From: Schaalia meyeri
GTDB taxonomy: Bacteria > Actinomycetota > Actinomycetes > Actinomycetales > Actinomycetaceae
Direction: 5' to 3'
Assembly (NCBI RefSeq): GCF_900105015.1
Contig: NZ_FNLK01000012.1
Span: 180,001-212,000, forward strand
DNA length: 32,000 nt
The position numbers and the translations under genes are program-made. Below, in pieces: positions 1 to 32,000 of the stretch; the first letter of the stretch is position 1; each line of letters starts with the position of its first letter. The notes under the pieces are model-generated. The model did no database searches. It was not told the origin of the DNA and worked only from the letters and a program-made list of their open reading frames with translations.

Positions 1-171
1 AACGCAATGAAGGTGCGCACAGCCGCGACTTTTCGTATATTTTAGCTATTCATTACATAATGACTTCCGGTGATCCCTCCGGATATTCCCCGATTGTCCG
101 CCTACAAACGTGACCTTTGGGGAAAAGCACACTAGCATGTCTCGGGTATGCCTCAGCTAGGAGAGTGGCCC

Positions 172-1128
172 ATGGGTGCTCAAGCACCTCAGTGGCTGTT
201 GACGTCTTTCGTTGACGCCATGCAGCAAATCGGCGCGACCGCGACCGAAACAGACCTCAAGAACGAGAGCGCTGACCTCGCGGAGCGCTGGAGCGCGCCC
301 GAACGCCAGATGCACAACCTGCGTCGGCTCATGGGTACGCTCACCCACATCGACGAGATCGCGACCTTAGCACACGATCCGGACATCCTGCGCGTCGCCG
401 CCTGGTACCACGGGGCGTTCCTCAACAAGGCGCTCGAGATCAAGCTCGGCGGATTCCAGGCGAACTTCGCGGCCACCCGCTGCATCGACCACGCGCACAG
501 CCGCCTGACGAGCCTCGGCGTGCCCGACGAGGTCGTGGCCCGTATCGATGAGCTCATCGCCTTCCTCACCCGGCACCGTGCGCCGCGCACCGACTTCGAC
601 GCGCAGGTCCTGGTGGACGCGGACCTGGCATGTCTGTCCTGCAGCCCGCAGGAGTATAAGAAGCTGCGCTCAGCGCTGCGAGCCGAGTTGAGCGAGCTCG
701 ACGACCTGCACTTCGTTAAGGCCCGGCGCGCGCTGGTGAAGAAACTGCTCAGCTACAAGACCATCTACCAATCCCCCCTCGGCTCCGCCTGGGAGGATAC
801 GGCCCGCGCGAATCTCGAGGTCGAACTGGCCCGGCTGGAGCGCGAGAAGGCGCAGCTGAGCGCCGCCGCCCAGGCGGACGAGGCGGACGATGCCGACGAG
901 TCGGACGATGCTGACGAGCCCGCTGAGGACTCGGTCACGACGACCGGCACGCTCATCATCAAGCGCCGCTCCATCAAGAAGCGCACCCCCGTCCAGTCTC
1001 CGGACAACGAAGTTACGTCAACGGGTGTCCTTCCGCGCAAAATCACCGAGGAAACGGACGAGGAAGAGGAGGCGACCTCCTCGCTGGAGTCCGCCGTGGA
1101 GTCCCTGGATCTGCCCGCCTCGAACTAG
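172..1128 (+). CDS. HD-superfamily-like hypothetical protein (COG4339-like) with acidic C-terminal tail
   Basis: ORF 148..1128. ATG 172 is preferred because AGGAG (159-163) lies 8 nt upstream. ATG 148 remains possible, as a TAGCAT -10-like hexamer sits at 133-138. Motifs ERQMHNLRRL, AAWYHGAF and LVDADLACL resemble COG4339-type HD-family proteins as I recall them. The last ~90 aa are D/E/S/T-rich. Confidence 0.6.
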   Translation: MGAQAPQWLLTSFVDAMQQIGATATETDLKNESADLAERWSAPERQMHNLRRLMGTLTHIDEIATLAHDPDILRVAAWYHGAFLNKALEIKLGGFQANFAATRCIDHAHSRLTSLGVPDEVVARIDELIAFLTRHRAPRTDFDAQVLVDADLACLSCSPQEYKKLRSALRAELSELDDLHFVKARRALVKKLLSYKTIYQSPLGSAWEDTARANLEVELARLEREKAQLSAAAQADEADDADESDDADEPAEDSVTTTGTLIIKRRSIKKRTPVQSPDNEVTSTGVLPRKITEETDEEEEATSSLESAVESLDLPASN

Positions 1129-1227
1129 ATGCGCTGCGCGGGTCTGCCCCGGTATCTTGGCACCCTAGTCCCGGCCTTGACGGCGCCGTCAGCCTGACGA
1201 TCACGTGCGCGGCCCGTTTGGCGCCGT

Positions 1228-1470
1228 CCCCGCGCGCGGGATCCCCCTTCTCGTATTCGCTCCTCGTGCACAGGGCTCACTGCTCACTATCGCGGTCGGA
1301 GCGGCGTGTTCGGCGGCGACTCGCACGCTCCCCGTCCGCAGGGGCTCACTGCGAGGAGCATGCGCGTCGCCTCGGGCTCATCCACTCGCTGCCCATCCAC
1401 AGGGGTTCGCTCTGTGTTGCGCCTATCCACAGGCGCCGCCACGCGCCTGGATCCCCCAGCCCCGCGCGCG
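1228..1470. repeat. Repeat-bracketed non-coding segment upstream of the WXG100 gene
   Basis: CCCCGCGCGCG + GGATCCCCC are contiguous at 1228-1247 and recur in swapped order at 1449-1457 and 1460-1470. Read on the opposite strand these also form an imperfect terminal inverted repeat. Internal degenerate repeats are AGGGCTCACTGC (1272-1283), AGGGGCTCACTGC (1340-1352) and CC[C/T]ATCCACAGG (1392-1403, 1422-1433). The ORFs here are Arg/Pro-rich and implausible. Confidence 0.4.
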
Positions 1471-1519
1471 TAGCGTCGGCGTCGACGGACCCATCCGGGG
1501 TCCCACAAAGGAGAACACC

Positions 1520-1816
1520 ATGACCGCATACGCCGTCGACGCCGAACTAATCTCCGTGGCCTCCGCGCAGGCCTGCACGACCGCGTCCACAATCCGCACC
1601 GAAGTCGACACGCTGATGGCCCAGCTGCTCGCCCTCCAGGATTCCTGGACCGGCGGAGCGCAGGTTAATTTCCAGGCGACGATCACCCAGTGGCAGGGGA
1701 TTCAAGCACAGACACACGAAGCCCTCGACACCATTTCCGCGCAGCTGCAAACGGCTGCGGCGACCTATTCGGAGGCGGAAGCACACTCGGCATCACTGTT
1801 CGCGGGAGCCGCGTGA
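1520..1816 (+). CDS. WXG100 family (ESAT-6-like) type VII secretion substrate, 98 aa
   Basis: The internal ATG at 1520 of ORF 1205..1816 is preceded by AAAGGAG (1507-1513). The size is ~100 aa, with a central W-x-G motif (LQDSWTGGAQVNF) and helix-turn-helix-like heptad composition. Confidence 0.85.
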   Translation: MTAYAVDAELISVASAQACTTASTIRTEVDTLMAQLLALQDSWTGGAQVNFQATITQWQGIQAQTHEALDTISAQLQTAAATYSEAEAHSASLFAGAA

Positions 1817-1820
1817 ACGC

Positions 1821-1858
1821 GCTTGGGGGCGGGACTTAAAAGAGTCCCGCCCCCAAGC
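1821..1858. terminator. Bidirectional GC-rich hairpin between convergent WXG100 gene and groEL
   Basis: GCTTGGGGGCGGGACT (1821-1836), loop TAAAAG, AGTCCCGCCCCCAAGC (1843-1858). This is a perfect 16-bp stem. Confidence 0.75.
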
Positions 1859-1881
1859 GAATCAGCACGTAGCCGAGCGGC

Positions 1882-3622
<1,741 letters not shown>

Positions 3623-3630
3623 ATACGATT

Positions 3631-3657
3631 TTGGCACTCGACATCCCAGAGTGCAAG
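3631..3657. promoter_or_regulatory. CIRCE (HrcA operator) copy 2
   Basis: TTGGCACTC-N9-GAGTGCAAG matches the consensus at 15/18. It is in tandem with copy 1, 8 nt apart. Confidence 0.8.
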
Positions 3658-3895
3658 GCGAGTCCACGAACCTGAGCGCGATGCGCTCAGGGCGTAACGC
3701 GATGGACGAGAATGATGAGCGGGGGCGGTAAAAACAGCGCGACGCCCCCATCGGACCACAGCGTTTTCGCCGCGTTTTCTTCACGTCTGCAGGCGGAACA
3801 GGGAACATAGACATCCAGGATGCCGCGTAGCGCTGCGCCGAAAACGGCGCGAGACGGTGGGGAAGAAAGGGGAAAACGAGAGTGAGGGGCGTGAC

Positions 3896-4480
3896 TCAGC
3901 GAAGAATAACGACGATATCGGGGTTGCCGAGCCCGCTCTCCTGACGCACGTTATCGATGCCCAGCCTGGACGCGACGTCCTTCGCCGTGCCCTCCATACG
4001 TGGATCCTCGTAGAACACGGTCGAGGCCTGGGTTGCCCACCCGTCAGCATTCGCCGCGGAGGTTCCCGCATACCCCGCCGCATTCAAAATAGCGGCCTTC
4101 TGACCGGCGTACCCCTGGGCGCCGGTCCCGTTGAGAACGTGGATGACCGCACCGTAATCGGGCTCGGTGGAGGCCGACGGGGAGGAGGAACTCGCAGAAG
4201 GGGTCGGTTCGCTCGCAGACTGGGCGCCAGACGCAGGCTCCTCGCTCGTGCTAGGCGAGGCACTGGGGGTCGTCGACGACGCGCTCTGCGCGGGGCTGAC
4301 CGTCGTGGTCCGCTGGCGTGACAGGGCGGTCGCAGCAGCCCATCCGAGCGCGGGAACGATCACGAGGATGGCTAGGAAAGGCCACACGTTCTTCCACTTC
4401 GAGGGCTTAGGGCGGTGCATGCCGACGGGCATATCCTCGCCGGCACGATCAAATTCATCCCTGGGGTACTGAGAACTCAC
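3896..4480 (-). CDS. LytR_C (LytR cell-envelope-related C-terminal) domain membrane protein, 194 aa
   Basis: N-terminal basic segment plus one TM helix (WPFLAILVIVPALGWAAATAL), then an S/T/P-rich linker. The C-terminal part VIHVLNGTGAQGYAGQKAAILNAAGY...DIVVILR is typical of LytR_C. The start is GTG at 4480. Confidence 0.8.
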   Translation of the reverse strand: MSSQYPRDEFDRAGEDMPVGMHRPKPSKWKNVWPFLAILVIVPALGWAAATALSRQRTTTVSPAQSASSTTPSASPSTSEEPASGAQSASEPTPSASSSSPSASTEPDYGAVIHVLNGTGAQGYAGQKAAILNAAGYAGTSAANADGWATQASTVFYEDPRMEGTAKDVASRLGIDNVRQESGLGNPDIVVILR

Positions 4481-4486
4481 ACACTC

Positions 4487-4492
4487 AGGCTA
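4487..4492 (-). promoter_or_regulatory. -10-like TAGCCT, 6 nt upstream of GTG 4480 (leaderless layout)
   Basis: The minus strand reads TAGCCT-gagtgt-GTG. There is no Shine-Dalgarno sequence in the interval. Confidence 0.45.
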
Positions 4493-4560
4493 TCAGACTA
4501 TCGGAAAAGAGCCCGCGGGGCGCGCGCAGGCGCGAGAATGTGCCCTCGCCCGTGCGGCAC

Positions 4561-4566
4561 TAGGCT
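4561..4566 (+). promoter_or_regulatory. -10-like TAGGCT, 6 nt upstream of ung ATG (leaderless layout)
   Basis: TAGGCT-agcggt-ATG(4573), with no SD. Confidence 0.45.
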
Positions 4567-4572
4567 AGCGGT

Positions 4573-5307
4573 ATGAGTGATTACAATCCCCGTCCATTGT
4601 CCGAGCTCATCGATCCGGGGTGGGTCAGGGCATTGGCCCCCGTCGAGGGGCGCGTACACGAGCTGGGTGCGATGCTGGCCGCCGAGGTGGAGCAGGGCCG
4701 CGGCTACCTGCCCGCTGGCACCGATGTTCTGCGGGCTTTCACCTATCCCTTCGACCGAGTGAAGGTACTGATTGTCGGTCAAGATCCCTATCCGACGCCG
4801 GGACACGCGATGGGCTTGTCGTTTTCGGTGCGTCCAGGCGTACCGTTGCCGAAGTCTCTCGTTAATATCTTTCGCGAGCTCAGCGAGGACACGGGCTGCC
4901 CGCCTCCGGCGTCGGGAGACCTGACGGCGTGGAGCGAGCAGGGGGTGTGCCTGCTCAATAGGGTGCTGACGGTTCGCCCGGGCGCCCCCGCGTCACACCG
5001 CGGCAGGGGGTGGGAGGAAGTCACGCAGTGCGCGATCGACGCGCTGGTGGCCCGCCGTCTAGCCGACGGTTCGCGCGCGCCGCTCGTGGCGATTCTGTGG
5101 GGAAAGGACGCGAATTCGCTGGCGCCTCGCCTGGGGGACACTCCGATTATTTCTTCGGTTCACCCCTCACCGCTGTCCGCGTATCGGGGCTTCTTTGGGT
5201 CGCGTCCCTTTTCGCGCGCAAACGAACTACTGGAGGCACAGGGGGCGGCGGGCATCGAGTGGTCTCGGATCGCCGCGCAGGCCGCCCCGGGGCACCCTCA
5301 CCCGTGA
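4573..5307 (+). CDS. ung: Uracil-DNA glycosylase, family 1, 244 aa
   Basis: [18 protein letters not shown] (water-activating loop), LLNRVLTV, and the HPSPLSA leucine-loop motif. Confidence 0.93.
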
Positions 5308-5347
5308 GCTCCCCTCCGCGGGCAGCAAGGCCGCCGAGGGGGCGCGG

Positions 5348-5420
5348 AGCCGGCTATCGGACTCGAACCGATGACCTGCTGTTTACAAGACAGCTGCTCT
5401 ACCAACTGAGCTAAGCCGGC
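5348..5420 (-). tRNA. tRNA-Thr (anticodon UGU), 73 nt, no encoded CCA
   Basis: The reverse complement folds as a cloverleaf: GCCGGCT TA GCTC AGTTGGTA GAGC A GCTGT CTTGTAA ACAGC AGGTC ATCGG TTCGAGT CCGAT AGCCGGC T. The anticodon loop is CT-TGT-AA. Confidence 0.9.
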
Positions 5421-5505
5421 GGCGCACACTAGTGTGCCATAGGTTGGGTCGGGCGCGCGCGAGCGAGGCATCGCGCCGGGCCTGGGCCTCGGCCCGGCGC
5501 ACGGA

Positions 5506-5548
5506 CGCCGGTGGGGTGGATCCAGTTTCCAGGCCCACCCCACCGGCG
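5506..5548 (-). terminator. Hairpin downstream of the DsbA-like gene
   Basis: CGCCGGTGGGGTGG (5506-5519) pairs with CCACCCCACCGGCG (5535-5548), a perfect 14-bp stem. A second 9-bp hairpin lies at ~5473-5499. Confidence 0.6.
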
Positions 5549-5555
5549 TTGCGCC

Positions 5556-6488
5556 TCAGTTGGAGCCGGTGGTATCCCCCGAGCCTGAAGATTCGTCCGT
5601 GCCGCTCTGCGAGGGTTCTGTCGCCTCGGGTGTCGGCGTTGCGCCCCCGCTCTGCGAGGCCGAATCGGTGATGCCGTACTCCTTCATGATGCTCTGACGC
5701 AGCGCGGACAGCTGGGTGCCCAGCGGAATGAGCGTCGAGTGGTTTTTGACCAGCTCGGGGGTGCCGATACCCGATTCGCGTCCACTGTAACCCGCGTCCT
5801 TCCAGGCGTTGGTCGCGGTCTCCAGGTAGGATTCGACGGCGTTGACGGGGAAGGTATCGACGACGCTGGAGGGAACTCCGACCTCGGTTGCGATCTGCTT
5901 AACCTGCTTCCACGAGGCGTCAAGGTTCTGGATGACCGTGCCATTCGACGCCTGGAACTGCGTGCGGAAGTAGGCCAGCAGCGCGTGGTGGAAGTCAATC
6001 CACTTGTCGGGAGCCTTCTGGGCGACCACCAGGGAGGCGCCGGTCGCGGGCTTCAGGTAGTCCATGTTGACGGTGATCACCGGCTGGATCTCCAGGTTAA
6101 AGTGCCCCTGGGAGGCCCAGGTGGTCAGGTCCTTCCCCATGGCCACATCCAGATCGGCGCAGGCGTGGCAGGAGTAGTCGAAGTACTCGGTGAGGGTAGG
6201 CGCATTCGGATCGGATTCGCCGACGACGCCGCTCGCGCTGACGGTAATCGGTCGCCCGTCGGCGTAGGGGCCGAGGACCTCGGAAGCGTCAACGTTGCGC
6301 GCGGCATCAATTTGGGCCCGCTGCTTCCAGATGACGGCGCCGACTGCTCCAGCCACTGCCAGGACTATGATGACGACGCAGGCAATGACCGTGATGCGGA
6401 CGCGACGGTCGGCGCGCTCCTGCGCCAGGCGCATCTGTGCGGCCTTGGCGCGCACGGGGTCAACGGGCGGCTTCGTTTTCTGAGCCAT
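5556..6488 (-). CDS. Membrane-anchored DsbA-family thiol:disulfide oxidoreductase, 310 aa
   Basis: N-terminal TM anchor (ITVIACVVIIVLAVAGAVGAVIW), a thioredoxin-fold CxxC motif (YFDYSCHACADLD), and an S/T/G-rich tail. SD GGAAGGTGAG precedes the ATG. Confidence 0.85.
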   Translation of the reverse strand: MAQKTKPPVDPVRAKAAQMRLAQERADRRVRITVIACVVIIVLAVAGAVGAVIWKQRAQIDAARNVDASEVLGPYADGRPITVSASGVVGESDPNAPTLTEYFDYSCHACADLDVAMGKDLTTWASQGHFNLEIQPVITVNMDYLKPATGASLVVAQKAPDKWIDFHHALLAYFRTQFQASNGTVIQNLDASWKQVKQIATEVGVPSSVVDTFPVNAVESYLETATNAWKDAGYSGRESGIGTPELVKNHSTLIPLGTQLSALRQSIMKEYGITDSASQSGGATPTPEATEPSQSGTDESSGSGDTTGSN

Positions 6489-6548
6489 GAACTCACCTTC
6501 CGAAAATAATTGAATATTGTAAGACTACCGAGCGAGACGAAACCTCGC

Positions 6549-8615
6549 CTAGTGCAACAGGCCACCCGTGGCAATCAGCCACGCGCCCACGAGGAAACCC
6601 GCACAGCCTACCGCGAGGAGCGCGCGGCCCCAGGGCGGACGCACGATCGAACGCAGCGAGGTGGCGATGCCGACGCGAAGGTCGGCAGCGAAGGGCATGA
6701 GCCAGGCAGCCAGGATCGTGGCCGCCGCGAGCGCCCAGACGATGATTGCCGCCGTGGGATCGCTCAGCCAGTAGTCGTCGCGCTCGGGGTAAGCGGCGAT
6801 GGCGACGCCGACGGGCCACGACCACAGCACCCTCCCCTCGCGGGAGTACGAGGCGAAAGCCCAGAGGCCGTAGGGAATGAGGCCGCCGACGATGAGGGCC
6901 AGGGAGGTGGTCAGGACCGACCGCAGGAGCAGGATCGGAGACATGGCCAGGACGGCCGCGCCATCGCTGGGCTTGGGACCGCGCAGGAACCGACGCCGCT
7001 CAAGCCACCGGCTCATCGCGCCAACCAGGCCAAAGGCGGTCAACGCGATGCCGACGACCAAAGTGCCCCTGGCCCCAAGCAGGAAAGGCAGGGAGGCCAG
7101 GGCCGCCAGCAACGACGCACCGGATATCCAGGCCCCCCTCCCCCACGACGAGGCCGCGGCATTCCTGCCCTGTCCGTTTCCCTGGGGAAAGGATCCGGCC
7201 GGGGCCCACTGGGGGCCGCCGCCCGCCAGGGGAGCGACAGCGGGCTGCTGGGGATAGGCCTGCCCATACCCGGGGGCCATGCCTGGACCCGGAGCAAAAG
7301 GCGCCTGGCCACCGTACCCGGGGGGAACTCCGGGACCTGGAACGTAAGGCGCCTGCTGCCCGGGGGGAACTCCGGGGCCCGGAGCGTAAGGAACCTGCCC
7401 ATACCCGGGGGAAACTCCGGGACCTGGAATATAAGGCGCCTGCTGCCCGGGGTCATCTCCCTGCGCGTAGGGGGCCATGACCTCCGTGGGTTCTGCGTCA
7501 TCCACGACCGGCCACGTAGCGGTGGGATCGACATGCCAGGGGACCTCTTCGGTGTCCTCGTCCCAGTCATCGCTGCTGTCCGCAATGGCCGCGGTATCAA
7601 CCACGTCGGTACGGTCGCCCTCCGCGGCGAACTCGGAGGCGTCGCGGGGCACACGATCCGGGCAGGAAACCGCACGCGCGCCGTCAGCGACCGGCCGTTG
7701 CCCGTCATCGTCCCATTCGGGCGGAGCGGCGATTTCCTGCGGGTCGGAGTTGATGAACTGGGTGGGCACACCCGTGTCGAGCAACTGAGCCCAGTTGACG
7801 GTCACGTAATCAAGCTCGCCGGGCGCCCATCCGACGGCGCCCATGAGATCCGCGACGACCAGGGAGGGCGAGGGACGGTCGTCGGGGTTGGACGCCAGGC
7901 CACCCGCGAGCGCGTCGGCGACCAGGGGGTGCAGCCCGGCCAGGTCGGGCGCGGCCTCGATGACGCGCAGCATGGTGGCCGACATGTCACCCGCGCCGAA
8001 GGGGGGTCGTCCGGTCGCGCACGAGAGCAGGGTGGCGCACCACGCCCACCAGTCGGATTCCTTGGTCGCTCCCCGCCCCCGGAGCAGTTCGGGCGCCGTG
8101 TACCCCGCCGTTCCAGAGACCAGGCCGGTGCGCGTCAGGTGCTGGTCCGAGGTGGCCATCGCGATGCCAAAGTCGATGAGGACGGGCCCTCTGGGAGAAC
8201 AGATGATGTTGGAGGGCTTGATGTCGCGGTGGATGATGTCAGCGTGGTGCACCGCGGCGATCGTGGAGGCCAGGTGGTAGGACATGGCGGCAACGCCGCG
8301 CAGGGGAACCGGCCCTGAGACGAGGATCTCGGCGAGCGTGGGCCCCTCGACGTACTCCGAGACCACGAAGGGCTGAGACGCCTCGGTTTCGACGTCAACA
8401 ATGTGCGCGACGAAGGGCGAACGCACGGAGTTCACGGTGCGCGTTTCGCGCGCCAAGCGGGCGCGCGACGCCTCGGAGGCCGCCAGCGCCGGATGCATGG
8501 CCTTGAGCGCGACGCGCGCGCCGCCTCCGTCCTCGGCCAACCAGACCGTGCCCGCGCCGCCCGTGCCGAGCCGACGGATCAGCCGGTAGCCGCCCAGTTC
8601 CTCGCCTTCTTCCAC
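6549..8615 (-). CDS. Hanks-type Ser/Thr protein kinase with Pro/Gly-rich repeats and a polytopic C-terminal membrane domain, 688 aa
   Basis: GTGGAGTVWLA...VALK, HRDIKPSNII, DFGIA and GTAGYTAPE. This is followed by an acidic linker, (Q)QAPY(I/V)PGPGVxPGYG repeats, and ~220 aa with about 6 hydrophobic helices. GTG start. Confidence 0.9.
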   Translation of the reverse strand: MEEGEELGGYRLIRRLGTGGAGTVWLAEDGGGARVALKAMHPALAASEASRARLARETRTVNSVRSPFVAHIVDVETEASQPFVVSEYVEGPTLAEILVSGPVPLRGVAAMSYHLASTIAAVHHADIIHRDIKPSNIICSPRGPVLIDFGIAMATSDQHLTRTGLVSGTAGYTAPELLRGRGATKESDWWAWCATLLSCATGRPPFGAGDMSATMLRVIEAAPDLAGLHPLVADALAGGLASNPDDRPSPSLVVADLMGAVGWAPGELDYVTVNWAQLLDTGVPTQFINSDPQEIAAPPEWDDDGQRPVADGARAVSCPDRVPRDASEFAAEGDRTDVVDTAAIADSSDDWDEDTEEVPWHVDPTATWPVVDDAEPTEVMAPYAQGDDPGQQAPYIPGPGVSPGYGQVPYAPGPGVPPGQQAPYVPGPGVPPGYGGQAPFAPGPGMAPGYGQAYPQQPAVAPLAGGGPQWAPAGSFPQGNGQGRNAAASSWGRGAWISGASLLAALASLPFLLGARGTLVVGIALTAFGLVGAMSRWLERRRFLRGPKPSDGAAVLAMSPILLLRSVLTTSLALIVGGLIPYGLWAFASYSREGRVLWSWPVGVAIAAYPERDDYWLSDPTAAIIVWALAAATILAAWLMPFAADLRVGIATSLRSIVRPPWGRALLAVGCAGFLVGAWLIATGGLLH
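7250..7455 (-). repeat. In-frame tandem DNA repeat (~42-45 bp units) encoding the PG-rich repeats of the kinase
   Basis: Units begin with CCCGGGGG(A)AACTCCGGG(A/G)CC at ~7317, 7358 and 7404, with degenerate copies on either side. Confidence 0.8.
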
Positions 8616-8621
8616 GGCTTC

Positions 8622-8627
8622 AGCCTA
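8622..8627 (-). promoter_or_regulatory. -10-like TAGGCT, 6 nt upstream of kinase GTG start (leaderless layout)
   Basis: The minus strand reads TAGGCT-gaagcc-GTG(8615). Confidence 0.4.
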
Positions 8628-8884
8628 CCTGCCCCCACCCCATCTGCGTCCATCCGCGCGACAAACCCGTGCCTCGTGGGGAAATACGCAGGCCAGCAGA
8701 GGCGCCGAGGCCGCCCCGCGATCCATCATCCGAACCGGGTTGTACACATTCACGCGAGCGTGATAACTTCGTCGGTGGTTGCGCGCTCGGAACGATCCGG
8801 GCCGCGACTCCGTGGGCGAAGACGCTCCACGGACGCCCACAATGGATCGTCCGGCACGTACCTGCCGGTGGGAAGGAATTGCAC

Positions 8885-10015
8885 ATGGCAACCGTCACCT
8901 TCGACAAGGCAACCCGCGTCTACCCGGGTTCCGACAAGCCCGCCGTCGACCAACTCGACCTCGAGATCAAGGACGGGGAGTTCCTGGTCCTGGTCGGCCC
9001 CTCCGGCTGCGGCAAGTCCACCTCTTTGCGCATGCTCGCCGGCCTGGAGGACGTTAACTCCGGCCGCATCCTCATCGGCGACAAGGACGTCACGGACGTT
9101 CCCCCGAAGAACCGCGACATCGCAATGGTTTTCCAGAACTACGCACTGTACCCGCACATGTCGGTGCGCGAGAACATGGGTTTTGCCCTGAAGATCGCCG
9201 GCACGCCCAAGGAAGAGATCAACAAGCGCGTCGAAGAGGCTGCCAAGATCCTCGACCTGGAACCCTACCTGGACCGCAAGCCCAAGGCACTGTCCGGTGG
9301 CCAGCGCCAGCGCGTCGCCATGGGGCGCGCGATCGTCCGTAAGCCCCAGGTGTTCCTCATGGACGAGCCCCTGTCCAACCTGGACGCCAAGCTGCGCGTG
9401 CAGACGCGCACGCAGATCGCCTCCCTGCAGCGCGAGCTCGGCGTCACCACCGTGTACGTCACCCACGACCAGACTGAGGCCCTGACGATGGGCGACCGCA
9501 TCGCCGTTCTCGCCGGCGGCCTCCTCCAGCAGGTCGGCACGCCGCAGGAAATGTACGAGCGCCCCGCCAACGAGTTCGTCGCAGGCTTCATCGGCTCCCC
9601 CGCCATGAACCTGGGCACCTTCACGGTGGACGGCGAGTGGGCCAAGCTCGGCCCGGCCCACGTCGCCCTGTCCGAGGCCACCCGCGCCGCGCTCACCACC
9701 GAGGACGACGGAAAGATCAAGATCGGTTTCCGTCCCGAAAGCCTGGACGTCGTCCCCGAAGGTACCGAGGGAACCATCCCCGTCGAGGTGGACTTCGTTG
9801 AGGAGCTGGGCTCCGACGCCTACGTCTACGGCCACCTGGCCGGCGCCGAGAAGGGCCACGGCCTGGGGTCCGGCGCCGAGGGCACCAGCGAGCAGCTGAT
9901 CGTGCGCGTCCCCCCGCGGACCGCCCCCGCGCGCGGCGGCATCCTCCACGTGCGCATCCGCGAAGGCCAGCAGCACAACTTCTCGGCCTCCACGGGCGTG
10001 CGCCTGCCCGAGTGA
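8885..10015 (+). CDS. Sugar-type ABC transporter ATP-binding protein (MsiK/UgpC/MalK family), 376 aa
   Basis: Walker A GPSGCGKST, Q-loop, signature LSGGQRQRV, Walker B FLMDEPLSNLD, and an H-loop VTHDQ, plus a MalK-like C-terminal regulatory domain. ATG 8885 is preceded by GGGAAGGAA. No permease or solute-binding-protein gene is adjacent. Confidence 0.93.
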   Translation: MATVTFDKATRVYPGSDKPAVDQLDLEIKDGEFLVLVGPSGCGKSTSLRMLAGLEDVNSGRILIGDKDVTDVPPKNRDIAMVFQNYALYPHMSVRENMGFALKIAGTPKEEINKRVEEAAKILDLEPYLDRKPKALSGGQRQRVAMGRAIVRKPQVFLMDEPLSNLDAKLRVQTRTQIASLQRELGVTTVYVTHDQTEALTMGDRIAVLAGGLLQQVGTPQEMYERPANEFVAGFIGSPAMNLGTFTVDGEWAKLGPAHVALSEATRAALTTEDDGKIKIGFRPESLDVVPEGTEGTIPVEVDFVEELGSDAYVYGHLAGAEKGHGLGSGAEGTSEQLIVRVPPRTAPARGGILHVRIREGQQHNFSASTGVRLPE

Positions 10016-10045
10016 GACTCGGCCCTCACGCGCGATATTCAACAG

Positions 10046-10095
10046 ACCCCGGCCTCGTCCTCTCATACCCCTGGACGAGGCCGGGGTTTCTTTCC
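10046..10095 (+). terminator. Rho-independent terminator after the ABC ATPase gene
   Basis: ACCCCGGCCTCGTCC (10046-10060) pairs with GGACGAGGCCGGGGT (10073-10087), followed by TTCTTTCC. Confidence 0.8.
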
Positions 10096-10170
10096 ATCCA
10101 CGTGTGTTCTTGACCGCGACTGGCCGCACCACCACCGCCCGCGGTGGCAGGCGACGCTCGGGGTGCCACA

Positions 10171-11442
10171 ATGGATGGCATGGCTTTGGACATTACGGCG
10201 GCCGCGGTCGACCCCACTCTCTTGGACCTCCCCTGGGAAGTCCCCCTGGAGGAGTGGCCCTCGTCCCTGCTCGCCGCCCTGCCGCGCGGCATTTCCCGTC
10301 ACGTCGTGCGCTTCGTGAACCTGTCGGGTCGCGTGCTGGCAGTTAAGGAGATCGGGCCGACGGTCGCCCACCACGAGTACGACATGCTGCGCGACCTGAG
10401 GCGCCTCGACGCCCCCTCGGTCCTGCCGGTGGCCGTCATCACGGGGCGCGAGAGCCCCGACGGCGAAGAGCTGAATGCGGTGCTTGTGACCGAACATCTG
10501 ACGTTCTCGCTGCCCTACCGCGCGCTTTTTTCGCTGTCGATGCGCGCGGACACGGCGACGCGTCTCATCGACGCGCTCGCGCTGCTGCTCGTACGCCTCC
10601 ACCTCCTGGGCTTCTACTGGGGCGACGTGTCGCTGTCGAACACACTGTTTCGGCGCGACGCGGGCGAGTTCTCGGCCTACCTGGTTGATGCCGAGACGGG
10701 CGAGCTTCACGGGACGCTCACCCCGGGCCAGCGCGACTACGACGTGGACCTGGCGCGCACGAACATCATCGGCGAACTCATGGATCTGCAGGCGGGCGGC
10801 TACTTCCCCATGGACGCCGACCCCATCGACGTGGGCGACCGCATCCGCACCCAGTACGACCTGCTGTGGCGGGAGGTCACCGCCGAGGAATCCATCCCGA
10901 ACCAGCAGCGCCGATACCGCGTGAACGAGCGCATTCGCCGACTCAACGACCTGGGTTTCGACGTGGCCGAGCTGCGCATGTCCTCAGATACTTCCGGCGG
11001 CCATCTGATCATTCAGCCGAAGGTGGTCGACGCCGGCCACCACAACCGTAAGCTTATGCGCCTGACCGGCATGGACGTGGGCGAGCACCAGGCGCGCAGA
11101 CTGCTCGCCGACATCGACGCGTGGCGCGCCACGTCCGGCAGGGAGGACGTGCCCCTGGAACAAGCGGCCCACGAGTGGATGACGGACGAGTTCACGCCCG
11201 TCGTCCGGGCGATTCCCCGGGAGCTGGCGGGCAAGTTGGAGCCCGCCCAGCTCTACCACGAGTTCCTCGAGCACCGCTGGTATATGGCCCAGCAGGTGGG
11301 CCACGACGTGCCGCGCGACGAGGTAGTGGCCTCCTACATCGCCACCGTTTTGCCGTCGAAACGCGACGAGGCGGTCCTCCTCGAACCCGGGCCGGGGCGC
11401 ACCTCTACGTTCAGCGCGGAGACAAACCCCGACCTATGGTGA
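10171..11442 (+). CDS. DUF4032-like protein (kinase-fold-like N-terminal half), ~423 aa
   Basis: ORF 10144..11442. LLDLPWEVPLEEWP...VVRFVNLSGRVLAVKE...EYDMLRDL...YWGDVSLSNTLFRRDAG...YLVDAETGE matches my recollection of actinobacterial DUF4032 proteins. The start is ambiguous (GTG 10144, ATG 10171 or ATG 10180). Confidence 0.7.
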   Translation: MDGMALDITAAAVDPTLLDLPWEVPLEEWPSSLLAALPRGISRHVVRFVNLSGRVLAVKEIGPTVAHHEYDMLRDLRRLDAPSVLPVAVITGRESPDGEELNAVLVTEHLTFSLPYRALFSLSMRADTATRLIDALALLLVRLHLLGFYWGDVSLSNTLFRRDAGEFSAYLVDAETGELHGTLTPGQRDYDVDLARTNIIGELMDLQAGGYFPMDADPIDVGDRIRTQYDLLWREVTAEESIPNQQRRYRVNERIRRLNDLGFDVAELRMSSDTSGGHLIIQPKVVDAGHHNRKLMRLTGMDVGEHQARRLLADIDAWRATSGREDVPLEQAAHEWMTDEFTPVVRAIPRELAGKLEPAQLYHEFLEHRWYMAQQVGHDVPRDEVVASYIATVLPSKRDEAVLLEPGPGRTSTFSAETNPDLW

Positions 11443-11482
11443 TGGGGTAACGCAACCCGCCCCGCGCACGCTAGGAGCACCC

Positions 11483-12226
11483 ATGTCTCAATTCCCCCGC
11501 ATCTTCGCCCACAGGGGCGCGTCCTCGCTGGCCCCAGAGAACACGATCGCCGCGTTCTCGAAGGCCATGGAGGTCGGTGCCCGCTGGTTCGAGTTCGACG
11601 TGGATATCGCGGGCGACGGTTCCCTGATCGTCATCCACGACGACACGCTGGACCGGACCACGACGGGGTCAGGTTCCTACTATCAGCTGGGCTATTCGGA
11701 TATTCGCCGCCTGGACGCCGGCCGCTGGTTTTCCGACACGTATCGTTTCGAACGTATCCCCGAGGCCGCGGATGCCCTTGAGTTCGCTCACGCCCAGCAG
11801 ATGGGCGCGAATCTGGAGGTGAAGCCCTGCGGGGGCGGGACCCGCCTGCGCGAACGCCTCATCGAGTCGTTGGCAATCACGGTCGCCGGCCAGAAGGTTC
11901 CCTCCCGCCTGATCGTCTCCTCCTTCGATCACGAGCTGCTCGCCGCTTTTCACGCGGCATGCCCCGGGGTGCCTCTGGGGTGGCTCATTGAGCGCGCCTC
12001 TGACGAATGGCGTGAGGGGGCTGCGACCCTGGGGGCCAGCGCCATCCACCCGGGCGTTGCGGGCCTCACTCGAGAGGACGTGCGTGCCATGCGCGACGCG
12101 GGCTTCGACGTGAACGTGTGGACCGTCAACGACGTGGAGCAGGCACGCGAGCTCGCCTCGTGGGGCGTAACGGGCATCTTCACGGACCGACCGCAGGACT
12201 TCCCCGCCGAGGCGTTGGCTCTCTGA
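11483..12226 (+). CDS. Glycerophosphodiester phosphodiesterase (GDPD family), 247 aa
   Basis: IFAHRGASSLAPENT, FEFDV, IHDDTLDRTT and ANLEVK. SD AGGAG lies upstream of the ATG. Confidence 0.9.
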   Translation: MSQFPRIFAHRGASSLAPENTIAAFSKAMEVGARWFEFDVDIAGDGSLIVIHDDTLDRTTTGSGSYYQLGYSDIRRLDAGRWFSDTYRFERIPEAADALEFAHAQQMGANLEVKPCGGGTRLRERLIESLAITVAGQKVPSRLIVSSFDHELLAAFHAACPGVPLGWLIERASDEWREGAATLGASAIHPGVAGLTREDVRAMRDAGFDVNVWTVNDVEQARELASWGVTGIFTDRPQDFPAEALAL

Positions 12227-12236
12227 GGCAGCAGAC

Positions 12237-12275
12237 AGTGGCCGGGGCACGCTTTGTCAGCGCGCCCCGGCCACT
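12237..12275. terminator. Bidirectional hairpin between convergent genes
   Basis: AGTGGCCGGGGC (12237-12248) pairs with GCCCCGGCCACT (12264-12275). Confidence 0.65.
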
Positions 12276-12287
12276 TCGCGATGAGGG

Positions 12288-13499
12288 TTACTCGGGGTTT
12301 TGGCCGGCGCGGCGCGCGAAACGCTTGGACACGTGCTTAGCCAGCGACAGCTCGGCGATGGAGTCGACCACCATGAGGCCGCCGACGATGCCCGCGAAAC
12401 GCATCCATCCCGAGCGCGGCGATGAGGAACGAACGGCGGCGACGAGCAGGCCCGTTCCGACGATGGCCTCGGCCGCGACTGCCGCGTGGATAATCCAGGG
12501 GCGTTCGACAGCGACGGATTCGTAGGAGCTCCACAGGGGCTTGACCACCGACTGCGGCTGTCCCATCATGATGTCGACGCTGCGGCCGATCGCGTTGGAA
12601 ATGCCGCGCGCCAGGTGGACGGTGACCCCTTCGACGTCCTCAGCGTCCGTGATTCCCAGGAGGAATCCGGCGACGGATCCGGGCAGTCCGAGCGCGCGCA
12701 CGACCTTCCACACGGATTCTTCGCCGGTGGTGGCGACGCAGGCCCAGAGAGCGTCGGGGTCAGAACCGGGGACGGCGCGCGCAATGGCCAGCAGGTCGAG
12801 GCGGTCACCGACCAGGTCAATGACCTCGCCGGGCAGCTCGGACGTCTTGTCGTGGCCGCCTGGGACGATAGCGACCTTCATGCCCCAGTTGTGCGACACG
12901 ATGTGCTCAAGGTGGTCGTCGGTCACCAGGAATACCTGGAACTCAGAGTCGGACACGGAGAGCGTCACGAGCGGCAGATCACCGAAGTTCCACCCCTCCT
13001 TCTCAGCGGGAAGCTCGGCGAGGATCGCCCGGTGATCGTCGGCCAGTTCCAGATCGCCCAGGTCGACGCCCTCCAGGGCGGCCAGGAGTGGGACGGAGGA
13101 GGCGGGGGTGCGCCCGATCTCGACGATGCGGGTGGGTGCTACTAGCTCTGGTACCTTAGCGTCGTCGTCGGAGGGCCACACCTTCCCGAGGGGTGATTCC
13201 CCCTCCGGCAGGTGGTCGGCGGTGGCGTTCCCGATGCGCACCTCGGCGTCGAAGAGGATGGCGAGTTCCTCGGCCAGCTTATCGGGCGAGGGGCCGGGCC
13301 TCGCCTCGGTCGAGTCGGCGGGGACGGTGGCGACGCGTTCCTCGGCGACCGCGATGTTCAGGCCGAGCAGCTGCGGCGAGGCGGGGAACCATTCGAGCTG
13401 CGCCAGGATGGCCCGTTCTTTGAGTTCGGTGGCGACGACGCTGGGATCCAGGTCGTGGCCAATGATCATGCCTTCAATGCGGGTCCAGTTCTGGGCCAT
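12288..13499 (-). CDS. Hypothetical protein, 403 aa, cytoplasmic N-terminal ~330 aa plus two C-terminal TM helices
   Basis: Long ORF with a GC3-rich codon pattern and SD GGAAGG upstream of ATG 13499. The C-terminal hydrophobic segments are IIHAAVAAEAIVGTGLLVAAV and FAGIVGGLMVVDSIAEL. I recognise no family motif. Confidence 0.7.
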   Translation of the reverse strand: MAQNWTRIEGMIIGHDLDPSVVATELKERAILAQLEWFPASPQLLGLNIAVAEERVATVPADSTEARPGPSPDKLAEELAILFDAEVRIGNATADHLPEGESPLGKVWPSDDDAKVPELVAPTRIVEIGRTPASSVPLLAALEGVDLGDLELADDHRAILAELPAEKEGWNFGDLPLVTLSVSDSEFQVFLVTDDHLEHIVSHNWGMKVAIVPGGHDKTSELPGEVIDLVGDRLDLLAIARAVPGSDPDALWACVATTGEESVWKVVRALGLPGSVAGFLLGITDAEDVEGVTVHLARGISNAIGRSVDIMMGQPQSVVKPLWSSYESVAVERPWIIHAAVAAEAIVGTGLLVAAVRSSSPRSGWMRFAGIVGGLMVVDSIAELSLAKHVSKRFARRAGQNPE

Positions 13500-13599
13500 G
13501 TCACTACCTTCCTATCCGTGATGGCTTCATCACACCACACTTTGTTCCATTCTGTCGCGTGGGATATCCCGCCCACCCGCATAAACACACCGATACAAC

Positions 13600-14286
13600 T
13601 CACCACTCGGCGCCACCCCACTCTACTGCAGTAAAACCAGTACGCACGGGCGGCGCCGCAAAAGTCTGCGGCTGGGCAACAGTGGTCGCGTCGGCCTCAC
13701 GAATCGTCATAAACACACGTATGAAAGAATCGGGAGTGATCTCGTTGTCGGCCTCATCCGCAAATCGATACGAAACCCGCTGCGTGTAGGCGGTCGCATC
13801 AAAGGACACAAACGTGTATTCATGCGCCCGCATGCGAGGCGCCCAATAGGTAATGAAATCAGCGGCCTCCCGATCATTGAGCCCAAGCTGACTCAGCTTA
13901 TCCTCCAAGAAGGGCACCGCATCATCACGGGAAACAACAAAACCCTGCTCGGGATCAGGCACAACCATCTGTCCATCCCAGAACAAAGAAGGATACGTGC
14001 GCCCGGAGAGGCCGGTGAGGGTGCCGTTGGGGGCGGCGTCCAGCGTCCACGAGGCCTGGGTTCGTCCGTCGGCGGCGCGGACGCTGTCGGGGGCGGGGTA
14101 CACGGTGTCGAGGGTGCCCTCAAGGTCGAGGGTGACGGTGAGCCGCTGCTCCACCTGCGGATACACACAAAGAACGGGCTTACGGGCCTTTCCCCGATCG
14201 GACAGGGTGGTCATGATTGCCACGGCGACAACGATCACAATGAGCACCCAGACAGTGCACCCAACAACGATCATTGCTTTCTTCAT
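13600..14286 (-). CDS. Membrane-anchored extracytoplasmic hypothetical protein, 228 aa
   Basis: N-terminal signal-anchor (MKKAMIVVGCTVWVLIVIVVAVAIM). Conserved-looking blocks are KPVLCVYP, YPSLFWDG, GFVV, FLEDKLSQLGLNDREAADFITYW, PDSFIRVFM and GFTAVEWGG. I recall these from uncharacterised proteins common in Firmicutes. Confidence 0.75.
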   Translation of the reverse strand: MKKAMIVVGCTVWVLIVIVVAVAIMTTLSDRGKARKPVLCVYPQVEQRLTVTLDLEGTLDTVYPAPDSVRAADGRTQASWTLDAAPNGTLTGLSGRTYPSLFWDGQMVVPDPEQGFVVSRDDAVPFLEDKLSQLGLNDREAADFITYWAPRMRAHEYTFVSFDATAYTQRVSYRFADEADNEITPDSFIRVFMTIREADATTVAQPQTFAAPPVRTGFTAVEWGGAEW

Positions 14287-14539
14287 GGTTTCCCGGCCTC
14301 TCTGTCGCGAACCCGTCGTGGACCTCGTCCACCCGCTGCTCGTCCCGCAGTTTCCTCATCATACGGCGCGCATTCGCTCCGTTTCAAGCCCCACAGGAAG
14401 AAGCGAAAACGCGCAGTTGGAAGCACACTCCCGCGTACGAAGCGCAAGAATTTTGAGTCATGCGTCATACGCTGCTATCCTAACCTGTTGCGCGACGCCG
14501 TTTTCAAGCGCGCCGCATCCCAGAGTGAAAGCAATAACC

Positions 14540-16006
14540 ATGTCTGTCGTGTTCATCGCAGCGAGCGTCGCCGCCGCTGTCATCCTCGTTTGTCTCTTCC
14601 TGTGGGCGAGCTTCGTCTCCGCCTCTCCGGGCGAAATCAAGGTCATCTCGGGACCTCGCGGCCAGCGGGTGCTGCACGGGAAGACCGGCTGGAAGGTCCC
14701 GCTGCTTGAGCGCGTGGACTCCATGACCGCCTCGATGATCTCCGTCGACGCCCAAACCACGGATTTCGTCCCCACGAACGACTACATCAACGTGCGCGTC
14801 GACGCGGCCGTGAAGGTTCGCATCGCGACGGATGATCTGGCCCTGTTCCGCGCAGCAACCCGCAACTTCCTGTACAAGACCACGGCCGAAATCTCCGAAG
14901 AAGTGCGCGATACCCTCGAGGGACACCTGCGCGCGATCATCGGCCAGATGAAGCTGACGGACATCATCACGGACCGCGCCGCGTTCTCGGAGCGTGTCCA
15001 GGAGAATGCGAAGCAGGACCTGGAAGAGATGGGCCTGGAGATCGTCGCCTTCAACATCCAGAACGTGACCGACCAAAACGGAGTCATCGACAACCTGGGT
15101 ATCGACAACACGGAGCAGATCCGCAAGACCGCGGCGATCGCGAAGGCGAACGCGCAAAAGGAAGTCGCGCAAGCGACCGCCGTGGCCCAGAAGGAAGCAA
15201 ACGACGCCGAGGTCGCGTCCCAGCTGGAGATCGCTCAAAAGCAGACGGATTTGGCGAAACGCCAGGCCGCCCTGAAGGTCGAGGCCGACACCGAGAAGGC
15301 CAAGGCGGACGCCGCGTACGAGATTCAGTCGCAGATCCAGCGCCGCGACATCGAGCGCGAGACCGCCCAGGCGGACATCGTGAAACAGGAGCAGCAGGCG
15401 GTCATCAAGGAACGGGAAGTCGTCGTCACCAAGCAGGCCCTGCAGGCCGAGGTGAATGCGAAGGCCGACGCCGACCGTTACGCCGCCGAGAAGAAGGCCG
15501 ACGCCGCCCTGTACGCGCGCCAGCGCCAGGCCGAGGCAGAGGCCTTCGAACGCACGAAGAAGGCGGACGCCGACAAACAGGCGATGCTCGCCGAGGCTCA
15601 GGGCATTGAGGCTCGCGGCCGCGCGGAGGCCAGCGCTATCGGCGCGAAGCTGACGGCTGAGGCGGAGGGTCTTGAAAAGAAGGCCGTGGCCATGACCAAG
15701 ATGAATCAGGCTGCCGTGCTGGAAATGTACTTCCGCGCGCTGCCCGAGGTCGCGCGGGCGGTTGCCGAGCCTCTGTCGAAGGTCGATTCGATCACGATGT
15801 ACGGCGAGGGCAACAACGCGCACATGGTCGGCGACATTACGAAATCGATCAGCCAGATCAACGCGGGCCTGGGCGATTCGCTGGGCTTGAACCTCCAGCA
15901 GCTGTTCTCGGCCCTCGTGGGCGCGAAGCTGGTGTCGCCCACTATCGCCGACGCTGTGGAAGAGGGGGTGCGCGACGCCTCCGACCCGAGGCCCACGCAG
16001 GGGTAG
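14540..16006 (+). CDS. Flotillin / SPFH (band 7) family protein, FloT/YuaG-like, 488 aa
   Basis: N-terminal membrane hairpin, then an SPFH domain (PGEIKVISGPRGQRVLHGKTGWKVPLLERV...). This is followed by a long A/E/K/Q-rich coiled-coil flotillin region. The start is ATG 14540 within ORF 13997..16006. Confidence 0.92.
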   Translation: MSVVFIAASVAAAVILVCLFLWASFVSASPGEIKVISGPRGQRVLHGKTGWKVPLLERVDSMTASMISVDAQTTDFVPTNDYINVRVDAAVKVRIATDDLALFRAATRNFLYKTTAEISEEVRDTLEGHLRAIIGQMKLTDIITDRAAFSERVQENAKQDLEEMGLEIVAFNIQNVTDQNGVIDNLGIDNTEQIRKTAAIAKANAQKEVAQATAVAQKEANDAEVASQLEIAQKQTDLAKRQAALKVEADTEKAKADAAYEIQSQIQRRDIERETAQADIVKQEQQAVIKEREVVVTKQALQAEVNAKADADRYAAEKKADAALYARQRQAEAEAFERTKKADADKQAMLAEAQGIEARGRAEASAIGAKLTAEAEGLEKKAVAMTKMNQAAVLEMYFRALPEVARAVAEPLSKVDSITMYGEGNNAHMVGDITKSISQINAGLGDSLGLNLQQLFSALVGAKLVSPTIADAVEEGVRDASDPRPTQG

Positions 16007-16023
16007 CGCGCACAAAGCTGCTC

Positions 16024-16057
16024 GAAGAGGCGGGATCTTTCGGGATCCCGCCTCTTC
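16024..16057 (+). terminator. Hairpin terminator after the flotillin gene
   Basis: GAAGAGGCGGGATC (16024-16037), loop TTTCGG, GATCCCGCCTCTTC (16044-16057). This is a perfect 14-bp stem. Confidence 0.75.
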
Positions 16058-16486
16058 GCGTGCGCGGCGCGAGATCGGGGCGTGCTCGCCGAGGAGCGAC
16101 ACAAGCCCACCCGCCGGGCGCCAGCGGTGTCCGGCCTCCAGTCAGGGGGTCGCCGTGGAGCCTCTCGGCTCAGACTTGGGCGCCGTCTTTCGATGGTGGT
16201 GTATTTGGTGGGTTGGGTGTCTGGTGCGGGGTTGGGATGGTGGGTGGGCGAGGAGGGGCAGGAGTTGGTAGTCCGGGTTTGTTTCGAGGCGCGTTGGCTC
16301 ACTTGGCGCGCATAAATCTTGCTGAGGTGTTCGTGGTGGGCAGCCCTGTTCGCGGGCATGTATGCGCCTTAGCGTGCGCCGTAGAGGGCTGCGCGTATCT
16401 TAGCGGGTTGAGAACAGTCAGCCCGATAACGGGGGTGTGGCCTGCGTGGATGGGGGTGAGCGCGCGGCGCGCGTGAGTCCCGCATC

Positions 16487-16585
16487 TGGATAGGAAACGG
16501 CTTCGTGGATAGGTTACGAGCTTCTGGATAGGTTAATAACCTATCCACGAGTGCATAACCTATCCAGCAACGCACTTCCTATCCA
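16487..16585. repeat. Mirror-symmetric array of six TGGATAGG boxes, 19-bp phasing
   Basis: Direct boxes are at 16487-16494, 16506-16513 and 16525-16532. Inverted boxes (CCTATCCA) are at 16540-16547, 16559-16566 and 16578-16585. Positions 16525-16547 form a perfect 11-1-11 palindrome, TGGATAGGTTA-A-TAACCTATCCA. Confidence 0.95.
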
Positions 16586-16777
16586 CGAACCAGCCGCAAA
16601 AGGCAGCAACACCAACAGCAGCGGGGTCGAGCCACTGCGGGTTGACGGTGTCGCGAAAAAACGGCGCGCAACCCCGGCAGTAGTAGCACGCGGCACCTGA
16701 TCCCACGCAGGCCGACAGCCACGGGAACGGATCAACGCCCCTGCAGACACACAGCACGCTTCACAGACACACAACAA

Positions 16778-16809
16778 GGCCGCCCGCCCCCCGGTGGGGG
16801 CGGGCGGCC
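16778..16809 (-). terminator. Hairpin terminator downstream of fba
   Basis: GGCCGCCCGCCCCC (16778-16791), loop CGGT, GGGGGCGGGCGGCC (16796-16809). On the minus strand it is followed by TTGTTGTGTGT. Confidence 0.8.
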
Positions 16810-16847
16810 AGGCGCGTCAGGCCGCTAGGCGGCAATCAGCGAAACGT

Positions 16848-17873
16848 TCAGCGCATCTGGGTGCCGGTGGCCCCCAGGCGCTCGCATGCCTCGACGACGC
16901 GGGCAGCCATGCCGGCCTCGGCGGCCTTGCCCCACGTGCGCGGGTCGTACTGCTTCTTGATGCCGACCTCGCCGTCGATCTTGAGGACGCCCTCGTAGTT
17001 GCGCAGCATGTGGTCGACGACCGGGCGGGTGAACGCGTACTGGGTGTCGGTGTCGACGTTCATCTTGATGACGCCGTTGGCGACAGCGGTCGCGATCTCC
17101 TCGGCGGTCGAGCCGGAGCCGCCGTGCATGACCAGGTCGAAGGGGCGGCGATCCAGGCCGTAGTGGGCGGCGACCTCTTCCTGGATGGTGCCCAGCAGCT
17201 CGGGACGCAGCTTGACGTGGCCGGGCTTGTAGGCGCCGTGCACGTTGCCGAAGGTCAGGGCCGTGAGGTAGCGGCCGTTCTCACCCAGGCCCAGGGCCTC
17301 GACGGTCTTGATGCCGTCCGCGGTGGAGGTGTATAGCTTCTCGTTGATCTCGCCGACGACGCCGTCTTCTTCGCCGCCGACCGCGCCGACCTCGATCTCG
17401 AGGATGGTGTGGGCCTTGACGGACAGGGCGAGCAGCTCCTTAGCGATCTCGAGGTTCTCGTCGAGGTCGATGGCGGAGCCGTCCCACATGTGGGACTGGA
17501 AGGTGGGGAGCTTGCCTTCGGCGACCTGGCCTGCCTCGATCTCGAGGAGGGGGCGGACCCAGGAGTCGATGTTCTGCTTCGCGCAGTGGTCGGTGTGCAG
17601 CGCGACGGTGATGCCGTAGTTCTTGGCAACCTCGGTCGCGTAGGCCGCGAGGGCCAGGGAGCCGGTGACGCGGTTCTTGATGGTGGAGCCGGAGCCGTAC
17701 TCGGCGCCGCCGACGGACACCTGGAGGATACCGTCGGACTCGGCCTCTGCGAAGCCCTGGAGGGCGGCGGTGATGGTCTGGGAAGAGGTCACATTGATCG
17801 CGGGGTAGGCGAACTTGCCGTCCCTGGCGCGATTGAGCATCTCTGCGTAGACCTCGGGGGTTGCGATAGGCAC
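16848..17873 (-). CDS. fba: Class II fructose-1,6-bisphosphate aldolase, 341 aa
   Basis: (M)PIATPEVYAEMLNRARDGKFAYPAINVTSS...HTDHC...HGGSG. The GTG start at 17873 has a strong SD AGGAGG 6 nt upstream. Confidence 0.96.
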   Translation of the reverse strand: MPIATPEVYAEMLNRARDGKFAYPAINVTSSQTITAALQGFAEAESDGILQVSVGGAEYGSGSTIKNRVTGSLALAAYATEVAKNYGITVALHTDHCAKQNIDSWVRPLLEIEAGQVAEGKLPTFQSHMWDGSAIDLDENLEIAKELLALSVKAHTILEIEVGAVGGEEDGVVGEINEKLYTSTADGIKTVEALGLGENGRYLTALTFGNVHGAYKPGHVKLRPELLGTIQEEVAAHYGLDRRPFDLVMHGGSGSTAEEIATAVANGVIKMNVDTDTQYAFTRPVVDHMLRNYEGVLKIDGEVGIKKQYDPRTWGKAAEAGMAARVVEACERLGATGTQMR

Positions 17874-18028
17874 TTGGAGCCTCCTAATCGAGTGACAGTT
17901 GTGTCGTGTCGTATTCTCTCACATTTTGCAAGAGCCGGAAGGGGATGGAAGTCCCGCGCAAACGGCATCAGTATCGTCCTCTCTCCTCCTCCAAGCCTCG
18001 GCCGGAGCCTTAGCCACGAGGCGATCGT

Positions 18029-18730
18029 TCAGGACTCACCCGTGGCTTCCAGGCGTGACGCGTGCGCCCACATGACGATCGCAGCGGCGTGCCCCACGTT
18101 CATCGAGCGCGTCGACCCCCGCTGGGTGATCGCGACGACGATATCGCAGGCGGCCAGCATGTCTTCGCTCAGGCCAAAGGCCTCGGACCCGAATACCAGG
18201 CACGCCTCGTCGGGCAGGACCGCCCCCTCCAGCGCGACGGAATCTTCCACATTGTCCACCCCCACGAGCGACAGCCCGACCCGCGCGCAGTACCGCGCCA
18301 ACTCACCGGCGTCCTCGCGGTGATCCACCGGCAGGTAACGGTCCGTTACCATCGCGCCGCGACGGTTCCACCTCCTGCGCCCCACCACGTGCACGCGGCG
18401 CGCGCCCAGAGCGTTCGCGGTACGAACGATCGACCCGATGTTGAAGTCGTGATCGAGATTCTCCACGGCCACCTCAAAGGGCAGCGACCGGGCGGCAACG
18501 TCCGCGCGAATCGCGTCCATGGACCAATACCGGTACCGATCCTCCACGTTGCGCCGATCCCCGCGCTCCAGCAGGTCCCGGTCGTAGCGATCGCCGCTGG
18601 GCCACGCGGCCCGCCCACCCGGCCACGGGCCAACCCCCACCCGGGGCACGCACGCCGCCCCGGCCTCGTCCGCTAAAGCTTGCCCAATGGTCGCACGCGC
18701 GATGTCACATCCGTTTTCGTTCTCGCTCAC
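18029..18730 (-). CDS. TrmH/SpoU-family RNA 2'-O-methyltransferase, ~233 aa
   Basis: SpoU motifs NIGSIVRTANALG, LVFGSEAFGLSEDML and SMNVGHAAAIVMW. The ORF-track version (to 19030) overlaps the opposite-strand HAD gene. I place the start at GTG 18730; the alternative is ATG 18766. Confidence 0.8.
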   Translation of the reverse strand: MSENENGCDIARATIGQALADEAGAACVPRVGVGPWPGGRAAWPSGDRYDRDLLERGDRRNVEDRYRYWSMDAIRADVAARSLPFEVAVENLDHDFNIGSIVRTANALGARRVHVVGRRRWNRRGAMVTDRYLPVDHREDAGELARYCARVGLSLVGVDNVEDSVALEGAVLPDEACLVFGSEAFGLSEDMLAACDIVVAITQRGSTRSMNVGHAAAIVMWAHASRLEATGES

Positions 18731-18737
18731 GGACCCC

Positions 18738-18743
18738 ACCCTA
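18738..18743 (-). promoter_or_regulatory. -10-like TAGGGT, 7 nt upstream of GTG 18730 (leaderless layout)
   Basis: The minus strand reads TAGGGT-ggggtcc-GTG. Confidence 0.35.
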
Positions 18744-18752
18744 GCGGGACCG

Positions 18753-18758
18753 TAGAAT
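18753..18758 (+). promoter_or_regulatory. -10-like TAGAAT, 6 nt upstream of ATG 18765 (leaderless layout)
   Basis: TAGAAT-gggggc-ATG, with no SD. Confidence 0.5.
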
Positions 18759-18764
18759 GGGGGC

Positions 18765-19586
18765 ATGACTGCCCTCACGCACGCTCCAAAAGCACTGACC
18801 GACCTGCCTCCCGTGACCGCCTGGCTCTCTGACATGGACGGCGTCCTGGTGAAGGAGAATCGCGCGCTGCCCGGCGCGAACGAGTTCCTCGCGGCACTGC
18901 GCGACAAGAGCTTCCCCTTCCTGGTTCTCACCAACAATTCGGTGTTCACCAACCGTGACCTGTCTGCGCGCCTGGCGAACTCGGGCCTGGACATTCCCGA
19001 GGACAACATCTGGACCTCCGCGAATGCCACCGCCGCCTTCCTACAGCAGCAGTCGCCCGGCTCGACCGCCTACGTCATCGGCGAGGCCGGCCTGACCACC
19101 GCGATCCACGCAGCGGGCTACGTCATGACCGAGACAGACCCCGAATACGTGGTACTCGGCGAGGTGCGTTCCTACGATTTTCGCGCGCTGACGCACGCGA
19201 TCCGCCTCATTGAGGGCGGCGCGAAGTTTATCGCCACGAACCCCGACGTGTCGGGTCCCTCCGACGAGGGCACCCTGCCGGCGTGCGGTGCCATCGCCGC
19301 GATGATCACGGCGGCGACCGGCCAGCGCCCCTATTTCGTGGGCAAGCCAAACCCCGTCATGATCCGGGCCGGCCTGAACAAGATTGGCGCCCACTCGGAG
19401 AGCGCCGCCATGGTCGGTGACCGCATGGACACGGACGTGCGAGCCGGCGTCGAAGCCGGCCTGCGCACCCACCTGGTTCTGTCCGGTTCCACCGCGCGCG
19501 ACGACATCTGCAACTACCCGTTCCGCCCCTTTGGCATCCACGAGGGCATCGGTCAGCTCGTGGAGCTGGTCGATGCGGCGCGCTGA
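18765..19586 (+). CDS. HAD-IIA family hydrolase (NagD-like), 273 aa
   Basis: LSDMDGVLV (DxD nucleophile motif), LTNNS, GKPNP and GDRMDTDV. Confidence 0.88.
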   Translation: MTALTHAPKALTDLPPVTAWLSDMDGVLVKENRALPGANEFLAALRDKSFPFLVLTNNSVFTNRDLSARLANSGLDIPEDNIWTSANATAAFLQQQSPGSTAYVIGEAGLTTAIHAAGYVMTETDPEYVVLGEVRSYDFRALTHAIRLIEGGAKFIATNPDVSGPSDEGTLPACGAIAAMITAATGQRPYFVGKPNPVMIRAGLNKIGAHSESAAMVGDRMDTDVRAGVEAGLRTHLVLSGSTARDDICNYPFRPFGIHEGIGQLVELVDAAR

Positions 19587-19610
19587 CCCACCGGCACGGA
19601 AGGAATACCT

Positions 19611-20180
19611 ATGACCAACGATTCCCACAAGGCGCGCCTGGCCACGCTGGTGAAGGAGCTTTCCGTCACCCCAGGAAAGATCGCCCCGGCCCCTGGCAGC
19701 GACTCCGATTTCTGCGTGGATATGCGCCGCTCGACCCTGCACCACGAGGGCGCTCCCCTCATCGGGCACGTCATGTTGGATCTCCTGGAGGAATCAGGCT
19801 TCGCGGTCGGCGAGGAATACGTGGCGGTCGGCGGCCTGACCAAAGGCGCCGATCCGGTTGCGACCGCGATGCTGCACGCCGCCGCGTCGCGGGGCCTGGA
19901 TCTGGATGCCTTCGTCGTGGGTGAGGCCGCGACGGGTCACGGCGTACAGGGCCGCATCGAGGGCCCGGATGTGGCGGGCAAGAACGTCGTGGTCCTTGGG
20001 GATACGTCTACGACCGGCGGCTCTTTGCTGGAGGCCGCGCTTACGCTGTGTGAGGCGGGCGCGAACGTCGTCGCTCTCGCCGTCATCGTCGATCGTGCTG
20101 CCGGCGCGAAGGAACGCATCGAGGCCGCGGGCTTCCCGTACTTTTACGCGCTGGATCCAGGCGATATCGGCCTGGCTTAG
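19611..20180 (+). CDS. pyrE: Orotate phosphoribosyltransferase homologue (type I PRTase) with atypical active-site residues, 189 aa
   Basis: Collinear with actinobacterial PyrE as I recall it: VDMRRSTLHH, GGLTKGADPVATA and a PRPP loop VVVLGDTSTTGGS. SD GGAAGGAA is present. See the finding on the substituted flexible loop. Confidence 0.8.
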   Translation: MTNDSHKARLATLVKELSVTPGKIAPAPGSDSDFCVDMRRSTLHHEGAPLIGHVMLDLLEESGFAVGEEYVAVGGLTKGADPVATAMLHAAASRGLDLDAFVVGEAATGHGVQGRIEGPDVAGKNVVVLGDTSTTGGSLLEAALTLCEAGANVVALAVIVDRAAGAKERIEAAGFPYFYALDPGDIGLA

Positions 20181-20200
20181 CTTTTCCCGCCACGAGGCCT

Positions 20201-20225
20201 GGGTCGGGTTCGGCGAACCCGACCC
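20201..20225. terminator. Bidirectional hairpin between convergent pyrE-like and SDR genes
   Basis: GGGTCGGGTT-CGGCG-AACCCGACCC. Confidence 0.6.
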
Positions 20226-20244
20226 CGCATCGGGTGGGCGCTGG

Positions 20245-21033
20245 TCAGATGTGGGGCACGGCCCGCATGGCGCGCGCGGTCACCCAGCGCGGAGCGATCT
20301 TCATGGCGCCCATGGCGATCTTGTAGGGCACCGTGGGGGTGACCTGGATGCGCCCGGCGCGCACGGCTTGAAGGGCCGCGGTGACGACCTGCTCGGTGGA
20401 TGCCATGAGCCAGGAGGGCGTGGCGCTCATGTCGACGCCGGCCCGCTCGAAGAATGGCGTGTTGACGGGTCCGGGGCACACGACGGTGGCGGTAATGCCT
20501 GAACCCGCCAGTTCGGCGGCCAGGCCCTCGGTGAAGGCCACGACCCAAGCCTTGTGCGCGGAGTATGTTCCGGCGCCGGTGCGCGAGGCGACGGAGCCGA
20601 CGTTGAGAATGGCGCCGCGCCCACGTGAGCGCATCGAGACGCCTGCGTGGTGGGACAGGATCATGATGGCTCGGACCATGACGTCCAATCCCGCCAGTTC
20701 GGCGTCCAGGGTATTGTCCAGGAACTCGGTGCCCAGGCCGAAACCCGCGTTGTTCACGAGCAGGTCGACGGGCGCCAGGTCCGGCTTGTCGCGGTCTGCG
20801 GGGCCGCCCACGTCGAGGCGGGAGGCCAGGCGCTCGCAGCCCCCAGCCGTGGAGAGATCGGCGGCGATCGTCTCGGCGCGCACGCCGGCGACGTTTGTCA
20901 GCGAGGTCGCCAGAGCTCGCAGCGCGTCCTCGTGGCGCGCTGCGAGAACCAGGTCGTGGCCTGCGGCGGCCAGCTGCCAACAGAATTCTTCACCTATTCC
21001 GGAGGTTGCTCCGGTGACGAGTGCTGTTCCCAT
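20245..21033 (-). CDS. Short-chain dehydrogenase/reductase (classical SDR), 262 aa
   Basis: TGATSGIG, NNAG and the S...YSAHK catalytic motif. The start is ATG 21033 within ORF 20245..21306, supported by TACACT-N6-ATG. The alternative is ATG 21054. Confidence 0.88.
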   Translation of the reverse strand: MGTALVTGATSGIGEEFCWQLAAAGHDLVLAARHEDALRALATSLTNVAGVRAETIAADLSTAGGCERLASRLDVGGPADRDKPDLAPVDLLVNNAGFGLGTEFLDNTLDAELAGLDVMVRAIMILSHHAGVSMRSRGRGAILNVGSVASRTGAGTYSAHKAWVVAFTEGLAAELAGSGITATVVCPGPVNTPFFERAGVDMSATPSWLMASTEQVVTAALQAVRAGRIQVTPTVPYKIAMGAMKIAPRWVTARAMRAVPHI

Positions 21034-21039
21034 GGGGGA

Positions 21040-21045
21040 AGTGTA
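21040..21045 (-). promoter_or_regulatory. -10-like TACACT, 6 nt upstream of ATG 21033 (leaderless layout)
   Basis: The minus strand reads TACACT-tccccc-ATG. Confidence 0.4.
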
Positions 21046-21070
21046 ACCCGGCATATCGCGGGTGGCACGA

Positions 21071-21108
21071 GGCTGGGGCGGGGCGCTAGGTAGCGCCCCG
21101 CCCCAGCC
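21071..21108 (-). terminator. Hairpin terminator downstream of the surface-protein gene
   Basis: GGCTGGGGCGGGGCGCTA pairs with TAGCGCCCCGCCCCAGCC, an 18-nt perfect inverted repeat. Confidence 0.75.
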
Positions 21109-21115
21109 AGGTGTG

Positions 21116-23929
21116 TCATCGGGTGCGGATGAGGTATCCCGCTCCGCCGCCCGCGAGTGCGGCCGGGATGACGAGGAGCGTGAGCCAGTAGGGGCTCCAG
21201 CCGCGCGTGCGCCCCAGCTCGGCTGACGCGGCGACGGGCAGAGGGTTGGCCGCATCATTCGCGCCGTCCATGGGGGAATCGGTCGCGCCGCTCTGAGCAG
21301 ACTCACCGCTCATCGCGCCGCTCTGTGAGCTGGACGTGGAACCGTTTGCCTGGGTTGTGCCCGCCGATGGTGCCGCCTTGGGGGAGGTGACCGGCGTGCC
21401 CCCCGAGGAGTTGCCGGTCGCGGGCGCGGCGCCCGTCGACGTATTCGTTCGCGAGGAGTTCGCGCCGGAACCGGCGGAGGCGGGCGTGCGGTTCGTCGTG
21501 TTCGAGGTCTGGGTGCCTCCCGCGTTGGTGCGTCCTGCGTTTCCGGGGGGCGCGACGGGACCGGTGCGCGGAGCCGCAGGCGGAGCCGGGGCATTGGTGG
21601 GGGTCGGCGCGGGCGCTGGGTCCGCCCCCGGGGCCGGATTGGGCGCGGGGTCGGGTGTCGGGGCGGGGCTGGGGTCGGGTGTCGGGGCGGGACCGGGCGA
21701 TGGGCTGGGTTCGGGCTGGGGGCTCGGTCCGGGGGACGGGGTATCCGATTCGTGGCCCGATCGCACGACCACCGTGAAGCTCTGCGGTTCAACGAGCTTA
21801 CGGTCTCCGCTGCGCGCGCCCACCTCAATGCGGTAGGTTCCGGGCGCGCTGAAGACCCAGTTGCCGTGCATGTGGGTGGCTTCCTTCGTGCGAACGATGC
21901 CGTCGCCCTTGGTCGAATCGAAGTGGACCTTTGCGCTGCTGCCGAAGGTTCCCCCCTGGAAGAAGGCGGCGCGCGCGCCCTCGGGCGCCTCGGCGAGGTG
22001 CAGGGTGAGATCGGCGCCGTCGCCCAGGGCGGCATAGTCGATCCCCTCGGTGGACAGGCCGGGCCAGACGATGTCGCTCTTTTGTGTTTCGGGCAGGACG
22101 TAGGTCGCTGTCCCGACCGGGCCGAGGACGTCGTAGCTGGGGTCGGAAAGGGAAGCGGGCCGCACGAATCGGGCGTTGGGTCCGACTCCGAGGGTCGTGG
22201 AGGACAGGGTGCGCAGGACGGAGGTGCGCGCCGCGGTCAGGGAGTCATCCTTGATGGCCAGCCCGTAGGTCGTGCCCGACTTGCCGGTGTCCTGGGTGAG
22301 GCGCACGTCCAGGTGGCCGCTCGCGATCTTAACGGGATCGTTCAGGAGGGGCGAGGACGGGCCCGGGTTTTGCCCTTCTCCGGGACCGGGGCTGGGGCTG
22401 GGATCGGGCGTGGGGGTGGGAGCGGGGTTGGGTTCGTCCGGGCTGGGCGTTCCGGCGCGCATCTTGAGGGTGGCCGTGAGGCCGACGTGCTCGCCAACGG
22501 TGACGTTGCTGGCCTCAGCGACAGTCATGACCGCGTCGGAGAGGGGGTGGGGACGCAGGGTGACGCGCATGTACATGGGTTGTCCCTGGCACACGCCGAG
22601 ATCCTGGGGTTTGCTGTCGGTTCCCCCCGCTCCGAGGGTGCCCTCCATGGAGCACCAGGGGCTGAAGTCGTTCTTGGATTCGAGGAACTCGATCTTGTAG
22701 GTGGCCCGCAGGTTCGGGTCGGCCGCGCGCACGGTGGCCATGTACTGGTCTTTCGTGCCGGGCTTCAGGTCGTAAGAGACGTCGACGCGGCGCGAGGAGA
22801 CGGGCAGCCTGTCGGGATTCCAGGTGGGGGCGGGATCCGGGTTGGAGGGGCCGTGGATGCTGTCGCCGCCGCCGACGGTGACGGGCTCCGTGTTCTTCTG
22901 CGAGTACTGTGCCGCCTGAGAGATCCACCGGGCCGAGGAGGAGTCCCCCGGAATGTAGATCGCCTGGACGGCGGCGGCGTCCGCTCCGAGCAGCTCGGAC
23001 ACTTGAGCTCGCCCGCCCTGGACTGGAACCTCGGTCAGGAAGTAGCCGTTGACGGTGACCCACGCGCGCCCGCTGTCGGTGGCGACGCCCGTGTCGATGG
23101 TGATGTCGGTGAGGTGGTTATCGCCGGGGTGGGCGCGCTGCGTGTGCGGGGCGAGGGTCAGGGTGGGGGTGGCCGCCTCGCTGTCGGCCCGGGCGGCGCG
23201 CGCGTTGTCGTAGGCGGAGGCGATGTCCTTGATGGTCCCCTCGGAGGGGTTTTCCCCTCCGACCTGCCAGACCAGCGGGGTGAGTGGCGAGGAGTAGATC
23301 GCGGTCCCGTCGGCGCTGCGCGCGGTCATCTTGTAGGTGGCGACGTAGCGGCCGGGCTGCGTGAAGGTGGTGTAGAGGTGGGTGTGGCGGGGGTTGTAGA
23401 CGCTGCGGTAGGCGGTGTCGTGGCTGGAGAGGAAGCGGTTAACGCTGTCTCCGTTATCGATGAACATCTCCATGCGTCCGGGACCGTCGACGCTCACGAG
23501 GTCCAGCGTGTAGGTTTCGCCTTCGAACTTGTCGGTGCTTCCGATTTCACCGGCGCCCAGGCCCGCCCAGATTGGCGTGTTGCCGGGACCGGGGTTCTGC
23601 GGAGCGGCGTTCAGCACGGTTCCTTCGGCACCGAGGAAGGACAGGTCGGGTCGCCCGGCGGGTACGGCGAGCTGCGACTTCGCCTCGTCCCTGTCGCTGG
23701 TTCCGGTCCATGCCTTGGGGAGCCACAGGACCGTTTTCTCCATCGGCATGTTGATGGTGTTGAGGGTAAAGCTGGAGGTGTCGTCGTGCCAGATGGGAAT
23801 GGGGGCGTCAACGTGTTGTCGGGTGACGATCCAATCCTTGTCCTGATCCGGCCCTGCCCATGCGGTCGTGGGGGCCAGTGCCAGGAACAGGGCGACAGCT
23901 GCTGTGCTAACGCGTCGCAGGTATGACAT
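21116..23929 (-). CDS. Secreted, C-terminally membrane-anchored surface protein with two choice-of-anchor-M (TIGR03769-like) domains and a long P/T/S/A-rich stalk, 937 aa
   Basis: Signal peptide MSYLRRVSTAAVALFLALAPTTAWA. Domain 1 reads IVTRQHVDAPI...LSFLGAEG...IWAG...VDGPGRMEMF...RHTHLYTTFTQPGRYV. Domain 2 reads IASGHLDVRL...VLPETQ...VWPGLSTEG...THMHGNWVFSAPGTYRI. The PSPGPSPQPEPSPSPGPAPTP... stalk is followed by a terminal TM helix plus RTR. The start is ATG 23929 with SD GAAGAGG. Confidence 0.85.
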   Translation of the reverse strand: MSYLRRVSTAAVALFLALAPTTAWAGPDQDKDWIVTRQHVDAPIPIWHDDTSSFTLNTINMPMEKTVLWLPKAWTGTSDRDEAKSQLAVPAGRPDLSFLGAEGTVLNAAPQNPGPGNTPIWAGLGAGEIGSTDKFEGETYTLDLVSVDGPGRMEMFIDNGDSVNRFLSSHDTAYRSVYNPRHTHLYTTFTQPGRYVATYKMTARSADGTAIYSSPLTPLVWQVGGENPSEGTIKDIASAYDNARAARADSEAATPTLTLAPHTQRAHPGDNHLTDITIDTGVATDSGRAWVTVNGYFLTEVPVQGGRAQVSELLGADAAAVQAIYIPGDSSSARWISQAAQYSQKNTEPVTVGGGDSIHGPSNPDPAPTWNPDRLPVSSRRVDVSYDLKPGTKDQYMATVRAADPNLRATYKIEFLESKNDFSPWCSMEGTLGAGGTDSKPQDLGVCQGQPMYMRVTLRPHPLSDAVMTVAEASNVTVGEHVGLTATLKMRAGTPSPDEPNPAPTPTPDPSPSPGPGEGQNPGPSSPLLNDPVKIASGHLDVRLTQDTGKSGTTYGLAIKDDSLTAARTSVLRTLSSTTLGVGPNARFVRPASLSDPSYDVLGPVGTATYVLPETQKSDIVWPGLSTEGIDYAALGDGADLTLHLAEAPEGARAAFFQGGTFGSSAKVHFDSTKGDGIVRTKEATHMHGNWVFSAPGTYRIEVGARSGDRKLVEPQSFTVVVRSGHESDTPSPGPSPQPEPSPSPGPAPTPDPSPAPTPDPAPNPAPGADPAPAPTPTNAPAPPAAPRTGPVAPPGNAGRTNAGGTQTSNTTNRTPASAGSGANSSRTNTSTGAAPATGNSSGGTPVTSPKAAPSAGTTQANGSTSSSQSGAMSGESAQSGATDSPMDGANDAANPLPVAASAELGRTRGWSPYWLTLLVIPAALAGGGAGYLIRTR

Positions 23930-23958
23930 GCGGGTGCCTCTTCTAGCTATGTTGTAGG

Positions 23959-23973
23959 TGAGAATCATTATCA
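23959..23973. promoter_or_regulatory. Fur-family (Zur/Fur-type) 7-1-7 operator overlapping the surface-protein promoter
   Basis: TGAGAAT-C-ATTATCA matches the 7-1-7 Fur-box consensus TGATAAT-N-ATTATCA at 14/15. The dyad extends to AGGTGAGAATCATTATCACTT. A minus-strand -10-like GATAAT lies inside the box, 30-45 nt upstream of ATG 23929. Confidence 0.65.
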
Positions 23974-24057
23974 CTTAGAATTGGCTCTCGCACAACTCCG
24001 TGTTTCACACATGTTTCACGACAGAGTTTCGCCGCGCACCCCTTCGCCGCACCCCGA

Positions 24058-24063
24058 TAGGCT
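24058..24063 (+). promoter_or_regulatory. -10-like TAGGCT, 6 nt upstream of xthA ATG (leaderless layout)
   Basis: TAGGCT-ctcacc-ATG(24070), with no SD. Confidence 0.45.
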
Positions 24064-24069
24064 CTCACC

Positions 24070-24885
24070 ATGAGAATCGCGACCTGGAACGTCAACTCCA
24101 TCCGCACGCGCATAGACCGCGTCCAAGCCTTCCTCGAGCGCTCACACACGGACGTGCTGGCCATGCAGGAGATCAAGTGCAGGCCAGAACAGTTCCCCAC
24201 CACGCCCTTCGAGCAGGCCGGATACCACGTGGCGATCCACGGGCAGGGCCAGTGGAACGGGGTCGCCGTCGCCTCGCGCCTGCCTATCACCGACATACAG
24301 GACCACTTTCCCACCCAGCCCGGTTTTGGAACACCGCCCACGGTCGAGGCACGCGCGCTCGGCGTCACCATCGACACGTCCGACGCGCTCCTACCGAAGG
24401 AGGGAGAGGCCTCGTCCCTGACAGTCTGGAGCCTGTACGTACCTAACGGGCGCGAGCTCACCCATCCGCACTACGCATACAAGCTGGACTGGCTCGCCAA
24501 GCTCGCCGAGCAGGGACGCTCCTGGCTGAGTGACCCAGGCGCCCGGATCGCGCTCGTCGGAGACTGGAACGTCGCCCCGAACGACGAGGACGTGTGGGAC
24601 ATGGCCGCCTTCGAGGACTCGACCCACGTGTCCGCACCCGAACGCGAGGCATTCGCCGCCTTCGCGCGCGACGGCTGGATCGAAGTCACCCGGGACCGCG
24701 TGACGAACTACACCTACTGGGACTACCAGAAGCTACGCTTCCCCAGGAACCAGGGCATGCGTATCGACTTCGCGTACTGTTCGGCAGCGCTGGCGGCGCG
24801 GGTGACGAACGCCCAGATCGACCGCGACGAGCGCAAGGGGAAAGGCGCGTCCGACCACGTGCCCGTCATCATCGACGTCGCCTAG
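24070..24885 (+). CDS. xthA: Exodeoxyribonuclease III (AP endonuclease), 271 aa
   Basis: MRIATWNVNSIRTR...LAMQEIK...GDWNVAP...SDHVPV. Confidence 0.93.
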   Translation: MRIATWNVNSIRTRIDRVQAFLERSHTDVLAMQEIKCRPEQFPTTPFEQAGYHVAIHGQGQWNGVAVASRLPITDIQDHFPTQPGFGTPPTVEARALGVTIDTSDALLPKEGEASSLTVWSLYVPNGRELTHPHYAYKLDWLAKLAEQGRSWLSDPGARIALVGDWNVAPNDEDVWDMAAFEDSTHVSAPEREAFAAFARDGWIEVTRDRVTNYTYWDYQKLRFPRNQGMRIDFAYCSAALAARVTNAQIDRDERKGKGASDHVPVIIDVA

Positions 24886-24934
24886 AATCCTCAATGATCC
24901 CCGGGCCCCTCTCACCGGGTCGAAGGCCTCGGCT

Positions 24935-25738
24935 TCAGGCTCGCTGCCGCGCGAGTTTCACCAGCGCGGCATTGAGGGCAGGCCAGTTGTCGCGATGCCA
25001 CTGGCCGAACGGCCTGGCGCCCACAAAGCAAGCGCTCGCCCCCAGGTCACGGTCGGCCCACACGAAAGAACCCGACTGCCCGAAGTGCCCGATCGTGCGC
25101 GGGGAGGCGTCGGGCGCAGTCCAGTGCGGCGACTTATCGCCCCGAATCTCCAGGCCGAGGCCCCACGGACACGGCGCGTGGCGCCCGTATCCGGGCACGA
25201 CCCCGGCCAGCGCGGGGAACTGCGACGTCGCCGCCAGCGCGGCCAGTGGCTCGCTGATCAGGCTTGGGCATGCAAGCTCCGCCCCGAAGAGGCTGAGATC
25301 GGCGGCGCTGGCGATTCCGGCGTGGGCGGGGCTGCCGGGGATGTCGGCCGAATCCATGCCCAGGGGCTCGAAGACGGTGTTTCGCACCCAGTCCGCGACA
25401 CCGACACCCGTCGCCGCCGCGACGGCCTCGCCCAGCACGTCGTAGCCCTCGTTGGAGTAGATTCGCCGCTTCAGCGGAGCCGCCACCGCCCGACGTCCCT
25501 CAAAGGGCAGGCCCGAGGCGTGAGACAGCAGGTGACGCACCGTCGCTCCCGGCACTCCGACGGGATCATCCAGCGTAATCAGGCCGCGCTCAACGGCTAT
25601 CAGCACCGACCACGCAACGATCGGCTTGGTCACTGACGCCAGCGGGAACACCCGCCCGCTATCGCCGTACGAATAGACGATGTCGCCCCCGACGCGAAGG
25701 ACGAGGGCGACATCGAAAGACGGCAGGGGTGCGATCAC
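24935..25738 (-). CDS. Serine hydrolase, beta-lactamase-fold family, 267 aa
   Basis: S-x-x-K motif in FPLASVTKPIVAWS, with a YSNEGY-type second motif. The start overlaps the TetR stop by 4 nt. Confidence 0.82.
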   Translation of the reverse strand: MIAPLPSFDVALVLRVGGDIVYSYGDSGRVFPLASVTKPIVAWSVLIAVERGLITLDDPVGVPGATVRHLLSHASGLPFEGRRAVAAPLKRRIYSNEGYDVLGEAVAAATGVGVADWVRNTVFEPLGMDSADIPGSPAHAGIASAADLSLFGAELACPSLISEPLAALAATSQFPALAGVVPGYGRHAPCPWGLGLEIRGDKSPHWTAPDASPRTIGHFGQSGSFVWADRDLGASACFVGARPFGQWHRDNWPALNAALVKLARQRA

Positions 25739-26511
25739 GCGGTAGCCTCCGGGGCTGCCGCTTCGACGGCGGCGGTCTTCTCGCTGATCTTACGCAGCGT
25801 TCGCGCGTAGACCTCGGCGACCTCCTCAGGAACGGCCGCGCCGAGCTGCAGCACGTAGTGTGCGGGCAGGTGCAGGAGCTGCACGCACACGGCCAGGAAG
25901 TCAGCGACGAATTCGCGGGCGTCGATCGGCTCGTCGTTATAGCGCGCCGAGACGACCGATCCGTACCAGTAGCGGATCAGTATCTTCGCGAGAGTACGGG
26001 GGGTGGTGCCGATATCGGTTCCCTCCTCCTCGACGAAGTTCTGAATCATGACGGCGAGGGCTTCCTCCATCTGCTGCGTGCGGTACTTGTAGTGGGTGTG
26101 TGCGGGGTGCGCCTCGGAGGAGGCCTCGGCCCACAAAACACAGTCCAGGGCGATGGCGGCGTCCGCGCCGGGCTTCATGGCGAAACGCATCTCGCCGACC
26201 GCCCAGTCAACAAAAGAGCCTGCGGTAATTCCGCCTTCGTCAAAGCCACCTTCCGTTTCGTCGTTAATGGTGACGTCGAAGAGGGCGTTCATCTCCTCGT
26301 GACGCTGAATCGCGCTGCGCAGGATCGCTTCCTTTGAGGGGAAGTGATAGACGACGGCGGGGTGCGAAATACCGACTCGACGACCGAGGTCACGCAGAGA
26401 GAAACCGTTATAGCCTCGCTCTGCAATCAGGACCATAGCTGCCGAGAGGATGGATTCGCGCGTCGCCTGCCCGACGGAGTAAGCGCCACGGGCCTTCCTC
26501 TGGGTTGTCAT
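25735..26511 (-). CDS. TetR/AcrR family transcriptional regulator, 258 aa
   Basis: The N-terminal HTH reads ILSAAMVLIAERGYNGFSLRDLGRRVGISHPAVVYHFPSKEAIL. I choose ATG 26511 (AGGAG 6 nt upstream) within ORF 25735..26604. Confidence 0.88.
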   Translation of the reverse strand: MTTQRKARGAYSVGQATRESILSAAMVLIAERGYNGFSLRDLGRRVGISHPAVVYHFPSKEAILRSAIQRHEEMNALFDVTINDETEGGFDEGGITAGSFVDWAVGEMRFAMKPGADAAIALDCVLWAEASSEAHPAHTHYKYRTQQMEEALAVMIQNFVEEEGTDIGTTPRTLAKILIRYWYGSVVSARYNDEPIDAREFVADFLAVCVQLLHLPAHYVLQLGAAVPEEVAEVYARTLRKISEKTAAVEAAAPEATA

Positions 26512-26587
26512 ACTCATCTCCTGCTGTCGCGGACGCCGCATTACGAGGGTCCGAAATACAAACTGGTTGTCAGTGTAGCGCGCTATC

Positions 26588-29200
26588 TCAGGGATTATCA
26601 ACATTCATGACAAGCCCGTCAATGGAATTGTCGATGTCAGCAGTCACATTCTGACCATCTTGCACGTCGCCGCTCAGCAGCAACTTTGCCAATCGATCCC
26701 CTATCTCACGCTGAATCAAGCGTCGCAACGGACGCGCCCCAAACGCGGGATCAAAGCCCACGCGAGCCAGCCAACTGCGCGCAGATTCACTCACTGTCAA
26801 GCCAATACGGCGGTCGCGCAAACGGTCTTGCATCGAGCACACCAGCAGATCCACGATTTCGGCCAGGTTTTCGGGAGTAAGTGTGTCAAATACGACAGTC
26901 TCATCCAATCGGTTAAGAAACTCCGGGCGAAAACTTGCGCGAACGACAGACATGACGGCCTCCCGTTTGCCATCGGGTGTCAAATCCGGATCCGCCAGGA
27001 ACTGAGACCCCAGGTTCGACGTGAGGATCAAGATGGTGTGACGGAAGTCCACCGTCCGCCCCTGGCCGTCGGTGAGACGCCCGTCATCAAGAACCTGCAA
27101 GAGAATGTCGAAGATCTCAGGATCGGCCTTTTCAACTTCGTCCAAGAGGACCACCGAATACGGCCGACGGCGCACAGCTTCGGTCAGTTGACCGCCCTGT
27201 TCGTAGCCGACGTACCCCGGAGGGGCGCCGACCAGTCGAGCGACCGAGTGCTTCTCCGAGTACTCGGACATGTCGATGCGAACCATGGCCCGCTCATCAT
27301 CAAAAAGAAACTCCGCCAGCGACTTGGCCAGCTCGGTCTTTCCGACGCCCGTGGGCCCCAGGAACAGGAAGGAACCGGTGGGACGGTTCGGGTCGGACAA
27401 CCCCGCGCGCGAACGGCGCACCGCGTCGGAGACCGCACGAACGGCGTCCGCCTGACCAATCAGGCGCTTGCCCAGCTCCGCCTCCATGTGTAAGAGCTTG
27501 TCGGTCTCGGTCTGCAGGAGCTTTCCCGTGGGGATACCCGTCCAGCCTTCGATCACCTCGGCGATCTCGGCGGGACCGACCTTTTCGGCGATCATGGGTT
27601 CCTGATCGCCGGGGGATTCCTGGGCCTTAGCCCGCGCCTCCTCTTCGGCGATTTGGCGTTCAACCGCTGGAATCTCGCCATTTTGCAGGCGACCGGCTTC
27701 CTCCCAGCGCCCCTCTCGCACCGCCAGCTCCAGCTGCGTGCGCATCGAGTCCAGCTGGGCGCGCAGGTCGCCCACGCGGTTATGCCCGGCCTTCTCGGCC
27801 TCCCAGCGCGCGGTCAGGGCGCGCAGCCGCTCCTCGCGATCCGCCAGGTCGGCGCGCAGCCTGCTCAAACGCTCCTGGGTGGCCGCGTCGTCCCCGTCGG
27901 GATCGGACTCGGCCAGGTAGGATTCCTCCATGCGCAGGCGATCCACGCTGCGGTGCAACTCGTCGATCTCGACCGGCGAGGAATCCAGCTCCATACGCAG
28001 GCGCGAGGCGGCCTCGTCGATCAGATCAATGGCCTTATCGGGCAGCTGACGGCCCGATATGTGCCGGTTCGACAGCGTTGCCGCGGCGACCAGCGCCCCG
28101 TCGGAGATGGTCACCTTATGGTGCGCCTCGTACTTCGGGGCGATGCCGCGCAGGATTGCGATCGTGTCCTCCACCGAGGGTTCGCCGACGAACACCTGCT
28201 GGAAACGGCGCTCAAGCGCGGGGTCCTTTTCGATGTTCTCGCGGTACTCGTCCAGCGTGGTCGCGCCGACCATGCGCAGCTCCCCGCGCGCCAGCATGGG
28301 TTTGAGCATGTTGCCCGCGTCCATGGCGCCTTCGGAGCCGCCGCCCGCTCCGACGACGGTGTGCAGCTCGTCGATGAAGGTGATGATCTGGCCATCGGAG
28401 CGAGCGATCTCGGCCAGGACTGCCTTGAGGCGCTCCTCGAACTCGCCGCGATACTTCGCGCCGGCGACCATTGAGGACACGTCCAGGGAAACCAGCCGCT
28501 TGTCGCGCAGGGACTCGGGGACATCCCCCGCGACGATGCGCTGAGCCAAGCCTTCGACGACGGCGGTCTTGCCGACGCCCGGCTCGCCGATCAGCACGGG
28601 GTTGTTCTTCGTGCGGCGCGAGAGGACCTGGATGACGCGCCGAATCTCATTATCGCGCCCGATGACGGGGTCGAGCTTGCCCTCGCGCGCGACCTCGGTG
28701 AGGTCGCGGCCGTACTTGGACAGGGCTTCAAAGGAGCCTTCGGGGTCCGCCGAGGTGATCGGGTCGGGGCGCAGCTGGGCGAGAGCCTGCGTCAGGGCCT
28801 CGGCTGTGGCCCCGCCCCGGGTGAGGACACGCCCCGCCTCGCTGTCCGAGGCCGCCAAGGCGATGAGCAGGTGCTCGGTGGACACGTACTGGTCCCCCGC
28901 TTTCTCGGCGCGCTCGCTGGCGTCCTGAACGACGGCAACCAGTGCTCGCGAGGGATGCGCCGCCCCCGCGGACACCCCCTGGGTTGAGGGCAGTGCCACG
29001 AGCGAGTTTCGGGTGTGCGCGCCGATTGCACGGGAGTCGGCTCCCACCGCTTCCAGAAGAGCCAGCGCGATGCCTTCGCTCTGTTCGATGAGCGCTTCGA
29101 GCAGGTGGATGGGCTCAACCTGCGGGTTCCCGGCCGCCGAAGCGGCCTGGAGCGCGGAGGCGACTGCCTCCTGCGCTTTCGTCGTCATCTCACGTGCCAT
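26588..29200 (-). CDS. clpB: ATP-dependent chaperone ClpB (Hsp100 disaggregase), 870 aa
   Basis: Two AAA+ modules (GEPGVGKTA...; [12 protein letters not shown]...), a long coiled-coil M-domain between them, and a Clp_N repeat at the N-terminus. SD GGAGGA is present. Confidence 0.97.
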
Positions 29201-29277
29201 GAGAATTGTTCCTCCAAATTGTTTGCACCGTTGCGTCGATGGTTCTCAACGCCTTGACTAGCACAACGAAAGCAAAG

Positions 29278-29296
29278 TTGAGTCTATTCCACTCAA
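29278..29296. promoter_or_regulatory. HAIR (HspR-associated inverted repeat) operator upstream of clpB
   Basis: TTGAGT-CTATTCC-ACTCAA; with flanks it matches the consensus CTTGAGT-N7-ACTCAAG at 12/14. It lies 78-96 nt upstream of the clpB ATG. Confidence 0.75.
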
Positions 29297-29321
29297 TGTT
29301 CTATGAGGTCGAGGAGACAGC

Positions 29322-29984
29322 TCAGTCTTCCGGAAGCCAGGTGGGTCCGTCGAAGCCGCGCTGATGCCCGCCCGACCCTCCCGGCCCCTCATCATCGTCG
29401 AGGCCGTAGCGCTCCGCGAGCGCCCGAAACAGCTGCAGAGTCGTGGCCAGCGCACACATCACCTGCTGCACCAGCTGCGCGTCCGTGGCACCGTACTCGT
29501 AGTCACCGTTCACCTCGGCCACAACGCGGTTGCCGTCAACCCGGTCGGCCGCATAGGATTTGGGCCAGAGGAATTCCCCGTGCCAGGCCTGCAGGAAATC
29601 GCGCAGGTCATCCCCGTACTCGGCGGGGACGAGCTGCTTCATGAAGGCAACGATCGAGAGGACCTCGCGCGAGTCCCCCAGGAAGCGGAAGCAAAACAGA
29701 TGTCCCTCCCACAGGCCGCACAGATCGCCGTCGCCATCAATGCGCCAGCTCCACCCTTCGGAATCAAAGAGGAGTCCCAGCCGCTCCTGCGTGATGGGAC
29801 GAACCATATCAAAGCGGTTCGCTTCGAACTCTGAATTACCCGTGGCAATTCCTTCCACCGTCGCTTCGTTGCCCCTCCCCCATTGTTCCACATCGGAGGC
29901 GGCATCGTGAGACGGAGTGTGGCCACGAGGCGTTTTTTCGCCGTCGTTTCCCCCGTCGGCGCCCTCCCGCCACAGCCAGCCCAT
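29322..29984 (-). CDS. YbjN-domain (type III secretion chaperone-like) cytoplasmic protein, ~220 aa
   Basis: The core ...ITQERLGLLFDSEGWSWRIDGDGDLCGLWEGHLFCFRFLGD...FLWPKSYA...EYGATDAQL... resembles the YbjN family as I recall it. The start is ATG 29984, preceded by GGAGAG, within ORF 29322..30053. Confidence 0.65.
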   Translation of the reverse strand: MGWLWREGADGGNDGEKTPRGHTPSHDAASDVEQWGRGNEATVEGIATGNSEFEANRFDMVRPITQERLGLLFDSEGWSWRIDGDGDLCGLWEGHLFCFRFLGDSREVLSIVAFMKQLVPAEYGDDLRDFLQAWHGEFLWPKSYAADRVDGNRVVAEVNGDYEYGATDAQLVQQVMCALATTLQLFRALAERYGLDDDEGPGGSGGHQRGFDGPTWLPED

Positions 29985-30336
29985 GACGACTCTCCTACTC
30001 GCGTTGATTATCCCTGACGCATCGCTGCGTCTGCCTCCGGGGTGGATCCACACAGGCCGCCACCGCCGTTAATCTGCGTATGCACACCCATTGGCCACCT
30101 CCTCTGCTCACCACGACGTGTCATCAGCATGTGTATCGATGGCTTTACAGTAGCGCAGAATCAGCGAAAAACCAACGCTTTGGGGCCATCTTGAGCACGC
30201 GCAGCACATGTGAGGAGCGGGGATGGAACCATCACTGCAGCTCACCCGGGGGACCCAACACAGCAATTACACTAATGTAATGTTGCTCACATTATGCTAC
30301 ATCTCTTGCGGGCTACCCATTTTTCGACTAGTGAAA

Positions 30337-31698
30337 TCAACCTTGCGTTTCGCCGCCATTCGGAATCCCCTGCGCGGCGGGCGCGGGCGGGACCATCGCG
30401 GACGGAGCGACCGGCATCGGCAGGGACGGCAGGGGCAGCGACCGCGCGCTGCGAGAGACCAATCCTCGCAGCGCCCGCTCAGCCGGACCGCGCGACGATC
30501 CCGCCGCCTCGGCCAGGACACACCCGATCCCGATAAACGCCCACACGCAAAGGGCGATCAAACCACCTACCGCGTCACCGACAACGCGCACGCCGAACAC
30601 TCCGAGCGCGCCAAACACGCCGGCAAAGAGAATCGTCTGCGACAGGTACGCGGTCATCGAACGCCGTCCGATGGCACTGAAGAAGGTACAGACCGTGCCG
30701 AGGTTCTCACGCGGGCCACCACCCACGAGCGCCAGGAGAGCCAGCCACCCGCACGCGCCCACGACACCGGAGGCGTGGAACAGCGGATTCGCCCAGGTCC
30801 CCGCCCCCACGAAACCCCAGCCCAACTGGCCGAGCGCATAGGGGAGGCCGCCGACAGCTCCCACGGCGAGGCCACCGACAGCGATGGCCCCGAGGAGCGC
30901 GCCGCGTCCGCGCGGATCCTGTAGGAGCCCCCATCGTGCGACGCCGACGCCGATCATGACGCAGGGGACCACGAGGGACAGCAGGGTCGTCACGGGAGTG
31001 ATGCCCGCCCACTCGCCGAGCGACATCAGCGGATAGGTCAACCGAAGCGTTCCCCGAGGGGCGGCGGCCAGCGCCATGGGGGCGCTCCCCACGACCATCG
31101 CGATCCCCCACATCGACCACAGGCTGAACGCCGTGAAGACGGCGGCGATAAGGCTCATCAGCCACGCGCGCGCGGAGACGATGACCTCGGCGAAGACGAC
31201 CGCGACCAGACCGTAGGAACCGATGATGTCGCCCGCGAACACGATTCCGTGCAGGGCTCCGAAGGCCAGCATCCACCAGCCGCGGCGGCGGATCAACCGT
31301 GAGGCGGCGCGGCGCGCCCGACGCTCCACTTCCTCATTGAAAATCTGCCACTGGACGGGTGCCCATCCGGCGCTGATCTCGGTCGGCAGGGCCTCCCTGG
31401 CCGCGCGTCGCTCTCGCTCAATGGTGCGGGCCGCCATGATCGCCATGCCGAATCCGAACAAAATCGAAAAGAGCGGGTAGGCGCGGCGATCGACGAAAAG
31501 GGTGCGCGCGACGAACCACCACTGGTCGGCGGCGCTCATAGCCTCCACCATCGCGGTGCCGTTCGCCGGGTAGTCCGGGAAGTACTTCAACCACCAGGGC
31601 ACGTTCGCCAGGGCGATCAGCGCCAGCATGAATCCGCGCGCAACGTCGGGAGAGGGAAAACGCAGCTGACGTTCTCCCGTGAAGGACAGGGTGGACAT
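30337..31698 (-). CDS. DUF418/YeiB-like polytopic membrane protein, 453 aa
   Basis: The N-terminal RFPSPDVARGFMLALIALANV motif is typical of the DUF418/acyltransferase-3-like YeiB family. There are ~10 hydrophobic helices and a basic P/A-rich tail. SD GAGAGGAA is present. Confidence 0.82.
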   Translation of the reverse strand: MSTLSFTGERQLRFPSPDVARGFMLALIALANVPWWLKYFPDYPANGTAMVEAMSAADQWWFVARTLFVDRRAYPLFSILFGFGMAIMAARTIERERRAAREALPTEISAGWAPVQWQIFNEEVERRARRAASRLIRRRGWWMLAFGALHGIVFAGDIIGSYGLVAVVFAEVIVSARAWLMSLIAAVFTAFSLWSMWGIAMVVGSAPMALAAAPRGTLRLTYPLMSLGEWAGITPVTTLLSLVVPCVMIGVGVARWGLLQDPRGRGALLGAIAVGGLAVGAVGGLPYALGQLGWGFVGAGTWANPLFHASGVVGACGWLALLALVGGGPRENLGTVCTFFSAIGRRSMTAYLSQTILFAGVFGALGVFGVRVVGDAVGGLIALCVWAFIGIGCVLAEAAGSSRGPAERALRGLVSRSARSLPLPSLPMPVAPSAMVPPAPAAQGIPNGGETQG

Positions 31699-31790
31699 GG
31701 GGTTCCTCTCGCGTCAATCCGTTGGCGTGACGCACGGCGAGAGGCGAGGCCGAACAAGCTCTCGCCCCTCGCCCCGCCAGGCCGCTTGCG

Positions 31791-31991
31791 TCAGCCGATG
31801 GCCGACATCATCGCCTGCTGCCGAATCGCGCGCCGCCTGCGATTAGCTCGCACAACCAAAACGATGCCGACGATCATCACAATGATGCCGCCCACGCCGA
31901 CAACCGTCGACCAGATAAGCGCGCTTCCCAACAACGACATCAGATCGCCGGCACCTATGTTCATGCCCGTCAAGTTAGATTTCTGGTCCAT
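31791..31991 (-). CDS. Possible small single-pass membrane protein, 66 aa
   Basis: A hydrophobic helix (ALIWSTVVGVGGIIVMIVGIVLVV) is followed by RANRRRRAIRQ. A hairpin (GGCGAGAG/CTCTCGCC, ~31737-31767) lies downstream. The upstream region is cut by the window edge, so the start and expression are unverified. Confidence 0.4.
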   Translation of the reverse strand: MDQKSNLTGMNIGAGDLMSLLGSALIWSTVVGVGGIIVMIVGIVLVVRANRRRRAIRQQAMMSAIG

Positions 31992-32000
31992 GCCATCGCA

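Follow-up and report, generated by a model that had tools for sequence, protein, structure and literature searches.

The window analysed here, a 32,000-nucleotide stretch of Schaalia meyeri DNA, contains a mirror-symmetric array of short boxes between two convergent genes. The locus raises the question of whether this array is a control site for its neighbours or one copy of something that occurs more widely. The first-pass annotation had described six boxes phased at 19 bp around base 16536, and every coordinate was reproduced by reading the sequence and by pattern search. Exact TGGATAGG boxes start on the + strand at 16487, 16506 and 16525, and the inverted boxes CCTATCCA occupy 16540-16547, 16559-16566 and 16578-16585, which places the box edges at -49/-30/-11 and +11/+30/+49 of the mirror axis at base 16536. 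Seven exact box matches were counted in the 32-kb window against 0.44 expected, a number reached in 0 of 100 dinucleotide shuffles; the seventh match, at 1422-1429, stands isolated from the array. The boxes extend to TGGATAGGTTA in the inner four and to TGGATAGGAA(A/G) in the outer two, and two shortened inner units form a central palindrome of 11+1+11 bp at 16525-16547 (TGGATAGGTTA-A-TAACCTATCCA), so that both the two box classes and the 23-bp palindrome described earlier hold. The arms (16487-16535 and 16537-16585) are 78% complementary, and the GC content of the array is 47%, compared with 66% for the window. A keto-skew flip at the array is specific to the window and is not a trait of the wider family described below.

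The array lies in a 720-bp gap between the terminators of an SPFH/flotillin-like gene (13997-16006, + strand) on its left and the gene for class II fructose-bisphosphate aldolase, fba (16848-17873, - strand), on its right. The terminator hairpin of the flotillin-like gene (16023-16058, + strand) has a perfect 15-bp stem, and that of fba (16778-16809, - strand) has 14 G-C pairs and, after them, a T-rich tail on the - strand. As had been noted from the sequence, the array is placed between convergent genes and not in a promoter position; both terminators are strong hairpins. No open reading frame with coding-like GC3 was found in the gap, a promoter scan of it returned no promoter-like site, and a plasmid and phage BLAST of it gave no match. 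In an Rfam covariance-model scan of the gap the array was unmatched, and the two matches obtained outside the array were at chance level (E = 0.42 and E = 0.89). The surroundings of the window array include no rep, par or regulator gene. The whole flotillin-plus-array segment is absent in S. turicensis, Schaalia sp. ZJ405 and an uncultured relative.

Beyond this locus, pattern scans retrieved more than 230 non-redundant copies of the array from Schaalia/Pauljensenia genomes and oral metagenomes, with the palindrome core GGATAGSTTANTAASCTATCC as the search anchor for the family. The genome scan gave at least 116 loci, which among the matches listed lie almost all in Schaalia, Pauljensenia or 'Actinomyces'. 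Relatives of S. meyeri have at least 5-10 loci per genome; among the matches listed, Actinomyces sp. HPA0247 has at least 10, Pauljensenia sp. 20925_1_27 at least 8 and Schaalia sp. ORNL0103 at least 7, and copies are distributed across all large contigs. Many copies are found at contig ends. The metagenome scan added 96 loci, and no metagenome array shares flanks with the window, the array alone being in common. The same architecture was found on five high-GC contigs of a viral collection; a phage or prophage origin was rejected, given that the palindrome occurs in only 6 of 2.9 million viral contigs and in five of the six at a contig end beside host-like genes. Literature searches with the 8-mer and 10-mer box returned primers only, and those on Schaalia/Actinomyces repeats returned nothing relevant, in agreement with the earlier remark that no described regulator has this box. 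We conclude that the array belongs, as one of many copies, to an interspersed repeat family restricted to the Schaalia/Pauljensenia clade (Actinomycetaceae), and that this family is a new kind of interspersed repeat and the window array no one-off control site.

The canonical element is ~105 bp long and consists of three 19-bp units ATSY-GGATAGGTTA-YGMRC per arm, arranged head to head; in each unit 14 bp are conserved (ATSY-GGATAGGTTA) and 5 bp are free. Family-wide, information content drops to background just beyond -52/+52 from the centre. In this register the window copy spans 16484-16588 around 16536, with the units ATCTGGATAGGAAACGGCT / TCGTGGATAGGTTACGAGC / TTCTGGATAGGTTA and their mirror in the opposite arm. 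The left outer unit (16484-16502, +) has the box TGGATAGGAAA at 16487-16497, a GGAAA(C) variant that is seen again in other copies, for example L072, L151 and L210, and the left middle unit (16503-16521, +) has TGGATAGGTTA at 16506-16516. On the - strand, the right middle unit (16551-16569) contains TAACCTATCCA at 16556-16566 with its box CCTATCCA at 16559-16566, and the right outer unit (16570-16588) has the box CCTATCCA at 16578-16585 and the reverse complement TGGATAGGAAG. With respect to the centre, 93 copies are of type (C,G)+(G,C), 39 are (G,G) and one is (C,C), so that the centre is asymmetric in most; the window copy belongs to the symmetric (G,G) subtype. The asymmetric centre, together with arm-specific spacer features common to non-orthologous copies, suggests that the element is copied as a whole. 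Almost no half-arrays occur in ~0.9 Mb.

The number of units is less constant. Of ~135 arrays, 66-75 are of the 3+3 form, and an arm may contain anything between 1 and 9 units. In S. meyeri W712 the locus that is 3+3 in this strain carries 5+4 units; the 'perfect' symmetry reported earlier is therefore real in this strain and is not a trait of the locus. Neighbouring spacers within one arm resemble each other more than random pairs do, local tandem duplications were observed among the arrays, and unit number varies by slippage or unequal exchange. The degenerate seventh box that had been annotated at 16447-16454 (+ strand) is present as TGGATGGG, but is out of phase with the array, because 40 bp and not 38 bp separate it from the first box. 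It is probably a decayed unit; the metagenome variant L003 contains 99 extra bp with degenerate units on the same side of the array.

These family data bear on the roles that had been proposed for this locus: a DnaA-box titration cluster, a partition site or centromere, iterons left by a cryptic replicon, or operators serving a transcript in the gap. They speak against the DnaA cluster and refute the other three as functions peculiar to this locus, and such a locus-specific site now seems to us hardly tenable. In three window boxes CGTGGATAGG / CCTATCCACG matches TTATCCACA at 7/9, and a subfamily CCTATCCAC(A/G) exists. However, this DnaA-box likeness (CCTATCCAC) is confined to that one subfamily: the family consensus is CTATCCRSA, compared with TT(A/G)TCCACA with CACA conserved, and DnaA-box positions 7-8 are R and S, the most variable and near-neutral positions of the unit (24% per site), while the conserved GGTTA falls outside the DnaA box. 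The locus is near coordinate 10 kb in the W712 record, but the window contains clpB and no dnaA, and proximity to the origin was rejected. A period of 19 bp is typical of plasmid iterons, and that of the array fits it. Against an iteron origin or a plasmid-type centromere, the neighbours here are the flotillin-like gene and fba, no plasmid or phage matches were obtained, the family is dispersed over many loci amid housekeeping genes, and in 1.9 Mb of fetched DNA none of the copies has a rep, par or dnaA gene close by. A role as transcription-factor operators was rejected for the window copy, situated between two terminators without a promoter-like site, and for the family, of which divergent promoter gaps hold 4 of 76 classified arrays (on crude gene calls). 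Three further candidates were dismissed. CRISPR arrays have direct repeats of at least 23 nt in one orientation, with unique spacers of similar length between them, compared with a period of 19 bp, 5-9 variable bases and a mirror orientation here. The DtxR/IdeR iron box contains TAGGTTA, which is shared, but by sequence reading the half-sites here are 2 bp closer than in that box and the register is therefore unfit. As -10/-35 or ECF promoter elements the boxes fit poorly. The window copy probably regulates neither the flotillin-like gene nor fba, which removes the expectation of a site controlling either gene in this window; in S. meyeri this family member has probably been retained passively or is tolerated by the host.

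The pattern of conservation suggests what the boxes are read by. Over 260 arms, the second and third boxes, which had been left out of the search pattern, are 85-98% conserved, and the spacers are near random. Copies persist across species at orthologous sites, and in 28 orthologous pairs the divergence per site is 3.6% in boxes, 15-24% in spacers and ~29% in flanks, i.e. boxes are conserved ~8-fold better than flanks. Purifying selection acts on the boxes at these orthologous sites. Spacers in mirror position show no greater complementarity than others (identity 0.49, compared with 0.52 for non-mirrored spacers and 0.53 for those of other arrays), and at the five variable positions mirrored complementarity is 0.33 against 0.44, a deficit if anything. 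Conservation of the boxes with drifting, non-complementary spacers supports sequence-specific protein recognition of double-stranded DNA, and the conserved boxes look like protein-binding sites. These measurements uphold the earlier claim that boxes and box spacing are what selection acts on, as opposed to a hairpin, coding repeat or CRISPR.

The same measurements make it very unlikely that the array acts as a single-stranded RNA or DNA hairpin, whether as a REP/BIME-like 3' stabiliser, a bidirectional terminator, or a cruciform or ssDNA substrate of an HUH enzyme. The 107-nt strand does fold at -53.3 kcal/mol (z = -9.5), copies favour gene 3' ends, and their size and dyad shape are like those of REPINs (PMC3116915, PMC3337134). 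Conservation nevertheless resides in box sequence beyond what pairing alone would need, with no excess complementarity of mirrored spacers, and the window copy is outside both flanking transcription units, past their terminators. The lack of an Rfam match to the array and of any RAYT/Y1 gene adjoining the arrays points the same way.

The copies are intergenic, mostly downstream of genes, and avoid divergent promoter gaps: flanking genes are convergent at 28, tandem at 44 and divergent at 4 of the 76 classified arrays, counts that rest on crude GC3-based gene calls. No array was found inside a good open reading frame and no copy wholly within a gene, and the genes next to the arrays are common housekeeping ones. 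In long gaps the copies cluster with another junk-like repeat family, of which 64 of 110 motif matches lie within 300 nt of arrays. Orthologous comparison gave 67 filled pairs and 0 empty sites, at loci every one of which had been chosen for having an array. Searches for target-site duplications, exact and partial, of 2-10 bp at offsets -3 to +5 gave no more than shuffled controls (134 and 232 arrays), and no transposase was found beside or between arrays in the fetched loci.

The arms of Mu (L1-L3/R1-R3), the TnsB sites of Tn7 and the 19-bp TniA repeats of Tn402 are resembled by the array arms, which raises the alternative of a miniature DDE-transposon relic in which left and right ends with arrayed transposase sites (cf. 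Tn7, Mu, Tn402/Tn5053, IS21) have fused and are mobilised in trans as a classical MITE. We regard such a relic as quite unlikely. The arms, each with 3-4 directly repeated ~19-bp sites, are inverted copies of the same units and so constitute terminal inverted repeats; the family is multi-copy; the window copy has TG...CA termini; and the inherited arm polarity suggests copying as a unit. Weighing against these similarities, the TG...CA termini are not kept family-wide (the outermost bases are A(T/C)(G/C)(C/T)), no target-site duplication appears at any offset, transposases and, almost entirely, half-arrays are missing as described above, boxes are conserved in place long after insertion, and, with the choice of loci just stated, no empty site was seen. 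It had been anticipated that the unit might prove to belong to a known multi-copy IS or MITE; it is multi-copy and MITE/REP-like, and so comes close to this, but it is no known IS or MITE.

Selection on the boxes at orthologous sites could also reflect a host function, with the arrays kept by the host as chromosomal sites for a dedicated nucleoid-associated or chromosome-organising protein (cf. matS/MatP, NBS/Noc, ram/RacA) and unrelated to the array-flanked nuclease gene. This explanation, which we consider unlikely, accounts for the purifying selection, for the presence of copies on all large contigs, for the strength of the three-units-per-arm mode despite frequent slippage, and for the retention of arrays in genomes and loci without the nuclease gene described below. 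It comes without a candidate protein, and the family is limited to one genus-level clade; moreover, copies cluster with another junk-like repeat family, and the tandem duplications and array-bounded cassettes resemble the behaviour of selfish or neutral repeats.

A candidate partner of the arrays was found at one recurrent locus. In at least 12 genomes, arrays flank a single-copy gene for a Vsr/DUF559-type nuclease, the one gene that they flank consistently. In each of the 12 fetched loci the gene's 3' end extends into an array, a further array is usually present 100-400 bp upstream, and every locus with 3-4 arrays is the locus of this gene. The product of ~360 aa has a Vsr/DUF559-type PD-(D/E)XK domain in which D251, E262, D264 and K268, residues of catalytic type, show little or no variation. 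In its AlphaFold model (pLDDT 83) the C-terminal domain finds its matches in the homing endonuclease I-Bth0305I and in Vsr; a whole-protein fold search gave domain-level matches only, NCBIfam and PDB sequence searches gave no matches, and the N-terminal 230 aa contained no DNA-binding domain that could be recognised. Literature searches on DUF559 returned nothing relevant. The nuclease belongs to a narrow family of 95 clusters, most of them from oral metagenomes, and its locus is largely one conserved abhydrolase / ECF-sigma neighbourhood, so that the adjacency of nuclease and arrays may count as a single evolutionary event. HPA0247 is without the nuclease gene at that locus and yet keeps at least 10 arrays, a protein search suggests that S. 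meyeri itself has no annotated homologue of the nuclease, and 47%-identical homologues in another Actinomyces lineage are not accompanied by GGATAGG arrays.

Segments bounded by arrays alternate with a solo array in relatives. Locus L042 has a solo array where relatives carry array(s)-gene-array(s), and at L038 two arrays enclose an insert with a NADAR gene, in a position occupied by one array in L027, L051 and L085. In the most speculative reading of these loci, arrays can act as portable homology or recombination modules.

Taking the evidence as a whole, the best explanation, to which we give an even chance, is a clade-restricted repeat of the REPIN kind whose units are bound by one protein, with the nuclease as the most likely partner. 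Each 19-bp unit would be a double-stranded DNA site for one sequence-specific protein, and this putative binder would load cooperatively along both arms, reading the arms as direct repeats and the centre as a dyad, in the mode of iteron-binding initiators and of transposases at arrayed end-sites. The family would be a non-autonomous, vertically inherited repeat and not a cut-and-paste MITE. The most speculative step of this mechanism is the assignment of the partner to the single-copy ~360-aa nuclease gene, itself bracketed by arrays; we infer it by analogy with the arrangement of REPIN/RAYT. A stronger version, which we think unlikely, holds that arrays and nuclease are partners in a vertically inherited repeat-enzyme system not described before, in which, by analogy with REPIN/RAYT, a PD-(D/E)XK nuclease would recognise double-stranded sites of iteron type, and that the arrays double as portable recombination modules by which cassettes (the nuclease gene, the NADAR antitoxin insert) enter or leave solo arrays.

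Long-persisting interspersed repeats seldom occur in the genomes of bacteria and are understood for the most part from a single system, REPIN/RAYT. A second family, with another architecture, would extend that picture to Actinobacteria; its distinguishing features are phased arrays of protein boxes, no hairpin constraint, no target duplication and purifying selection on the boxes. The arrays would point to a sequence-specific DNA-binding protein in common human oral commensals, and they mark sites of gene-cassette gain and loss. Since unit number differs between strains, they could serve as typing markers, and they probably break short-read assemblies.

Several known systems share parts of this architecture. 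Plasmid iterons with operator dyads (P1, F, pSC101) and the centromeres parC/tubC likewise have phased ~19-bp direct repeats beside an inverted repeat of the same box, with the iteron logic of monomers on direct repeats, dimers on the dyad and cooperative loading; unlike these, the arrays are chromosomal, dispersed and present in many copies without an adjacent rep or par, and their 19-bp period corresponds to ~1.8 helical turns, not 2. Pneumococcal BOX and mycobacterial MIRU are also intergenic and multi-copy with strain-variable unit number, but the arrays are mirror-symmetric, have the box/spacer conservation pattern, share no sequence with them and are not known as transcribed. The ends of Mu, Tn7, Tn402/Tn5053 and IS21, and the MITEs derived from them, present several direct 19-22 bp sites per end with the ends inverted and occur in multiple copies; the arrays differ in the absence of target-site duplication, conserved terminal dinucleotides and transposase, in arms that abut with nothing between them, and in boxes conserved in place. 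The C-terminal domain of the candidate partner has the fold of I-Bth0305I-type Vsr-like (EDxHD) homing endonucleases, and the occurrence at one site of either the nuclease gene or an intact solo array loosely recalls the presence and absence of homing-endonuclease genes, although this gene is flanked by complete arrays and not split half-sites, and is outside any intron or intein.

The closest comparison is with REP/REPIN elements of Pseudomonas and Enterobacteria. Each arm of the array is built of 19-bp box units in phased tandem order, whereas a REPIN arm is one imperfect hairpin, and no hairpin complementarity is present here beyond the boxes. The array host is an actinobacterium, and where REPINs have RAYT, an HUH Y1 transposase, the arrays have as candidate partner a PD-(D/E)XK (Vsr/DUF559) nuclease that is absent from some array-bearing genomes. 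Like REP/REPIN, the family is a short, extragenic, multi-copy inverted doublet of ~100 bp, in tens of copies per genome and without target duplication, that is vertically inherited and persists at orthologous sites. REPINs flank a single-copy partner gene (PMC3116915, PMC3337134, bioRxiv 10.1101/2021.07.10.451892), and the arrays likewise flank a single-copy gene, here that of the Vsr-like nuclease.

Reading the sequence from 16200 to 16900 and searching for the 8-mer box recovered the six-box mirror array with every base as the first-pass annotation gave it. Direct boxes TGGATAGG start at 16487, 16506 and 16525 on the + strand, and inverted boxes CCTATCCA, mirrored on base 16536, end at 16547, 16566 and 16585. 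Extended, the boxes read TGGATAGGTTA for the inner four and TGGATAGGAA for the outer pair; boxes 3 and 4 make an 11+1+11 palindrome at 16525-16547, and the 49-nt arms on either side of the centre are 78% complementary. The window contains seven exact matches to the 8-mer, a number reached by no shuffle, against 0.44 expected; the array is a genuine feature, far beyond chance expectation. The degenerate box TGGATGGG reported at 16447 exists, but its phase does not match the 19-bp register. The array has a GC content of 47%, compared with 66% for the window. Strand composition flips here: G+T is 0.64 on the left (16060-16480) and 0.35 on the right (16590-16777; window 0.50), either strand being G/T-rich when read towards the array. 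This flip is not general to the GGATAGG family described below (family means 0.51 and 0.48).

The array occupies a ~720-bp gap between an SPFH/flotillin-like gene (13997-16006, +) and a class II fba gene (16848-17873, -), the product of which is identical to QQC43426.1 of CP066065.1. Each flanking gene has a strong hairpin terminator, at 16023-16058 for the flotillin-like gene and 16778-16809 for fba; no coding-like ORF, promoter-like site or Rfam match was found in the gap. Other window genes are ordinary chromosomal ones, GDPD, DUF4032 kinase-like, SpoU methylase, ClpB and TetR among them, and rep, par, dnaA and recombinase genes are absent across the window. Sizeable ORFs without a Pfam match lie at 21116-23974 (-, 952 aa), 13600-14286 (-, 228 aa) and 6510-8318 (+, 602 aa); ORF 12288-13499 (-, 403 aa), likewise without a match, is kept beside fba across Schaalia at 53-88% identity.

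The window array is a member of a family of interspersed repeats. A viral-contig scan for two phased boxes revealed five high-GC contigs sharing its design, in which direct GGATAGGTTA units at 19 bp lead to a central GGATAGSTTANTAACCTATCC dyad followed by inverted units. The dyad occurs at 116 or more loci in a scan of one genome per species. Among the matches listed, nearly all belong to Schaalia, Pauljensenia or 'Actinomyces' of the odontolytica group, with at least 10 loci in Actinomyces sp. HPA0247, at least 8 in Pauljensenia sp. 20925_1_27 and at least 7 in Schaalia sp. ORNL0103, and the listed genome loci are distributed across all large contigs. Scanning metagenomes for the dyad with flanking T added 96 loci, including at least eight distinct contigs of one assembly at a single coverage level. 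From these genome and metagenome loci, after removal of duplicates, we obtained a non-redundant set of 232 arrays with differing flanks. Because flanks are unrelated between non-orthologous copies, the repeated entity is the array itself. The array is thus not the locus-specific architecture first proposed, and the suggested centromere, iteron or operator roles are ruled out by the dispersal of the family and the neighbouring genes. DnaA titration was also rejected, since the DnaA-like bases (…CCAC) of the window boxes are the least conserved unit positions family-wide.

Several assemblies labelled 'Sanguibacter keddieii 250_SKED' or 'Xylanimonas cellulosilytica 352_XCEL' (comparison loci L031, L034, L047, L059, L074 and others) carry Schaalia-type arrays and synteny, and their ECF-sigma locus is 91-97% identical; judging from these sequences, the genomes probably belong to Schaalia/Pauljensenia and bear the wrong label. 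Two IMG/VR loci of 48% GC (L007 8920-9200 and L010 4490-4770) contain 10-11 TGGATAGG boxes per ~270 bp, pointing both ways; some form 9-bp tandem pairs, and one pair is 19-bp-phased. Genes for a primase/helicase and an HNH endonuclease flank the boxes. These clusters are probably phage replication-origin iterons, in which the 8-mer recurs in an arrangement unrelated to that of the arrays.

Alignment of 260 arms on the centre yielded the 19-bp unit consensus ATSY-GGATAGGTTA-YGMRC and an element of ~105 bp, with information content reaching background just beyond +/-52. The modal arm has three units (66-75 of ~135 arrays; range 1-9). A GGATAGC variant occupies one of the two central boxes in 93 copies, neither in 39 and both in 1, and the arm bearing it has its own spacer signature, also among non-orthologous copies, which argues that elements were copied whole and are polarised. 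With no central GGATAGC, the window copy falls in the symmetric class; by its outer units, GGAAA(C), it groups in a subfamily with loci L072, L151 and L210.

Within the 260 arms, boxes 2 and 3, which were outside every search pattern used to retrieve copies, are kept at 85-98%, and spacer positions are near random. The boxes are likewise kept at orthologous sites in relatives, a check that the first-pass annotation had proposed: in 28 between-species pairs they diverge by 3.6% per site (~4% at the AT and TT positions, untouched by any filter), compared with 15-24% for spacers and ~29% for the 60-nt flanks. Gene conversion among copies was ruled out as the cause because spacers remain copy-specific. 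A hairpin RNA or single-stranded DNA element fails as an explanation: one strand of the array does fold at -53 kcal/mol, but the boxes alone produce this value, mirrored spacers are slightly less complementary than non-mirrored ones, and the window copy is positioned past both terminators. Conserved boxes with drifting, non-complementary spacers therefore indicate constraint on box sequence and phase. The family data bear out the view that this pattern points to protein binding, and we infer sequence-specific recognition, most simply by a protein on duplex DNA.

The mirror symmetry is exact in the window (3+3) but not in S. meyeri W712, whose array at this locus has 5+4 units, so that the 'perfect' arrangement is one of the states that this variable-number repeat takes. 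In a metagenome variant carrying the same fba, one unit is converted and a further 99 bp of degenerate units lie by the outer box. The 99-bp indel (L003 2617-2720 versus window 16455-16487), which has GTTTCCTATCCAG and GTTTCCTAATACAG at its edges, has the appearance of a deletion between a good and a decayed unit. Within arrays, similarity is 0.55-0.63 for adjacent spacers versus 0.44-0.53 for random pairs, compatible with slippage or unequal exchange. In Pauljensenia species, too, an array separates the flotillin-like gene from fba; its subtype is different, and the gap around it, 2.2 kb long and rich in repeats, is not alignable with that of the window. The Pauljensenia gap also contains GC-rich tandem repeats (GCGGGGCCTGGCCGCGGTGCCGGTGGGCGGCGGC-like), other inverted-repeat elements (L098 5400-5500 and 6250-6420; equivalents in L101 and L077) and a small conserved ORF resembling a membrane protein (~L098 4937-5359). 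S. turicensis, Schaalia sp. ZJ405 and the uncultured L141 have neither flotillin-like gene nor array at the locus; fba there adjoins the homologue of window 12288-13499.

No array lies within a good ORF, apart from the 3' end of the nuclease gene considered below. Crude GC3-based gene calls placed arrays in convergent (28), tandem (44) and divergent (4) contexts, and the neighbours are housekeeping genes. A host organiser protein binding the arrays would fit the in-place selection on boxes and the persistence of three units per arm as the mode, but this explanation has neither a candidate protein nor positional support. The design of arrayed sites agrees with a MITE derived from DDE-transposon ends, which nevertheless fails the comparison for target duplications, for termini and for transposase: target-site duplications were absent at every length and offset from 134 and then 232 arrays, and in the fetched loci no transposase was found by the arrays and half-arrays are nearly absent. 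The family therefore behaves like old, vertically inherited repeats rather than an active cut-and-paste element. Arrays can duplicate locally along with their flank; empty sites numbered 0 in a sample that could hardly include one. In long gaps, arrays co-occur with a second, ~130-bp repeat family of Pauljensenia and Schaalia with termini AAAGTCGCACGTAATT ... AATTACGTGCGAC (L098 4650-4800 and 5990-6150; by the arrays of L033, L034, L041 and L053). Of its 110 motif matches in 863 kb, 64 lie <=300 nt from a GGATAGG array, and none is in the window.

At 12 fetched loci, one per genome, the 3' end of a ~360-aa gene enters an array, its final ~10 codons (...R-I-G-N-Q-H-V-D-R) being array sequence; a second array usually lies 100-400 bp upstream, and all fetched loci with 3-4 arrays are this locus. 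The product matches DUF559/REase_MTES_1575 in Pfam only weakly, but a D...E-F-D-G...K motif is invariant, and in its AlphaFold model (pLDDT 83) the predicted C-terminal domain resembles Vsr and I-Bth0305I, a Vsr-like homing endonuclease. NCBIfam, PDB sequence and fold searches recognised no DNA-binding domain. The protein family is small (95 clusters, chiefly from oral metagenomes), with AbiEi-type domains in distant relatives. Actinomyces sp. HPA0247 has a lone array precisely where its relatives have array(s)-gene-array(s). At another site, S. odontolytica UMB0018 (L038 2069-3560) carries a ~1-kb insert that encodes a NADAR antitoxin and lies between two near-identical arrays; in three relatives (L027, L051 and L085) the insert is missing and there is a single array. 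The NADAR gene (L038 2736-3377) is of the DarT1-associated type (Pfam E = 1.6e-86), with no DarT-like toxin ORF evident beside it.

This nuclease-like gene is a candidate partner of the arrays. By analogy, the array-gene-array layout echoes that of REPINs and their RAYT partner genes (PMC3116915, PMC3337134, bioRxiv 10.1101/2021.07.10.451892) and suggests that arrays could act as recombination or homology modules. Most occurrences of the nuclease-array adjacency trace to one conserved locus, so it may count as a single historical event. HPA0247 retains arrays though it has no nuclease gene at that locus, a protein search suggests that the gene is missing from S. meyeri, and 47%-identical homologues elsewhere are not accompanied by GGATAGG arrays. 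Upstream of one such homologue (L246 3639-3744; Actinomyces sp., LT707420.1), ATCGACACCACTTGGCGGC and CCAAACGGTGTCAATC each occur twice as unrelated direct repeats at exactly 19-bp spacing, with TCATCCACAG also present twice and GGATAGG boxes absent; they may represent another cognate repeat or arise by coincidence.

No description of the repeat family was found in the literature searched. REPINs are nearest to the GGATAGG arrays in behaviour, and arrayed transposase or iteron sites nearest in design, but a defining test of each was negative, which sets the arrays apart as a variant of interspersed repeats.
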